Source: Actinomycetes bacterium (GTDB lineage Bacteria > Actinomycetota > Aquicultoria > Aquicultorales > Aquicultoraceae). From it: a DNA stretch of 64,000 bases. The position numbers were made by a program, and so were the translations under genes. Below the pieces are notes generated by a model that worked only from the letters and a program-made list of their open reading frames with translations, did not search any database and had not been told where the DNA came from. The stretch lies in NCBI GenBank assembly GCA_021794835.1, contig JAJYQA010000001.1, forward strand, positions 3,277 to 67,276, in the 5' to 3' direction. Every line of letters starts with the position of its first letter. Position 1 is the first letter of the stretch. Below, piece after piece: positions 1 to 64,000 of this stretch.

Positions 1-1072
1 TGGTTAAAATACCCACAAGTAGGCTATCTTTTATAACCAGCATCCGACCTTCCGCCATAGTGACCAGCTTCGGCAAGATATCGAAAACCTCGACGTCGGG
101 ATTGGTCACTATATTGGCAGACACTGGGTGCATGATATCGCCGACGCGTGTGCTGCCCCAGCTTGCCCTCGGCAGATTCTGTATGCTTTTAAGGGTGATC
201 ATGCCTTTAGTCTCTTCGTTTTTAACCACGGGGTAGGCAACCCAGTCGTGCTTTAAGAAATAATCTCTGACCGCATCACCGACCGTAATATCAGGATCGA
301 CCGTTGTCGGGTTTGGCGTCATGATCTGGCCTACCTTTACGCCCTTGAGAACCTCGTGGTAGACAACTTCCTGGTACTCGGATTCTGCCGCCCTGAGCAA
401 GAACCACCCTATAAGCGCGAACCATATCAGGCTTAAGCTGCCGGTAAATATCCCGGCTATTCCAAAAAATATCATTATATAGGCAATACCTTTACCAATT
501 CCGGCGGCGATACCCGTGGCGCGCCGTAAATTGCCGGTAAAGTACCATACTATGGATCTAAAAACCCTTCCGCCGTCAAGCGGAAAACCGGGGAGAAGGT
601 TAAATACGCCAAGAAGGACATTTATGTAACCGAGATAAAACGCCGCCACGTTGATAAAAGGGCTAAACCCAAGCCGGCGACCTGCAAAGTAGATTCCAAG
701 GAAAACTCCGCCGAGAACTATGCTGCTGAGCGGCCCAACAACTGCCATTTTAAACTCAATGCCGGGAGTGGGGGGCTCTGCCGATATCTGGGAGACGCCG
801 CCAAAAATCATCAATCTTATGCCGGCGATGGTAATGCCGTATCTTCTTGCGACAAGCGAGTGCATAAGTTCATGAAAAAGTACCGACCCAAAGAAAAGAA
901 TCGATGTGATAACACCGATAGCAATATATGCGGCAGAGCTTAAACCCGGGATCAACTGCGGGAAAACAGCAAATGACAGTACAAATATAATGAGGGCAAA
1001 GATTATGAACCAACTGTAATCCAGGCTTATCTCAAAACCAAAAATCTTGCCGAGCCTTATGCCGCCGTTCAT
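1..1072 (-). CDS. Site-2 protease family (peptidase M50) membrane protein with C-terminal CBS pair; C-terminus cut by window edge
   Basis: Absent from the ORF track because it runs off the window. Minus-strand ATG at 1072-1070 gives MNGGIRLGKIFGFEISLDYSWF. HExxH zinc site (FHELMHSLVARRYG), several hydrophobic TM stretches, CBS-like tail (VGQIMTPNPTTVDPDITVGDAV). Confidence 0.8.
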   Translation of the reverse strand, partial: MNGGIRLGKIFGFEISLDYSWFIIFALIIFVLSFAVFPQLIPGLSSAAYIAIGVITSILFFGSVLFHELMHSLVARRYGITIAGIRLMIFGGVSQISAEPPTPGIEFKMAVVGPLSSIVLGGVFLGIYFAGRRLGFSPFINVAAFYLGYINVLLGVFNLLPGFPLDGGRVFRSIVWYFTGNLRRATGIAAGIGKGIAYIMIFFGIAGIFTGSLSLIWFALIGWFLLRAAESEYQEVVYHEVLKGVKVGQIMTPNPTTVDPDITVGDAVRDYFLKHDWVAYPVVKNEETKGMITLKSIQNLPRASWGSTRVGDIMHPVSANIVTNPDVEVFDILPKLVTMAEGRMLVIKDSLLVGILT

Positions 1073-1214
1073 AGTAAACACCTTCCGTCTTGTCAGATTG
1101 ATTACTTTTACCCACAAATTTAGATATGAAACCGGTTTCTACTGCGTATATTGCCCCGCAGCCGGTTTGGTGCCAGCCGTTGGCCCCTGATTGCCATCGC
1201 TTTTTGGCAAAGTG

Positions 1215-2660
1215 CTAAACTGCCGAGAACGTACCCTTAAGTTCGACAAAAAGAGGCCGGTGTTTTGCAAGATATGCTATAAGCGCATCTACGGCCCGCT
1301 CAGGTAGATTCACACGGTTTTGCCCGTATTTTTCCGGCACCGCTTGCTCGGTGATAAATGCCGCCGTATAATATCTATCTGGCCGTACCTCCTCATTGCC
1401 GATAAACAGCTTTTGAATACGATTGTCCTTTGGATTTTCTATTTTAAAATACACGTTAAGCCCAAGGCAGCGCTTTACGTAGCCGCCCATTTGCCGGTAT
1501 GGATCGCAAGAAAAGATATGCTCCAGGTTTTCCTCAAGCATCAACAGTATCTCCTCGCCAGTTAGCTCGGCCATAGAAATGGTTGGATTCATAGGTACAA
1601 TATTATATAAATCGTTTATAGTTATAGTCCCGGGTGCTATTGGTGCGCCGTAGCGCCAGCCGTTGGAGAACGCCAGTTGTGCACCGGTACTATCTATCAT
1701 CGCCTGAAGAAGGAAATTATCCATGGTGGATTCCAGTACAGTCCCCCGGCTTAGCGCTGTTGCGGTTTCCCCGACAACCTCCGCAAGATAATCCTTGTAC
1801 GGGGCCAGCGCCCGGCCTACCAGCTCATCAACCAGAGGGTCGGGTTTTATATCCGCTTCAACCTCAATCAGCTGGTGCCGGTAATTAGAAATCTGCCTAT
1901 CACTTAGTTCCAAATCCAGGCGGCCTAGGAAAGAAGCCTGGCTGCCCGATTGAATAATAATCGTTTCACCCTGGATAACCGGGCTGTAAAGGCGGTTATG
2001 GGTGTGTCCGCTAAGACAAACATCTACCCCTTCTACTTCAGATAATAGTTTCATATCCTGGGGAAAACCAAGGTGAGAGATAAGGACGACAAGGTCTACT
2101 TTCTCCTGAGAGCGCAAAATATCTATGATCGGGGGGAGCTCTTCCCGGCCGAGGGTGAAGTAAATGCCCTCACTAAATGAAGACGGCATGGTCTTATCTA
2201 TAATATTAGAAGCAATACCCACTAAACCAACCCGAAGACCCCCAGCTTCCTTTATGATGTATGGGGGATAGACCGGCTTTTTAGTCTCTTTTTCATAAAC
2301 ATTGATGGCTATTAGCGGATAATTTAGCTCAGATACCCTTTGCCGGAGTACTTTCGGGCCGTAAGCAAAATCCCAGTGCGCCGTCATGGCGTCAAGACCT
2401 AATTGATTCAGAATGGGGACCATCGCTTTGCCCTGCGTCCTCACGGCAGGGTACGTGCCGTGTATGGTATCTCCGCAGTCGCAAAAAAGAACACTCCCCT
2501 GGTTATCGCCCCTGATCTGCCGCATAAGCGAAGCAATACGCGCGTAGCCTCCCGCAGGGCGGTATAAGGCGCGGCCTCCCTGCCAAAACATCTCCGGGTG
2601 CATATCCAGATAGGAATGAGTATCGTTCATCTGAACGATTACCAATTTATTGCCACTCAT
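1215..2660 (-). CDS. Cytoplasmic bifunctional metallophosphatase / 5'-nucleotidase family protein
   Basis: ORF 1215..2684 starts on TTG. The in-frame ATG at 2660 follows a GGAAGG SD and gives MSGNKLVIVQMNDTHSY. Calcineurin-like motifs (DTH, GDTIHG, GHTHN) plus a 5'-nucleotidase C-terminal domain; no signal peptide. Confidence 0.8.
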   Translation of the reverse strand: MSGNKLVIVQMNDTHSYLDMHPEMFWQGGRALYRPAGGYARIASLMRQIRGDNQGSVLFCDCGDTIHGTYPAVRTQGKAMVPILNQLGLDAMTAHWDFAYGPKVLRQRVSELNYPLIAINVYEKETKKPVYPPYIIKEAGGLRVGLVGIASNIIDKTMPSSFSEGIYFTLGREELPPIIDILRSQEKVDLVVLISHLGFPQDMKLLSEVEGVDVCLSGHTHNRLYSPVIQGETIIIQSGSQASFLGRLDLELSDRQISNYRHQLIEVEADIKPDPLVDELVGRALAPYKDYLAEVVGETATALSRGTVLESTMDNFLLQAMIDSTGAQLAFSNGWRYGAPIAPGTITINDLYNIVPMNPTISMAELTGEEILLMLEENLEHIFSCDPYRQMGGYVKRCLGLNVYFKIENPKDNRIQKLFIGNEEVRPDRYYTAAFITEQAVPEKYGQNRVNLPERAVDALIAYLAKHRPLFVELKGTFSAV

Positions 2661-2680
2661 AATCCCTTCCCGGCTAGTTT

Positions 2681-3901
2681 TCAAGCTAAAGAGAGCAGCA
2701 GGTTTAGATGGTCTTTTATTAATCTCATTATCAGAAAATGCTCTCTAATATACCGCCTGCCCCGCCGTCCTTCTTCGGCGGCCGGGCCCGGATTATCCAG
2801 AACCTCTAAAGCGCGCTTGGCGGTCTCTTCAACCGAATCGACTAAAAAGCCCCCGCCTCCGGCAAGCTGCATCGGTATACCCCCGGCCCTCCCGGCAACT
2901 ATCGGCGTCCCCTTCCATAAGGTCTCCGAGACGACAAGGCCGAAGCCTTCCTTTTTGGATTTTTGGATAACTACATCCGCCACTCTTTGGAATGCGTTTA
3001 CCTGGATGTCCGCCACCCCCATAAAGTTGGTAAAAATATGGATGTTACCTTTGTTTTTGGCCTTTATTATCTTGTCGTATATTTCCCAGCCCTGGGGGTC
3101 GTCCAATGCCATCGAACCAATAAGGATGAGGCGCACATCAGGCTTCTCTTTTGCAATCAGCCGATATGCGGCGATAACACCAAGCGGGTCCTTCCACGGG
3201 TCGAAACGCGATACCTGGCAGATAATCGGCCCGTCTTTCGGCGCACCGACCCAATTTAAAATGTGGCGGCTGATATCCTCCGGCAGTTCCATATTTTTGG
3301 GGCTAAGCGGGTCGATACCCGGCGGGATAATATCCACCCGCCCCGTTATGCCCTCCGGAACAAACTCCCGCATGGTAAAGATAACTGCATCGTAATCGTG
3401 AATAAACGGAAGCAAAAATTGCCAAACTTGGGGGTTCGGATTTGATGTATCGATATGGCAGCGCCATATCCAGCGGGCTTTGGTACTGGGCCGCATGTGC
3501 CTGATTGCGACCGGCTGCGGGTCATGGACGAAGATAAAATCATAATCTTCAGTTAGCGCATCGGCGTTAAGTTTGTTATAGGCAAGATAAGTTTCCTTGT
3601 CGGTCGGTGTAAGTTTATAAGTGTCTCCCTGTAGAGCGTTATGAAAAGATTTAGTTACGTTAAAGAACCGCTCGTCACCAGAAATCACAATCCAGCTCGA
3701 ATCAATTCCGAGGGCCCTTTCCATCGGGACGATTGACCGCAGAAGCTCAGATACGCCACCTCCATAAGGCGTGGCGTTAATATGAAGCACCCGGACCCCT
3801 TTTAACCTCTCAGATAAATCGCGCAGCGCCGCTATCTCTGACGGAAAAAGACTCTCGTACATGCTAAGCTGCAGCTCGCCGACGTCGATGCGTCTTGGCA
3901 A
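2681..3901 (-). CDS. treT: Trehalose synthase (TreT-like GT4 glycosyltransferase)
   Basis: ORF 2681..3943 (GTG), but its first 14 codons lie inside the bfr terminator hairpin. The in-frame TTG at 3901 sits 6 nt after AAGGGGGA. TreT-like N-terminus (LHINATPYGGGVSELL, FFNVTKSFHNALQG) and GT1-type C-domain. Confidence 0.75.
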   Translation of the reverse strand: MPRRIDVGELQLSMYESLFPSEIAALRDLSERLKGVRVLHINATPYGGGVSELLRSIVPMERALGIDSSWIVISGDERFFNVTKSFHNALQGDTYKLTPTDKETYLAYNKLNADALTEDYDFIFVHDPQPVAIRHMRPSTKARWIWRCHIDTSNPNPQVWQFLLPFIHDYDAVIFTMREFVPEGITGRVDIIPPGIDPLSPKNMELPEDISRHILNWVGAPKDGPIICQVSRFDPWKDPLGVIAAYRLIAKEKPDVRLILIGSMALDDPQGWEIYDKIIKAKNKGNIHIFTNFMGVADIQVNAFQRVADVVIQKSKKEGFGLVVSETLWKGTPIVAGRAGGIPMQLAGGGGFLVDSVEETAKRALEVLDNPGPAAEEGRRGRRYIREHFLIMRLIKDHLNLLLSLA

Positions 3902-3923
3902 TTGTAATCCCCCTTGCGGTGAT

Positions 3924-3955
3924 AAAAAAGCGCTGTCCCCCACAGCGCTTTTTTA
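3924..3955 (-). terminator. Rho-independent (bidirectional) terminator after bfr
   Basis: AAAAAAGCGCTGT-CCCCC-ACAGCGCTTTTTT: 8-bp GC-rich stem flanked by an A-run and a T-run, about 40 nt downstream of the bfr stop. Confidence 0.8.
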
Positions 3956-3995
3956 TTCTCTAATGCTACGTCGATTCTAAAGTTCTTGCTTTATC

Positions 3996-4472
3996 CTAGG
4001 CAGCGCCTTTTAGCCCTCCAACCTCGTAGGCCCGTCCCTCACCCAGCCAGGTTCCAAAGCTGTCTGCGTGGTCTTCTTCTTGCCCAAGTATGTCCTCAAG
4101 CATTTTTCTTATCGCGGGGTCGCTGTCCCCGATATCGTATATCGCCTGGGTGTAATCCCTAATCGCACCTCTTTCGAGGCCAAGGTCGGCCCTTACCATT
4201 TCCTCTGGTGTGTTGCCTTCGGTAATCCGACTACCCTTCATCTGCTCAATCTGGGTAGGGTTGTTAATAGGATCGCCGCCGAGCATATTGATCTTCTCGG
4301 CCAGCATTTCAGCGTGCCTCATTTCGACAAGCGCGATGCTTCTCTCCATACCCTGAACCTCAGCAAAATTTACGCCTTTTACCCTGTAGTAGTGGTTCAT
4401 GTACTGCTGAATAGCAAAAAGCTCCTGCGAGCGCAAGTAATTCAACCTATCAATGATCTCTTGCCTTGTCAC
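3996..4472 (-). CDS. bfr: Bacterioferritin-like ferritin family protein
   Basis: 158 aa four-helix ferritin-like pattern (ELFAIQQYMNHY, VEMRHAEMLAEKI, LGQEEDHADS) with a Met at the position of the Bfr haem ligand. Confidence 0.75.
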   Translation of the reverse strand: MTRQEIIDRLNYLRSQELFAIQQYMNHYYRVKGVNFAEVQGMERSIALVEMRHAEMLAEKINMLGGDPINNPTQIEQMKGSRITEGNTPEEMVRADLGLERGAIRDYTQAIYDIGDSDPAIRKMLEDILGQEEDHADSFGTWLGEGRAYEVGGLKGAA

Positions 4473-4611
4473 AATATCACCTCCCTTCAGATAAGCGGAT
4501 ATGATTAAATTACCCCCAATAAAGAACCGGTAAACCGATATCCGGCGTCCAGCAACGGGAATAATGTAGTTGCTCCATTTATGGAATTTCTTTGGCCGAT
4601 AAATCGCGCAG

Positions 4612-4690
4612 CTACACTTTACGATTCACCGATTTACCTGCTCACCGGTCTTTAATTCGACAATCGAAAATCTTTAAGCACGAAAATCAG
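4612..4690 (-). repeat. R2 intergenic repeat, copy A
   Basis: Minus-strand read ..ATTGTCGAATTAAAGACC GGTGAGCA GGTAAATC GGTGAATC GTAAAGTGTAG. Shares modules with copies at 30161, 47082 and 52675. Confidence 0.7.
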
Positions 4691-4762
4691 CCTTGCCAGA
4701 TAACCGAATAAATGGTAGTATTTTTTGATGTTGGTTTATTTTTATTAGGGAGAGATTAAAAA

Positions 4763-4954
4763 ATGTCCAGAAAATGCTATATATGTGGTAAAGGCCCAAT
4801 GACCGGTAACAATGTAAGCCACTCCAACCGGAAAACACGTAGGAGATTTAACCCAAACCTCCAGAAGATTCGCGCGATTATCGATGGCTCGCCAAAAACC
4901 ATCTACGTTTGCACAAAAGACCTAAAAGCCAACAAGGTTACGCGAGCATTTTAG
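4763..4954 (+). CDS. rpmB: 50S ribosomal protein L28
   Basis: 63 aa, [34 protein letters not shown] is the canonical L28 N-terminus; GGGAGAG SD upstream. Confidence 0.95.
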
Positions 4955-4968
4955 ATTTAATTTTAATT

Positions 4969-5520
4969 TTAAATTTCTATACTCTCAACTTCCAAGCCAT
5001 TGTCTAGGTTAATAATCTTGACTGTTCTGCCTTCAATCAACCCAACGGTTGGGAAATCATCTTCGCCTTTCGGTAAAGAGGCACTTCCTGGATTTACCAA
5101 GGTAAATCCATCCAGCACCTTAATACCCCGTATGTGGGTATGCCCGGTTACGATGAGGTCTAGTACATACCGAACACCTATCTCGACCAGCTTTTTTTCA
5201 TCATAAAGGTGACCGTGCGTCGCCATCATTCTTAAGCCCTCCGCATACACAAAAGCAAAAGGGTTTTGGATTGGATATGCGATCGCCAATGTATCAACAT
5301 CTGCGTCACAGTTTCCCTTGGCAAAGATAGTTGGGAAAGGCGCGAGATTTATGGCTTTTGCAAGCTCAAGCGGTTGGTACAATGGCCCCCTTGGATTAAA
5401 GGGGCCGCTACTTATAATATCGCCACAATGAATTGCAAAATCAATATTTTCAAATATACGAACGGCTTTCTGCCACGACTCGATGTCGCCGTGTGTGTCG
5501 CTAATCAGTCCTATCCTCAC
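4969..5520 (-). CDS. YfcE/MJ0936-type metallophosphoesterase
   Basis: 183 aa with DTHGD, GDIIS, GNCD, HGH and GHTH motifs. GTG start overlaps the thiD 3' end by 20 nt. Confidence 0.8.
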   Translation of the reverse strand: MRIGLISDTHGDIESWQKAVRIFENIDFAIHCGDIISSGPFNPRGPLYQPLELAKAINLAPFPTIFAKGNCDADVDTLAIAYPIQNPFAFVYAEGLRMMATHGHLYDEKKLVEIGVRYVLDLIVTGHTHIRGIKVLDGFTLVNPGSASLPKGEDDFPTVGLIEGRTVKIINLDNGLEVESIEI

Positions 5521-6328
5521 TTAACTCTCCCTCATTAAAAGAATGTATTGCTTGCAGGCTTCCTTTACCCAAAAGGACCGCCTTTTTTATCTTATTAGCC
5601 ACGTAAGTCTTCGCCTTACCGACCGCATCATAAACCTGCATCCCCTGGGTAAGAAATGCGCAAATGGCCGAGGCCATCATACAGCCGGTCCCCCGAACGT
5701 TTTTAATTGGGATTTTATCGGTCTCAAAGTAATACTCGTTTTTGCCGTCAAACAGCAGGTCGATGGCTTTGCCACCCTCAAGATGGCCCCCTTTTACGAG
5801 AACCCACTCAACCCCGGTCTCTTTAAGGGCCTTTGCGGCCCCTACAAAATCATCCACGTTCCTTATATTAATCCCGGTCAGCCACTCCGCCTCGTTGATA
5901 TTTGGGGTTATCATAAAGCAATACGGCAAAAGCCTCTTCTTCAGCACTGTAATAGAAGCCTCAGGGACAAGCATCTTGCCATCGTTGGCCTTGATTACAG
6001 GATCGATAATCGAGTTCTCAATCATCTGTCCGCTAACAAGATATGCTATTTCCATAACGTTTTCCGAGCTGCCGAGCATCCCGGTCTTTACACCGTGCAC
6101 CTTGGTATCGTCTAATATCGCCTCAATCTGATCTCTTAAGAACTTTGCGCTAAGTACGTCATATGATTTAACGCCCTTACTATTCTGCACGGTTACGGCA
6201 GCCAGCGCCGTATATGCATACACGCCAAGTTCTTCAAGTGTTTTTATATCCGCCTGGATACCGGCCCCACCGCTCGGGTCTGAGCCGCCTATAGCAATTA
6301 CTTTTTTAATATCCACTGCGTTCACCAT
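5501..6328 (-). CDS. thiD: Hydroxymethylpyrimidine/phosphomethylpyrimidine kinase
   Basis: 275 aa, IGGSDPSGGAGIQADIKT N-terminus and GTGCMMASAI anion-hole motif of the ribokinase-fold ThiD. Confidence 0.9.
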   Translation of the reverse strand: MVNAVDIKKVIAIGGSDPSGGAGIQADIKTLEELGVYAYTALAAVTVQNSKGVKSYDVLSAKFLRDQIEAILDDTKVHGVKTGMLGSSENVMEIAYLVSGQMIENSIIDPVIKANDGKMLVPEASITVLKKRLLPYCFMITPNINEAEWLTGINIRNVDDFVGAAKALKETGVEWVLVKGGHLEGGKAIDLLFDGKNEYYFETDKIPIKNVRGTGCMMASAICAFLTQGMQVYDAVGKAKTYVANKIKKAVLLGKGSLQAIHSFNEGELSEDRTD

Positions 6329-6329
6329 C

Positions 6330-7328
6330 TTAGAAGTGGGTATAGCCGCTAATCTTAAGCGGCTTTACGTTGCCAAACCAATCAACGGCTGTTATCCCTT
6401 GCGACTCGTCAAGAATTTCGCCGATAGCGGTCACTTTTTCCCCGATATCGGCAAAAGCCTTCTCGATTTCCGCCTGCAGCTCTTTTGGAGCTGTAAATAC
6501 CAGCTCGTAATCTTCACCGCCGGAGAGGGCGATGTCTATCGCTCTCTCGCCAGCAAGCTCGGCTACCTTTTCCACGCCCTTTGCTATAGGAATCTTGCTT
6601 AAATTGATTCTTGCACCGACCATGCTTGCCTCGCAAATATGCCTTATCTCACTTGCAAGGCCGTCGCTGATATCCTCCATAGCATTAATTCCAAGTTTAG
6701 CTAAAATTCGAGCTTCCCGGATTCTGGGTTCGGGTAAGAAGTGCGCTTTTTCGAGTTTGCTTGCCTCTTTTACCCTAGTTTTTAGTTTCGGGTTTAATAT
6801 AATACGAAGACCCGATGCTGAGGCGCCAATCTCGCCGGTGACCATAATAACATCTTCAACTTGCGCGTCGCTTCTTCTACGGAGATTCTCTTCTTCAACT
6901 TCTCCGACAATTGCCACGTTTATAATCATTTTATCCGACTTGGTAACATCTCCGCCAACAATTCTTAGATCGTACTTTCTTGCGACCTCAGCCATTCCCC
7001 TATACAAATCCTCGATGGTAGATATATCGGTCTCCGGACTCATGGCCAGGGATATTACGGCGTAGTCAGGAAAGCCGCCCATGGCCGCAACGTCGCTTAG
7101 ATTAACTGCGATCGACTTATACCCTAATCGCCAGGGGGATATCGTTCTTAAAACAAAATGAACATCCTCGACCAATAGATCGGTTGTTAAAAGTGTGTAA
7201 TCAAGCTTTGTAGGCTTGACCACCGCTGTGTCGTCACCGATTGTTAAGATGACACGCTCATCGGCATGCTCTACAATCTGTGCAATGCGCTCGATAAGCG
7301 CAAATTCCCCAATGTCTTTTACTTTCAT
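6330..7328 (-). CDS. thiL: Thiamine-monophosphate kinase
   Basis: 332 aa AIR-synthase-like fold (IGDDTAV, LTTDLLVEDVHF, NLSDVAAMGG, GGDV); lies in the thi operon. Confidence 0.9.
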   Translation of the reverse strand: MKVKDIGEFALIERIAQIVEHADERVILTIGDDTAVVKPTKLDYTLLTTDLLVEDVHFVLRTISPWRLGYKSIAVNLSDVAAMGGFPDYAVISLAMSPETDISTIEDLYRGMAEVARKYDLRIVGGDVTKSDKMIINVAIVGEVEEENLRRRSDAQVEDVIMVTGEIGASASGLRIILNPKLKTRVKEASKLEKAHFLPEPRIREARILAKLGINAMEDISDGLASEIRHICEASMVGARINLSKIPIAKGVEKVAELAGERAIDIALSGGEDYELVFTAPKELQAEIEKAFADIGEKVTAIGEILDESQGITAVDWFGNVKPLKISGYTHF

Positions 7329-7353
7329 AACGTTAGGGCCTCTGGACCCTAGC

Positions 7354-8655
7354 TTAGCATGACTCGACTTCAGTTCCCAAATACTCGGCTACTACCTTCA
7401 TAGCACAAAAATCGCCGCACATTGTACAACCGTCAATGTCTTTCGTTTTTCTTTCAGCGTAGGCCGTTGCGGCCTTTTCAGGGTCAATCGCAAGTCTTAT
7501 CTGCTCTTGCCAATCAAGAGCTTTTCTTGCTTTAGCCATGGCAAGGTCCCAATCGGCAGCTCCCTTTACCCCCTTAACTAAGTCGGCGGCATGCGCTGCA
7601 ATTCGAGAGGCTATAACACCCTCATGGACATCCTTCTCGGTTGGCAGACCGAGGTGTTCCCTGGGAGTTACATAGCATAGGAAATCAGCGCCAGAGACTG
7701 CAGCCATAGTGCCGCCGATAGCGGCGGTTATGTGGTCATACCCAGGCGCAATATCGGTTACCAATGGTCCCAGTACATAAAACGGCGCACCTTTACAGAC
7801 CTCTTTTTCAATCCGCATATTGGCGGCGATTTGGTCAAACGGAACGTGACCTGGACCTTCAACCATCACCTGCACATCCGCTTTCCTTGCCCTATCCACA
7901 AGCTCTCCAAGAATAAGAAGTTCTTGGAACTGGGCCCTATCAGATGCATCAGCTATACAGCCAGGTCTTAAACCATCGCCAAGACTCAAAGTCACATCGT
8001 ATTCAGCGGCGATTTGAAGAAGTCTATCATACTGTTCATACAGGGGATTTTCATGGTTGTTGTGTATCATCCAGCCAACCGTAAAAGCCCCTCCCCGGCT
8101 TACAATACCGGTGACCCTTTCTTGCTGCTGGAGAGCGTTTATTGTCTTCCAGGTAACGCCCACGTGCACCGTCATAAGATCTACGCCCTCCTGGGCCTGC
8201 GCTTCAATCACGCTAAAAATATCATTTGCGGTCATTTCAACTATACTTCCATGCCTATCTTTTGCAACAACCGCCGCTTGATAAATCGGTACTGTACCAA
8301 CCGGCATATTGCACCTTGCTAAAATCTCTTTTCTTATTTCAATGAGAGGGCCTCCGGTACTTAGGTCCATTACCGTATCGGTTCCTGCTTTTACCGCGAT
8401 ATCAAGCTTTCTTATCTCTTCGTCTATAAGAGGATACTCATCTGACGTCCCGATGTTTGCGTTAACTTTAGTTCGAAGGCCTTTTCCAATGCCAACCGCT
8501 TTTGCACCTGGCCTATTTTTATTTCTAGGGATGACAATTGACCCATCGAGGAGACCTTCGATGACATAATCCTCGATTAGATCCTCATCCTTGGCAACAG
8601 TTGAGACAGCATCAACCGGCTCGCCTCTTTTTAACTTCTCTATAATGGTGGACAT
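7354..8655 (-). CDS. thiC: Phosphomethylpyrimidine synthase
   Basis: 433 aa, highly conserved ThiC blocks ([30 protein letters not shown]) and C-terminal CTMCGDFCA cluster motif. Confidence 0.95.
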
Positions 8656-8714
8656 TTAATGCTCCTAAATTGCTTGTTTCTTTTAGCTTTTTAGCAAATC
8701 TACCCTCTAGACCA

Positions 8715-9383
8715 TCATATCAGTGGCCTTTTGGCTCTTTCTATTAATGCGTTCAACCTGCGGGATGCCTCCGCCATATCGAGGGCTGATGCAACGGCTG
8801 ATATAACCGCTATCCCGTCAGATCCTGCTGAAACCACTTGCTCAATATTATCGGCGGTTAGACCTCCTATAGCAACTATGGGTATATCTACCGACTCTCT
8901 TGCCGCCATCAGCCCCTCTATGCCTATCGGGGAGCCTGCGTCGTCTTTACTTGGCGTTGGATAAATGGGGCCAAGGCCAATATAGTCGGCGCCTCCGTGC
9001 TCCGCTTCCACAGCCTCTTCAAGACAAGATGTGGATATACCTATTATATACCTATCGCCTAAGATATCCCTGGCGTGCTCTAGAGGCATGTCGTCCTGCC
9101 CAAGATGCACGCCATCTGCCTTAACCGCAAGAGCTATATCAACACGGTCGTTTATAATAAGCTTTGTGCGGGCCTTCCTTGTTATTTCCCTTAACTTAAG
9201 CGCCGTTTCAAATAACTTTCGGGTTGATGCATTCTTATCCCTATACTGGATAAACGAAACGCCAGCTTCAATTGAAGCCTTAGCGATATCAATATGACTC
9301 CGTTGCGGGGACTCGGTTGTTATTACATACAAACCACTTATATTACCCCGCCTCCATAATGTCGAGAAACCCAACTTTAGCAC
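8715..9383 (-). CDS. thiE: Thiamine-phosphate synthase
   Basis: LYVITT, FIQYRDK, GVHLGQDD and GLGPIYPTPSK blocks. The track start overlaps thiM by 41 nt; the in-frame TTG at 9332 is an alternative start. Confidence 0.85.
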   Translation of the reverse strand: MLKLGFSTLWRRGNISGLYVITTESPQRSHIDIAKASIEAGVSFIQYRDKNASTRKLFETALKLREITRKARTKLIINDRVDIALAVKADGVHLGQDDMPLEHARDILGDRYIIGISTSCLEEAVEAEHGGADYIGLGPIYPTPSKDDAGSPIGIEGLMAARESVDIPIVAIGGLTADNIEQVVSAGSDGIAVISAVASALDMAEASRRLNALIERAKRPLI

Positions 9384-10170
9384 CCCTTAAAATATCATCT
9401 TCGGTCACCGAGTAAAGCGCGTCGTATAGCACCGAGTGGAAGGTGCCTGGTCTATTACCGGATATTCCGGCTGCCCTCTCGCCCGCAATTCCAAATGTAA
9501 CAAGAGCACCGACAGCTGCCTTAAAGTAATCTTTCTGAACCGCCGCAAAAGCGGCGGTAACTGTCGTGGACATACACCCGGTTCCGGTTATGGTCGCCAT
9601 CATAGCATCGCCATTTGCAATTAGCGCGACTTGGGATCCGTCGGTTACAATATCCTGGGGTCCGGTTACACTTACAACAAAGCCGCCTTTTGCCGCAAAC
9701 CCGCTCGCTACGCCGACCATGTTACCGCTCTTACCAACAGCTTCTACACCCTTTACCTCTCCGTCTGCGCCAGCAAGAATGCTTATCTCGCCGCTGTTTC
9801 CCCTGATTATGGATACTTCTACTTCGTTAATTATTCGCCTGCAAGCTTCTGTTCTAAAAGTCGTTGCACCCGCTCCTACCGGGTCAAGGATAACCGGTAC
9901 GCCGAGCTCGTTTGCCTTTTTACCTACAATCACCATAGTGTCTATAAGCTCCGGGGTCAAAGTCCCAATGTTTAAAAGAAGCGCGCCAGCAATACTCACC
10001 ATCTCTTCCACTTCTTCTCTGGCATGCGCCATAACCGGTAGGGCCCCGATACATAAAGTTATGTTTGCGGTTTCGTTCATCACCACAAAATTGGTTATAT
10101 GGTGAATAAGCGGCTTATTTTCTCTAATCATTTTTAAGTCCTCGGCAATTTCTTTAATCAATTGATCCAT
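9343..10170 (-). CDS. thiM: Hydroxyethylthiazole kinase
   Basis: 275 aa, PLIHHITNFVVMNETANITLCIGALPVMA and GTGCMSTTV motifs; AAGGAGG SD directly upstream. Confidence 0.9.
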   Translation of the reverse strand: MDQLIKEIAEDLKMIRENKPLIHHITNFVVMNETANITLCIGALPVMAHAREEVEEMVSIAGALLLNIGTLTPELIDTMVIVGKKANELGVPVILDPVGAGATTFRTEACRRIINEVEVSIIRGNSGEISILAGADGEVKGVEAVGKSGNMVGVASGFAAKGGFVVSVTGPQDIVTDGSQVALIANGDAMMATITGTGCMSTTVTAAFAAVQKDYFKAAVGALVTFGIAGERAAGISGNRPGTFHSVLYDALYSVTEDDILRGAKVGFLDIMEAG

Positions 10171-10185
10171 GATTCCTCCTTAAAA

Positions 10186-10340
10186 GGTAAAAGCCGTGCC
10201 AGAAAAGCACGGCTTTTAAGTTCTCATAGCTTATGCTATTCCCTTCGCTGGCATTACCCAGAAGCGGATTATCCGCCCTTCAGGTTCTAACGGTCGTGAG
10301 ATTTTTTGCCTCACCTCTCAGCCACCAAGAAGCAGCTCCC
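10186..10340 (-). promoter_or_regulatory. TPP (THI-box) riboswitch with terminator expression platform
   Basis: Minus strand reads GGUGGCUGAGAGG..ACCGUUAGAACCUGAAG..GGGUAAUGCCAGCGAAGGGAA, which are the CUGAGA and GGUAAUGCCAGCG.AGGGA THI-box cores. It is followed by hairpin AAAAGCCGUGC-UUUUCU-GGCACGGCUUUU plus a U-run at 10189-10217, then the thiM SD. Confidence 0.85.
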
Positions 10341-10347
10341 GAAGCAA

Positions 10348-10376
10348 TATTTAATTTTACAATATTTAATTTTCAA
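10348..10376 (-). promoter_or_regulatory. Putative sigma-70-type promoter of the thi operon
   Basis: Minus strand TTGAAA (10376-10371), 17-nt spacer, TAAATA (10353-10348), about 10 nt before the riboswitch 5' end. Embedded in a 14-mer tandem repeat. Confidence 0.4.
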
Positions 10377-10536
10377 CTAAATGATATCTAAAACCCCGGA
10401 GTTAGGCAATAGATATAAGCGAAGGTACTACTTTTCTGCCCCGCTTTTCTTTAGAAGACAAAATTATTTTTGCTCGCCATACTGGCACACGCTCGGTTAA
10501 AATAGGAATTATGGATATTTAGAATGGAGGTGTTTT

Positions 10537-11529
10537 ATGCCGGGTCTTTTTAGTCCTATAGAAATTAATGGACTGGAGTTGAAAAACAGGATTGTAATGC
10601 CGCCTATGGAGACAAACAAGGCGACCCCCGAAGGCTGTATCACCGACTGGATAATCAACCACTACGTCAAGCGGGCGCGTGGCGGCGTCGGTTTAATTAT
10701 TGTCGAACACACATTTGTTTTGCCTAACGGAAGATTCTCTCCCCGCCAGCTTGGCCTTTACAAAGATGACCTTATCCCTGGCTTTAGGCAGCTCGCAGAT
10801 GCAATCCATGCAGCGGGGGTGCCCTGCATACTACAGCTAAACCACGCAGGATCGCGTACGAAATCCGAAGTTATTGGTGGGCAGACGGTCTCGGCTTCAG
10901 CAATTCCCTTGCCAACAGGAGGTGAGGTGCCCCGCGAACTCTTGGCAGATGAGGTTCTTGAGATTGAGCATGCATTCGCCTCAGCTGCTGGAAGAGCTAA
11001 AGAAGCCGGCTTTGACGGCGTCGAGATCCACGGCGCGCATGGGTTTCTACTAAACCAGTTTGCGTCGCCTCTTACCAATAAGCGAAACGATGAATACGGC
11101 TTGGATATGACGGGCAGGATGCGTTTTCCGCTTGAGGTTATCCAATCGGTCCGCGATACAGTCGGATCCGACTATTCCCTCTTCTATAGGTTGGGGGCCG
11201 ATGACATGATTGAGGGCGGTATAACAATTGAAGACGGCGTTGAGATGGCGAAATTAATCGTAAACGCTGGTATAAAAGTAGTAGATGTTTCCGGAGGCCT
11301 CATTGGCTCTAGGCCCCCCGAGATGGTGCCCGGGCAATTTGCTCCACAGGCGGCTAGGGTTAAAAAAGCGGTCGATGTGCCAGTTATAGCCGTCGGGCTG
11401 ATAACAACCGGTGAGCTCGCCGATGATATCGTAAGGGACGGAGACGCCGATCTTGTCGCTATTGGAAGAGCCCTGCTAAAAGACGAAAACTGGCCGAGAA
11501 CGGCCGCTATGGATATCGGGCTTGAGTAA
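10537..11529 (+). CDS. NADH:flavin oxidoreductase (Old Yellow Enzyme family)
   Basis: 330 aa TIM-barrel OYE pattern (LKNRIVMPPM, GGVGLIIVEH, HAGS, GFDGVEIHGAHGFLLNQF); GGAGG SD. Confidence 0.85.
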   Translation: MPGLFSPIEINGLELKNRIVMPPMETNKATPEGCITDWIINHYVKRARGGVGLIIVEHTFVLPNGRFSPRQLGLYKDDLIPGFRQLADAIHAAGVPCILQLNHAGSRTKSEVIGGQTVSASAIPLPTGGEVPRELLADEVLEIEHAFASAAGRAKEAGFDGVEIHGAHGFLLNQFASPLTNKRNDEYGLDMTGRMRFPLEVIQSVRDTVGSDYSLFYRLGADDMIEGGITIEDGVEMAKLIVNAGIKVVDVSGGLIGSRPPEMVPGQFAPQAARVKKAVDVPVIAVGLITTGELADDIVRDGDADLVAIGRALLKDENWPRTAAMDIGLE

Positions 11530-11570
11530 CGACATAATTAATTGAATATTTTATCCCCTTTTGGCCTTTT

Positions 11571-11612
11571 GGCTGACCTACGTTAGACCCAAACGTCAGC
11601 GGCCTTTTGGCC
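11571..11612. terminator. Hairpin region between the convergent OYE gene and mltG
   Basis: GCTGAC(cta)CGTT..AACGTCAGC interrupted stem, then GGCCTTTTGGCC. Weak U-run on the plus strand only. Confidence 0.35.
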
Positions 11613-11615
11613 TTA

Positions 11616-12746
11616 TTACTGACCAGGTTGCACAGATTGAGTTGAGGGGGTTGTTGTCTGGTTGGACTGGTTTTTTTGGCTTTGGTGATACTCGTTAGCG
11701 GCTTTTAGAAACTCACCATATGTCTTGGCAAATGTATGCCTGCCCGAGTTGTCCGGCGCGAGGACATAGTACAAGTAATCGGTAGTAGCCGGGTTTAAGG
11801 CCGCCTGGATTGAATCGTATCCGGGGTTACAGATCGGCCCAGGCGGGAGACCTAGATGCTTATATGTATTATAGGGAGAGTCGACCTTAAGGTCGTTGTA
11901 ACTTAACCTGTCTTTCCAATGCGGTAGTGCATATTGAACCGTTGCATCAATTTGCAGTAACATCCCTATTCTCAAACGATTATATATTACCGAGGCAACA
12001 ATCGGCCTCTCCTCGGCTACCTTGGTCTCCCGCTCGATTAGTGATGCGATGATTATTATCTCATATGGCGTCCTGCCGAGTGCCTGGGCATTTGCCCAAT
12101 TCAAATTTGCGGTTCGCTTCTGGAATTGATCAAGTTGCATATCTACGAACTGCTGGGCAGTCGTGCCCTTTTTTATTGTGTATGTAGCAGGAAAAAGATA
12201 TCCTTCAAGACTATTTGTCTTCGAGCCATTGTTGTTTAAGAAAGGATAATCCGAACCTGCTTGACCTTGCTCTACAATTCCCAAGTACTCGTCTTCATTT
12301 ATCTTTGCAATGCTTCCAACCCGGGCTGCTATTTGCTTAGCCGCCCAGCCTTCAGGCAACGTGATTGTGTAGCATGTTATAGAAGGCCCTTTTATGAGCT
12401 TTTTAATAACGTCATCGTAGTTCATACCTGTCTTTAGCTCATACTCGCCTGGTTGAAATTTAGTCTCGACGTTCTGCCTTCTAACCATAAATCTGAACAC
12501 AAGAGCGTTTTTGATGACTTTTTTATCCTGGAGAAGATTGCCTATCTGTGCTACGCTCATTCCTTTTTCGATTTTTACCTTTACCGGTCTCTGCGGTATG
12601 TTATCTTTTTCAACAAAGCTTTTCCAGATGATGAAACCAGCAATGGTTATCACGCTTACCAGTATGATTAGCGAAATGGCGGCAACTAGACTCTTAACTA
12701 TATCGGACTCACTAGATTTTGCTGTATGTTTGCCTCGTTTAAAAAT
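11616..12746 (-). CDS. mltG: Endolytic murein transglycosylase MltG (YceG family)
   Basis: YceG-like domain (LPEGW, TPYEIIIIASLIERE, DSPYNTY). The track starts at GTG 12653, inside the TM helix. The frame stays open to an ATT at 12746 located 6 nt after AAGGAG (see finding). Confidence 0.85.
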   Translation of the reverse strand: MFKRGKHTAKSSESDIVKSLVAAISLIILVSVITIAGFIIWKSFVEKDNIPQRPVKVKIEKGMSVAQIGNLLQDKKVIKNALVFRFMVRRQNVETKFQPGEYELKTGMNYDDVIKKLIKGPSITCYTITLPEGWAAKQIAARVGSIAKINEDEYLGIVEQGQAGSDYPFLNNNGSKTNSLEGYLFPATYTIKKGTTAQQFVDMQLDQFQKRTANLNWANAQALGRTPYEIIIIASLIERETKVAEERPIVASVIYNRLRIGMLLQIDATVQYALPHWKDRLSYNDLKVDSPYNTYKHLGLPPGPICNPGYDSIQAALNPATTDYLYYVLAPDNSGRHTFAKTYGEFLKAANEYHQSQKNQSNQTTTPSTQSVQPGQ

Positions 12747-12748
12747 AG

Positions 12749-13168
12749 TTAACTCCTTGGCTTCTTTGAGTCTATATAGTTCTGTAATATGATCGCTGCT
12801 GCAATTTTATCCACCACTTCTTTTCTGCGGGCGCGTTTTACCCCAGATTCGGTTAAGGTGCGTTCCGCAGCAGATGTTGTCAATCGCTCGTCCCATGTTT
12901 TGACGGGAATTTCCAACCTTACCCTTAATTTTTCTACATATTCTAAAACAATTCGGGCCTGAGGACCTATTTGTCCGGTTAGCGAGACCGGCAGGCCCAC
13001 AACAACTTCGCCGACATCATATTCATCAATAAGATGTGCGATCTTCTGTATATCAATACCCTCGTTCTGTTTTTCAATCACAGTTAAGGGCTGCGCCATA
13101 CTCCCTGTTGGATCCGATATAGCGATCCCTATACGGCGCAGACCAAAATCAAGCCCTAGTATTCTCAT
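12749..13168 (-). CDS. ruvX: Holliday-junction-resolvase-like nuclease RuvX (YqgF)
   Basis: 139 aa, MRILGLDFGLRRIGIAISD N-terminus typical of YqgF; sits between alaS and mltG as in other Actinomycetota. Confidence 0.9.
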   Translation of the reverse strand: MRILGLDFGLRRIGIAISDPTGSMAQPLTVIEKQNEGIDIQKIAHLIDEYDVGEVVVGLPVSLTGQIGPQARIVLEYVEKLRVRLEIPVKTWDERLTTSAAERTLTESGVKRARRKEVVDKIAAAIILQNYIDSKKPRS

Positions 13169-13186
13169 AATTTATTTCTTAAGTAT

Positions 13187-15826
13187 TTATTTCTTAAGCA
13201 TTCCCTGGATTTCTTTCCAGGCCTCTTCAAAAGCTCTAGGAACTCCGTTAGGCTCTTTGCCGCCTGCCTGTGCAAGGTCGGGCCGTCCTCCCCCACCACC
13301 CCCTACGAGTGGAGCTACTTTTTTGATAAGATTACCGGCGTTAAAACCTGCTTTGACCATGTCAGGTGTTGCTGCTGCTATTAGCATCACCCTATTATCG
13401 GCAGTGCTTGCGAGCAACAGTATGGCTGTTCCGGCCTGCTCTCTTAGAAGATCCGCGTAAGACCTCAGGCTCTCCATATCCGGTGCCTCAATCTGCTTTA
13501 TTATTACTTTTGTCCCGTTGACGGGCTTGGCCTCAGATAAGAGCTCATGTACGTTTTCTTTAACAAGCTTTTTCTTGGCCGATTCAAGTTGCTGTGTAAG
13601 TTGCTTGTTGACCTGCAGTAGCCCCCGCACTTTCTCAGTAACCTGCCCAGGAGCAGATTTCAGCAGGTTTGCCGTACCTACAAGCTCATCTTCTTCCCTC
13701 TGCAAATAATCTAGCGCAGCCCCATTGGTAACCGCCTCAATACGGCGGGTATTTGCGCCAATACTGCTCTCGCTGGTTATCTTAAACAGGCCAATTTCAC
13801 TGGTGTTGCCAACATGCGTACCGCCGCAAAGCTCTTTACTAAAGTTGCCTACTTCAACAAGCCGCACAAACTCGCCATATTTCTGGTCAAACAGTGCGAT
13901 CGCCCCGATCTCTCTTGCAAAGTCGTATGAGGTTACAAATGAGCGAACCGGATTATTTTCAAATATTTTCTCATTTACAAGCTTCTCGATTTGTTTTAAC
14001 TGCTCCTTTGTAACCGGCGCAAAGTGAGTTAAGTCAAAGCGAAGCCGCTCTGGTTCGACTAAAGACCCCGCTTGCTTAACATGGTCTCCAAGGACACGCC
14101 TTAGGGCCCACTGCAAGAGATGCGTTGCAGTATGGTTTCTTCGTATAGCCTGGCGGCGTGCACTCTCAACTGCAGCTCTCGCAATCTGGTCAATCAAGAT
14201 TTTTCCTGATTTAACCTTTCCCAGATGGATATAAATGCCCTCTAAGGGCTCCTGGGCGTCGTAAACCTCGACCAAGCCGCTATCTGTCTCAATAAGGCCT
14301 TTGTCTCCAACTTGGCCGCCTTTTTCTGCATAAAACGGTGTCCGGTTTAGGAATATCTCAACCTCATTCCCCGCCTCGGCCTCGGTAATAATAACGTTCT
14401 TCTTCACTATTGCTTTAATCGTAGCCTGCGTTTCGTCAACCTCATAGCCAACAAACTCCGATTTACCGAATTCTTCGCTTATTTCCTGGTATACCTCAAG
14501 ATGGCGAAGTTCGCGCTCACCTGCCCACGAGGCCCGTGCCCGCTCCCTTTGTTCCTCCATCAAGGCCTGAAAAGTTGTCTCTTCAACGCCAAGTCCATGG
14601 TCGCCAGCAATTTCAATAGTGAGCTCAAGCGGGAACCCAAAAGTATCGTAGAGACGAAATACAAAGTCGCCAGCCAGCGTGTCTTTTCCTTCGCTTCTTG
14701 CCAAAGCTATTGCCTCGTCCAATATGTTTAAACCTTGCTTAAGCGTTTCCATGAACCGCTTCTCCTCATGGCTTGCAATCCGGTCGATAAACACCTTGTT
14801 TTCAGGAAGTTCTGGATAACCGCTCTTCATGGTCTCGACCACCGATTCTATAACCCGGTTTATAAACGGTTCTTCCACCCCAAGAAGTCTTGCATGAAGG
14901 ACCGCTCTTCGAAGAAGCCTTCTTAAGACGTAGCCCCGGCCTTCGTTTGACGGTAAAACGCCGTCGTTTATAAGAAACGTCACCGCCCTCGAGTGGTCTG
15001 CAACTACTTTAACCGATACATCGCGCTCCGGGTTAACACCATAGGTAACATTCGCTACTTGGATTACCCTTTCAACTATGGGGTAGAGGACATCGGTCTC
15101 GAAAGTTGATCGGACTCCCTGAAGAATCCTTGCAATACGCTCAAGACCCGCACCCGTGTCGATATTTTTCTTCGGAAGCGGGTGGAGATCTCCATTTTCG
15201 TCTCTGTCGTACTGCATAAAAACCAGGTTCCAGACCTCAAGATATCGGTCGCAATCACAACCGACGGTACACGTGGGCTTGCCGCAGCCAAAATCCGGCC
15301 CCAGGTCATACATTATCTCAGAGCTTGGACCGCACGGGCCGGTAGGACCCGCAGACCAGAAGTTATCCTCACCCATACGAAAGATTCTTTCCGGCTCAAG
15401 ACCGGCTTCGTTTCTCCAAATTTCAAACGCCCCGTCGTCGTCCTCATAGATAGTTACATAGAGATTATCAAGCGGCAGCTTAAGGCGTTGGGTTACAAAC
15501 TCCCAAGCCCAGCCTATCGCCTCTTTTTTGAAGTAGTCGCCGAATGAGAAGTTTCCAAGCATCTCAAAAAATGTAAGATGCCTGGCGGTCTTGCCGACGT
15601 TTTCAATGTCGGTCGTTCTTAGACATTTCTGAACGGTCGTTGCCCGTTTAAAATCCACCTTCTTCTCGCCTAAGAAAATCGGCTTAAACTGTACCATGCC
15701 GGCCGCAGTTAAAAGCAACGTGGGATCGTCGGGTACAAGCGACGAGCTGGGCAAAACCTTGTGTCCCTTTGTTTGAAAAAATGTTGTAAATATTTTTCTT
15801 ATTTCAGCTGAGCTAAGTTTTTCCAT
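13187..15826 (-). CDS. alaS: Alanine--tRNA ligase
   Basis: Class II AlaRS blocks (FFQTKGH, FEMLGNFSFGDYFK, editing HTATHLL, C-terminal GGGGGRPDLAQAGG). Probable start is the ATG at 15826 (MEKLSSAEIRKIF); the 13 upstream codons overlap the preceding gene. Confidence 0.95.
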   Translation of the reverse strand: MEKLSSAEIRKIFTTFFQTKGHKVLPSSSLVPDDPTLLLTAAGMVQFKPIFLGEKKVDFKRATTVQKCLRTTDIENVGKTARHLTFFEMLGNFSFGDYFKKEAIGWAWEFVTQRLKLPLDNLYVTIYEDDDGAFEIWRNEAGLEPERIFRMGEDNFWSAGPTGPCGPSSEIMYDLGPDFGCGKPTCTVGCDCDRYLEVWNLVFMQYDRDENGDLHPLPKKNIDTGAGLERIARILQGVRSTFETDVLYPIVERVIQVANVTYGVNPERDVSVKVVADHSRAVTFLINDGVLPSNEGRGYVLRRLLRRAVLHARLLGVEEPFINRVIESVVETMKSGYPELPENKVFIDRIASHEEKRFMETLKQGLNILDEAIALARSEGKDTLAGDFVFRLYDTFGFPLELTIEIAGDHGLGVEETTFQALMEEQRERARASWAGERELRHLEVYQEISEEFGKSEFVGYEVDETQATIKAIVKKNVIITEAEAGNEVEIFLNRTPFYAEKGGQVGDKGLIETDSGLVEVYDAQEPLEGIYIHLGKVKSGKILIDQIARAAVESARRQAIRRNHTATHLLQWALRRVLGDHVKQAGSLVEPERLRFDLTHFAPVTKEQLKQIEKLVNEKIFENNPVRSFVTSYDFAREIGAIALFDQKYGEFVRLVEVGNFSKELCGGTHVGNTSEIGLFKITSESSIGANTRRIEAVTNGAALDYLQREEDELVGTANLLKSAPGQVTEKVRGLLQVNKQLTQQLESAKKKLVKENVHELLSEAKPVNGTKVIIKQIEAPDMESLRSYADLLREQAGTAILLLASTADNRVMLIAAATPDMVKAGFNAGNLIKKVAPLVGGGGGGRPDLAQAGGKEPNGVPRAFEEAWKEIQGMLKK

Positions 15827-15833
15827 TCCTTTA

Positions 15834-16955
15834 TCAAACCTTTGACGTCTCCAGCTCATTGACATCGGGCTGTTCGCTGCCGTTATTTCGCTCTCTAAAA
15901 TGCAGGTAGAGAGCTTTGCCTACTGCAGCAAGCGGGATAGCTATAAGCATTCCAATAAATCCTAATAAAGTCCCCCCAACCAAGAGGGCGAATATAACAA
16001 GCACCGGGTGCAGATTCACCTGGCTGCTCATAATACGAGGTGATATAAAGACACTATCAATCTGTTGCACAGTTAGCAACACAACAATAACTATAACAGC
16101 TAATTGCCAGGATGTCCCTAGGGCAATTATAACCGCCGGTGCGCCCCCAATTATAGGCCCCAGATAGGGAATTATATTAAAGACCCCTATTATAAATCCA
16201 AGAAGGATTGCGTAATCAACCCCAAGGGCGGATAGCGCGATACCGCAGAGAACCGCGACACTTAATGCAACAAGCGCTTGCCCCTTAATAAAACCACCAA
16301 CCACACTGTCTATTTGTTTAATTATCTGCATTCCCTCATCTCGGTATTTTTTGGGAATTGCTTCTCCGATCGTTATCCTAATTACTTTATAATCTTTTAG
16401 GATATAAAACGCGATAACTGGAGCAAGAACTACGTTTAAGACACTGCCGAAGATGCTTGCGGTCATGGTCGGGATAGACTCGGCCATCTTCTGCAGAAAC
16501 GACCTAAACGAATCCCCCAAGCCGGTTAAAAACCGGGTTGCCTGGTCACCTTTTAAAAATGGGTGCGCGTGCACAAAATCGTTTATATAGCCATTGGCGA
16601 CCGCAACGTACTTGGGAAGTTTATTTATGAAACCATAGATCTCTCGGTAAAGGATTGGGCCTACATACATGCCAAGAAGGGTTAGAATTGCTAAAAGCCC
16701 CAGGTATGACAATAAAAGTGCGATAACCCTTGGGACCCCTTTATCGTCGAGGAAGTTTACAACGGGGCGTAAGATATAGACAAAGAGCAGCGCATAAAGA
16801 AAAGGCATGAGTACCGTATGTATGCTGTACAGCGCAAATACTATTATGCTTAGTAGTACTATGACACCTACCCATGCCCAGGCGATAATGCCTAAATGTT
16901 TTACTCGCTCAATTCCTTCTTGCTTTTTCAATGCTAGCACTCCATCACACATCAA
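15834..16955 (-). CDS. AI-2E family (PerM/UPF0118) membrane transporter
   Basis: 373 aa with about 8 TM segments and the typical PIIGGAPA / ISPRIM blocks. Start uncertain: TTG 16955, ATG 16952, or TTG 16931 that lies 6 nt after the repeat-borne GGAGTG. Confidence 0.8.
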   Translation of the reverse strand: MMCDGVLALKKQEGIERVKHLGIIAWAWVGVIVLLSIIVFALYSIHTVLMPFLYALLFVYILRPVVNFLDDKGVPRVIALLLSYLGLLAILTLLGMYVGPILYREIYGFINKLPKYVAVANGYINDFVHAHPFLKGDQATRFLTGLGDSFRSFLQKMAESIPTMTASIFGSVLNVVLAPVIAFYILKDYKVIRITIGEAIPKKYRDEGMQIIKQIDSVVGGFIKGQALVALSVAVLCGIALSALGVDYAILLGFIIGVFNIIPYLGPIIGGAPAVIIALGTSWQLAVIVIVVLLTVQQIDSVFISPRIMSSQVNLHPVLVIFALLVGGTLLGFIGMLIAIPLAAVGKALYLHFRERNNGSEQPDVNELETSKV

Positions 16956-17135
16956 CTAACCATAAGATTTCTTAAACAGTTAAAGAAGAAAGTAGAAATT
17001 AGACCGATTAGAAATTGCTCTTTGAGTCAAAATAACCCTCATTAATCTAATCTATCCCTCAATAATTCAATCTACTTACTACTTTCTAATTTCTAATCTC
17101 TAGTACAGCGTCACTTTGTGACGCTGTACTACTCC
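16938..17135 (-). repeat. R1 MITE-like repeat, copy 1
   Basis: Near-identical to 51216-51410 and diverged/inverted at 48513-48662. Contains hairpin AGTACAGCGTCAC-TTT-GTGACGCTGTACT (17102-17130) and internal inverted TAGAAATTAGA arms. Confidence 0.9.
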
Positions 17136-17923
17136 TCCCGGTCTTGGAGCATCCTCTCTCGCAGAACTTCAAGCGTTCTTCTTAGTAGCCTTGACACGTG
17201 CATCTGCGATATGCCAAGCTGCTGTGCAATCTCTGTTTGGGTTAGGCCGCGGAAAAATCGCAGATAGAGTATCCGCTGTTCCTGCTTGCTTAACTTAGAT
17301 AGCGACTCGGCAAGCGTCGTTCGATCCTCGATTCCGATTAGTTCTTTGTCGTCTTCCCCAATATATTCTAGAAGCGAAAAACTGTCATCTGCGTCGGACG
17401 ATAGATCTCGGTCCAACGAAACAAAACTATAGGCCTCACTGGTTTCCATTGCCTCGATTACTTGCTCGGTCGTTACTCCTATATGTTCGGCTATCTCAGC
17501 GATAGTAGGGGATCTTCTTAGATTCTGGGTAAGCGTGTTCATCGCCTGTGTTACAATAAGGCTTAATTCCTGGAGCCTTCGCGGAACTTTTACCGCCCAT
17601 CCCTTGTCCCTAAAATAGCGCTTAATCTCGCCAACTATAGTTGGAGTTGCATATGTTGTAAACTCGACCGCCCGCTCTACATCAAAACGATCGATTGCCT
17701 TTATAAGCCCGATTGTACCCACCTGAATAAGGTCCTCGATCGGCTCGCCCCGGTTTTTAAACCGCCTTGCAAGGTACTCGACAAGGTTGATGTACATCGC
17801 AACAAGTTCGTCTCTTAACTCAGGCGACCTCGTTTTTTTATATTCTTTAAAAAGTTCTAAGGTCCTATCTTTATCCCAGGCTAAAGTTTTACTATTTTTC
17901 TTCTTTCGTGGATGTGCGGCCAA
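17129..17923 (-). CDS. RNA polymerase sigma factor, SigB/SigF/SigG (group 3) family
   Basis: 264 aa; regions 2-4 present (DLIQVGTIGLIKAIDRFD, FTTYATPTIVGEIKRYFRDKGWAVKVPRR, TQTEIAQQLGISQMHVSRL). TTG start after GAGGAGG. Confidence 0.9.
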   Translation of the reverse strand: MAAHPRKKKNSKTLAWDKDRTLELFKEYKKTRSPELRDELVAMYINLVEYLARRFKNRGEPIEDLIQVGTIGLIKAIDRFDVERAVEFTTYATPTIVGEIKRYFRDKGWAVKVPRRLQELSLIVTQAMNTLTQNLRRSPTIAEIAEHIGVTTEQVIEAMETSEAYSFVSLDRDLSSDADDSFSLLEYIGEDDKELIGIEDRTTLAESLSKLSKQEQRILYLRFFRGLTQTEIAQQLGISQMHVSRLLRRTLEVLRERMLQDREE

Positions 17924-17947
17924 AACTAATTTGCCTCCTCTTGGCGA

Positions 17948-18319
17948 TTAAATGTTTTTAACCATGCGAAGATTCCTGGTCCCGTTGTTTTTAATCCATT
18001 CGACTTTGTCCATAACCGAGCTTAAAATAGAAAAGCCAAACCTTTGACTCTGTTCTTCCTCTAAAGTTTCAATTGTTCCCAATCCTGTAACCAAAACCTC
18101 TAAACGATCGGAATAAATTTCAAACGTAACGTTAAATCTATCCTGCTTTGGGTCTCTGAGCGCTAAAAGGTAGGCCTCCTCCAGGCCTATTTTCAGGTCT
18201 TCCAAATAATCAAAATTAAAGTTCATCCTGTTCCCGATACCGGCTACCGCAAGCCTTAGAAGCCTCGCATACTCCTTTTTCGCTGGTAAACCCAACTCCA
18301 CTTTATCCACATCGCTCAC
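17948..18319 (-). CDS. RsbW/SpoIIAB-like anti-sigma factor with degenerate ATP-binding motifs
   Basis: 123 aa, collinear with RsbW (VELGLPAKKEYARLLRLAVAGIGNRMNFNFDYLEDLKIGLEEA ... DRLEVLV) and directly upstream of the sigma gene. The N-box Asn/His and the DxGxG and G2 boxes are absent. Confidence 0.7.
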   Translation of the reverse strand: MSDVDKVELGLPAKKEYARLLRLAVAGIGNRMNFNFDYLEDLKIGLEEAYLLALRDPKQDRFNVTFEIYSDRLEVLVTGLGTIETLEEEQSQRFGFSILSSVMDKVEWIKNNGTRNLRMVKNI

Positions 18320-18334
18320 CCCGCTCTATCACCC

Positions 18335-18370
18335 AAAAAATAGACTAAAAGCTAGTAGAGAGCTACTAGC
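18335..18370 (-). terminator. Rho-independent terminator after the DUF948 gene
   Basis: Minus strand GCTAGTAG-CTCT-CTACTAGC followed by TTTTAGTCTATTTTTT. Confidence 0.6.
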
Positions 18371-18454
18371 AATCTTTGTTTTTATATCCTTAAGCAATAA
18401 TCAATGATCAATAAACAGCTTTTTAAGGAAATTATTGCTTTATATTGTAATGGC

Positions 18455-18808
18455 TCAACGGCCAACTAATTTCTTTATTGCTTCTTTTGCCCCGGCTGAG
18501 ATACTCACCGCTCTTATCAAGGGTGACGATACAATCTCATGGACCATTCTTGTTGTTGTACTGACCTTATCGCCAATATTCCCCACAGTTCTTACAACCT
18601 GGTCAAATTGACCTAGCTCATCATTTACCTGCTTAACTGTATCCTGTAGGTCATTTAGTAGGGGACTAAGCTTCTCGTTAAGATTTACAACTAAGGTATC
18701 AACGTTGACCAGGGTCTTCTTAAGCTGTACAAGCGCAGATATTGCAAACCCGATCAGCACCAGTGCCGCTGCTGCAATTAGTACCGCAATAACTAAAGAC
18801 GGTGTCAT
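18455..18808 (-). CDS. DUF948-type membrane-anchored coiled-coil protein
   Basis: 117 aa, N-terminal TM helix (LVIAVLIAAAALVLIGFAISALV), then a helical repeat region. GGAGGAAAAT-ATG SD and an extended -10 (TGTTAGAAT) upstream. Confidence 0.7.
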   Translation of the reverse strand: MTPSLVIAVLIAAAALVLIGFAISALVQLKKTLVNVDTLVVNLNEKLSPLLNDLQDTVKQVNDELGQFDQVVRTVGNIGDKVSTTTRMVHEIVSSPLIRAVSISAGAKEAIKKLVGR

Positions 18809-18854
18809 ATTTTCCTCCTACGCTTGAAATTCTAACATACAGGATTTTTTATTT

Positions 18855-18907
18855 CTATAAATAAAAGCCGGCAGCTAAGGTACTTCTTTTTGGCCTTAAC
18901 TGCCGGC
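18855..18907 (-). terminator. Rho-independent terminator after small ORF 18923..19123
   Basis: Minus strand GCCGGCAGTTAAGG-loop-CCTTAGCTGCCGGC (14-bp stem, 1 mismatch) followed by TTTTATTTAT. Confidence 0.75.
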
Positions 18908-18922
18908 TACTTAACGGTAATA

Positions 18923-19123
18923 TTAGCTCAAAAGCCCCGAGGGCATACCGCTTTGGCATATCCCAAACTCACACAAACGGTAATCAATCGAACAAATAAA
19001 GCATTTTTCGCTACGTGTGACAATAGTTGATAAATCAGAAACTGCGTATCGGCGCACGATCTTAGTTTCTAGGTATTGCCGATCGTTTGAAATATGCACC
19101 GTGTTTAGGTTGCCGTTTTCCAT
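18923..19123 (-). CDS. Hypothetical small Cys-rich protein (66 aa)
   Basis: ATG ORF with four Cys in the C-terminal third (KCFICSIDYRLCEFGIC) and its own strong terminator 16 nt downstream. SD weak (AGTGAG); no recognisable family. Confidence 0.35.
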   Translation of the reverse strand: MENGNLNTVHISNDRQYLETKIVRRYAVSDLSTIVTRSEKCFICSIDYRLCEFGICQSGMPSGLLS

Positions 19124-19305
19124 GGTTCTTAACTCACTAACTTCAATCGACGTGCCTTAAAGATTTGGTGGAGATTTAGTTGATTAAAAAGCTTCAAATA
19201 GTTTTTCAAACGGTTCTTTCCTGATTTATTTTATTATCGGCTCAAGGCTACCGTTCTTTAAAGATATGTTTGCTCATTTAGACTGGTAAATAATGGTATT
19301 TAGTG

Positions 19306-19343
19306 CTTATAAAAATAAAAAGACCAATATTAACATCGGTCTT
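19306..19343 (-). terminator. Intrinsic terminator closing the aspS-downstream structured RNA
   Basis: Minus strand AAGACC-GATGTTAATATT-GGTCTT followed by TTTATTTTTAT. The stem is only 6-8 bp. Confidence 0.5.
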
Positions 19344-19370
19344 CTACTTCTTTATCTTTTTTAAACAGAT

Positions 19371-19550
19371 AGCCCCGCCTTGCCGTTTCACGAAATACAT
19401 ATTGAAGCCCGCTCTCCGCAGGTGGGTGACCGCCTACCTGCTTTACGAGTCCTCAGTCGAGGAGGCTTTCGCGCTGCAGGTGAGAGAAGATCTCCCTATG
19501 TAATAGTGTTGGCTCTAATATACACTACGTTCCACGCGCAAGGCAGAGCC
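19371..19550 (-). ncRNA. Candidate structured sRNA (about 180 nt, rod-like; 6S-like or riboswitch-like)
   Basis: 5' arm GGCUCUGCCUUGC (19550-19538) pairs with 3' arm GCAAGGCGGGGCU (19383-19371). The helix continues: AGUGUAUAUU (19526-19517) with AAUAUGUAUU (19403-19394), and GAGCC (19515-19511) with GGCUU (19409-19405). No credible ORF; a terminator follows. Confidence 0.35.
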
Positions 19551-19614
19551 AACTTTCTATCTATTAATTTATTTTATCACAAAAATTCTTAAGTGTGTCA
19601 ACAGCAACTTATTT

Positions 19615-21402
19615 TTAGCCTAATTTAATATGTACCTCACGTAACTGCTGTTCAGTTACGGTGTCCGGAGCTCCGGTCATTAGATCTGAGCCGGTTTGTG
19701 TTTTTGGAAATGCGATTACCTCACGAATCGTCTTCTTCTGTAGAAGTATCGCTACCAACCTATCTAGACCAATCGCTAGGCCACCGTGCGGAGGGGCACC
19801 ATATTCAAAAGCGTCCAAAAGAAAACCAAATTTTTCGCGTGCCTCCCCCATGTTTAGCCCAATTAAGGCAAATATTTTTTCCTGAAGCTCTGGGTCATGT
19901 ATACGGATGCTCCCGCCCCCTACTTCCATGCCGTTGATTACGATATCGTAGGCGTAAGATTTTGCTTTAAGCGGCTCCGTATCAAGAAGCGGTAAGCTCT
20001 CGACCCTAGGCATCGTAAATGGGTGATGGTTCGGGGTAAGCTTCTGCTCAGTCTCGTCCCAATCAAAAAGCGGACAGTTCACAAGCCACATAAGCTTAAA
20101 TTCGCCTGGTTTAATAAGGCCGAGTTCCTCAGCTAACCTAGTTCTAAGCGTACCAAGTACCGTAGAGGCCTTATTTGGTTTATCAGCTACAAAAAGCATG
20201 AGGTCCCCCGGTTTTGCCTTAAGCCTTTTTATAATGGCCTCAAGCTGGTCTTCCTCAAATAATTTAGCTATGGGAGACCTAAGGTTGCCCTCTGGCTCTA
20301 TAGCTATCCAGGCAAGCCCCTTTGCGCCCTGGCTTGCTGCATATTCTGTTAGTTCCTCGACCTGGCTCCTGGAGAAGGTGCTACAGCCGGTGGCCGCAAT
20401 GCCCCTAACTACCCCACCGTTTTTAACCGTGTCTGCAAAAACTTTAAAGCCAGCGTTTTCAATAATATCGCTTATGTCTTCTATCTCCATCTCGTAGCGC
20501 AAGTCGGGTTTGTCTGTTCCGTACCTTGCAATAGCCTCATCGTATTCCATCCGCCTTATCGGAGTTCCTACCTCTATACCAACCACTTCAAATACGTCTT
20601 TTATTAAACCCTCAACCATCTCCAAGATTCCCTCTTCCTCGACAAACGACATCTCGATGTCGATTTGGGTATGTTCAGGTTGCCTATCGGCTCTTAAATC
20701 CTCGTCCCTGAACGCACGGGCGAACTGGTAGTACCTCTCAAATCCCGAAACCATAAGCACTTCTTTAAAAAGCTGCGGAGACTGGGGCAATGCGTAGAAA
20801 TGATGCGGCACCAGACGGCTTGGCACAAGAAAGTCCCTTGCACCCTCAGGCGTGCTCTTGGTCAGCATAGGTGTTTCTATCTCAATAAATGCGTTGTCGT
20901 TTAGGTAGTTTCTTACTCTCTTTACAACCTCATGCCTCATAATAAGGTTGCGCTGCATTTCAGACCGCCTGAGATCGAGATATCTAAATTTTAGCCTTAG
21001 ACTTTCTTCAGTTGGCGAGCCATCTATTTCAAACGGTGGTGTTTTGGACTTGCTCAATATTTTAATACCCTGTGCCTCCACCTCAACCCCACCGGTCGGT
21101 AGATTTGGGTTAACCGTCCCTTCGGGGCGCGCCTTGACCGTCCCGGTCACATAAAGGACGTATTCGCTGCGAACCTTTCGTGCGGTCTCAAAAGCAACCT
21201 CATGTGACGGGTCCACTACGACCTGGGCAATACCGCTCCTATCCCTAAGATCAAGAAAAATGAGACCGCCATGGTCGCGTCGAGTTTGCACCCAGCCACC
21301 GAGGATGACCTTTTCTCCTACATTCTGTTTTGTTAGCGTACCGCACGCATGTGTGCGCATTGAGAATTTTGCTAATTTATCCACGTTTGCCAATTTATCC
21401 AT
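19615..21402 (-). CDS. aspS: Aspartate--tRNA ligase
   Basis: 595 aa class IIb AspRS (GWVQTRRDHGGLIFLDLRD, FRDEDLRADRQPEHTQID, GGGSIRIH, GLDRLV). GGGAGC SD before the ATG at 21402; an alternative ATG at 21360. Confidence 0.95.
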   Translation of the reverse strand: MDKLANVDKLAKFSMRTHACGTLTKQNVGEKVILGGWVQTRRDHGGLIFLDLRDRSGIAQVVVDPSHEVAFETARKVRSEYVLYVTGTVKARPEGTVNPNLPTGGVEVEAQGIKILSKSKTPPFEIDGSPTEESLRLKFRYLDLRRSEMQRNLIMRHEVVKRVRNYLNDNAFIEIETPMLTKSTPEGARDFLVPSRLVPHHFYALPQSPQLFKEVLMVSGFERYYQFARAFRDEDLRADRQPEHTQIDIEMSFVEEEGILEMVEGLIKDVFEVVGIEVGTPIRRMEYDEAIARYGTDKPDLRYEMEIEDISDIIENAGFKVFADTVKNGGVVRGIAATGCSTFSRSQVEELTEYAASQGAKGLAWIAIEPEGNLRSPIAKLFEEDQLEAIIKRLKAKPGDLMLFVADKPNKASTVLGTLRTRLAEELGLIKPGEFKLMWLVNCPLFDWDETEQKLTPNHHPFTMPRVESLPLLDTEPLKAKSYAYDIVINGMEVGGGSIRIHDPELQEKIFALIGLNMGEAREKFGFLLDAFEYGAPPHGGLAIGLDRLVAILLQKKTIREVIAFPKTQTGSDLMTGAPDTVTEQQLREVHIKLG

Positions 21403-21418
21403 TCACTTGCTCCCACAC

Positions 21419-21438
21419 TAGCTGACAGCTGTCAGCTA
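21419..21438. other. Perfect 20-nt palindrome in the hisS-aspS spacer
   Basis: TAGCTGACAGCTGTCAGCTA equals its own reverse complement; forms an 8-bp stem with an AGCT loop 17 nt before the aspS start. Confidence 0.8.
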
Positions 21439-21471
21439 TAATTCGCCCTAATTATTATTTTACTATACTTA

Positions 21472-22785
21472 TTAACCCTGGACCCCGGTCCCTGGACCCT
21501 TTACCCTGGCAACGGCTCCTGGCCTCCCAAGAATTTCCGATAACTTGTCCACCAGCTCCTTCAACGGAACTTCGAGTTGCTCGCTGGTCTCCATGTTTTT
21601 CACAACGACTTCCCCAGATTCCAGCTCACGGGACCCAAGAAACACCGTATATTTAAATCCACGCTTGTCGGCATACTTTAACTGTCCCTTAAGGCTTCGG
21701 CCCATGTAGTCTAGGTCCGAGCTTATTCCCGCTTCTCTTAACGCGGACAAGAGGTTAATTGCGGTTGATCTTGCGGCCTCGTCGGGAACAGCTACAAATA
21801 CATCCATCTTGTTATCAATTGAGAGAAATGCTCCTTCCCTTTCGACGGCAATAGAAAGTCTCTCCGTCCCGATGGCAAAACCGATGCCCGGTGTGGGTGG
21901 ACCGCCAAATTCCTCGACCAGCTTATTATACCTGCCTCCCCCGCCGATTGCATTTTGCGCGCCTAAGAACGGGCTTACGACCTCAAAAGTGGTCTTGGTA
22001 TAGTAGTCAAGTCCGCGAACAAGCTCAGGTTTTATAATGTAGGCGATACCCTGCGTATCCAGGTACTGCCTGACTTTGTTAAAGTGCGCTTTGCATTCCT
22101 TATCCAGGTAGTCGATAATTTTAGGCGCATCCTTCATTACCAACTGGCAGCTCTCCTCTTTGCAGTCAAACAAGCGAAGCGGGTTTAAATCGATGCGTTT
22201 TTGGCAATCCCTACATAACTTCTCGCGATTCTCCTCGGCATAGTCTTTCAGCAACCTTATATATACCGGTCGGTCCTCATCACACCCCATACTGTTTATA
22301 TAAAGGGTAAGTTCCTTAAGCCCGACTGACTTGAAGTAGTTGATCATTAAAAGGATTGCCTCAGCATCAATTGCCGGGTCGTCAGAGCCGATAGCTTCAA
22401 TTCCCATTTGCCAGAATTGGCGGTATCTGCCGGCCTGAGGCCGTTCGTACCTGAACATAGGCCCGGTGTAATATAGTTTTACCGGCTGGGGCAGCTGATT
22501 CATGTTGTGGTCAACATATGCCCTTATGACCGGTGCCGTACCCTCAGGCCGCAACGTGAGGCTCCTGCCACCCTTATCTGCAAAAGTATACATCTCTTTT
22601 TGCACAATATCGGTAGAAATCCCGATGCTGCGCAAAAAAACCTCGGTATGCTCAAACATCGGCGTTACAATCGGCTCATATCCGTAGATAGAAAACAACT
22701 CTATTGCTTTGTGCTCAAGGTACTGCCATCTTCTGGCTACGTCTGGCAAAATATCAGTTGTACCTTTGGGTGCCTTGAATTGCAA
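21472..22785 (-). CDS. hisS: Histidine--tRNA ligase (with an 18-aa repeat-encoded C-terminal tail)
   Basis: 437 aa class IIa HisRS (LRPEGTAPVIR, FRYERPQAGRYRQFWQ, GGGRY). The last 18 codons (GRPGAVARVKGPGTGVQG) are encoded by CCCTGGACC word repeats. Confidence 0.95.
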   Translation of the reverse strand: MQFKAPKGTTDILPDVARRWQYLEHKAIELFSIYGYEPIVTPMFEHTEVFLRSIGISTDIVQKEMYTFADKGGRSLTLRPEGTAPVIRAYVDHNMNQLPQPVKLYYTGPMFRYERPQAGRYRQFWQMGIEAIGSDDPAIDAEAILLMINYFKSVGLKELTLYINSMGCDEDRPVYIRLLKDYAEENREKLCRDCQKRIDLNPLRLFDCKEESCQLVMKDAPKIIDYLDKECKAHFNKVRQYLDTQGIAYIIKPELVRGLDYYTKTTFEVVSPFLGAQNAIGGGGRYNKLVEEFGGPPTPGIGFAIGTERLSIAVEREGAFLSIDNKMDVFVAVPDEAARSTAINLLSALREAGISSDLDYMGRSLKGQLKYADKRGFKYTVFLGSRELESGEVVVKNMETSEQLEVPLKELVDKLSEILGRPGAVARVKGPGTGVQG

Positions 22786-22823
22786 GTCTATATCCTCCTA
22801 ATTAATTCACAATAGTCTCTTTG

Positions 22824-23450
22824 CTACTGCGCAACGTACGGGTTATTTCTTTTCTCGTCTCCTACCGTCGTTGACGGACCATGCCCCGGGTAAATCTTAA
22901 CCTGGTCGGGATATTTATATATCTTATCCTTAATAGACTCAACCAGCGATTTAAAAGAGCTTCCGGCTAAGTCGGTGCGCCCGACAGAACGGTAAAATAT
23001 TAAATCTCCGGTAAATAGGGAGTCTCCAATTTGAATTGTTACGCTCCCTTGCGTATGCCCCGGTGTATGGATAACCTTAACGTCCATGTCCCCAACCTTT
23101 ATGATCTGCCCATCGGCAAGTTCAAAATCAGCTTTTACTGTGGAATCTTCGCCTTCACCGGCCATAAATCCCATGCTTAGCATGGGGTTACCGATCATCT
23201 CAAAGTCGTCTTTATGAATTCCTATCTTTGCGCCGGTTTTTTTGGCAAGAGCACCGGCAACGCCGAAATGATCCCAGTGGCCGTGGGTCAATAAAATATA
23301 CTTAACATCAAGTCCCTTGGCCGCTATTGTATCCAGGATAATTCCGACATTTCCGGCTGGATCAATTACGATTGTCTCTCCTGCGTGTTCAGAGGCTACT
23401 ACATAGCAATTTGTATCTAAATCACCGACAACTAACGTTTCCAAAAACAT
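22824..23450 (-). CDS. MBL-fold metallo-hydrolase (glyoxalase II-like)
   Basis: 208 aa with the THGHWDHFG metal motif; sits between relA and hisS as in mycobacterial synteny. Confidence 0.85.
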   Translation of the reverse strand: MFLETLVVGDLDTNCYVVASEHAGETIVIDPAGNVGIILDTIAAKGLDVKYILLTHGHWDHFGVAGALAKKTGAKIGIHKDDFEMIGNPMLSMGFMAGEGEDSTVKADFELADGQIIKVGDMDVKVIHTPGHTQGSVTIQIGDSLFTGDLIFYRSVGRTDLAGSSFKSLVESIKDKIYKYPDQVKIYPGHGPSTTVGDEKRNNPYVAQ

Positions 23451-23468
23451 ACAATCCTCCAGATTAGG

Positions 23469-25706
23469 TTATCCTTTATTCTTCTCGGTTTGCCAATTCG
23501 GGGCTACCTTTTCGTGCCTGGGTAGATTTGGTTCAACTCTATAAACATCATAAACCGCAGGTACCCTCTTGATGCTGCCGATAATTGTCTGCAGGTGAGA
23601 TAGGTTTCCTATTTCAAACACAAAGCGCAGTACCGCAACGTGATTTCTAGATGTCGAAACCGATGCTGAAAGAATGTTTACGCCCGCATCTCCTAAAACC
23701 GTGCTAACATCGCGAAGCAGCTTCGTCCTATCCAAGGCCTCGACCTCCACCTCGACCTGGAACGCTGCCGGTTGGTTAGTATCCCATTTCGTTTCAATCA
23801 TTCGCTCAGGGAAAAGCTCGACCAGCTTTTTAGCATTTAGGCAATCGGTCCTATGTACCGATACGCCTCTTCCCCTGGTAACAAAACCAATTATGTCATC
23901 ATAAGGGACCGGGTTGCAGCAATGCGCTACCCTTACCAGCATATCGTCGATACCTTTTACAACAACTCCAGTTCTGCTTCCGCTATGACGCCGCTTCTGT
24001 GGCGTCTTTAATTTGATGTCCTCTATACCAATATCCTGCGCGTCCTTTTCCCCTTCTTTCTCTTTTGAGTACGCATCGGCTATTCGCCCTGCTACCTGCC
24101 TTGGGGACGTATTGCCTGCGCCAATACTGACGTAGACATCCTCGATAGATTTAAAGTTAAGCTCTTTGGCGATCGTCTCAAGAACACTTATGGTAATGCT
24201 GGATTTAAGTCCTAGATCGATCCTCCGAAGCTCTTTTTGCAGGATTTCACGGCCAGTTGCTTCACTATCTTCACGATTTTCCTTGTTGAACCATTGTTTA
24301 ATTTTGTTTCGGGCCCGATTTGTCTTTACTATCTTTAGCCAGTCTTTGCTGGGGCCACCAGCTGTCTTTGAGGTAAGTATCTCGATGAAATCGCCGGTAT
24401 GTAGCCTGTATTCAAGCGGCACTATCTGGTTATTAACTTTCGCTCCGATACAGCTATGCCCGACATCGGTGTGAATTGTATACGCAAAATCAAGTGGGGT
24501 TGAACCGGCCGGCAGGTTGATAACGTCACCTTTTGGGGTAAAGATATACACCTCATCCTCAAAGAGGTCAATCTTTAACGACTCCATAAACTCGCGTGGG
24601 TCTTTAAGCTCGCTTTGCCATTCAAGCATCTGACGTAGCCAGCTTAGACGCTCGTCAAACTTGTCTTCTTTCGTACCCTCCTTGTATCTCCAGTGTGCCG
24701 CGATACCATATTCTGCCGTTCTATGCATCTGCTTGGTCCTTATCTGGATCTCAAGCGGTTTTCCCATCGGTCCAATTACAGTTGTATGAAGCGACTGGTA
24801 CATGTTGAACTTGGGCATCGCTATATAATCCTTAAATCGCCCCGGTATCGGCGTCCACATCGCATGGATCACACCGAGCGCTCCATAGCAGTCCTTTATG
24901 GTATCAACGGTAACCCGAACCGCTAAAAGGTCGTAAATCTCGCTAAACTCACGTCCCTTTTTAACCATCTTCTCGTAGATGCTGTAGAAATGCTTAGGCC
25001 GCCCGCTTATCTCCGTCTCGATCCCCAGGATATTCAGCTCTTTTTTAAGCGCGCTTATAGCAGCTTTTAAGAACTCCTCGCGCTCGGACCTTCGTTCGGC
25101 AACCATCCTCTGAATCTGTTCGTATTTCTTAGGCTCAAGTACCTGAAATGATAAATCCTCGAGTTCCCATTTGACCGACATGATCCCAAGGCGGTGGGCA
25201 AGCGGCGCATATATCTCAAGCGTCTCTTTCGCCTTTTTGACCTGTTTGGCGTGGTCCAGGTGGCTTATTGTGCGCATGTTGTGTAAACGGTCGGCCAACT
25301 TAATGATAATAACCCTTATATCCTCGGCCATGGCGATGAACATTTTTCGTAAGTTCTCCGCCTGCTCCTCTTCGTGGCTCTTAAACTCGATTTTGCCAAG
25401 TTTTGTAACGCCATCAATGAGAGCCGCCACATCTAATCCAACCTCTTTTTCTATCTCCTCAAGCGAAATATCGGTATCCTCAACAACATCATGCAAAAGT
25501 CCCGCCATGATGGTCGTCGTGTCCATGCCAAGGTCGGCCAGGATATTCGCTACCTCAAGAGGATGAGATACAAAGTCTTCACCGGACAGGCGGTACTGGT
25601 CAATATGATACTTGCGCGCCAATTTATACGCCTTGCGTATCGCATCGACATCAAGATCGGGGTTATAACGTTTTATTTTATTAATAAGGCTTCTAATTCT
25701 TGCCAT
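23469..25706 (-). CDS. relA: Bifunctional (p)ppGpp synthetase/hydrolase RelA/SpoT
   Basis: 745 aa: HD hydrolase (HPLEVANILA..LHDVVEDT), synthetase (YKDYIAMPKFNMYQSLHTTV), TGS, and a C-terminal ACT-like domain. Confidence 0.95.
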   Translation of the reverse strand: MARIRSLINKIKRYNPDLDVDAIRKAYKLARKYHIDQYRLSGEDFVSHPLEVANILADLGMDTTTIMAGLLHDVVEDTDISLEEIEKEVGLDVAALIDGVTKLGKIEFKSHEEEQAENLRKMFIAMAEDIRVIIIKLADRLHNMRTISHLDHAKQVKKAKETLEIYAPLAHRLGIMSVKWELEDLSFQVLEPKKYEQIQRMVAERRSEREEFLKAAISALKKELNILGIETEISGRPKHFYSIYEKMVKKGREFSEIYDLLAVRVTVDTIKDCYGALGVIHAMWTPIPGRFKDYIAMPKFNMYQSLHTTVIGPMGKPLEIQIRTKQMHRTAEYGIAAHWRYKEGTKEDKFDERLSWLRQMLEWQSELKDPREFMESLKIDLFEDEVYIFTPKGDVINLPAGSTPLDFAYTIHTDVGHSCIGAKVNNQIVPLEYRLHTGDFIEILTSKTAGGPSKDWLKIVKTNRARNKIKQWFNKENREDSEATGREILQKELRRIDLGLKSSITISVLETIAKELNFKSIEDVYVSIGAGNTSPRQVAGRIADAYSKEKEGEKDAQDIGIEDIKLKTPQKRRHSGSRTGVVVKGIDDMLVRVAHCCNPVPYDDIIGFVTRGRGVSVHRTDCLNAKKLVELFPERMIETKWDTNQPAAFQVEVEVEALDRTKLLRDVSTVLGDAGVNILSASVSTSRNHVAVLRFVFEIGNLSHLQTIIGSIKRVPAVYDVYRVEPNLPRHEKVAPNWQTEKNKG

Positions 25707-25765
25707 AATTTTTACCTGTACCGGTTTACCTGTACCGGTATAAAGATTTTATCAGATTTGCCTAT

Positions 25766-25806
25766 GGTAAAACAAAGGCCCGCGAGGTGCGGGCCTTTGT
25801 TTTACC
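25766..25806 (-). terminator. 18-bp perfect-stem hairpin between secF and relA
   Basis: GGTAAAACAAAGGCCCGC-GAGGT-GCGGGCCTTTGTTTTACC. A/U runs lie inside the stem base, so it is a bidirectional-type terminator or attenuator. Confidence 0.7.
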
Positions 25807-25827
25807 GTTATGGGAGTTTTGATTAAC

Positions 25828-26772
25828 TTAGGATGCTGGAGCCACGGCTTCTTTTCCATACTTCTTCTTAAGATTCTTATAATATGGCTCTGCTTCCTTC
25901 CACATAACGAATATCGGCGATGCAAAGAATATTGACGAATAAGCCCCTGATATTGTACCGACCATCATTGCAAACGCGAAGTCTTTAAGGGTCTCGCCAC
26001 CGAAAAACAGGATTGAGATAATCGGCAGCAGTGTTACCAGTGACGTGTTTATCGAGCGCATAAGTACCTGGTTAATCGACCTATTGGCCATGGCCGAATA
26101 TGTCGTGCGAACAACATTTGCCGAATTCTCTTTGATCCTATGGAAAACAACGATTGTATCATAAAGTGAGTAACCCAGAACAGTAAGAAGCGCCGCAATC
26201 ATGTTCGGGTTGACCTCCCGACCAACAAGGGCGTAAATCCCTGCCGTAATAATTAGGTCGTGGAATAGAGCTAAAATAGCTGCAACCGACATTTTAAGCT
26301 CGTATCGTACCGCAACGAAGATCAAAAGCAGAACCAGCGCCACAATCAACGCGTAAATTGCGCGTTCGGTGATAAGTGAGCCCCAACTTGCATCAACTGT
26401 TTTTATCTCGCTGTCAGCCACACCAAATTTCTGGTTTAGGGTGCTAAAAAGTTGTTTTTCCTGTGCTGTGCTTAACTCACGAGTTCTTATCAGCATCTGA
26501 CTGCCCTTGTCGGTCGAGCCCTGATACGTACCCATGTTCGTGCGTTCTATGGGCTGAATTTTGCTATCTGTAAGACCCTGCGAATCAAGAACTGATCTTA
26601 CTTGGTCAACCGTTACAACTTGCTTGAATTTAACATTTGAAGCACTTCCGCCTTTAAAATCGATGCTGTAGTTAAATCCCCTTACCAGGATGCCAACGAT
26701 ACTAAGAACAATAAATACGCCGGAAAGGATAAACCACCATCTTTTCTTACCAAGAAAGTCTATATTAAGCAT
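25828..26772 (-). CDS. secF: Protein translocase subunit SecF
   Basis: 314 aa, 6 TM, FKGGSA and LHDLIIT-like blocks; 8-nt overlap with secD. Confidence 0.9.
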   Translation of the reverse strand: MLNIDFLGKKRWWFILSGVFIVLSIVGILVRGFNYSIDFKGGSASNVKFKQVVTVDQVRSVLDSQGLTDSKIQPIERTNMGTYQGSTDKGSQMLIRTRELSTAQEKQLFSTLNQKFGVADSEIKTVDASWGSLITERAIYALIVALVLLLIFVAVRYELKMSVAAILALFHDLIITAGIYALVGREVNPNMIAALLTVLGYSLYDTIVVFHRIKENSANVVRTTYSAMANRSINQVLMRSINTSLVTLLPIISILFFGGETLKDFAFAMMVGTISGAYSSIFFASPIFVMWKEAEPYYKNLKKKYGKEAVAPAS

Positions 26773-28090
26773 TCTCAGCCACTCTCCTTATGCCCGGTAT
26801 TCTAACCAGCAGAGCCGGGCTCTTAACCGGCCAGATTTGCGCAAGCAGTCCCAGGACAGGTCGCGTGAAAAATAGCATTGTAACAACATCCAAAACAAGT
26901 CCGATGACCAGCGTTAGCGCAAACCCTCTAACCGGGCCGATACCGATAAGGAAGAGAACCAACGCGCCAACCATTGTTACGATATCGGCATCAAGACTTG
27001 TCCTAAAACCATGCCAGAAACCTGATTCAACGGCTGTTCTAAAAGTTTTCTTGGAGCGCATTTCCTCTTTAAGCCGCTCAAAAATAATTATTTTTGAGTC
27101 GGCTGCAATGCCGATGCTGATAATTAATCCTGCAATGCCGGGTAGCGTAAGTGTCCAACCATAGGTGCGTCCGATTGTTGCGATTACGCCTCCCACTAGC
27201 GTTGCATATGCGCTCAAACCGACCCAGGTAACTATACCTAACCCCTGGTAGTAAAGCAGCATATATATAGCAACGAGTACAAATCCAATAACACCCGCCA
27301 CAACACCCGCTCTTAAAGCATCCGCGCCAAGGGTCGGCCCTACGCTCTGCGCCTCTGATATACTAAGGGTTACAGGAATTGAACCGGTGTTTAAAACAAG
27401 CGCGATTTCTTTGGCTTCACCAATTGATTTTATGTTTTGAATAACCGCCTTGCCATTAGGAATTGGCTCATTAATGGTAGGAGCTGTTATTATTTTTCCA
27501 TCAAGTATAATCGCCAGCCTTTTATGAACATTCTGCGCAGTTATCTGCGCAAATGTGTTTGCCCCCTCATTGTTAAACGATAGGTTTACCATCGGCTGTG
27601 CACCAACCTGGCCGCCGTATGTTGCCACGGCACCTGTAATCTTATCCCCAGTCAACAATACCGGGCCAACAACCGGCTTGCCTTGTTGCTTTAACGTGTT
27701 AAGTTCTTGGTCGGTATACGTATTGTACTGGTCAGACACAACCGCGAACTGCAGCACGGCGGGTTTACCTAGTATCTCCTTGGCCCTCTCAGGGTCCTTA
27801 ATCCCCGGAAGTTGAACCATGATATTGCGAGCTCCTTCGCGCTGGATCTCAGGTTCGGAAACGCCAAGTGCGTCGGCCCGCTGACGCAGGATATACTCTG
27901 CCTGTTTCATCTTGTCATTGGTAACTTTAGCTCCAGGCGTATCTTTTGCCGTATATGTAATATCAAGGCCTCCCTTTAAGTCAAGGCCCAACTTCATCGA
28001 TTTGTTTATAGGAAAAATCATGAAGATAGAGACCGCTATTAGCAGCACAAGAACGCCCAAACTGATTAGATGTTTCTGCTTATCAGCCAA
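26765..28090 (-). CDS. secD: Protein translocase subunit SecD
   Basis: 441 aa, LGLDLKGGLDITY, large periplasmic-type loop, C-terminal 5 TM with the GIAADSKIIIFERLKEE block. Confidence 0.9.
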   Translation of the reverse strand: MADKQKHLISLGVLVLLIAVSIFMIFPINKSMKLGLDLKGGLDITYTAKDTPGAKVTNDKMKQAEYILRQRADALGVSEPEIQREGARNIMVQLPGIKDPERAKEILGKPAVLQFAVVSDQYNTYTDQELNTLKQQGKPVVGPVLLTGDKITGAVATYGGQVGAQPMVNLSFNNEGANTFAQITAQNVHKRLAIILDGKIITAPTINEPIPNGKAVIQNIKSIGEAKEIALVLNTGSIPVTLSISEAQSVGPTLGADALRAGVVAGVIGFVLVAIYMLLYYQGLGIVTWVGLSAYATLVGGVIATIGRTYGWTLTLPGIAGLIISIGIAADSKIIIFERLKEEMRSKKTFRTAVESGFWHGFRTSLDADIVTMVGALVLFLIGIGPVRGFALTLVIGLVLDVVTMLFFTRPVLGLLAQIWPVKSPALLVRIPGIRRVAENA

Positions 28091-28101
28091 TTCCCTTCCC
28101 C

Positions 28102-28833
28102 CTACAATAGCTTTACGCCATTTATAACCAGACCGAACTGGCAGCCTAGAAATTCAGCCGCCCTACGGCATATTACCATACGAGACAGGAATATTTCAAA
28201 GTATTCCATAACTTGACTTATATTGGTGTCGGTGTCGATTTCAAGCTCGATCAGCTTCCGGTCTTCATCAACCTTTAAAAACGATCTTTGCGCCGCAAGA
28301 TTTACCCGGTCGTGAATGTCGGTTGTAAGCGGATTTGGCGTACGAACTCGGCTGCGGTGAACATCGGTTTTATCCGCAAGGATTACCGCAGCACCGATCG
28401 GGCTGGTGGCCATTCCATATTCTTCTTCATGATTGCCGATTGCGTTCATTGCTAAAATCATTTCCTCAGGAGCCATCCCAAGGCGGGTAAATATAGATTG
28501 AGCCATCATCGCTGCCGAGACCGCATGAAAACTCCTGCCAACGGAGTTGCCGATATCATGTAAATACCCGGCCATTCCCGCCAGTTCGGCCTCGCGCTCT
28601 GGATATCCTAGCCGCTTAAGAACGTTCATTGCAATATGTGAGACCAAATCAGCATGTCGAAAGCCATGCTCTGTAAACCCAATTGCCTCCATGTGCTTAT
28701 CCGCTTGTGCGATATAAGCCTTTACGTAGGGGTCCTCCTTCAGTTCTTCCAACGTTACCGGCATACTTGCTTGCTCCGTTTCTAAGAGTTTTTCTGCAGC
28801 TACGACAAATGCCTTTGTGGCCACTTTTGTCAT
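28102..28833 (-). CDS. HD-domain metal-dependent phosphohydrolase
   Basis: 243 aa with H..HD signature (HGFRHADLVSH ... YLHDIGNS). Confidence 0.7.
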   Translation of the reverse strand: MTKVATKAFVVAAEKLLETEQASMPVTLEELKEDPYVKAYIAQADKHMEAIGFTEHGFRHADLVSHIAMNVLKRLGYPEREAELAGMAGYLHDIGNSVGRSFHAVSAAMMAQSIFTRLGMAPEEMILAMNAIGNHEEEYGMATSPIGAAVILADKTDVHRSRVRTPNPLTTDIHDRVNLAAQRSFLKVDEDRKLIELEIDTDTNISQVMEYFEIFLSRMVICRRAAEFLGCQFGLVINGVKLL

Positions 28834-28930
28834 TATACTATTTAAAGTATTTATTGTCAGCGAATTTTAAAGTGTGATGAAGCTTAACAACCGGTTAATA
28901 GGTAATATATCTTGCCTGGTACTGCGCCTA

Positions 28931-29998
28931 TTACCTAACTCTTAGGTAGCATCCAGAGAGATCCTTTTTGATAAAACCGGATATCTCAAGAGAAAGTAGA
29001 AGTGCCGCTACTATAGCAACGCTTTCGTTTGTGTCGCGTAGGATCTCATCCATTCTTTTGGCTTCCCAACCAAGATTATCCAAGAGGGCTATTTCGCGCT
29101 GGCTTAGGTTATATTGTTTGAGCCTTGTAGACCGCTCTATCCCCAGGATGTCTAGGATATCGTCCGCTGATTCTACCAGAAAAGCCCCCTGTTTTATTAG
29201 CTTGTTTGCACCTCGGCTATTTTGCTGTTTACTGTTTCCCGGGACGGCAAATACATCGCGCCCGTACTCAAGAGCAAAATCGGCTGTGATAAGGGCTCCA
29301 CTTCGCTCGCCTGCTTCAACCACGACAATCCCCTGGCACATTCCGGCAACAATCCTGTTTCTCGCCGGAAAATTCATGGGGAGTGGCGCCGTGCCGGGCG
29401 GATACTCGGATATCAAAGCACCATGCTGCTCTATTTCCCTAAACAACTTTCTATTTTCTGGCGGGTAAATAACGTCTAAGCCGCAGCCAAGGATGCCAAA
29501 TGTTATACCACCCGCCTCAACCGCACCCCAGTGGGCAGCAGTATCAATTCCCCTGGCCGCACCCGAGACAACGGCAACTCCTTCTTGGCCCAAGGCTTCT
29601 GCTATTTCAAAGGAGAACGCCTTGCCCAAAGCGGTCGCTCGCCTTGACCCGACTATGGCAACAGCATGATCGTAGCCTTGTAGCTTTCCTTTAACCAATA
29701 TTGCCCTTGGATAGTTTATTGCCTGTTTTAGAAGCCAGGGGTACTCATCATCACCATCGGTCACAATCCTTATTCCGGCCTTACCAAGCTTGCTGTATTC
29801 TTCATCCAGGTCAAGTGAGTTCCTAAAGGCAACCGTCTGGTGAGCGACATTGGCGGACAACCCCAGATCAGTTAGTTCCTTTGCGGTTGCTTCCCATAGC
29901 TCACATGGCCCCCCTGCCGCCTCGGCAAGAACATATTGTCTATAACGGAGGGCCGGTGCCATCTTAATCCCCAGCCAGTATTTACGTACATCCTTCAC
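28931..29998 (-). CDS. dprA: DNA-processing protein DprA (Smf)
   Basis: 355 aa, Rossmann-like DprA core (VAIVGSRRAT, SGAARGIDTAAH, FPARNRIVAG). Confidence 0.9.
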   Translation of the reverse strand: MKDVRKYWLGIKMAPALRYRQYVLAEAAGGPCELWEATAKELTDLGLSANVAHQTVAFRNSLDLDEEYSKLGKAGIRIVTDGDDEYPWLLKQAINYPRAILVKGKLQGYDHAVAIVGSRRATALGKAFSFEIAEALGQEGVAVVSGAARGIDTAAHWGAVEAGGITFGILGCGLDVIYPPENRKLFREIEQHGALISEYPPGTAPLPMNFPARNRIVAGMCQGIVVVEAGERSGALITADFALEYGRDVFAVPGNSKQQNSRGANKLIKQGAFLVESADDILDILGIERSTRLKQYNLSQREIALLDNLGWEAKRMDEILRDTNESVAIVAALLLSLEISGFIKKDLSGCYLRVR

Positions 29999-30160
29999 CT
30001 TTTACCTCGCAATAGCTCACAGCCCTCAGCTGACAGCTCACAGTATGAAAGCAAGAGATGTGGGCAATAACTTTTGATTATACTATTGAGATTCTTCGAC
30101 TACGGCCCTCCGTTCCACTACGGCCCTTCGCTCCTATAAGAATGACTTCTTTCTATTATC

Positions 30161-30243
30161 TATTCACCCGCTCACCGATTCACCAGTTCTTTAATTCGAC
30201 ATTTAAAAATTCGCCAATCGAAAATCATAAATCGACAATCCCT
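30161..30243 (-). repeat. R2 intergenic repeat, copy B
   Basis: Minus strand TAGGGATTGTCGATTTATGATTTTCGATTGGCGAATTTTTAAATGTCGAATTAAAGAACT GGTGAATC GGTGAGCG GGTGAATA. The first TAG is the comM stop. Confidence 0.8.
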
Positions 30244-31801
30244 AAAAATATTGCCTATCCATCGTCCGGTACTGTACGGCCTCGGCGATATTCTCAACTT
30301 CTATTCTGTTCTGTCCGGCAAGGTCGGCAATGGTGCGTGCAACCTTTAGAACCCTCTCAAAGGCCCTACCGCTTAATCCCAGTTTATCAATCGACGCTTC
30401 TAAGAAAGAAGATGCCTGCGGCGTCAAACTGCAGAACTCCTTTACCTCCCGTGCTTTCATTTGGGAGTTTGTTAAAATAGATCGCCCGTGCCCGTCGCCT
30501 TGCTTAATCTTTTCATTCAACGCGTTAAACCGATTGGCTTGAATCGCCCTTGTCATCTCTATCCTATCCTTTATGGTCGCAGACTTTTCACCCTCTTGTG
30601 ATTTTAAAAGCTCTTCCTTAGTTAGTCTTGGTACCTCAACATGAATGTCTATCCTGTCTAATAGGGGACCCGATATCCTTCCTCTGTATCGTTGGATAGA
30701 ATGGGGATTACAGATACATTGCTTTACCCTGTCGCCAAGCTGGCCACACGGGCAGGGGTTCATGGCACCGACCAGCATAAATCTTGCGGGATAGGTGAGC
30801 GAGCCCGCTGCCCTTGATATGGTTACTCTGCCCTCTTCTAAGGGCTGTCTTAAAACCTGCAAAACGCTTTTTGCAAATTCGGGAAATTCGTCTAAGAAAA
30901 GAACTCCGTTATGTGCCAAAGACACCTCGCCCGGCCTGGGATAGCTGCCGCCACCGATTAGCCCGGCATGGCTAATAGTGTGATGGGGCTCTCGAAACGG
31001 TCGACTGGTTATTAAGGACTCGCCTGATCTTAGCATTCCGGCCACCGAGTACACCTTGGTAACTTCGATCGCCTCATCAAGAGTAAGTTTGGGGAGAATA
31101 GATGGTAAACGAGATGCCAGCATGGTTTTACCCGACCCTGGCGGTCCAATCAAAAGGATGTTATGCCCCCCTGCCGACGCCACCTCTAGCGCCCTTTTGA
31201 CATAACCCTGTCCTTTTACTTCTGAGAAATCGGGTTCTAAATGGCCGTTTTCGGTTATATTTATCGATCTCACCTTTGGTTCGATATCCTCTCTGCCCTT
31301 TATGAAATCTACAACCTGGTTCAGGTTAGAAACCGGCAAAACATCTATCCCGTCGACTATCGCGGCCTCTGAAGCGTTGTCCTGCGGCAGAATTACACCT
31401 TTTTTGCCGAGATTTCTCGCACAAATGGCAATTAAAAGTGCCCCGTTTATTCGTCTTATCTCACCGGTAAGCGAGAGCTCCCCGGCAACGATGTAGTCCT
31501 GCAACTTGTCCTGGGGGATCTGCTCGGTGGCAGCCATAATTCCAAGCGCAATAGGTAAATCGAAGACGGGGCCTTCCTTTTTTATATCCGCAGGGGCAAG
31601 GTTTACGGTAATCCTTCTTAATGGAAACTCGTATTCCGAATTTAAAATACCGCTTTTAACGCGCTCTTTGGACTCTTTCACCGCAGTATCCGCCAGTCCC
31701 ACAATGTTAATCATCGGGACTCCCAGAAAAATATCGACTTCTACATCTATCAGGCTTGCATCCATACCGATAACGCTAGCGGATAGCACCTTTGCAAGCA
31801 T
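30242..31801 (-). CDS. comM: YifB/ComM family Mg-chelatase-like AAA+ ATPase
   Basis: 519 aa: Lon-like N-domain, Walker A GPPGSGKT, the FLDEFPEF box, and a C-terminal Mg-chelatase subunit ChlI-like region. Confidence 0.9.
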   Translation of the reverse strand: MLAKVLSASVIGMDASLIDVEVDIFLGVPMINIVGLADTAVKESKERVKSGILNSEYEFPLRRITVNLAPADIKKEGPVFDLPIALGIMAATEQIPQDKLQDYIVAGELSLTGEIRRINGALLIAICARNLGKKGVILPQDNASEAAIVDGIDVLPVSNLNQVVDFIKGREDIEPKVRSINITENGHLEPDFSEVKGQGYVKRALEVASAGGHNILLIGPPGSGKTMLASRLPSILPKLTLDEAIEVTKVYSVAGMLRSGESLITSRPFREPHHTISHAGLIGGGSYPRPGEVSLAHNGVLFLDEFPEFAKSVLQVLRQPLEEGRVTISRAAGSLTYPARFMLVGAMNPCPCGQLGDRVKQCICNPHSIQRYRGRISGPLLDRIDIHVEVPRLTKEELLKSQEGEKSATIKDRIEMTRAIQANRFNALNEKIKQGDGHGRSILTNSQMKAREVKEFCSLTPQASSFLEASIDKLGLSGRAFERVLKVARTIADLAGQNRIEVENIAEAVQYRTMDRQYF

Positions 31802-31933
31802 TCGCCCTCCTGTTTATGCATTTGTGCTTATGGTAATTATATTATCTATTGTGCGGTTACCTGGCAAGCCAATTTTTATTCAAACCCTAAACTTTTCTAC
31901 GTATTTGTCGATAAGATAAGTAATTGCATCCCT

Positions 31934-32008
31934 AAAAAGACTGAGAATAACATAGCTTACGCTATGCGGCCTATAGTTATAGATTAAGATTAGGCCCTCA
32001 GTCTTTTT
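31934..32008. terminator. 75-nt three-way-junction hairpin flanked by A5/T5 (bidirectional terminator-like)
   Basis: Outer 12-bp stem AAAAAGACTGAG (31934-45) / CTCAGTCTTTTT (31997-32008) encloses hairpins CATAGC-TTAC-GCTATG (31951-66) and GGCCTA..TAGGCC (31968-96). Confidence 0.45.
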
Positions 32009-32145
32009 ATTTGAGGAAGTTTTAAGAACTTTAGAGAAAATTACAAAATGCTAAAGTTTTGCCGACGGGCGACGATATATTTAGTAATCAAATCAATCCC
32101 TTCAAATTTAAAAGGTTGCCAATAGGGCGGCCTTTTAAATTTGTT

Positions 32146-32427
32146 TTAAAACGCTATTGCTTCAATATACTCGATCGACACGGCAATATATTTATGGGGC
32201 AATCCCGATACGTGCTCTTCCGCTGCTTCTGCAATCGACGGCGTTGCTATGAGCTCACGAGGCTCTGTCTCCCCTAGCTCCATGACCCTCGGGTCGGCCA
32301 ACATGAGAGTAGTTACATTTATTCGCCCAACCCTTCCGATATACATACGGTTTCTGGTAAAAACAGTGGCCTCCAATCCTGACAAGCCCTGAGATTCAAT
32401 TATCTCACGAAGTTCGCTTACGGTCAT
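32146..32427 (-). CDS. Hypothetical 93-aa protein (possibly Sm-like beta-barrel)
   Basis: Strong SD (AGGAGGTTAT-ATG). TVFTRNRMYIGRVGRINVTTLMLADPRVME resembles an Sm1-type strand pattern. No family assigned. Confidence 0.55.
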   Translation of the reverse strand: MTVSELREIIESQGLSGLEATVFTRNRMYIGRVGRINVTTLMLADPRVMELGETEPRELIATPSIAEAAEEHVSGLPHKYIAVSIEYIEAIAF

Positions 32428-32606
32428 ATAACCTCCTAAATGATAGCTTCCCTTAATAAATACCCGATTTGGCTAGACTGCGAAACAAATGGGTTGCAAC
32501 GCAGCTGCGATGTTTTTCTAAAACATTTTAGCGACTTTCTACTTAATTTTTGGTACTGCTTCGTGTAGGATTATGTTGTACACATTTGGATTTGAGACCG
32601 TTTTCT

Positions 32607-32646
32607 TTATGACGCAAGAAGCTAATTTATGACGCAAGAAGCTAAT
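32607..32646 (+). repeat. Perfect 20-bp tandem duplication spanning the USP start codon
   Basis: TTATGACGCAAGAAGCTAAT x2 (32607-26, 32627-46). Creates a 7-codon uORF MTQEANL* whose TGA overlaps the main ATG. Confidence 0.95.
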
Positions 32647-33105
32647 AATTCAGAACTCAAGAGTCTAAAGAATGTAGATGTCCAGATCAAAAAGATCCTT
32701 CTGGCAACGGACGGTTCCATACCTGCAATTCAAGCCACTGAATACTCCGTTGCGCTTGCCAAGGTTATGGGTGCAAAAATTAAGGCCGTATTCGTAGAAT
32801 CAGACGACGGCATTTTTACAGACGGCATTATAGACAAAGAATCTCTAAAAGAATCCCACCCCAGTTCAGCAGGTCTAGAAGTTGCTCAACTGTACGCCAA
32901 GAAAAATAACGTTGTTTGTGAAACGGTAGTGATAAGAGGCAGCATCGTCAAAGCGATTATTAAAGCCGCTGAGGATTATGGCGCTAACATAATCATCGTG
33001 GGCAATACCGGGCGTACGGGCCTCCGCCGAGTTGCGCTTGGAAGTGTCGCGGAGGCAGTTGTAAAGAATTCTCGTATTCCGGTCCTTGTCCTTAAGGCTA
33101 ATTAG
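32629..33105 (+). CDS. Universal stress protein (single USP domain)
   Basis: 158 aa, KILLATDGS ... IIIVGNTGRTGLRRVALGSVAEAVVKNSRIPVLVL (ATP-binding G-2x-G-9x-GS motif). Confidence 0.85.
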   Translation: MTQEANNSELKSLKNVDVQIKKILLATDGSIPAIQATEYSVALAKVMGAKIKAVFVESDDGIFTDGIIDKESLKESHPSSAGLEVAQLYAKKNNVVCETVVIRGSIVKAIIKAAEDYGANIIIVGNTGRTGLRRVALGSVAEAVVKNSRIPVLVLKAN

Positions 33106-33232
33106 GCCCTAAGCAGCCACTCTTTAACTGCAAAATTTCGTAATTGGCAGATTTGATTCCGCATAACCGCTATATTGACCCACTTAACCTCATCATGTGC
33201 CGTTTACGACTTTTTACTATCACCGTTACTCT

Positions 33233-33266
33233 TAAAGTATTAATCTTTATAAAGTATTAATCTTTA
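33233..33266 (+). repeat. Perfect 17-bp tandem duplication upstream of the second USP gene
   Basis: TAAAGTATTAATCTTTA x2 (33233-49, 33250-66), 64 nt before the TTG start. Confidence 0.95.
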
Positions 33267-33329
33267 CTTGGTTGGCTAAGCGTCATTTTAGATAAATGTC
33301 TTCATATCTATAAAAGCGGAGGCTATCTC

Positions 33330-33827
33330 TTGGCGCAGAGAACGTTAAATCCGGCGGAAGGCTTTAGGCCAACTGATGCACAAGAGTTATATATAGACCT
33401 AAGAAAGATACTTTTGGCAACTGATGGGTCCCGGTCGGCGTTAATTGCCACAAAATATGCAATCGGACTTGCTAAGATATTTAAAGCTCAGATTAGGGCG
33501 GTTTTTGTCTGTGGAAACAATGCAGTGCCCAACCAACCAGTCGATAAAATTAGCGAATGTCTTAAAGCAAGTGCTAGTGACGAGCCGGGTTATCATGGGC
33601 TAATCGTAGCAGGGGCATACGCCCAGGAAAATAATGTAACCTGTGAGGAAATAGTATTAAGGGGTAATACCGCTAAGAAGATCATTGAGAGCGGTCGGGA
33701 ATTTATGCCTGACTTGATTATAATTGGAAACTCCAAGAAATCTGGGATAAGGCGAACGCTAGGAAGCGTAGCTGATGCAGTAATAAAAGGAACCGATATT
33801 CCAGTTCTGGTAATTAGAGATGTTTAA
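33330..33827 (+). CDS. Universal stress protein (single USP domain)
   Basis: 165 aa, KILLATDGS ... LIIIGNSKKSGIRRTLGSVADAVIKGTDIPVLVI. TTG start 8 nt after GCGGAGG. Confidence 0.85.
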   Translation: MAQRTLNPAEGFRPTDAQELYIDLRKILLATDGSRSALIATKYAIGLAKIFKAQIRAVFVCGNNAVPNQPVDKISECLKASASDEPGYHGLIVAGAYAQENNVTCEEIVLRGNTAKKIIESGREFMPDLIIIGNSKKSGIRRTLGSVADAVIKGTDIPVLVIRDV

Positions 33828-33847
33828 TAACTTAATAATGTGGATAG

Positions 33848-33975
33848 TGGGCAGGCGCTTACTTCCAATGTAGGCTTTTCAGCCAGCAAAATGCTTTTTT
33901 CTGTACCTTAAGACTAGCTCCCGATAGACCCTTAAGGATCCCCTTTATAAAAACTGTGCCTGCCCATTTCTTTTT
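33848..33975 (+). terminator. Long-range 9-bp helix plus T-run after the USP gene (complex terminator or structured RNA)
   Basis: TGGGCAGGC (33848-56) pairs with GCCTGCCCA (33958-66), followed by TTTCTTTTTGTTT. The enclosed 101 nt contains a CCTTAAG / CTTAAGG pairing. Confidence 0.35.
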
Positions 33976-33987
33976 GTTTAAAATCAG

Positions 33988-34335
33988 CTAAAAAGCGTTC
34001 TCGATATGCTCTAACTTAAACGTGGGACCCTTTGATAAGATGGAAATTACGTCAAAGCGTACGGAATCAAACTCATTGGGATTTTTTAGTGCAGCAAGAT
34101 ACAGCTCGGCTACCCTTCTTATTCTTCTCTGCTTAGACCCAGTTACCGCCTCGATAGGGTGGCCGTAGGGTTGGCCGATTCTTGTTTTTACCTCACAAAA
34201 TACAAGCGTCTTGCCTTCTCTGGCGACTATGTCGATTTCTCCAAGCTTGGTGCGAAAATTTCGCTTTATTACCCGGTAGCCTTTTCGTTTTAGATGAAGA
34301 GCGGCCATGTCTTCGCCAGTTTCCCAAAGTACCAT
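33988..34335 (-). CDS. yraN: YraN family (UPF0102) endonuclease-like protein
   Basis: 115 aa, GEIDIVAREGKTLVFCEVKTR is the family core. Confidence 0.85.
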   Translation of the reverse strand: MVLWETGEDMAALHLKRKGYRVIKRNFRTKLGEIDIVAREGKTLVFCEVKTRIGQPYGHPIEAVTGSKQRRIRRVAELYLAALKNPNEFDSVRFDVISILSKGPTFKLEHIENAF

Positions 34336-34360
34336 TTTCCCCCCGAATAGGCTAACTAGC

Positions 34361-35059
34361 CTAGACTTGTAAGAGGTTCTTAATCTTTTTCTTGAGAAGA
34401 AGCTCTCTTAGTTGGTCTGCAAGATCGTTTAAGTTCTCAAGTTCTTCTTTTACCCGTACGTTCTTATCGTCGCTTTTCTGCCTAGTGATTGGATAAAGTA
34501 TCTGCTGGAAAAGAGCCGCTTCTTTTTCAGCATGGGTTAGATACATGCGCAGATGACGCGGTTCGATGCCGTATTTCGACATTTCTCTTGCAGCCACCAT
34601 TATTTTTATATCGCCGGACGTATAACATTTGCCTCCAGGAGTTCTTACTGGCTGGACTATTCCAAAGTTCTCAAGCATCCTAGCGGTCTCTGGCGCTATT
34701 CCGATACTGCTTATAGCTTTCTCGGTCGGGATAGGCTCGTCGTCGCCGTTAATGCTGATGCTCTCCACATCTTTGGAAATTTGCCTTACATACGATGTCA
34801 CTTGCCCCATATCCAGCATGTCAAGGTTTTGCCTGATGACATCAAGGGGAAGGTACTTTTCTTTTTGGAGGCGTAGTGCTAGGTCAAGCCTATCGATATC
34901 CTCTTTTCTAAATTTACGATAACCGCCGGCTGTTCGCTCGGGTTTAATAAGCTTTTCCTCTTCATAATAGCGGATTTTGCTGATTGACAGATCAGGGTAC
35001 CGCTCCTTAAGCTGATCGACAACTTCACCTATGGTTAAGTAATCCCTTTTCAGCGGCAC
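34361..35059 (-). CDS. MerR family transcriptional regulator (Rv1828-like)
   Basis: 232 aa, N-terminal MerR HTH (LTIGEVVDQL..ISKIRYYEEEKLIKPERTAGGYRKF) plus a C-terminal dimerisation-type domain; adjacent to the FHA gene. Confidence 0.85.
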   Translation of the reverse strand: MPLKRDYLTIGEVVDQLKERYPDLSISKIRYYEEEKLIKPERTAGGYRKFRKEDIDRLDLALRLQKEKYLPLDVIRQNLDMLDMGQVTSYVRQISKDVESISINGDDEPIPTEKAISSIGIAPETARMLENFGIVQPVRTPGGKCYTSGDIKIMVAAREMSKYGIEPRHLRMYLTHAEKEAALFQQILYPITRQKSDDKNVRVKEELENLNDLADQLRELLLKKKIKNLLQV

Positions 35060-35118
35060 ATCGATCCTCCTTCACTTAAAAGAAACTAAATAAAAAAATC
35101 GGCCAATATCCTACTTAA

Positions 35119-35574
35119 CTATTTCTTGAATAGAAATACAAGCTTAAATTTGCCGATTTGCAACTCGTCATCCAATTTTAGTATTTTTGGTTCTTCGATT
35201 ATTTCTTGGTTTACATACGTCCCGTTTAGGCTGCCGGCATCTTCTATGCTTACTGCGTCTCTATTAACGGTTATCTTGGCATGATTTCTTGACACCGTTA
35301 TATCGTCAAGAAATATATCGCTCCTAGGGTCACGTCCTAGGGTTATTTCATCTTTCGCCAGGTTGAATCTTTGACCTATATAAGGGCCTTTCTTTACTAT
35401 TAAAATCGGACCATCTTCGCCAGCGAACTTTATCTCGCTAAGTTCTTCTTCAACATCAAGTGGTGGCAGTAAAACAGTCGTTTCCGCCTCAAAGCCAGGC
35501 CCTAACGCCTCTCCGCATTGCTGGCAGATTTCGGCTCCCACTTCATTTATGCCGCCGCATTTCTTACACTGCAT
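35119..35574 (-). CDS. FHA-domain protein with N-terminal zinc ribbon (GarA/OdhI-like context)
   Basis: 151 aa: CKKCG..CQQCG ribbon, then the FHA core (ITLGRDPRSDIFLDDITVSRNHAKI..SLNGTYVN). Confidence 0.85.
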   Translation of the reverse strand: MQCKKCGGINEVGAEICQQCGEALGPGFEAETTVLLPPLDVEEELSEIKFAGEDGPILIVKKGPYIGQRFNLAKDEITLGRDPRSDIFLDDITVSRNHAKITVNRDAVSIEDAGSLNGTYVNQEIIEEPKILKLDDELQIGKFKLVFLFKK

Positions 35575-35655
35575 TTTTATCCACCAACTTGTTGGGAAGT
35601 AGATTATTACCTCTCGATATCTAAGCTAATGTTTTATATCTAAATTATATCTAAA

Positions 35656-35901
35656 CTAATGCTTTAAGCTCGCTCTTATTCTCTCTTCATACGCCTTGAG
35701 CACTTCTTTGTTTCCAAGAACATGCTCAAGATGGTCGTTCCCAATCCGGTCCTTAACGTAGGGATCTTCTAGTATATCGGGTAGCTGCCTTCCGGTTTTG
35801 AGCTCCCTGATAATATAATCAGCTATTCTCTCTTCAAGAATGTTCTGACCTATGCTCTCAAATAGCTCGTAAATTGCTTCCCTTATCCTTGATTCGGGCA
35901 A
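35656..35901 (-). CDS. Hypothetical acidic helical protein (81 aa)
   Basis: TTG start 7 nt after GAGGAGG, in an operon-like array between the RsiG-like and FHA genes. No family recognised. Confidence 0.55.
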   Translation of the reverse strand: MPESRIREAIYELFESIGQNILEERIADYIIRELKTGRQLPDILEDPYVKDRIGNDHLEHVLGNKEVLKAYEERIRASLKH

Positions 35902-35940
35902 CTTTACTCCTCCTCTACACAGGTTAATTGTGATTACTTA

Positions 35941-36246
35941 CTAAAAGACATCTTCGTCGGACACATCTACTTTCGATACACTGGTAAGGCCACGGGCTAA
36001 GATCTCGCTTAGACGATCGACGTCAGAGCCTGAGATTGCATGATCCCCGCCTTCGCGTTTCCCTTTTAGCCTTGTAACCAGTTCTGCTCTTAAGATATCG
36101 ATTTTGCCATGTAGCACCCTACGCCTAAACGAAATCCTCTCCTCTTCCTCGCTAAGTTGGTCAAGGATCTCCCGGAGTTCTTCATTTGACTTGCCTTCAA
36201 GATCAACCAATATATTGTTAAGATCTAACTCACTCTTTTTGCTCAT
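35941..36246 (-). CDS. Small coiled-coil protein with a single RsiG-type E-x3-S-x2-R-x3-(Q/H)-x3-D motif
   Basis: 101 aa; E35-S39-R42-H46-D50 in EEEERISFRRRVLHGKIDILRAEL; AAGGAA SD. Confidence 0.6.
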   Translation of the reverse strand: MSKKSELDLNNILVDLEGKSNEELREILDQLSEEEERISFRRRVLHGKIDILRAELVTRLKGKREGGDHAISGSDVDRLSEILARGLTSVSKVDVSDEDVF

Positions 36247-36440
36247 AGCTCATTCCTTGTTAAAATCTTGTATATTAAAATCTATCATACAATATAAATC
36301 GCTCCTAGATATCCGGCAATTAAATAAATCTAAGAGCGCCGATCTCTACCTGTCCGAGCGATATCCGGCAAAAAGCAAAACTGCAACTTTATGCTTACAA
36401 TCTAAAGATAAACTTGAGAGTTTAAAAAATCTAGTGTTTT

Positions 36441-36487
36441 TTTAAAATTTTCGATTGTAATCGAATATCGTAAATCGACAATTACTA
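36441..36487 (-). repeat. R2 intergenic repeat, partial copy E (5' module only)
   Basis: Minus strand TAGTAATTGTCGATTTACGATATTCGATTACAATCGAAAATTTTAAA. The TAG is the gcvPB stop. Confidence 0.6.
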
Positions 36488-37933
36488 GTCTTTTTGCCAT
36501 TTAAGGCGCGGGTGGCGGGCTGCCTCGGCTTCGTTTAGTCTAGATACCGGCGTGTTATGGGGTGCTGTAAGGATAACCTCTGGGTTTTCGACTGCCTCCT
36601 CCGCAATTTGTCGCATAACATCCGCAAAACGGTCCAGTGTTTCCTTGCTCTCAGTCTCGGTCGGCTCAACCATCAAGGCTTCATCAACTATCAGCGGAAA
36701 GTAGATGGTCGGAGGATGGATATTAAAATCAAGCAGGCGCTTTACGATATCCCTTGCCTTTACGCCCTGTCTTTTTTGTCTCTCGGCTGATAATACAAAC
36801 TCATGCATGCATGGTACATCATAGGGTAGAATGTAGGCTTCTTCGAGCTTGGTTTTAAGGTAGTTTGCGTTAAGCACAGCTATATCGCTTACATGGCTTA
36901 GACCCTCCGCTCCCAACGACCGGATATAGCAATAGGCCTTAACGATTACGCCAAAGTTCCCATAGAAGGCCTTCATTTTACCTATGGAAAGCGGCCGCTC
37001 GTAATTGAGAAAGTATGCGCCGACCGCTTCATCCTTCTCAATCAGGGGTACTGGAAGAAACGGCTCAAGCATCTCGTTCACACCGACTGGTCCTGACCCA
37101 GGCCCTCCCCCGCCGTGCGGCGTCGAAAACGTCTTATGCAAGTTAAATTGCAGCACGTCAAAACCCATGTCCCCAGGACGTGACTTGCCCAGAATTGCAT
37201 TAAGATTCGCCCCATCGCAATAGCTGAGCGCGCCGACCGAGTGAACCATCTCGTTTATCTTAACAACGTTTTTATCAAATATTCCAAGCGTGTTTGGGTT
37301 TGTAAGAAAAATGGCAGCTACTTCTTCGTCTAGCAGCCCCTCAAGCGACCTTACATCGACTCCGCCAAGCTCATCGGATGGTACAGTGACGACTTTGTAC
37401 CCGAGCATTGCGGCAGTTGCCGGGTTAGTGCCATGCGCCGAGTCGGGAATTATGACCTTGCTTCTTGGGTTGCCGTTTTTCTTGTGGTAAGCCCTAATCA
37501 TCGCCATGCCGGTAAGCTCACCTTGGGCCCCGGCGGCAGGCTGCAGGCTCACTTTCTTGAATCCGCCGATTTCTGCCAACCATTGCGCAAGCTCGTACAT
37601 CAACTTTAGCGCACCCTGTACCTGCGACTCATCTTGATAAGGATGTATGTTGGAAAATCCGCTTAAAGAAGCAATTGCCTCATTAACCTTGGGGTTGTAT
37701 TTCATAGTGCAAGAGCCGAGAGGATAAAAGGTAGTATCTATCGCAAAGTTCATGTTTGATAGATTGGTATAGTGCCTTGCAATCTCTCCCTCGGATACCT
37801 CGGGAAGGCACGGGGCTTCGTCGCGCAGAAGAGACGCGGGTGTCAGATCTCCAATTGGTTTCCCTGGAACATCTAGGGGAGGTAAAGAATATGCCTTTGC
37901 GCCCGGCCTGCTGATATCGAAAATCGTTTCCAC
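36485..37933 (-). CDS. gcvPB: Glycine dehydrogenase (decarboxylating) subunit 2
   Basis: 482 aa, PLP-lysine region NLHKTFSTPHGGGGPG and GcvPB blocks. Confidence 0.95.
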   Translation of the reverse strand: METIFDISRPGAKAYSLPPLDVPGKPIGDLTPASLLRDEAPCLPEVSEGEIARHYTNLSNMNFAIDTTFYPLGSCTMKYNPKVNEAIASLSGFSNIHPYQDESQVQGALKLMYELAQWLAEIGGFKKVSLQPAAGAQGELTGMAMIRAYHKKNGNPRSKVIIPDSAHGTNPATAAMLGYKVVTVPSDELGGVDVRSLEGLLDEEVAAIFLTNPNTLGIFDKNVVKINEMVHSVGALSYCDGANLNAILGKSRPGDMGFDVLQFNLHKTFSTPHGGGGPGSGPVGVNEMLEPFLPVPLIEKDEAVGAYFLNYERPLSIGKMKAFYGNFGVIVKAYCYIRSLGAEGLSHVSDIAVLNANYLKTKLEEAYILPYDVPCMHEFVLSAERQKRQGVKARDIVKRLLDFNIHPPTIYFPLIVDEALMVEPTETESKETLDRFADVMRQIAEEAVENPEVILTAPHNTPVSRLNEAEAARHPRLKWQKD

Positions 37934-39273
37934 TAGATCGCCTCCATGATTGCGGCAAGGCGGTCAATCTCATCTCGTGTCCTTTTCTCAGTGACACAGA
38001 AAAGAACTGTATTAGGATACTGGCCATACCAGCGATCAATGTTTAGTCCCCCGATAATTCCTTCATTAAAAAGACGCTCATTTATTTCATGGACTGACCT
38101 TTCGCTCTTAAAAGCAAATTCTTTGAAAAATGGGGTATCGGAGAACGGTTCCAGGTAGCTTATCTCGCTAAGCTTGTCATGGGCATAATGCGCTTTTTGC
38201 AGGCACTGATATGCTACCTCGGTTATGCCCTCTGGACCGAGGTAGCTCAGGTAAATTGCTGCGGCAATTGCATTTAAGACCTCACTGGTTGTGATATTAG
38301 ATGTCGCCCTTTCTCTTCGGATATGCTGCTCACGTGTCTGAAGGGTTAAGACATAGCCAGTCCTACCCAAAGTGTCAGTTGTCGAGCTTACCAACCGTCC
38401 CGGAACCCTCCGGATATAGTCTTTTCGACAGGCAAAGATTCCAAGGTTAGGTCCTCCAAAATTTATCTTATTGCCGAGTGACTGCCCCTCGCCGATAACC
38501 ACATCGACGCCAAAAGAGGCAGGGGCTTTTAACAGCCCAAGCGATAATGGATCGATGGATGCAATAAAGAGAGTGGGATAGCGATCCAGAATGTCTCCGA
38601 TTCGCTCCATGTCCTCCAGGCACCCGAAGAAGTTGGGATGCTGGATGATAACGCACGAGCTATCATCGCTTACCATATCCTCAAGAGCAGAAATATCGGT
38701 CTGCCCGTTTTTCAAGGGAATGGTTTTTATAGTTATATCAAGGCCCCTGGCATAGTTTTTGAGCACTTCGCGGTATTCGGGATGTACGGCCTCGCTTACA
38801 ATGACTTCGTTTTTCTTGGTTATATCGTGCGCAAGAAGCGCTGCCTCTGCTAATGAGGTTGCGCCATCATAAAGAGACGCGTTTGCAACCTCAAGACCGG
38901 TAAGCTCACTGACCATCGACTGGTACTCAAAAAGTGATTGCAGCACGCCTTGGCTGACTTCTGCCTGATAAGGAGTGTATGGGGAGTAAAACTCCGGAAG
39001 TGATATAAGCGATTCAACAACCTTCGGGATAAAGTGGTCATAGACACCGCCGCCGAGAAACGAGACATGGTCGCTAAGAGAAACGTTTTCTTTAGCTATG
39101 CCCTCCAATTCTCTTAAAAGCTCGTGTTCACTTATCCCTGCCGGCAGATTGAGTGACCGATCCATTCTTACTTCGTCGGGTATGGATAAATCAAAAAGCT
39201 CATCAACCCTTTTAATCCCAAGAAACTTTAGCATCTCGTTTTTATCTTGGTCGGTTATCGGGACAAAATCCAA
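37933..39273 (-). CDS. gcvPA: Glycine dehydrogenase (decarboxylating) subunit 1
   Basis: 446 aa, FLGGGVYDHFIP and YTPYQAEVSQG blocks; 1-nt overlap with gcvPB. Confidence 0.95.
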   Translation of the reverse strand: MDFVPITDQDKNEMLKFLGIKRVDELFDLSIPDEVRMDRSLNLPAGISEHELLRELEGIAKENVSLSDHVSFLGGGVYDHFIPKVVESLISLPEFYSPYTPYQAEVSQGVLQSLFEYQSMVSELTGLEVANASLYDGATSLAEAALLAHDITKKNEVIVSEAVHPEYREVLKNYARGLDITIKTIPLKNGQTDISALEDMVSDDSSCVIIQHPNFFGCLEDMERIGDILDRYPTLFIASIDPLSLGLLKAPASFGVDVVIGEGQSLGNKINFGGPNLGIFACRKDYIRRVPGRLVSSTTDTLGRTGYVLTLQTREQHIRRERATSNITTSEVLNAIAAAIYLSYLGPEGITEVAYQCLQKAHYAHDKLSEISYLEPFSDTPFFKEFAFKSERSVHEINERLFNEGIIGGLNIDRWYGQYPNTVLFCVTEKRTRDEIDRLAAIMEAI

Positions 39274-39274
39274 C

Positions 39275-39655
39275 TTATAGCTCCTTGGTATACTTCTCGT
39301 AGGCCTGGGCTTTCATTAGGTCGTCTAATTCAGAATGATTACTAAGTTCAACCTTAAATAACCAGCCATTATCGTAAGGCTTCTCGTTTACTATTTCTGG
39401 GCTGTCTATTGCTTGCTGGTTTATCTCAACCACCTTCCCGCTTACCGGTGTATGCAGCTCAGCGGTTGATTTTACCGACTCAATCTCGCCTATCGCTTCA
39501 CCAGCTTTGACCTGCTGGCCGACCTGGGGTAAATCAACATATACGATATCTCCCAGAGCGTCCTGTGCATAGTCGGTAATGCCTATAACAGCATTGTTGT
39601 CCTCAGCATTAACCCACTCGTGCTCTTTGTTATACAATAAATTTTCCGGTGTCAT
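39275..39655 (-). CDS. gcvH: Glycine cleavage system protein H
   Basis: 126 aa, lipoyl-lysine motif IESVKSTAEL. Confidence 0.95.
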   Translation of the reverse strand: MTPENLLYNKEHEWVNAEDNNAVIGITDYAQDALGDIVYVDLPQVGQQVKAGEAIGEIESVKSTAELHTPVSGKVVEINQQAIDSPEIVNEKPYDNGWLFKVELSNHSELDDLMKAQAYEKYTKEL

Positions 39656-39672
39656 AGCCGTCCTCCCTTATT

Positions 39673-40773
39673 TTATGATGCCGCCGAAGAGGCTTTGGGT
39701 CTACGTATATCAATAAATGGTCGCTTTGCAATATGACCTTTTAGTTGTTTTTTATCCGCTTCTATTTCTATAGGTAGGCCAACTTCCGCAAATTCACTTC
39801 TGACATAAGCCATGCCTACCCCTCGCCTTAAAACTGGTGAGTACCCTCCACTTGTTACAATCCCTATCTCATCCCCCGATGTGCTTAGCACGGTTTTGCC
39901 ACTTCGGGGTATCCCACGGTCTATAATAAAGCCAGCCAGCTTCTTGCTTGCGCCTTTCTCTATACGCTCAAATATTGATTTACGCCCGATAAACTCCCCT
40001 TTATCAACGGCAACAAATCTCACCAACCCGGCCTCGACTGGATTTGTTTCAATTGTTATATCTTGGCCGTAAAGCGGATATCCCATCTCAAGGCGCAGCG
40101 TGTCTCTTGCCCCGAGGCCGGCCGGTTTTATGCCATACTCAAGCATCGCACGCCAGGCGGATTTGGCGGCCGCTGGCTCGCAGAGAATCTCAAAGCCCTC
40201 CTCGCCGGTATATCCCGACTTTGATACGGTAAATTTACTTCCTAATGCGGTTATAGCTCTAACCGTGTAATGGCTATAATCGGCAGGATTTTCCTTAAAG
40301 ATGGATTGAAGCACTTGCGGCGAATTTGGTCCCTGAAGAGCTAAAAGACAAAAGTTATCGGTAAGATTTTCTACCTCAACCTTATCCGGCTTTTTCTCGT
40401 TAAGCCAATTAAACATAGCCATAGTCGGCACTGCATTTGTAATAATTAGGTAGCTGGTGTCGGCCAACCGGTAGACTATATCATCATCGATAACGCCTCC
40501 AGATTCGTTACAGAAGAGAGTATATTCGCCGCTGCCGGGCGGTATTTTTGCAATATCATTTGTTGCAATAGACTGTAAGAACGAGAATGTTGCTTCGCCG
40601 CTAACGGCTATCTTGCCAAGATGAGAGATATCAAAAAGGCCGCATGAATTTCTTACGGCCACATGCTCTTCTATTATGCTTGAGTAGTAGAGAGGAAGCT
40701 CCCACCCGGCAAATTCGGTAAATCGTGCTCCCAGCTTTCGCTCCTCGTCATAAAGCGGCGTTCCCTTTAGCAT
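39673..40773 (-). CDS. gcvT: Aminomethyltransferase (glycine cleavage T protein)
   Basis: 366 aa, FDISHLGKI, LLALQGP and YTGEEGFEI blocks. Confidence 0.95.
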   Translation of the reverse strand: MLKGTPLYDEERKLGARFTEFAGWELPLYYSSIIEEHVAVRNSCGLFDISHLGKIAVSGEATFSFLQSIATNDIAKIPPGSGEYTLFCNESGGVIDDDIVYRLADTSYLIITNAVPTMAMFNWLNEKKPDKVEVENLTDNFCLLALQGPNSPQVLQSIFKENPADYSHYTVRAITALGSKFTVSKSGYTGEEGFEILCEPAAAKSAWRAMLEYGIKPAGLGARDTLRLEMGYPLYGQDITIETNPVEAGLVRFVAVDKGEFIGRKSIFERIEKGASKKLAGFIIDRGIPRSGKTVLSTSGDEIGIVTSGGYSPVLRRGVGMAYVRSEFAEVGLPIEIEADKKQLKGHIAKRPFIDIRRPKASSAAS

Positions 40774-40900
40774 ATTTTCCCTTCTAGCGACTACCTGAGC
40801 ACCGTATATGTTATATAAGCATTTCCCTTTTTAAGCGACGTTAAAACAGGTTATAAACTATTCAAAAGGCCGGTTGGGGTTGAAAAACGAATACTTTATG

Positions 40901-42196
40901 TTAAGTTGCCGATGGATAGGTTTCCGGTGGGCCTTTTACCTCGGCTTTCATATGTATTGGGTGAACCGGGGATGTCTTTTCGATGTAAAGAAGTGAGTCG
41001 TAGCAATTACTTAAAGCAGTTGGTACATAGTTAGCAAACTCAGCATCGGGATCATATACAACGCCTACCTCCCGTTGCCCTTTTCTATCTGAAAACGCCT
41101 TGGCAACCTCTCGGTCCAGCGAGAAAATAACCAGCTTGTCTTTTGGCTCAAACTGATGAAAATCGTGCTCCCAGCTACCGTGTACGGCTGGCGGAAGCGG
41201 CATGACCTTCATCGGTGCATCCCAATCATCTGCAGCAATTATACTTCCTTCGTAGGTTGCAAAGCCAATAATATAGGTCCTATCCATCCCAAGTTGTCCT
41301 CTTATAACCTCGCCGATATTAAACTCGCCGATATCTGTCATCTCAGTTGCCCGTGCGTCTCCAATGTGAGTGTTGTGCGCCCAGATAATTCCTTTTGGCT
41401 CAACTGCCCCCTCGTAAAAATCCATCAGCTTGAAAAAGGTGCTGGCCATGTGCTCATCTCGGGTGTTCCAGGCCTCGGGATCGCCCCTTAACATGATGCG
41501 GTAGTAATGCTCGGCGTCAACCGCAACCAGGGCATTTTGCTCTGCATTAAATTTCTCTTCCCTTGTATTCTGAGACGGCATCGGTGGGAGATGCTCCAGC
41601 GTGGATAAGAGTCTTACAACTTCGTCTTCGCAGGATTCAGGGATAGACGGATTCTGCCAGGCGTATCCCTCAATGTTGTGCCGGCAGGGCTCAAAACAGC
41701 GGTAAGCCCGTCTTGCAACTTGAGCCGCCTGCGGCATTGCCTCTTCAACGTATTTTACCGCCACACTTAGCGATTGCCAGAGGCTATAGATATCCAACCC
41801 ATAAAAACCTACCTTTAATTCTGGGGGAAGATCTTTATTATAGCTGGCCAACCACTCAATAAAATCCTGGACTTCGAAATTGGCCCACAACCAGGTTGGC
41901 CAGCGGTTAAATCCATGTAGGACCTGATGTGCGGTCTTTTGGGGGTCGCCTGGGTCTTTGACAAAGTTATTTATCCGGTAGCAATCAGGCCAGTCACCCT
42001 CAACCGCAATGAAGTTAAAGCCCTTGTCGGCAATCAGCCTCTGGGTGATTTTAGCCCTCCACTGATAAAACTCGCTAGTGCCATGAGTTGCCTCACCGAT
42101 CAAAACCGCGCTTGCATTACCAGCCTCATCAATTAGGCGGTCAAGGTCACTTTCTGTTTCAAGAGGAAATGAGATTTTCGCGAATGCATTTTCCAT
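40901..42196 (-). CDS. Erythromycin esterase family protein
   Basis: The track ORF (610 aa) is inflated by an antisense read-through of the USP gene. The homologous part starts at ATG 42196 (MENAFAKISFPL..VLIGEATHGTSEFY..GFYGLDIYS). Confidence 0.8.
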   Translation of the reverse strand: MENAFAKISFPLETESDLDRLIDEAGNASAVLIGEATHGTSEFYQWRAKITQRLIADKGFNFIAVEGDWPDCYRINNFVKDPGDPQKTAHQVLHGFNRWPTWLWANFEVQDFIEWLASYNKDLPPELKVGFYGLDIYSLWQSLSVAVKYVEEAMPQAAQVARRAYRCFEPCRHNIEGYAWQNPSIPESCEDEVVRLLSTLEHLPPMPSQNTREEKFNAEQNALVAVDAEHYYRIMLRGDPEAWNTRDEHMASTFFKLMDFYEGAVEPKGIIWAHNTHIGDARATEMTDIGEFNIGEVIRGQLGMDRTYIIGFATYEGSIIAADDWDAPMKVMPLPPAVHGSWEHDFHQFEPKDKLVIFSLDREVAKAFSDRKGQREVGVVYDPDAEFANYVPTALSNCYDSLLYIEKTSPVHPIHMKAEVKGPPETYPSAT

Positions 42197-42293
42197 GCTC
42201 TTAAGATACCCAAAATCGTGGTATAGGCATCTTGTAGTTAGATAGTTGTCGAGGGAAGTATCGATTTCGTATAGGGAATTAAGGGGGCACTTA

Positions 42294-43139
42294 ATGTATA
42301 AAAACATTTTAGTAGCTTTCGATGGATCCGAATCTGGTAAAAATGCACTTGACCAGGCTGCAAGTCTCTCCAGAGAAACCGGTTGCAACATGGCTGCGGT
42401 AATCGTGAGGCCACCGGTTAACGCAGACTTAGGGACACCTGGCGCCGATAGGGCGGGTATTTTGTATAAGGAAACAGGCATTGATCGGGTACCTAGTATA
42501 AAAACAGCAATAGAGTGCCCAGTGATTGAGGCTACCGAGGTAGAGGGTATGACATATAAAGCAATTATCGATGCCGCTATAGCAAGGGACGCTGATTTAA
42601 TAGTCATGGGCAGAATAGGCTCAACGGGATTGGAAAGAGTGCTCTTGGGAAGCGTTACTTCAAGGGTTATTGGATATAGCCCTATCGATATTCTCGTGGT
42701 GCCGAAAGACACCGTGGTGGGCTGGCGAACCATGCTTCTTGCTATAGATGGGTCTACTTATAGCAGTGCCGCAGCCGAGAGAGCTATAGAGCTTGCAAAA
42801 GAACACAACGCTAACCTTAAGATCATCTCAGTCGCGGATATTCCCTACGAGGCTTATGGTGACGACCCCGAATTTCTTAATAAAATGTTAGGGGTTGCTA
42901 AGAATGTTGTAGGGTCCGGCAAAGCCAGAGCTGAAGAGTTTGAGGTTAATACCGAAGCAATCGTCCGCGATGGGCCGGCGCACGAGGAAATCGTAGAGGC
43001 GGCAAAAGAAGTAAAAGCAAACCTTATCATTATGGGAAGCCATGGCCGAACCGGCCTGGAACGTATCCTGATGGGAAGCGTTACCGAACGAGTAATCGGT
43101 CACTCACCCTGCCCCGTACTTGTGGTTAAATCGCATTAA
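42294..43139 (+). CDS. Tandem-domain universal stress protein
   Basis: ATG at 42294 after AAGGGGG gives MYKNILVAFDGS. Two USP domains each end in a G..GS..VLVV motif. Confidence 0.85.
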   Translation: MYKNILVAFDGSESGKNALDQAASLSRETGCNMAAVIVRPPVNADLGTPGADRAGILYKETGIDRVPSIKTAIECPVIEATEVEGMTYKAIIDAAIARDADLIVMGRIGSTGLERVLLGSVTSRVIGYSPIDILVVPKDTVVGWRTMLLAIDGSTYSSAAAERAIELAKEHNANLKIISVADIPYEAYGDDPEFLNKMLGVAKNVVGSGKARAEEFEVNTEAIVRDGPAHEEIVEAAKEVKANLIIMGSHGRTGLERILMGSVTERVIGHSPCPVLVVKSH

Positions 43140-43175
43140 ATCATAAGGACATTTATGTAAGATGTAATTAGGATA

Positions 43176-44384
43176 CTAAAGTCTCATTAAGCCTTGCCAG
43201 AATTGTCTCCAGTAATACCCTAAAATCTCACCAAAGCTCGGTTTCTGGATATTCTTATCTGCAACTAGGGCTGAGGTAGCGACTGGTTTGCCGGATTGCA
43301 ATATGCTAATCTTACCCAGCACTGCGCCTTTCTTAATAGGCGCACCGATATTGGGTTTGAGTTCTATCTTTACGTTTGTTTTTACCGTGCGTTTAACAAC
43401 TGCATCGACATTAGATGGCACGGAAAGGCTTACCTTTTGGCCGTAACTCAGTTTAACCGTCTTATATGTGATGTTCTTAAATATAAGCCTCTTCTTCTCA
43501 TAAAGGCTAAAGCCGTAATTTAAAAGGGTTGCAGACTCCCTAAAAACAGCAGCATGCGATTTTTCCCCCAGGACGACGGTTATGAGTGAGACCCCTTCGC
43601 GCTGCGCTGAGGCGACCAGGCAATGGCCAGCGTCGTCGGTATACCCAGTCTTAACACCATTTGCCCCAGGATAGGTCCAAAGAAGTCGGTTTAGATTCAC
43701 CATTACGCGCGGTTTTGAAGGGTCTTCTCTATAGATCGTTCTTTGCTTTGTGCCGACTATGGTTGCAAATATTTTGTTTCTCATCGCGTATTTAGCTATC
43801 GTCGCAAGGTCGCGTGCGGTTGAGAAATGCACAATTGCACCCTGCTCATCCTTATCCACCAGGCCATTTGGGTTGGCATAGTTAGTGTTTACCGCCCCAA
43901 TCCCTTTTGCCTTTGCATTCATTCTCGCAACAAATTTAGGAAGCGACCCATCTATAAAGTCTGCAATTGCAACCGCCGCGTCGTTGGCAGAGTCTAACAT
44001 GAGTGCGTAAAGCAGGTCCCTTAGTTTTATCTGTTCGCCAGGGGTCAGCTTCATCCCATTTTCCGTAATGCTTGCAGCATCGCTGTTTATCGTGACAGCC
44101 TTGTCCAGCGAACCATTCTCTATGGCCAGGATAGCAGTCATTATCTTTGTTGTACTTGCTATCGGCCTCTTTTCATCGGGATTTTTTTGCCAAAGCACAT
44201 CGCCGGTTTTAGTGTTGATCAAGATACCAGAGGGGGCCTCTAGAGACGGTGGCGTGATTAATCCTTTTTCTGCCTGGGCAGCCACGGATATTGGGACGCA
44301 TGTAGTAAATATAAGAATAAAAGCTATTAGTAATAGAAACGGTCGCTTCATCTGCCTACTCTGTTTACGCTTTTCTTTATGCAT
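43176..44384 (-). CDS. D-alanyl-D-alanine carboxypeptidase (S11 family PBP)
   Basis: 402 aa with signal/TM, SxxK (ASTTKIM), SxN (DSANDA), KTG (VKTGYTD), and a PBP5-like C-terminal domain. Confidence 0.85.
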   Translation of the reverse strand: MHKEKRKQSRQMKRPFLLLIAFILIFTTCVPISVAAQAEKGLITPPSLEAPSGILINTKTGDVLWQKNPDEKRPIASTTKIMTAILAIENGSLDKAVTINSDAASITENGMKLTPGEQIKLRDLLYALMLDSANDAAVAIADFIDGSLPKFVARMNAKAKGIGAVNTNYANPNGLVDKDEQGAIVHFSTARDLATIAKYAMRNKIFATIVGTKQRTIYREDPSKPRVMVNLNRLLWTYPGANGVKTGYTDDAGHCLVASAQREGVSLITVVLGEKSHAAVFRESATLLNYGFSLYEKKRLIFKNITYKTVKLSYGQKVSLSVPSNVDAVVKRTVKTNVKIELKPNIGAPIKKGAVLGKISILQSGKPVATSALVADKNIQKPSFGEILGYYWRQFWQGLMRL

Positions 44385-44428
44385 ATTACAATTCTTTTAG
44401 CCAAAAAGAAATGGTTGTGACTTTGTAA

Positions 44429-45610
44429 CTATAGGATTTTCTCTAGCTGGCCCAGCTGGTGGAGTACATATTCGCGGATTTCACTAGCGGTTGGAATATC
44501 CCGCACAATCTTCCCGGACCTTACCAGTGGTTTTAGCATCGGAACCCACTTGCCACCGCACACGCAGGACTCGGCGGGTTTTTCGTCTTTTAGAGTAAGT
44601 TTTGAGGTAAAGCACTGTTCGCATCGCCAGAGCTGCTTTGCGCCCGACATCTTACCACGCTTTGCAAATGGCTTTCCGGCTACCTGAATCAGGTCAAATG
44701 AGAAATCCACAACCGGTGCCGAGCTTATGTATGTGCCTACACCGTATGCATCCGTATACTCGTTTAGGTGGGCGATCTTTTCGTCATCCAAACCGCCGCT
44801 GGCAAATATTTTTACATTTTTAAAGCCCCTTAAATCAAGCTCCCATCTAACTTCCTGCATTATTTTGAGAAAGTTGCCTCTTCTTGAGGCTGGCGTATCA
44901 AGCCTCACCGCGTAAAGGTGGTCACCCAACGCGCGAGCTGCCGTCAGTGCACCAAACTTCTCATCCTCAAATGTGTCAACCAGCGCGACCCTTTTTACCG
45001 AAGGGTCGATGACTTCGTCGAAGGCTTTAAACGCAGTTACCTGGTCCTCAAAAACCAGGATGAGCGCGTGCGGCATTGTGCCGGACGGTTTTATTCCTAT
45101 GAGCTCTGCACTTTTGGTTACTGCTACACCATCACAGCCGCCGATATACGCATTTCTTTCAATCATCGGACTTAAGGCCGGGTGCATCCGCCGGGCGCCA
45201 AAACTAACCACCTGTCGCCCGCCTGCTGCTAGCTTACATTTAGCAGCCCTCGTTGCTATACCAGATGCCTGGCATATCAGCCCAAGCATAGCTGTTTCGT
45301 AGACGGCAAAGTCGGTATATACACCGCCTACTGTTAGCACTACATCCTCGGCCTTAAAAAGCGATCCTTCATCAAGGGCATCAACATCGACATCGATGCC
45401 CTCAAAGAGACGGGCTACCTCTTCGACGCCGGCAAATATTGCCCATGGCCAGGACTGCGGAAGGCCGTGCGCTACTGTCTCCCCCAATACTTGTTTGCGG
45501 ATTCCTTTTGTTTCCAGGATTTTTTTATCCCGGATAAAATAAACATCGGTAACCTCGCCGGTTTTTATTTCCTGCTCGGTTGCCGTATAAAACAGCCTAT
45601 CCATTCCCAA
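44429..45610 (-). CDS. Nicotinate phosphoribosyltransferase (archaeal-type, C-terminal zinc ribbon)
   Basis: 393 aa, type II PRTase barrel blocks (FGARRMHP, GTMPHALIL, ASGGLD) and a CEQC..CVCG ribbon. Confidence 0.8.
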   Translation of the reverse strand: MGMDRLFYTATEQEIKTGEVTDVYFIRDKKILETKGIRKQVLGETVAHGLPQSWPWAIFAGVEEVARLFEGIDVDVDALDEGSLFKAEDVVLTVGGVYTDFAVYETAMLGLICQASGIATRAAKCKLAAGGRQVVSFGARRMHPALSPMIERNAYIGGCDGVAVTKSAELIGIKPSGTMPHALILVFEDQVTAFKAFDEVIDPSVKRVALVDTFEDEKFGALTAARALGDHLYAVRLDTPASRRGNFLKIMQEVRWELDLRGFKNVKIFASGGLDDEKIAHLNEYTDAYGVGTYISSAPVVDFSFDLIQVAGKPFAKRGKMSGAKQLWRCEQCFTSKLTLKDEKPAESCVCGGKWVPMLKPLVRSGKIVRDIPTASEIREYVLHQLGQLEKIL

Positions 45611-46136
45611 AATCCTTCTCAGCCCGGTTCAAAAACTCGTTATAAGCCTCGTACCCAAAGAGGACAAACATTATCTTATCAAGAGAGCTATCGTTGTTGC
45701 CGTCTAAGTGTTCTTTAATGATCCGGTACATAACACGCGCCGCCTCATTATAGGGAAAACCGCCTATTCCTGTCCCGAGGGCTGGAAAGGCCACGCTTTT
45801 TATGCCGGCATTTTCAGCAATGTTTAAAGCTGAAAGGGTCGCGTTTCTAATTTTCTCCGCATCGGTAATTAAATCAATTCCCATAACCGCGGCATGGATT
45901 ATGTAATCTGCTCTCAACTTACCGGCCGGGGTTATTACGGCAGATCCTATCTGTATTGGACCTTTCTTTACAGCCTCTTCTTCAATCTCCTGGCCGCCCT
46001 TTTTCTTTAACGCTCCGGCAACTCCGGCACCCATATAAAGCTGGTTGTTCGCGGGGTTTACTACCGCCCCAACCACGGCATCGGTAATATCCCCTTGCTC
46101 TATCAATATTTCGGTATTACCAATCTTGTACGGCAT
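45597..46136 (-). CDS. Macro-domain protein (ADP-ribose / O-acetyl-ADP-ribose hydrolase-like)
   Basis: GDITDAVVGAVVNPANNQLYMGAGVAGAL and FPALGTGIGGFP motifs. Probable start is the ATG at 46136 (MPYKIG); the track start is the TTG at 46172. The 3' end overlaps NAPRT by 14 nt. Confidence 0.85.
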   Translation of the reverse strand: MPYKIGNTEILIEQGDITDAVVGAVVNPANNQLYMGAGVAGALKKKGGQEIEEEAVKKGPIQIGSAVITPAGKLRADYIIHAAVMGIDLITDAEKIRNATLSALNIAENAGIKSVAFPALGTGIGGFPYNEAARVMYRIIKEHLDGNNDSSLDKIMFVLFGYEAYNEFLNRAEKDFGNG

Positions 46137-46314
46137 AACGTCCCCCTGGTCACCTTTACCTTTATAGCCCAATATTACACCAGCTTAAACTTTTTGGTTA
46201 GTGGTAAATCCCTAGTTTTTTACTTAGTCCAGCTGTAATTCAAAAGCTTATGATTTATTAGCCAAGATTGTGGGTATAAAAACCGAGCATCTATTTATAC
46301 TGATGGAGTCTGTT

Positions 46315-46626
46315 ATGAAGACACCTGGGGATTTTAGCTGCCAGATACTAAAGCTTGAACACGAGTTGCTTATTAGCTTACAAGGAAACCTTGATATGTA
46401 TACTACTTCGATCCTGCAAGAAAACCTCTGGGGTCACCTAGACCCTGATATCAATAAAATCACAATTGATTGCGACTGGGTACAGTATGTGGATAGCTCC
46501 TTCCTGCAGTTTCTAACAAGAGTAGCAAGTCAGGTTGAAACGGTACGAGTGATAAATGCAAGTCGGACGATAAGGAAGATATTTAAGGTTACGGGACTGG
46601 ATGAAGCATTTATCGTCGACGATTAG
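46315..46626 (+). CDS. STAS-domain anti-sigma-factor antagonist
   Basis: SpoIIAA/RsbV-like (LISLQGNLD ... VQYVDSSFLQFL with the conserved DSS serine). The ATG at 46315 lies 6 nt after GGAG; the track start is the GTG at 46270. Confidence 0.75.
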   Translation: MKTPGDFSCQILKLEHELLISLQGNLDMYTTSILQENLWGHLDPDINKITIDCDWVQYVDSSFLQFLTRVASQVETVRVINASRTIRKIFKVTGLDEAFIVDD

Positions 46627-46643
46627 TTAGCTATTGCGTTAAC

Positions 46644-47081
46644 TTACAGCTCATGTAGATCGTCGCCGCCCAGCAATTTAACTCCTGCTCCCTGTAGTAT
46701 ATCAATAGCTCTACTGGCATCTTCTATGCGCATTATATCAACTGCTGCGTTGCGCTCCGTATCCAAGAAGCAGTAGAGATACTCAATATTTAGGCTGTTG
46801 TCATTTAGAACAGACAGAATCTTTGCAAGACTTCCTGGTTTATCAAGTAACTCGACCGCAACTACATCGGTTTCGCTGACCGTAAATTGGTTTTCCTTTA
46901 GGATATCGATGGCCTTCCTAGGTTTATCAACTATCATGCGTAAGATGCCAAAATCGGATGTATCTGCGATAAAAAGAGCCCTTATATTAATATCGTTTTC
47001 GGCAAGGACTCTTGTCACATCGGCCAGACGCCCCTGCTTATTTTCTAAAAACACTGAAAGCTGAGTTGCTTTCATTTTCAC
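46644..47081 (-). CDS. Tandem ACT-domain protein
   Basis: 145 aa, two ACT repeats (LSVFLENKQGRLADV.., VELLDKPGSLAKI..), downstream of paaK as commonly seen. The likely start, ATG 47075, is preceded by the repeat-borne GAGGTGA. Confidence 0.8.
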   Translation of the reverse strand: MKMKATQLSVFLENKQGRLADVTRVLAENDINIRALFIADTSDFGILRMIVDKPRKAIDILKENQFTVSETDVVAVELLDKPGSLAKILSVLNDNSLNIEYLYCFLDTERNAAVDIMRIEDASRAIDILQGAGVKLLGGDDLHEL

Positions 47082-47156
47082 CTCTCACCCTTTCACCGGC
47101 TATTAATTAGACATTCGAAAATTGTAATTCAAAATTAGCCCACTCTCTAAACCCTA
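47082..47156 (-). repeat. R2 intergenic repeat, copy D
   Basis: Minus strand TAGGGTTTAG..GAATTACAATTTTCGAATGTCTAATTAATAGCC GGTGAAAG GGTGAGAG GTGAAAATG. TAG is the paaK stop, and the last box runs into the ACT gene start. Confidence 0.7.
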
Positions 47157-48455
47157 ATTCAGATTTCGCCTGTCAATAACTCGTTTTGCTTTGCCTTCGC
47201 TTCGCTGGATAGTTTTTGGCTCAACCAGCTTGACGTCTACTGAGATATTAAGAACGCTTTCAATTTCCCCTTTTACCTTCCTCTCAAAATCTTCAAGCTG
47301 CCTCACCCTATCCGAGAAAAACCTCTCGTTAACCTCCACCTGAACCTCTAGTATATCAAGTTTACCGGTCCTATCCACGATGAGCTGGTAATGGGGTTCG
47401 GTCCCCTCTATTTTCATTAGAACGCTCTCGATCTGGGACGGAAACACGTTTACACCTCTTATAATAAGCATGTCATCCGTCCTACCGGTTACCCTGTCCA
47501 TGCGAGCGGTAGTTCTGCCGCATGCGCACCGCTCAAAGTTTATCGCCGAGATATCTCTCGTACGATAGCGAATTACTGGGGTTGCTTCTTTTGTAATAGT
47601 CGTAAAGACCAGTTCACCTTTTTCCCCCGGCGGTAACCTCTTGCCGGTATCCGGGTCAATGACCTCGACAATGAAATGATCCTCACCGATATGTAGGCCG
47701 TCTTTTTCTGGACACTCGTAGGCGACTCCTGGTCCTATAATCTCACTTAGACCATAGATATCTATTGCAAGGATACCGAGTCTCTCCTCGATATCTTTTC
47801 TCATGCTGTTCGACCATGGCTCGGCGCCAAACACGCCTGCCTTTAGTTTTAGCTCGCTGTTTTTAACACCCATCTCTTTGGCTACTTCGGCAAGGTAAAG
47901 TGCATAGGAAGGGGTACAGGCCAGGATGGTGCTGCCAAAGTCTTGCATGATCGTGATTTGGCGTTTTGTGTTTCCACCGGATACCGGAATAACCGATGCT
48001 CCCACCCGCTCGGCCCCATAATGAACGCCAAGGCCCCCGGTAAAAAGCCCGTACCCGTAGGCATTATGAACTACATCGTCTGATGTGGCTCCCGCTGCAG
48101 ATAGCGTCCTAGCCATAAGCTCGGCCCAGATATCTATATCGTTTTTCGTATAACCGACAACGGTAGATTTTCCGGTTGTACCTGACGAAGCATGAAGTCT
48201 TACGATATCCTTCATGGGGACCGCAAATATTCCGAAAGGATAATTATCCCGGAGGTCTGTCTTTAAAGTAAAGGGGAATTTCTGTAGGTCATCAAGCGTC
48301 TTTATGGAATCGGGCCCTAATCCCGCCTCATCAAACCGTTTCTTATACATTGGCACGTTTTCATAAACCCGCTTGACGGTGCTACGAAGCCCCTCTAGCT
48401 GGAGTACCTCAAGTTGCTCGCGGGGCATTGTTTCAATTTCTTTATTCCAGATCAT
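47154..48455 (-). CDS. paaK: Phenylacetate--CoA ligase
   Basis: 433 aa adenylate-forming enzyme ([16 protein letters not shown], the [13 protein letters not shown] hinge) with PaaK-type length. Confidence 0.9.
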
Positions 48456-48512
48456 ATGCGCACTCCTTGCCTTGAAATCTCTTTACATAATAACCAAAAT
48501 ATGCGCATACTT

Positions 48513-48662
48513 CCAGTACAGCGTCGCTTAAGCGACGCTGTACTGGAGATTAGAAATTAGGTAGTAGAAAGTAGATTGAATAATTGTGGGATAGATTAGA
48601 TAAATGAGGGCCTCATTACTCGTGCAATTTCTAATCGGTCTAATCTCTAATTTCTACTCTCT
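48513..48662 (+). repeat. R1 MITE-like repeat, copy 3 (inverted, diverged)
   Basis: 34-nt perfect palindrome CCAGTACAGCGTCGCTTAAGCGACGCTGTACTGG (48513-46), then GAGATTAGAAATTAG..GCAATTTCTAATCGGTCTAAT collinear with the reverse complement of copies 1 and 2. Confidence 0.85.
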
Positions 48663-48673
48663 TGAAGTATATG

Positions 48674-50509
48674 TTACTGCGCGGTTCCCGCGGTAGGAAT
48701 TCCCCCAACCGTACTGGTCGCTGGGGCAGGCGCCGCTCCGGTACCTATTCTTATTATAGCCTTCTGAGGTATATACCGGCTAAAAAACTTGTCCTTTCTT
48801 ACCTCGGCGCCGTTTCTGTAAACAGTTCTATAAACGGTAACATCACAACCGCTAAAGCCATTTTGAACCTGTTTGGTAATCCCTGTCGGCAACGTAGGGT
48901 CTTCTATAGTTTGCGGTGCGAGATTCGTAAAATTGGTTGGGCCATTAGTTGTGTAATCCACCTTCACGTTCTGGTTGGTGCCATAGAAGCTAATTGTAAT
49001 TGAGCTTGCGGTTGTTTTAACCTTTATCAGAATATACGTGGGGGTATCGTTTTTAAACTTCAAATCGGGGCCGCCCCATGAGACAGTTGCGTCGCGACCC
49101 AGAGGATATTCGCTGATGAGGAAGCTGTGGTTGTATCTCTCAACAACCTTATACCCCCCAAAGAATATAGTATTAAACAGCGTGGTGGCAACCTGGCAGA
49201 TGCCGCCGCCTAACTCGGGGACTAGTTTCCCATTCATTATAGCGGGAGCTTCTTGATACCCCTTCTCGGCTGTCCTCGGACCTATTTCGCCATTGAAAGA
49301 AAATACCTCGTTAGGTGCCACTAGGCTGCCGTCAAGCGTGCTTCCGAGAAGCCGTATATTATGAACCCTTGCGGCCTGCACCGGATTATAGAAGGTGGTA
49401 AAGCTGGTTATCTTCTCCTTTATGCCCATCTTGCTGGCATCCTCGGTAGTAAGTTTTGCTCTTACGGGCACCGTTGAGAGCAAGACCTCCCTATTGCCGG
49501 GGTCTTTGCTGGCGTTAAGTATGTCGTTATAAGCCTTATTAAGATCAACCTGTAAGCCATCGCTACTAGGAATTATCGTGACCTTGTCGTCATCCTCAAT
49601 TTTAAATTGAGCGTCCTGTGGTTCTATAGTTATTCCCTTGGTTAGGTCCTCAAGATACTTGCTTACCTTGTCTTTATCAAAGGTTGCATTAAGGCTCCAG
49701 TAGGTTCCCTTCCTCGTCTTAATAAAGGCCACCCAACCCGAAATCTGCCGAACCGAAACGTCCCATGTGTTATCGCGATATTTAAGTACGATCGGATACT
49801 TTATCATCTCGGTAACGGACTTCTTAGTTTCGTCAAGGTGGTCTGCAGTTATATCAGGCTTTGATATTTTAATTGGCAGAGCCACTTTGTAGGTATCTTT
49901 AGATACAAGCAACTGCTGTATCTTATTTGTGAGAGATTTTTTATCAACCCGGCGGCCGTCTTTGCTGTCCGTTATCGCAGCGCGACCATCAATAATCTTG
50001 AGTTGCGCATCTTCCGCCGGGACGTCAACTGTTTTTGCGATTCCATCGATGAGATTATAGAGCTTTTCCTTATCGTAGGTAAAAACCGGCAAGATATTCT
50101 TTGGTTTGAACCAGAGAGATATCTTTTCGCCAATTGATTTAAAAACACCGTTCTGGCGACCAACTTTAAATGCGTTTTGAACGGTCTTTTCCCGGTTAAT
50201 ATTAACTTTTAACTCTGTTGGGTCGATCTCCCAGACCTTGCCTTGGTACTTAACGGTGATGGTTCTTTTTTCAAGCCTACTGGCAAGTTTATTTACCTCG
50301 GCGAGAGCCTCTTTTTCGTCCATTCCTCCAACAGCTATTCCACTTACGGTAACTCCCCCGTGGACCTTATTAACAAAAAGAGCTGCATCAACGATGCCAA
50401 ACAGTATGAAAATACTAAGGATAGAGGCAATCACAATAACCGCCATCCTCTTGGCAGGATTGCCCATTATGTTCCTTATATAGGTGTTTAAATCCGTTCT
50501 TTCTCTCAT
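48674..50509 (-). CDS. VanW family protein with PG-binding and G5-like domains
   Basis: 611 aa, N-terminal TM, and a VanW core (FSFNGEIGPRTAEKGY..GGGICQVATTLFN). Confidence 0.8.
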   Translation of the reverse strand: MRERTDLNTYIRNIMGNPAKRMAVIVIASILSIFILFGIVDAALFVNKVHGGVTVSGIAVGGMDEKEALAEVNKLASRLEKRTITVKYQGKVWEIDPTELKVNINREKTVQNAFKVGRQNGVFKSIGEKISLWFKPKNILPVFTYDKEKLYNLIDGIAKTVDVPAEDAQLKIIDGRAAITDSKDGRRVDKKSLTNKIQQLLVSKDTYKVALPIKISKPDITADHLDETKKSVTEMIKYPIVLKYRDNTWDVSVRQISGWVAFIKTRKGTYWSLNATFDKDKVSKYLEDLTKGITIEPQDAQFKIEDDDKVTIIPSSDGLQVDLNKAYNDILNASKDPGNREVLLSTVPVRAKLTTEDASKMGIKEKITSFTTFYNPVQAARVHNIRLLGSTLDGSLVAPNEVFSFNGEIGPRTAEKGYQEAPAIMNGKLVPELGGGICQVATTLFNTIFFGGYKVVERYNHSFLISEYPLGRDATVSWGGPDLKFKNDTPTYILIKVKTTASSITISFYGTNQNVKVDYTTNGPTNFTNLAPQTIEDPTLPTGITKQVQNGFSGCDVTVYRTVYRNGAEVRKDKFFSRYIPQKAIIRIGTGAAPAPATSTVGGIPTAGTAQ

Positions 50510-50512
50510 CTA

Positions 50513-51205
50513 TTACCTGCTTGAAGCTATCGAATCGATCTCCATATTATTATCCTCGGCTATATTAAAAACAACGCCCGGGAGAGACGAAAGTTTGTCT
50601 CTGATGCCACCATTTATTGTTAGCGCATCGGATAACATTTTACTGTCACCGATTGCCAGAATCTCATAAGGCGACGAGACCTGTTTCTGATCGATAAAAA
50701 TCCCCCTCTTGTCTTGCATGATTCCAGTACGTGCAACAACCCTTACTCCATTTACTGATATAGCCTCCGCTCCCCCGCCCCTTAGTTCGGTTATTAGATC
50801 TACTAGATCGCTTGAGGCTAAAGCTGAGTGTTCGTCGATTAACTGAATTTCAATTCCGGGACCGCTTACTTTTGTTAAGCCAGCGATCACCTTAAGGTCG
50901 TTAAGGTTCTTGGAGGACTCTTCCATAACGGCCGCACTATTATTACTCGCACGCTTTATCTGGAAAAGCTGTAACCGTAAATCTGCAGCCTCTGCTTTAA
51001 GTTCGTTTACCTCGCTACCTTGATCGCTCACGATCTTGCCAAGATCATCCTCGGTCGCTGCTTGTAAAGCTTGCGCTGCGGTCTGCTGAGCACGAAGCTG
51101 CGTTACTATCAATACGCCGATTACGACGGTAACTACGGCAATCGCCAACTGTGTCCTCTTCGCTTGGTTGTTTAGCTTTTTAACAAAGTCCCAAAATTGC
51201 GACAA
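50513..51205 (-). CDS. DUF881 domain protein
   Basis: 230 aa, TM plus coiled coil plus the DUF881 core (VSGPGIEI..DLVDLITELRGGGAEAISVNGVR); TTG start. Confidence 0.85.
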   Translation of the reverse strand: MSQFWDFVKKLNNQAKRTQLAIAVVTVVIGVLIVTQLRAQQTAAQALQAATEDDLGKIVSDQGSEVNELKAEAADLRLQLFQIKRASNNSAAVMEESSKNLNDLKVIAGLTKVSGPGIEIQLIDEHSALASSDLVDLITELRGGGAEAISVNGVRVVARTGIMQDKRGIFIDQKQVSSPYEILAIGDSKMLSDALTINGGIRDKLSSLPGVVFNIAEDNNMEIDSIASSR

Positions 51206-51215
51206 CTTCCACTAC

Positions 51216-51410
51216 CACTCCATCCCGTATCAACTAACCATAAGATTTCTTAAATAATCAAAGAAATTAGAGATTAGACCGATTAGAAATTGCTCTTTGA
51301 GTCAAAATAACCCTCATTAATCTAATCTATCCCTCAATAATTCAATCTACTTACTACTTTCTAATTTCTAATCTCCAGTACAGCGTCACTTTGTGACGCT
51401 GTACTACTCC
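51216..51410 (-). repeat. R1 MITE-like repeat, copy 2
   Basis: Near-identical to 16938-17135; hairpin at 51376-51404. Fills the whole sbp/DUF881 spacer and contains the sbp stop codon. Confidence 0.9.
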
Positions 51411-51742
51411 CAATGCCGTTTCTGAAAATAGTATCTTCTTACAAGTGCAAGGTTCTGGAATAGGCGAACTCCAAAGGCAACCACCGCGGCCAGATATAGA
51501 TCGATTCCCAGCCTATCGCCCATAAAAACGATAAAGGCTGCCATTAAAGTATTACTAAATATCCCAGTAAAAAACAACTTTTCGTTAAATTTCATCTCCA
51601 GGCTTGCCCGCAATCCGCCGATCGCGCTATCGAGAGCCGCCAGAACTGCAATTCCAAGATACTTCGACAAAGCTACCGGTACCGGAATATTCAACACTAG
51701 TCCTAATATTATACCGATTATTAATCCTATTAGAGGTAACAA
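51404..51742 (-). CDS. Small basic family protein (DUF1290, Sbp)
   Basis: 112 aa, 3-4 TM, ALDSAIGGLRA block; sits between two DUF881 genes as in Rv1825-Rv1823. Confidence 0.85.
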   Translation of the reverse strand: MLPLIGLIIGIILGLVLNIPVPVALSKYLGIAVLAALDSAIGGLRASLEMKFNEKLFFTGIFSNTLMAAFIVFMGDRLGIDLYLAAVVAFGVRLFQNLALVRRYYFQKRHWE

Positions 51743-52510
51743 TTATTTCCCTCCTCCTACAACACTTGCCTTATCTATCAGTAGACCGCCGTTATATCCG
51801 TTTATCGACATATTATTTTCCTGGTCGATTGATACTTTAAGGCCGTAAAACTTAGCGACATCGTTTAAAAACTGCCTCGAGCTAGCATCTTCATTCAAAG
51901 CACTCTTCAGTTTATCGGGATTACCAATGGCTTTTATTGTATATGGAGAGCTTAGTCTAGTCGAGTTTATGAGGATAAAATCGCCAGCACAGCGTATTGA
52001 CGAGGTCGAAATGAGCCTCTGGTTGTTAACCGAGATCGCCTGGGCACCGCCTACCCAGAGAGTATTAACAATAAGTCTAATATCATAATCATGAATCACA
52101 TAGTTATTTGGGTTAGGATCGTCTTTTGGATACTGCGGATTGTCGGCAAGCGTAACGGCCAGTCCCCTGCCTTTGGCTTGAACCAGGCCGGCCGCCGTTT
52201 TTACCTTATTGAGTTCTTTTGTATAGGACGTGAGGATACCTTGGTTCTTTGCCGCAAGTTCCTCGTATTTTGCGATCTGCGCACGCTCGCCTTTAATTTC
52301 GCTCTCTAGCTTACCCCTAGATTTTTCAAGCTCATGTATTGTTTCTATAAGGTTTTTCTTGCGTGTTGAATTAAGAGCCTCTTCATTTCTCTGCTGCGTA
52401 TTAAACGATGTTGCCAGGAGCACACCTAGCACCACACAGACTAGCGCCAGCGAAAGATGCCAATTTATCTTCAACGATATTACCCCACGGGAAAGTATAA
52501 TATTCTCCAA
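51743..52510 (-). CDS. DUF881 domain protein
   Basis: 255 aa, TM plus coiled coil plus the DUF881 core (AKGRGLAVTL..DIRLIVNTLWVGGAQAISVNNQR). Confidence 0.85.
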   Translation of the reverse strand: MENIILSRGVISLKINWHLSLALVCVVLGVLLATSFNTQQRNEEALNSTRKKNLIETIHELEKSRGKLESEIKGERAQIAKYEELAAKNQGILTSYTKELNKVKTAAGLVQAKGRGLAVTLADNPQYPKDDPNPNNYVIHDYDIRLIVNTLWVGGAQAISVNNQRLISTSSIRCAGDFILINSTRLSSPYTIKAIGNPDKLKSALNEDASSRQFLNDVAKFYGLKVSIDQENNMSINGYNGGLLIDKASVVGGGK

Positions 52511-52674
52511 GTATATACGATTGTTTTATTAGTTAGAATATGCCGTAACCAGGTTTAATAAGTAAGCAGTAAGAAGTATGCAGCATGAAGTAGGCAAAAT
52601 ATAGTCTAAAGTTTTTCCTTTTTATCTTTTAACCATTTCACTGTTCTGCCAGTGTGCGCCCGATAAATAGGCAT

Positions 52675-52743
52675 CTACACTCCGATTCACCCATTCACCG
52701 GTCGTTAATTCGACATTTAAAAATTCGTAATTCGACATTCCCT
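52675..52743 (-). repeat. R2 intergenic repeat, copy C
   Basis: Minus strand TAGGGAATGTCGAATTACGAATTTTTAAATGTCGAATTAACGACC GGTGAATG GGTGAATC GGAGTGTAG. TAG is the PMM stop. Confidence 0.8.
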
Positions 52744-54145
52744 AGGTTATTATGTGCTCTATATCTTTAAAGCGATCTTTCTCCCTAGATTCCGTGTATA
52801 TTCTTATTAGCGGCTCAGTCCCCGATGGTCTGACAAGTACCCAGTCGCTACCTTCAAGGGTAAACCTGATGCCATCAACAAAGCTTACATCCATAACTCT
52901 CTCGCCTGCGATCTCCCGAAGGGGATTCTCTTTAAGATCCTTGAGCAGTCGTTCCTTTTTCTCCTGCGGAAGACGCACGTCTACCCGCTGGGTATACAGG
53001 CGGCTATATTTCTCGTATATACCATTGAGTATCTCAGTCAGCGGCTTTTTCTCATATGCCACCATCTCGGCAAGTAACATATCCGCAAGCAAACCATCTT
53101 TTTCCGGAATATGGCCTCCTATGCTTAAACCACCACTCTCCTCGCCACCCATAATAACAGGCTCTTTCATCATAACCTGTGCAATATATTTAAAGCCGAC
53201 AGGCACTTCAACAACGTGCGTGCCGTAAGCCTGCGCTATGCGGTCTAGCAAATGGGTAGTTGCAACGGTCCTAACTATCACGCCCTTAAAGCCCCTGTTC
53301 TTTAGAAGATGTACCGCCACCAGGCTTAATACCTGGTTTGCCGTTATATAGGTACCATCGTAATCAATTGCGCCGAACCTGTCGGCATCACCATCAAGCG
53401 CAAGACCCATATCAGCCTTCATCCTCACGACCTTGTCTCTAAGCTCGCCAAGGTGCATCTCGCTAGGGTCAGGGTATGAGCCGCCAAAGAGTACATCTCG
53501 ATAATTATGTATTGTCTCTACGGTACATCCGGCTTCGGCAAGAAGTGTATCCATCAATCCCTGAGCCGCTCCCCACATTGGGTCAAGGGAAATTTTCAGA
53601 CGGCTTTCCCTTAGCTTTCCGAAGTTAACAAGTGTAGATATATGCTTTGTATAATTTGGCATTGGCTCGATTTCTCTTAGAAGCTCGTGTCCTTCAAGCG
53701 GAGCCGATAGTATCTGCCCGCCCTCACTTATCGAAGCTATGTGCTTTTCGATTTTGTTTGTTATCTCTGGATTGGCCGGACCCGCATATTCGGGGATAAA
53801 TTTAATGCCGTTGTACTCAGGCGGGTTGTGGCTTGCCGTAAGCATAATAGCGCCTGCTGTATTATAAGCCTTTATAGAAAACGCAGTAATAGGGGTAGGC
53901 AAAGCCCTTCTTGCCATATAGACGGGGATGCCATTCCCTAGCATAATAGATATGCACTCAGACGCAAACTTTTCTGCAAAAAAGCGGGTGTCATACCCAA
54001 CGACTATTCCCTTTTCATATAGGCCTTCTTCTTTAAGATGATCTGCTATGGCTTGCGCAACAATCCTAACGTTTGAGATTATGAACGTATCGTTCATAAC
54101 CGCACGCCAACCATCAGTACCGAATTTGATTACTGAGTCTGACAT
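52742..54145 (-). CDS. Phosphoglucomutase/phosphomannomutase (alpha-D-phosphohexomutase)
   Basis: 467 aa with an intact phosphoserine loop TASHNP and metal loop DGDADR. Confidence 0.9.
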   Translation of the reverse strand: MSDSVIKFGTDGWRAVMNDTFIISNVRIVAQAIADHLKEEGLYEKGIVVGYDTRFFAEKFASECISIMLGNGIPVYMARRALPTPITAFSIKAYNTAGAIMLTASHNPPEYNGIKFIPEYAGPANPEITNKIEKHIASISEGGQILSAPLEGHELLREIEPMPNYTKHISTLVNFGKLRESRLKISLDPMWGAAQGLMDTLLAEAGCTVETIHNYRDVLFGGSYPDPSEMHLGELRDKVVRMKADMGLALDGDADRFGAIDYDGTYITANQVLSLVAVHLLKNRGFKGVIVRTVATTHLLDRIAQAYGTHVVEVPVGFKYIAQVMMKEPVIMGGEESGGLSIGGHIPEKDGLLADMLLAEMVAYEKKPLTEILNGIYEKYSRLYTQRVDVRLPQEKKERLLKDLKENPLREIAGERVMDVSFVDGIRFTLEGSDWVLVRPSGTEPLIRIYTESREKDRFKDIEHIIT

Positions 54146-54189
54146 ATTTACCTCGTAGCTCGCTCCTTGTAGAGTCCCTGGACCCTACA

Positions 54190-56694
54190 TTATTCTTCAT
54201 GTTCAATAACCCTACCCACAAACTTTACCAGTCTATCTACTTCGTAATCGGCGTCTTTTTGTGTTTTTCCCTCTGCGTAGATTCGCACAACTGGCTCATC
54301 GGGATCGGGCAGGATTAGTACCCAACCCTCGCTGTTATACAATTTCACCCCATCTACCATCTCGGCTTGGTAATCCTTAGCAAGTTCAAGAACCCTTCTC
54401 ATGACCAGGCCTTTCTTATCCCAGGGACAGAACGTGTTGGAATGGGATAAGTAATATGACGGCAGACTTGCCACAAGCTCGGATAGTGGCCGGCCTTCAG
54501 TAGCCAGGTACTCCATAAGCTGAAAGAATGTGACCACACCATCGTAGGCCGGTAAGAAATCAGGGAATATATAGCCGCCACCCTGCGCCCCAACAAAAAT
54601 TACGTCTTCGTCAAGGGCGGCCTCCATCATTGCTCGTGGGCTAATTTTTGTTCTTATCACGTCTCGCCCGTAACTTGCCGCAATATCTTCTACAATAGAA
54701 GATACGGTTAATGGAACGGCAATTTTCCCCGGCGATCTTACATGCCGGCATGTAAGGTAGATAAAAAGGTGAAGTGCGTCATCGGGCGAGACCGTCCGCC
54801 CCCGATCGTCTACCAGTACAACTTTCTCACCCCCGCTGTCGATCATAATACCGAAATCCGCCTTAAATGTGTCAACTACTTTGGATAGTTGTTGAACTGC
54901 CGCACCAAGCTGCTCTGGCGATATTGTCGTCTTATACTCGCTGGTATAGGTATTCAGGCCTATCACATCGCAGTTTAGCTTCTCTAGTAGGTGTGGCATT
55001 ATAAACGTGGTGCTCCCAAAGGCATAATCAACAACAACCTCAAACCTTCTCTGGCGGATCTTCTCCACGTCGATAACCCGCAGAATTGAGTCCCTGTACA
55101 TCTCAATCGATCTTTGTGGGAATTTGGTTTCGCCAATCTCGGTAAAGAACACTCTTCTGTAATCCTGGCGGTAGTAGTACTTTTCGATGTTCCTCTGTGA
55201 GTCTTCTTTGATATTTATTCCATGCGAGTCAAAAAAATGTATTTCTAAGGATTGCTGATCAAAGGGAGAAGTTCTTATATGTACGCCTCCAACCTCTTGG
55301 CCAGTTTGAATTAAGAACCTGCTGACAGACGCAGGCACTATTCTTAAATCACTGCAGTTTACACCGTTTGAGTTCAAGCCAGCAATCATTGCGCGCTTGA
55401 TCATCCTGGCGGCGCGACTTGCATCCTGACTTACCACTACAGAGGAGCCTTTTTTTAATGTAGTGCCGTAGGCCATCGCAAGCTTTAACGCAAGCTCAAC
55501 CGTAATGTCGATATTTATCAAGCCGCTTACGCCACTTGCGCCGAAGAGACTTCTCATTCCCCTGGATTCCCAGATAAGATTGCTGTTTATAACCGCGTTT
55601 TCATCCACCCTCTTAAACGGATAGATTTTCACATCATGGCTTATAACTGCACCCTCGCCGATTACCGAGTCGTCGCCTACAACAACACCTTCTTCAATAT
55701 GAACGCCGTTTTTAATATCGCAGTTTTTGCCAACCACTGCGCCGTGAATGTGACTTTGCGAGCCAATGTAGGCATTATCCCATATGATACTGCGGTGGGT
55801 GTGAGCTTTGCTTTTCATAACAACATTGTTTCCAATAACCGAATACTCGTCCAGCTCGGCCCCCGGTTCTACTTTTGCGTTCTGCCCTATTACTACCGGA
55901 CCGGATATGTCAACCGAGAGATCGACATCAGCGCCGTCGCCGATCCAGACACTCTCCCTCATTCTAATCCCCGGCGGTTGTATTTTTGATTTTAAATCGA
56001 GGATATCCCGATGTGCCTGCATATACTGCTCAAAATTACCAATATCGCACCAATAGCCATCCATGACGCAGCCGTAAAGCGGCGCCCCTTTTTCTAATAA
56101 CATAGGGTAAAGGTCTTTGCTGAAATCAAATGGCTCGCCCTTGGGGATGTACTTGAATATATCAGGCTCCAGGACATATATGCCGGTATTTACAGTATCG
56201 CTAAATACCTGTCCCCAGTTCGGCTTCTCAAGAAATCTCTCGATTTGCCCCGATTCCTCGGTTATAACAACCCCAAACTCAAGGGGATTTTCGACTCTCT
56301 TCAGGGCAATAGTGGCCATTGCACCTTTTCGCTTATGAAAATCCATCAAATACGAAAGATCAAAATCGGTCATTGCATCCCCGCTTATGACAATAAAGGG
56401 CTCGTCTAAAAAACTCTCTGCCTCTTTAACGCTACCAGCCGTGCCCAGTGGGAAATCTTCAATCGAATACTGCAAGTTCACGCCGGCATCGGCCCCCTTG
56501 CCGAAATAGTTCTTAATAAGCTGGGGGAGAAAATGTAGGGTGGCTACAATATCAACGATTTCATGTTCGCGCAGTAGCTCGAGGATGTAATCCATAACCG
56601 GCCGGTTAAGAACCGGCACCATTGGTTTCGGCTGGTTACTGGTCAAAGGTCTAAGTCGGCTTCCCTCGCCGCCAGCCATAACTACTGCTTTCAT
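54190..56694 (-). CDS. Fusion protein: sugar-1-phosphate nucleotidyltransferase + left-handed beta-helix + phosphohexomutase-like domain
   Basis: 834 aa. The N-terminus carries GGEGSRLRPLT (NTP-transferase), followed by hexapeptide repeats. The C-terminal PGM/PMM-like region has IRTSPFD in place of TASHNP and DSGGEK in place of DGDGDR. Confidence 0.85.
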   Translation of the reverse strand: MKAVVMAGGEGSRLRPLTSNQPKPMVPVLNRPVMDYILELLREHEIVDIVATLHFLPQLIKNYFGKGADAGVNLQYSIEDFPLGTAGSVKEAESFLDEPFIVISGDAMTDFDLSYLMDFHKRKGAMATIALKRVENPLEFGVVITEESGQIERFLEKPNWGQVFSDTVNTGIYVLEPDIFKYIPKGEPFDFSKDLYPMLLEKGAPLYGCVMDGYWCDIGNFEQYMQAHRDILDLKSKIQPPGIRMRESVWIGDGADVDLSVDISGPVVIGQNAKVEPGAELDEYSVIGNNVVMKSKAHTHRSIIWDNAYIGSQSHIHGAVVGKNCDIKNGVHIEEGVVVGDDSVIGEGAVISHDVKIYPFKRVDENAVINSNLIWESRGMRSLFGASGVSGLINIDITVELALKLAMAYGTTLKKGSSVVVSQDASRAARMIKRAMIAGLNSNGVNCSDLRIVPASVSRFLIQTGQEVGGVHIRTSPFDQQSLEIHFFDSHGINIKEDSQRNIEKYYYRQDYRRVFFTEIGETKFPQRSIEMYRDSILRVIDVEKIRQRRFEVVVDYAFGSTTFIMPHLLEKLNCDVIGLNTYTSEYKTTISPEQLGAAVQQLSKVVDTFKADFGIMIDSGGEKVVLVDDRGRTVSPDDALHLFIYLTCRHVRSPGKIAVPLTVSSIVEDIAASYGRDVIRTKISPRAMMEAALDEDVIFVGAQGGGYIFPDFLPAYDGVVTFFQLMEYLATEGRPLSELVASLPSYYLSHSNTFCPWDKKGLVMRRVLELAKDYQAEMVDGVKLYNSEGWVLILPDPDEPVVRIYAEGKTQKDADYEVDRLVKFVGRVIEHEE

Positions 56695-56727
56695 AACTAC
56701 CTCCTAGTTGCTAAAGACAAGTTTTAG

Positions 56728-57369
56728 TTAAGAGAAACGCCTCATAACCCAAACCTCGGTCTCTTTCGGAAGGCTTGAGGTCATTAGCTCTATAATGCTT
56801 TCCATGTTCTTTACAATAGGCATTTTTCTCAGAAACGGCTCTGCCGTAGAGATATTAAGAGTCAGGTCTTTTGTCTTGTAATGCATTGGGATGGCTATAC
56901 GAGGCTTAAGCTGGTTCACAATATCAGCCGCCTGTACCCCGTCTATTGTATATATACCGCCAACGAGGATAAGAAGAACATCGATGCCTTTAAGTGCAGC
57001 AGCTTGTTCCCCGCTAAGCGTAGACTGCCCATAGTCTCCCATATGAGCCAACGTGATCCCATCGATATTAAATTTAAATATAATATTACTACCGCGTTTG
57101 TCCCCTTTAACTTCGTCATGGTAGGATTGAATTCCTTCTATAGTTATGCCTTCAATATTGTATTTTCCTATAGAATCTATAACCGTTGGTGAACCTTCGA
57201 CGGCCGAGACATTTGCATGGTCTTTATGATGATGACTAAGCGTAATTATACCTGCAGATAGCTTAGGCGGCGCGTAGCCGATATATTCGTTATATGGATC
57301 TGTTACAATTTTGGTCCCTTGGTCATCCTCAAATAAAAACATCGAATGTCCCAGCCAGGTTATTTTCAT
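56728..57369 (-). CDS. MBL-fold metal-dependent hydrolase (UPF0173-like)
   Basis: 213 aa, MKITWLGHSMF ... SHHHKDH motif. Confidence 0.8.
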   Translation of the reverse strand: MKITWLGHSMFLFEDDQGTKIVTDPYNEYIGYAPPKLSAGIITLSHHHKDHANVSAVEGSPTVIDSIGKYNIEGITIEGIQSYHDEVKGDKRGSNIIFKFNIDGITLAHMGDYGQSTLSGEQAAALKGIDVLLILVGGIYTIDGVQAADIVNQLKPRIAIPMHYKTKDLTLNISTAEPFLRKMPIVKNMESIIELMTSSLPKETEVWVMRRFS

Positions 57370-57388
57370 TAAATTCCACCGCCTAGTA

Positions 57389-57946
57389 CTAGGTTGTCTT
57401 TATACCACGCAGTATACTTACAGCAAGTTTAAGATATTTTAATCCGGATAAAAGAGAGAGCGCTACTCCAATATAAAAAAGTAAAATCCCAATAGTTTTA
57501 AGCTGGGCGGAGCCGTCGCCGAAGTTCAGCGTCAAGAAGAATACCGCACCCATCAGTGTTGCTGTAGCTAACTTACCCTCGTAGGTAACCCTTATTCGGG
57601 TTCCTAAGTAAGATATATATACCCATCCTATAACCATTAAAATATCCCGGCCAACAACAATTAAAATTGCCCATAGCGGAACAAGGGTGCTAATTTTTAT
57701 ATATAGGGTGACAAGGGCTGAGGCTATAAGTATACGGTCAACTACTGGGTCTGCTACCTTGCCAAACTCAGTTACCTGGTTAAGCCTTCTCGCAGCCTGA
57801 CCATCAAGCCAGTCAGTAAAAGCAGCCAGGCCAAACGATAACGGAGCCAACCAGTGGTAAGCAAAGTTACTGGCAATCGCCGCATAGACGAAGACTGGTA
57901 TTAAAAATAGTCTTGAAAGCGTTAATATATTTGGAAGGTTTAGCAT
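57389..57946 (-). CDS. pgsA: CDP-alcohol phosphatidyltransferase (PgsA-like)
   Basis: 185 aa, D-G-x2-A-R-x8-G-x3-D-x3-D motif (DWLDGQAARRLNQVTEFGKVADPVVDR), about 4 TM. Confidence 0.85.
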   Translation of the reverse strand: MLNLPNILTLSRLFLIPVFVYAAIASNFAYHWLAPLSFGLAAFTDWLDGQAARRLNQVTEFGKVADPVVDRILIASALVTLYIKISTLVPLWAILIVVGRDILMVIGWVYISYLGTRIRVTYEGKLATATLMGAVFFLTLNFGDGSAQLKTIGILLFYIGVALSLLSGLKYLKLAVSILRGIKTT

Positions 57947-57971
57947 TTAGCGCCCCTAAATTCGAAATTCG

Positions 57972-58424
57972 TTAGGCCTCTACTTGTGCCCCATCCTCTG
58001 CCCTTCGCTTGAGGTCAGATAGCATCTGCTTCATGTTCTCGCGCAGTTTCTTTGCAAGTAATGGGTGGATCAACGGTGCGATCATCGGAACTCCAAATTC
58101 AAAGTAAATGCTGAAGGTGACTTTTGTTATCGAACCGTTTGGCTCGAGCTGCCAGAAACCCTTCAATGTTTTGAGATCTCCTTCTACTTGATCGAAATCT
58201 ATCCTATTTTCAGCCGGTTTAATGAAGTCCTTCTCTATCCACCTAATTACACGCTTATCGATCTCGGTTATCCACTCTGAGACAGAGTACCCATCTCCCT
58301 GCTCAAGAATATTAACCTGCTTTACGCCTTCCATGATATCCGAATACTTTTCAAAGTCAGATATTATTGAGAAAAGCTCTGATGGGTCCATGGCTATATC
58401 GATTGTTTCCTCAACTAACGGCAC
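57972..58424 (-). CDS. SRPBCC (cyclase/dehydrase-type) ligand-binding protein
   Basis: 150 aa with START/Bet v1-like alternation and a C-terminal long helix. Confidence 0.65.
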   Translation of the reverse strand: MPLVEETIDIAMDPSELFSIISDFEKYSDIMEGVKQVNILEQGDGYSVSEWITEIDKRVIRWIEKDFIKPAENRIDFDQVEGDLKTLKGFWQLEPNGSITKVTFSIYFEFGVPMIAPLIHPLLAKKLRENMKQMLSDLKRRAEDGAQVEA

Positions 58425-58444
58425 TTTTATCCCTCCTGGATCGG

Positions 58445-59734
58445 TTATGAAGATAGCGACTTGTTCTGCTCCATTGCCTCTCGAAGAACTTTAAGCATAA
58501 AGTCGATCTGCTCATATGTAATAATCAGGGGCGGCTCAATACGAACTACCTTTGGATTGTTTAGCATATGTAGCACGAGTATCCCTTGCTGTTCAAGCTC
58601 ATATATCGTGCCTCCGGCCAATCCCTCATCGGCAAACTCGATGCCAACAAGAAGACCTTTGCCGCGCACATCCACAATTACTCCAGGATACTCTTGTTTT
58701 AGTTTGTTAAGTTTCGCAAGTAGGTACTTGCCTTTTTCGGCAGCTTGTTTAGGCAGGTCTTCTTTGATTATAGTATCAATTGTTGCGTTTGCGGCGGCAC
58801 AGGCAAGCGGATTGCCCCCAAATGTCGAAGTGTGAAGAAGCGGGTCTGTTATGAACGGAGCAAAAGCTTTTGGTGTTGCAATAAAAGCTCCAATAGGCAT
58901 TACGCCACCTCCAAGTGCTTTTGCAAGAGCCATTATATCTGGTATGACGTCCTCATACTCGCAGGCAAACATCCTTCCGGTTCTGCCAAAACCGGTTTGC
59001 ACCTCATCAAGGATAAGTAGAACCCCAGTTTCATTACAGAGGTCTCGCACAGCCCTCAGATACCCATCGGGGGGACAGATAACCCCACCCTCACCCTGGA
59101 TTGGCTCAAGTATAACGGCTGCCGTGTTCCCATTTATCACGGCCTTTAAGGCTTCTATATCGCCAAAAGGGACGTGGTCAACATCGGGGATAAGCGGCTT
59201 AAATGGCTCTCTGTAGACAGACCTTCCGGTCGCACTTAAAGAACCCAAGGACTTGCCATGAAACGCGTTATCTGCTGCGATTATTTGCGTCTTTCCGGTG
59301 GCTGCCCTAGCAAGTTTTAGCGAGCCCTCGACAGCCTCGGTTCCACTGTTACATATAAACGAGTAGGTAAGATCACCTGGAGTGACCTTTGCCAGACGCT
59401 CGCAAAGGTCGGCCATGGGTTTGTTCATTATGGTTCTTGCGCTGGTTTGGGCTATTTTCTTTATTTGATCCTCGACTGCTTTTACCACTTTCGGATGGCA
59501 ATAACCCAAGTTATAGACGCCGTGCCCGCTTAAGAAATCAAGATATTTTTGTCCTTTGGTGTCGTACATATAGACACCTTCAGTCTTGACCTCCAGGGTA
59601 GTGCCTAATATGCGCATCAATTGCGCAAAACCCGGATTTACATATTTCTCGTATTTCTCGAGAGTCTCCTTTACGGTGTCTTCCGCATCTGTAGATGATA
59701 AGTCACCATTCGTATTAATTAGCTCTTCTTTCAA
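58445..59734 (-). CDS. Class III PLP aminotransferase (acetylornithine/putrescine/GABA type)
   Basis: 429 aa, CNSGTEAVE, the DEVQTGFGRTGRMFA block, and a LAKALGGG lysine. TTG start 6 nt after GGGAGG. Confidence 0.85.
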   Translation of the reverse strand: MKEELINTNGDLSSTDAEDTVKETLEKYEKYVNPGFAQLMRILGTTLEVKTEGVYMYDTKGQKYLDFLSGHGVYNLGYCHPKVVKAVEDQIKKIAQTSARTIMNKPMADLCERLAKVTPGDLTYSFICNSGTEAVEGSLKLARAATGKTQIIAADNAFHGKSLGSLSATGRSVYREPFKPLIPDVDHVPFGDIEALKAVINGNTAAVILEPIQGEGGVICPPDGYLRAVRDLCNETGVLLILDEVQTGFGRTGRMFACEYEDVIPDIMALAKALGGGVMPIGAFIATPKAFAPFITDPLLHTSTFGGNPLACAAANATIDTIIKEDLPKQAAEKGKYLLAKLNKLKQEYPGVIVDVRGKGLLVGIEFADEGLAGGTIYELEQQGILVLHMLNNPKVVRIEPPLIITYEQIDFMLKVLREAMEQNKSLSS

Positions 59735-59884
59735 TTGCCGCCTCCCTGGGTAGTTCTAAGCCCTTATCATAAATCAAAGGGTAGACAATTTTTAGTTTTA
59801 AGTTGCAATGGAAGCATTTTTATTTTTTGATTTTTAATTTCTTGCTTGCTCCTTACTGCTACTATTATAGCTGATTTCTGCCTA

Positions 59885-59932
59885 TAACAAAAAAGCCTGC
59901 CTCTACTTAAAAGAGACAGGCTTTTATTTTTT
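59885..59932 (-). terminator. Rho-independent terminator closing the dsr operon
   Basis: AAAAGCCTGCCTCT-ACTTAAA-AGAGACAGGCTTTT (1 mismatch) with T-runs on both strands, starting about 10 nt after the dsrL stop. Confidence 0.8.
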
Positions 59933-59943
59933 CTTACCCTATA

Positions 59944-61629
59944 CTACTGCATATCGATGTAGTTGCATGGGCACTCTTCTGCACATTTCTTACAGCCTAC
60001 GCAGGCATCAAGGTTCATTTTATAGCGTGGCTCGAACTCATGCTTTTCAGCTGGCTTCTTAAACACGCTATAAGTACAGAAGTTGTAGCAGTTTCCGCAA
60101 TCGAAGCACATTCCGCAACTCATACACCTCTCGGTCTCAGCAATGGCAGCTTCGTTTACTAAAGTTGAAACAACCTCATCGAAGTTGCTTACACGGCCTG
60201 CCACTGCTAAGTGCGATTTCTCAGCACGCGGCATACTAGTATAGTATTCCAGTTTCATGGTTGAGTATTTGACAACCGGCGGTGGGTATTCCTTCGGCAA
60301 GTCTTCGCCTTTTATGTAGGCATCAATTGCCTTAGCTGCTTTATGGCCAAGACCAACTGCCTCAGTTACAGTTCCAAGCTTGTTGGTAACATCGCCGCCG
60401 GCAAATACTGCCTCGTCGCTTGTCTGGCCAAATGCGCTACTAGTAGCAATCCAGCCGTTCTCATTGAAGGTCTCAAGACCTATGAAATCCGGACCCTGAC
60501 CGATAGCAGGAAGTATCATATCGGCTTCGATTACAAACTCTGAGCCTTCTACCGGAACTGGCCTTCTGCGACCACTCTCATCCGGCTCGCCTAGTTCCAT
60601 CTTGATGCACTTCAGGCCGGTTACTTTACCGCCATCGCGAATTACCTCAACTGGGGCAGCAAGAAACTCGATATGGATGCCTTCATCCTCAGTATCCTTA
60701 ATTTCCTCATCAAGCGCGGGCATTTCCTCTTTGGTCCTGCGGTAGACGATTTGTGAGTTGGCCCCCAGCCTTAGGGAAACTCTCGCTGCGTCTACTGCAC
60801 TGTTACCGCCACCGATAACAAGAACCTTTTTACCCGAAAGATCCATACTCTCGCCTGTGTTGATCTTGTGTAGGAATTCTACAGCGTTCATTACGCCTTC
60901 GCCTTCCTCGCCCGGTATGCCGAGGTTCCAACCTACATGCGCACCAATACCGAGGAATACGGCCTTGTATTCCTTTTTAAGATCATCAAGAGAGACATCC
61001 TGCCCAATTTTTGTGTTGTACTTAATTTCGACACCTAACGCCTCAATCTTAGCAACTTCAGCATCGATAATATCATCCGGCAGCCTATATGTTGGAATAC
61101 CATACCTCAACATACCGCCAGATCTATCAAATGCTTCAAAGATAGTTACCGGATAACCTCTCCTAGCCAGTTGGAATGCGCAGGATAGTCCAGCTGGACC
61201 AGAACCTACAACAGCAACCTTTTCCGAACGCGTCTCATCGGTTAATTTCTCATGCTGTAGGTTGTTCTGGATACCATAATCCCCGAGAAATCTTTCGATT
61301 TGGTTAATTGAGACTGCTTCGTCTTTTTCTTTTCTATTACAATCGGTCTCGCAAAAATGCGGACAAACTCTTCCAAGTATAGCCGGTATCGGATTAGTTT
61401 CCGTTAGAATTCTCCATGCCTGCTCGTATGCCTGCTCGTAGCTTCTACCGTAATAACCGGTCTGGGCAATTGATGTTAAGAACGATCTTATGTTGTTGCT
61501 ACTCGGGCAGGCATTCTTACAAGGCGGAGTTTTCTCATTGTACTGCGGCCGCAGGTATGCGTCATCTCCCGCACGGCTGTAACTAGTTGCACCTACGGCT
61601 CGCTTTCTAGTTTTAAGTACTACCGCCAT
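59944..61629 (-). CDS. dsrL: DsrL-type NAD(P)H:acceptor oxidoreductase (GltD/NfnB-like flavoprotein with C-terminal 2x[4Fe-4S] ferredoxin domain)
   Basis: ATG at 61629 after AAAGGAGGGA. N-terminal Cys clusters (CKNACPSS, CPHFCETDC), FAD site VAVVGSGPAG, NAD(P)H site VIGGGNSAVD..VYRR, C-terminal CMSCGMCFDCGNC and CVGCKKCAEECPC. Lies downstream of dsrABD. Confidence 0.75.
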   Translation of the reverse strand: MAVVLKTRKRAVGATSYSRAGDDAYLRPQYNEKTPPCKNACPSSNNIRSFLTSIAQTGYYGRSYEQAYEQAWRILTETNPIPAILGRVCPHFCETDCNRKEKDEAVSINQIERFLGDYGIQNNLQHEKLTDETRSEKVAVVGSGPAGLSCAFQLARRGYPVTIFEAFDRSGGMLRYGIPTYRLPDDIIDAEVAKIEALGVEIKYNTKIGQDVSLDDLKKEYKAVFLGIGAHVGWNLGIPGEEGEGVMNAVEFLHKINTGESMDLSGKKVLVIGGGNSAVDAARVSLRLGANSQIVYRRTKEEMPALDEEIKDTEDEGIHIEFLAAPVEVIRDGGKVTGLKCIKMELGEPDESGRRRPVPVEGSEFVIEADMILPAIGQGPDFIGLETFNENGWIATSSAFGQTSDEAVFAGGDVTNKLGTVTEAVGLGHKAAKAIDAYIKGEDLPKEYPPPVVKYSTMKLEYYTSMPRAEKSHLAVAGRVSNFDEVVSTLVNEAAIAETERCMSCGMCFDCGNCYNFCTYSVFKKPAEKHEFEPRYKMNLDACVGCKKCAEECPCNYIDMQ

Positions 61630-61731
61630 ATTTCCCTCCTTTTTAACCCCAGGCGATACCACACCTCACCTAAGGCTTAGTCCAAACTTATTAACCTTAT
61701 TGCCAGTGTGTTCGCCTAAGCGATTATCTTG

Positions 61732-61977
61732 CTAATTAGCAGAGGCCTCTTTATGGGGGAGCTCGATTGAGCTACCACCAAAGTAGCCATATACACACCG
61801 GCCGGAGTCAATAAGCAGCTTTATTGCAGCCTTGCAATCCTGTTTTGATACTTGATCTCCATACTTCGAAGTCATCGCTTTTGTGAGGTCAGTTGATTTC
61901 AGTTTCTTCTGTCCTGCACTCTCAGCAACTAGCTGATACATATCATCTGCGATCTGCTCGATTGAAATCCCAGCCAT
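61732..61977 (-). CDS. dsrD: DsrD-like small winged-helix protein
   Basis: 81 aa, starts 12 nt after the dsrB stop. Lys-rich helix and a C-terminal YGYFGGSS wing resemble DsrD (typically about 78 aa). Confidence 0.65.
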   Translation of the reverse strand: MAGISIEQIADDMYQLVAESAGQKKLKSTDLTKAMTSKYGDQVSKQDCKAAIKLLIDSGRCVYGYFGGSSIELPHKEASAN

Positions 61978-61989
61978 ATTCTACTCCTC

Positions 61990-63066
61990 CTAATATCTAT
62001 TTTGCAGCGACCTTTTGTAGGTCGTTCCTGCATGTCTGAAGTCATCGAGGTGATACTTGGTAAACTCGATGCCAGTCAAATCAAAGAATTTCGGCCAGCC
62101 TATCCGACCGATCCACTCGCCAACACGCTCAAATGGCTTTGCATTTTTGGCGTATACTTCAACGATATTCTTTACCGCATCGGTAACCTCAGGCCATCTT
62201 GGTGGATTATTCGGGATATAAGGAATTGCTAGCTTGGTAAACATCGGTTCTGTCCTGGCGTTAGAAATCTTTCCGCCAACCCAGATTGATACACCATCGT
62301 TTAATGGATCTGACAATGGCATGGCCGGACAAACTGTATAGCAGTTGCCGCAATACATGCACTTATCTTCATCAACCTTAACTGTTGATCTTCCTTCAAT
62401 CGATGTCGGCCTGATCGCGTTGTTCGGGCATGATGCAACAGTTGTCGGAATCTCGCAAAGGTTAGGAAGCGTACTATGATCAATTCTCGGGGGTGTCCTA
62501 TGGACACCGAGGATTGCGATATCCGATGCGTGAACAGCGCCGCACATATTGAGGCAACAAGCTACTGCAAGTCTTACCTTGTGTGGGAGCTTCATCGATG
62601 TAAAGTAGTCTGATAGTTCATCCATAACAACCTTAACCAATCCAGAGGCATCAGTTGCTGATGAGTGGCAGTGTACCCAACCCTGGGTATGAACAACGTT
62701 TGTTATCGACCTACCGGTTCCACCCACTAAAGTAAACTCCTCAAGTTCCTTTATTAGGGGATCGATATTGTCTTTGTTGGCCAGTAGGAACTCTACGTTG
62801 TTTCTGCTGGTAAACCTCAGATAGCCATCAGCATACTTTGCGGCTAATGCGGTTAGCTTTCTCCCAAAATTTGTCGAGATCAACCTTGGGGACGCCGCAC
62901 GTACTGTGTATATGACATCGCCTGATTCCGCAGTATGAGATAATACACCCGGCCTTAGGACTTCGTGATACTTCCACTGGCCATAGTTCTTCTTAATTAG
63001 CGGATGTAGGAACTGCTCATAATGCGGTGGGCCTATATCCGTTCTTCTTTCTGTCGTTGTCGACAT
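61990..63066 (-). CDS. dsrB: Dissimilatory sulfite reductase beta subunit
   Basis: 358 aa: [61 protein letters not shown], and the ferredoxin insert [24 protein letters not shown]. Confidence 0.9.
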
Positions 63067-63157
63067 TTAGTTCTACCTCCTATTACCAAAATCATGCACT
63101 TCAATACCCTTAGGCTTAACTAACTTTTAAGCCTATTGGATATATTGCTAGTTTAAC

Positions 63158-64000
63158 TTAGGCTTCCTCTTCTTCCTCAAAATACTCCTCATAGAAGATG
63201 TACGGATTGTCTCTTGGCTGCTTGACCATTTGCGGTACTGGATCTAGACCAATGCCCTCGAGGAATGTAGCAAGACCGATGCGCTCTATGCACTCGCCGA
63301 TTCTCTCTCTGTTCTTGCCGTGCTCATCCCAGAACTCCCAAATTCTATCGATGAGGTCGTGCATATCTTCAAAGTTGCTCATGTCCATGAATGGTATCAT
63401 GACAGAACCGAAGAGAGCGCCCTCAACGATTGGTGCTTTTGCGCCAAGCGTGATGGCCGCACCGCGCTCTTTGCCTACCCTTAGAGCTTTTGGCAATGTG
63501 TTTATGCAGTGCATGCACTTTACGCAATTGCTGTTGTCGATCTTAATTTCTTTGCCCTCAACACTTATGCATCCAGTTGGGCACTTATCGACTACGGAGC
63601 CCTGGATGTCCATTTCAGAATCAATATACTCTGCGAACGCAGCCTGATCTACCTGAATGTCGTCTTTCCAGATCCCGATGATGCCCATATCAGACCTTGC
63701 AATAGCAGCTGTGCAATCGTTCGGACAACCGGACATTTTAATCTTATACTTATAGTTAAACATTGGCCGATGAAGCTCATCCTGGTAGTTATGAGTTAAA
63801 TCATAACTTAGAGCTAACGTATCATAGCATGCATTCTCGCACCTTGCTGGGCCTACGCAGCAGCTTGGTGTTCTTAAGTCTGATCCGGAACCACCAAGGT
63901 CCCAATTCTTTGCAGTTAGTGCCCGGAACGTTGGCTCAAGCTCATCCGTTACCGTACCCAAGAATACCAGGTCTCCGGTTGAGCCGTGTACGTTGAGAAG
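63158..64000 (-). CDS. dsrA: Dissimilatory sulfite reductase alpha subunit (C-terminal about 280 aa; N-terminus beyond window)
   Basis: The frame is open to the window edge (..LLNVHGSTGDLVFLGTVTDELE..). It carries CCVGPARCENAC, MSGCPNDCTAAIARSD and the ferredoxin insert CPTGC..CVKCMHC. The track start at 63961 is an artefact. Confidence 0.9.
   Translation of the reverse strand, partial: LLNVHGSTGDLVFLGTVTDELEPTFRALTAKNWDLGGSGSDLRTPSCCVGPARCENACYDTLALSYDLTHNYQDELHRPMFNYKYKIKMSGCPNDCTAAIARSDMGIIGIWKDDIQVDQAAFAEYIDSEMDIQGSVVDKCPTGCISVEGKEIKIDNSNCVKCMHCINTLPKALRVGKERGAAITLGAKAPIVEGALFGSVMIPFMDMSNFEDMHDLIDRIWEFWDEHGKNRERIGECIERIGLATFLEGIGLDPVPQMVKQPRDNPYIFYEEYFEEEEEA

Follow-up and report, generated by a model that had tools for sequence, protein, structure and literature searches.

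Actinobacterial MAGs with dsrAB and dsrD (and dsrEFH) were reported by Anantharaman et al. in 2018 (PMC6018805). For the Aquicultoria, Diao et al. in 2023 (PMC10591310) described the complete Dsr pathway, DsrD and DsrL-2C included, and their Table S1 places sat, aprAB, qmoABC, dsrABD and dsrL in both Aquicultor primus and Aquicultor secundus. Aquicultor genomes are also reported to encode dsrE/dsrH, or DsrEFH, alongside reductive DsrAB (PMC10591310, PMC6018805). In Desulfurella amilsii, Acidobacteriota, Zixibacteria and others, a DsrL-2 gene likewise follows dsrABD (Loffler et al., 2020, PMC7596348), and in Desulfovibrio vulgaris DsrD activates DsrAB allosterically (Ferreira et al., 2022, PMC8794893). 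The novelty for its phylum that a preliminary description had suggested for the locus studied here was thus anticipated by the reports of 2018 and 2023.

The locus stands at one end of a 64-kb stretch of DNA (the window) from an uncultured actinomycete of the Candidatus Aquicultor type (class Aquicultoria, Actinomycetota). We consider it highly probable that a longer dsr operon has its 3' end here (dsrA'-dsrB-dsrD-dsrL-terminator), and that this operon would serve an NADPH-fed, otherwise canonical, DsrC-dependent reduction of sulfite or sulfate.

Gene order at the edge of the window

All features of the locus are on the minus strand, between positions 59885 and 64000. The 3' two-thirds of dsrA (280 codons; 63158-64000), the 5' end of which falls beyond the window edge, is followed by a complete dsrB encoding 358 amino acids (61990-63066), by an open reading frame of 81 codons (61732-61977) that follows the dsrB stop after 12 nt and is preceded by the ribosome-binding site AGGAGG, and by a flavoprotein gene, dsrL (59944-61629), whose 561 codons are counted from an ATG 102 nt further on, with AAGGAGG ahead of it. 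An intrinsic terminator 3' of dsrL (59891-59925) closes the operon: a 14-bp stem with six G-C pairs and a 7-nt loop precedes a T-run, and the RNA hairpin is predicted to fold with a dG of -22 kcal/mol (z = -4.62), a value equalled by none of 200 shuffled sequences. Reading frames and spacing match those first described, and family matches bear out the neighbors named on the 3' side (a class-III aminotransferase, an SRPBCC protein and pgsA) as well as the actinobacterial housekeeping flank, where Pfam finds alaS-ruvX-yceG/mltG, aspS, hisS, relA, secD, secF and two DUF881 genes. The reported absence of dsrC, dsrMKJOP and dsrN downstream also holds, tblastn finding no homologue of these genes within the 64-kb window. 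It is because the window stops inside dsrA that the cluster looks "minimal," and for the same reason an absence of dsr genes upstream cannot be claimed.

DsrAB and the DsrL flavoprotein

Despite its truncation to about 71% of the 394-residue orthologue on contig L001, the DsrA fragment scores above the TIGR02064 cut-off (395 bits against 392.85; E = 3.5e-118), and its translation shows C-x5-C and C-x3-C, the siroheme/[4Fe-4S] motifs, along with the cysteines of the ferredoxin insert; DsrB matches TIGR02066 with 490 bits (E = 3.6e-147; cut-off 341.5), and both identities proposed earlier are upheld by these scores. The fragment shares 94.6% amino acid identity with the full-length DsrA of L001. 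The best matches of DsrB are from Candidatus Aquicultor and Thermoleophilia MAGs, with 91% identity to P0001 of the L001 contig and 86-88% to the DsrB of Candidatus Aquicultor. The window proteins, DsrB among them, are publicly recorded with identical sequences on a contig of 83,166 bp; among GTDB representatives the best DsrB identity is 89%, by which measure the source is a species other than these representatives.

In neighbor-joining trees built from 280 columns and few references, the window DsrA falls in an Actinomycetota clade nested within a DsrD-linked DsrA clade that includes a D. vulgaris-type sequence; the latter clade was recovered in 50 of 50 bootstraps, separate from a clade of viral rDsrA which we take to be "oxidative." This grouping with reductive-type DsrA assigns the window DsrAB, at the level of sequence, to the reductive bacterial type.

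The flavoprotein combines Fer4_20 and Pyr_redox_2 domains with a C-terminal Fer4_7 dicluster and scores 622 bits with NF009410, above the cut-off. As criteria for DsrL-2 we took from PMC7596348 the YRR motif and an Arg at the position equivalent to Cys42 of NfnB. The motif (residues 296-298) does not vary among 29 DsrLs, and Arg27 occupies the Cys42-equivalent position, at which the second DsrL of a related Thermoleophilia contig (L012), whose gene adjoins a second copy of dsrAB, carries Cys. Domains and residues thus confirm the architecture typical of reductive dsrAB with dsrD that had been proposed, and type the predicted protein as DsrL-2 ("DsrL-2C"), the subtype found with reductive DsrAB. 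The gene order dsrB-dsrD-dsrL is kept across phyla, in dozens of loci.

The small protein encoded after dsrB

The preliminary assignment of the 81-residue protein as DsrD-like stands on position, fold and intermediate sequences, but not on the Pfam DsrD model, which gives no match even at E <= 10; no other Pfam or NCBIfam family matches either. Among the 80 genome loci fetched, about 70, spread over many phyla, encode a homologue directly 3' of dsrB. The AF2 model (pLDDT 83) has an H-H-H-E-E topology and superposes on DsrD (1wq2_A) with a target-normalized TM-score of 0.77 and an rmsd of 2.2 A, at a Foldseek E-value that is not significant; many winged-helix proteins match the model equally well, Fur, MarR and histone-H1 ranking ahead of DsrD. 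A profile of the family retrieves two proteins, P0338 (E = 7e-11) and P0364 (E = 1.6e-8), which pass the Pfam DsrD gathering score and are encoded between dsrB and dsrN. In hhalign, the family aligned with DsrD plus these bridge sequences at a probability of 98.7%, and with Desulfovibrio DsrD alone at a non-significant E of 0.18. One Nitrospinota locus (n = 1) encodes a DsrD-like protein and DsrL as a single fused protein. Together, sequence comparisons and model identify the protein as a predicted winged-helix member of a divergent DsrD subfamily, whose tie to DsrD runs solely through intermediate sequences, the position of the gene and the fold.

The D. vulgaris DsrD (PDB 1UCR/1WQ2; Pfam PF08679) resembles it in its length of about 80 residues, its lysine-rich composition, its winged helix of three helices and a beta-hairpin and the position of its gene directly after dsrB, and the two align colinearly, with K-x-x-[IL]-x-x-L and the Y-x-x-x-G-[ST] wing among the aligned elements. 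They differ in that identity is about 13-17%, homology being detectable only through intermediates; YWSSGSTT of DsrD becomes Y(G/T)YFGGS in the subfamily of the window, and two cysteines of the 81-residue protein occupy positions that are Val and Leu in canonical DsrD.

Upstream genes, proposed pathway and known relatives

Contig L001, the closest relative with flanking DNA, is collinear with positions 51879-64000 of the window (12 kb; 79-87% nucleotide identity) and carries dsrN-dsrC-dsrM-dsrK-dsrJ-dsrO-dsrP directly upstream of dsrA; its DsrC (C-terminus C-x10-C-V), DsrK and DsrO score above NCBIfam cut-offs, and DsrM, DsrJ and DsrP are best matches below cut-off. The order dsrNC-MKJOP-ABDL is common to the two closest relatives and one Thermoleophilia MAG (L001, L008, L013). 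Immediately before dsrA lie dsrC in L003, L009 and L010 and dsrK-dsrJ in L011 and L012, and dsr genes occupy this place in all actinobacterial relatives whose upstream sequence is available. Upstream layouts vary as to whether dsrMKJOP is adjacent: Aquicultor secundus and Aquicultor primus have dsrN-dsrC upstream of dsrA, but no adjacent dsrMKJOP. From these relatives we infer that dsrN-dsrC lies directly upstream of the window dsrA, as very probably does dsrMKJOP.

By analogy with the published biochemistry of homologues, DsrAB and DsrC would reduce sulfite with formation of a DsrC trisulfide, which DsrMKJOP would reduce with menaquinol; DsrD would bind DsrAB and activate it allosterically, and DsrL-2, through its YRR motif, may oxidize NADPH and pass the electrons via FAD and Fe-S clusters to DsrAB. 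This biochemistry and the upstream genes of the relatives argue for an NADPH-fed, canonical DsrC-dependent pathway and not for a self-sufficient mini-pathway. Of the earlier interpretation, DsrAB, the DsrL type and the actinobacterial background are retained; the minimal module, the dispensability of DsrC and DsrMK and the phylum novelty are given up.

A mainly oxidative or disproportionating role (sulfur or sulfide to sulfite, with NADP+ reduced), or a switch of direction, is unlikely: the single dsrAB set of the window belongs to the DsrD-linked clade, dsrD is present, and DsrL has the Arg variant tied to reductive DsrAB (PMC7596348), although DsrL was first known from sulfur oxidizers, dsrE/dsrH or DsrEFH are reported to accompany reductive DsrAB in Aquicultor (PMC10591310, PMC6018805) and L012 pairs its second dsrAB with a Cys-type DsrL. 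It is much less credible that DsrAB, DsrD and DsrL make up a self-contained NAD(P)H-linked sulfite reductase independent of DsrC and DsrMK(JOP). Those genes and dsrN are indeed absent within 64 kb, the terminator after dsrL is strong and DsrL-2 could in principle pass NADPH electrons to DsrAB (PMC7596348), but the window breaks off within dsrA, L001 is collinear over 12 kb, and dsrC, dsrN-dsrC-dsrMKJOP or dsrK-dsrJ precedes dsrA in each actinobacterial relative in which that region is available.

The chance is slighter still that neither of the last two genes belongs to the Dsr system, the flavoprotein being a generic oxidoreductase of the NfnB/GltD type and the 81-residue protein an unrelated, DNA-binding winged-helix regulator that neighbors dsrAB by coincidence. 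The NCBIfam name of the flavoprotein is just "NAD(P)-binding protein," its best matches among solved structures are NfnB-like modules, and the Pfam and Foldseek results for the small protein are as given above; against this stand the recurrence of dsrB, a small frame and dsrL in dozens of loci of unrelated phyla, the DsrL-2-specific YRR and Arg, the profile matches to Pfam-positive DsrDs and the Nitrospinota fusion. Least probable of all is a chimeric or mis-binned contig joining a dsr fragment to actinobacterial housekeeping genes. Lateral movement of dsrAB between phyla is known (PMC6018805); GC content (0.41-0.50) and GC skew, however, are uniform along the whole window, the junction dsrL-aminotransferase-SRPBCC-pgsA-MBL-NTP-transferase/PGM-DUF881 recurs in the independent assembly L001 and, interrupted by a 6-kb insert, in A. 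secundus contigs, and short Logan contigs of other runs agree with the window to 97.6-99.4%.

With the NfnB/GltD small-subunit family (e.g., PDB 4YLF_B, 5JCA_L) the window DsrL has Fer4_20 and the FAD/NAD(P)H fold in common (E 1e-90 to 1e-99), and differs from it in the extra C-terminal dicluster ferredoxin domain, the changed distal-cluster ligands, the dsr operon setting and the lack of an NfnA or GltB partner gene nearby. To our knowledge, no enzyme of the actinobacterial DsrL-2 branch has been characterized. The DsrL-2 proteins of PMC7596348 are alike in the NfnB-like N-terminal Fe-S domain, the FAD/NAD(P) domains, the C-terminal 2x[4Fe-4S] ferredoxin domain, YRR and the Arg; the non-actinobacterial ones fetched are 45-58% identical to the window DsrL. 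A Ser or Thr is reported to serve as cluster ligand in every DsrL (PMC7596348); at this position the window protein has Ala24 and its relatives have Ser. The dsr clusters of MAGs assigned to Candidatus Aquicultor and Thermoleophilia, first reported in PMC6018805 and summarized in PMC10591310, come from the same lineage, with DsrB 86-91% identical, the same dsrA-dsrB-dsrD-dsrL order and DsrL subtype and, in L001, the same downstream housekeeping genes; the window differs from them in species, in holding the 3' part of the cluster only and in Ala24. Its arrangement is an ordinary and already published one, cut by the window edge.

Gene content and lineage of the dsr locus

The dsr genes occupy the reverse strand at the end of the window. 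The 3' part of dsrA (63158-64000; 280 codons) belongs to an open reading frame that runs off the window edge, and it is followed by dsrB (61990-63066; 358 aa), by an ORF for an 81-aa DsrD-like protein (61732-61977), which has AGGAGG upstream of its start and a 12-nt spacer from dsrB, and, 102 nt further on, by dsrL (59944-61629; 561 aa), which has AAGGAGG before its start. The operon ends at a terminator hairpin of 14 pairs with a T-run (59891-59925, reverse strand; -22 kcal/mol, z = -4.6). The 561-aa form of DsrL is present in public protein collections, from which a longer 572-aa form starting at GTG is absent. ORF reading, domain matches and RNA folding thus bear out the ORFs, spacing and terminator of the preliminary description, and domain and family models confirm the downstream genes and housekeeping genes that it named. 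Rfam and tRNA scans gave no match in the dsr region, and the tRNA scan detected no tRNA gene across the whole 64 kb. A full-length 6S/SsrS RNA lies just 3' of aspS (19368-19552, reverse strand; RF00013; 101.6 bits, gathering score 46.4).

Given the curated family models, the identity of DsrA and DsrB could be addressed directly: the 280-aa DsrA fragment scores 395 bits with TIGR02064 (cut-off 392.85) and DsrB scores 490 bits with TIGR02066 (cut-off 341.5). The siroheme/[4Fe-4S] signature looked for was C-x5-C with C-x3-C and a ferredoxin insert; CVGPARC, CPNDC and C-x2-C-x2-C are readable in the DsrA translation, and CLNMC and a further motif of 12 residues in that of DsrB. A neighbor-joining (NJ) tree of DsrA, calculated from 280 shared columns with sparse references and rooted with DsrB paralogues, placed the window sequence in an Actinomycetota clade (50 of 50 bootstraps), which is itself enclosed in a clade of all DsrD-linked DsrA sequences, including a D. 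vulgaris-type reference recovered via its DsrD (again 50 of 50). The DsrA sequences from viral contigs form a separate clade with the same support; this clade we take to derive from sulfur oxidisers, i.e. to be oxidative. The window DsrA is 53% identical to the D. vulgaris type and 39-43% identical to the viral set. Judged from these sequences, the window DsrAB is of the reductive bacterial type, with the provisos that the NJ tree has sparse references and that the viral clade is called oxidative on background grounds; the placement agrees with the published description of Aquicultor DsrAB as reductive (PMC10591310).

The best match to DsrB is a protein in GCA_902810715.1 (P0001; 91% identity), followed by Candidatus Aquicultor sp. 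(88%) and Candidatus Aquicultor secundus and primus (86%); Thermoleophilia sequences are about 80% identical and those of other phyla reach at most 72%. The exact window proteins were found in NCBI, ENA and Logan, on a contig of 83,166 bp, and were not found in the JGI sources; other runs yielded short Logan contigs with 97.6-99.4% DNA identity to the window. Composition is uniform along the whole window. The order dsrL, aminotransferase, SRPBCC, pgsA, MBL, NTP-transferase/PGM, PGM and DUF881 recurs in an independent assembly (L001, the contig that carries P0001), which is collinear with window positions 51879-64000 at 79-87% nucleotide identity. Uniform composition, the independent junction in L001, the DsrB matches and the near-identical Logan contigs together make a chimeric contig very unlikely and show the actinobacterial assignment made previously to be right, the best DsrB matches being Actinomycetota MAGs. 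Within the shared gene order, the orthologue in L001 of an 834-aa protein (54190-56694, reverse strand) combines an NTP-transferase, a left-handed beta-helix and a phosphoglucomutase/phosphomannomutase in one polypeptide, and a separate 467-aa PGM/PMM is encoded after it at 52742-54145.

A divergent DsrD-like protein and a DsrL of type 2

The 81-aa protein has no Pfam or NCBIfam match. The Pfam DsrD model (PF08679) did not match it even at E <= 10, and matched one of 34 cross-phylum homologues (E 0.014). Searches of PDB sequences by phmmer or with the family profile returned no match, 1UCR (a D. vulgaris DsrD structure) included, and hhalign comparisons of the family with the 1UCR sequence, or with 18 Desulfovibrio DsrDs alone (E 0.18), gave colinear alignments that were not significant. 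An exhaustive profile search with the family returned 178 clusters; two proteins retrieved by the profile, P0338 (E 7e-11) and P0364 (E 1.6e-8), pass the Pfam gathering score for DsrD, and the gene for P0338 is flanked by the end of a dsrB-like ORF on one side and by a dsrN-like gene on the other. With such bridge sequences added to the Desulfovibrio DsrDs, hhalign gave a probability of 98.7%. Homologues of 42-94% identity lie directly 3' of dsrB in about 70 of 80 genome loci, in phyla including Acidobacteriota, Zixibacteria, Ignavibacteria, Gemmatimonadota, Planctomycetota and Nitrospirota.

An AF2 model built from alignment A2 (pLDDT 83) has the H-H-H-E-E topology of a three-helix winged helix. 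Foldseek aligned it with the DsrD structure 1wq2_A at a target-normalised TM of 0.77 (rmsd 2.2 Å over 71 columns; E 0.08, rank 38); such a fold is generic, and the model matches many other winged helices just as well. The wing motif reads YGYFGGSS in the window protein and Y-x-Y-F-G-G-S in the family consensus, whereas Desulfobacterota DsrD carries YWSSGSTT, which the window protein lacks. By transitivity, context and predicted fold, the 81-aa protein is best described as a probable, divergent member of the DsrD subfamily and not as a member of the Pfam family, and published surveys score dsrD as present in Aquicultor (PMC10591310; PMC6018805). Because PF08679 recognises so few members, dsrD escapes automated annotation in these lineages. 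The family is a clear case in which Pfam and NCBI models overlook the DsrD subfamily of newly discovered sulfite-reducing lineages, and wherever a database name is meaningful it reads “hypothetical protein.” Two subfamily entries are misnamed, as “ribosomal protein L14” and “NAD kinase,” and one member (P0371, 161 aa) has two tandem DsrD-like domains.

DsrL contains Fer4_20 (44-133), Pyr_redox_2 (148-437) and Fer4_7 (519-567; all in the numbering of the 572-aa ORF), and the cysteines of its C-terminal 2x[4Fe-4S] domain are conserved among 29 sequences. There is no solved structure of a DsrL; among solved structures, its best relatives are NfnB-like modules. A YRR in the NAD(P)-binding domain defines DsrL-2, marking NADP(H) specificity, and is absent from DsrL-1 (Loffler et al., 2020; PMC7596348); in the window protein it occupies residues 296-298, and all 29 aligned DsrLs share it. 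In the subgroup of DsrL-2 associated with reductive DsrAB, an Arg replaces the fourth cysteine ligating the distal N-terminal cluster, NfnB Cys42 (PMC7596348), and the window protein has Arg27 at this position, within a conserved S-x-L-R-P motif. It also co-clusters with DsrLs from phyla that bear this subtype (DsrL-2C), in a comparison among those sequences, at 45-86% identity.

One further position departs from the published pattern. A Ser or Thr at the equivalent of NfnB Cys39 is stated to be an Fe-S ligand in all DsrLs (PMC7596348); the window protein has Ala24 there (DDAYLRP; codon at 61558-61560), as does a near-identical strain contig (L006, 97.6% identical; DDAWLRP), and all 27 other DsrD-linked DsrLs aligned have Ser or Thr. 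Since the strain contig shares the Ala, it is not a sequencing error.

A Thermoleophilia MAG (L012; JACWAD010000058.1) has a second dsrA-dsrB-dsrL set directly after dsrABDL (L012:6448-10520), without dsrD, whose products are about 51%, 51% and 46% identical to DsrA, DsrB and DsrL of L001; this second set resembles the published Gaiellales case SURF_19. Its DsrL served as an internal control, having Cys in the Arg27 column while keeping YRR. Its DsrA was considered as an oxidative positive control and dropped, being sister to the reductive clade and falling in the viral clade in 0 of 50 bootstraps; L012 was kept only as the Cys-type DsrL control.

Genes upstream of dsrA in relatives, and the direction of the pathway

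The preliminary description had read the four genes as a minimal NAD(P)H-linked sulfite-reduction module, for which DsrC and DsrMK might be unnecessary. If true, this would place an NADPH-driven sulfite reductase with no need for DsrC in a phylum from which no sulfate reducers are known, and would bear on the electron route to DsrAB. In L001, whose DsrA has 94.6% identity to that of the window across their 280 common residues, a CobB-like amidase gene (dsrN), dsrC, dsrM, dsrK, dsrJ, dsrO and dsrP lie directly upstream of dsrA; dsrC (TIGR03342, 162 bits), dsrK (569 bits) and dsrO (260 bits) score above the NCBIfam cut-offs, dsrM, dsrJ and dsrP are best NCBIfam matches yet below cut-off, and the DsrC C-terminus is the diagnostic C-x10-C-V arm. 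The order dsrN-dsrC-dsrMKJOP-dsrABDL is common to Actinomycetota Yes71-11 (L008) and a Thermoleophilia locus (L013); dsrK-dsrJ precede dsrA in two further actinobacterial loci (L011, L012), and dsrN-dsrC do so in Aquicultor secundus and primus. No homologue of dsrN, dsrC or dsrMKJOP occurs elsewhere within the 64-kb window. By analogy with these close relatives there is a strong case for placing dsrC and dsrMKJOP immediately past position 64000. The operon appears “minimal” because the window ends inside dsrA, and what was intriguing in the earlier interpretation is an effect of that boundary; that DsrABDL works without DsrC and DsrMK is very unlikely.

The Aquicultor loci yielded two observations of their own. 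Table S1 of Diao et al. (PMC10591310) gives dsrC = 0 for A. primus and A. secundus; contrary to this, contigs of both species carry a DsrC-family gene just 5' of dsrA (L003:7616-7948, L009:1932-2264, L010:7597-7929). These copies are 88-90% identical to the DsrC of L001, and the A. secundus copy matches PF04358. Three ENA contigs of A. secundus with identical DsrB (L003, L004, L005) have identical called genes from locus position ~6013 (dsrN-dsrC-dsrABDL and onward), but share no gene further upstream, where there are a glycosyltransferase/radical-SAM set, his-operon genes, and genes resembling dsrK/J/O/P; either the strains differ by a rearrangement here or the assemblies were joined at a repeat.

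From the published biochemistry of homologues, DsrAB with DsrC would reduce sulfite to the DsrC trisulfide, and DsrMKJOP would regenerate DsrC using menaquinol, with DsrC, DsrN and DsrMKJOP presumably encoded just upstream of dsrA as in the relatives. DsrL-2 would feed NADPH-derived electrons to DsrAB (PMC7596348). DsrD may act as an allosteric activator of DsrAB, an effect shown only for the A. fulgidus and D. vulgaris proteins (PMC8794893). In Table S1 of Diao et al. (PMC10591310), sat, aprAB and qmoABC are listed as well for Aquicultor genomes, which on paper are thereby full sulfate reducers. Disproportionation or reversibility of the dsr cluster is a minor rival to this reductive reading: dsrE and dsrH, or dsrEFH, have been reported in Aquicultor (PMC10591310; PMC6018805). 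On the side of reduction stand the placement of DsrA among the DsrD-linked sequences and the Arg-type DsrL.

A possible DsrD-DsrL coupling, and comparison with published clusters

In a Nitrospinota MAG (L014:11078-13039; JACRGR010000017.1), a single in-frame ORF of 653 aa joins a complete DsrD-like domain to a complete DsrL through a Pro/Ala-rich linker. By its sequence it looks like a natural DsrD-DsrL fusion, of which the DsrL paper of Loffler et al. makes no mention (PMC7596348). Two other candidate DsrD fusions (P0317 and P0363) were rejected, as both look like frameshift read-throughs.

The DsrD subfamily with the Y-x-Y-F-G-G-S motif is always found between dsrB and dsrL-2. This raises the idea that, beyond activating DsrAB, the Pfam-negative subfamily is an adaptor by which DsrL-2 docks on, and is coupled to, DsrAB, giving a direct route from NADPH to sulfite. 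It is favoured by the adjacency of dsrB, dsrD and dsrL-2 across many phyla, by the Nitrospinota fusion, and by a DsrB-DsrD fusion known in Bilophila; nevertheless, we consider such an adaptor improbable. In this species the distal DsrL cluster would also miss its usual Ser/Thr ligand (Ala24). The fusion, Ala24 and the blind spot of the family models together leave a small, non-zero probability for DsrD-mediated coupling of DsrL to DsrAB, and the fusion and the Ala at a putative cluster ligand are two small leads in that direction.

The sequence itself is already in public databases and the finding is an ordinary one; part of its modest remaining value is as an extra species-level example of a dsrABDL-2C cluster. 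Earlier publications already cover arrangement, lineage and DsrL subtype (PMC6018805; PMC7596348; PMC10591310), and the evidence shows the cluster to be the published dsr(N)C(MKJOP)ABDL-2C of Aquicultoria and Thermoleophilia, cut by the window edge.
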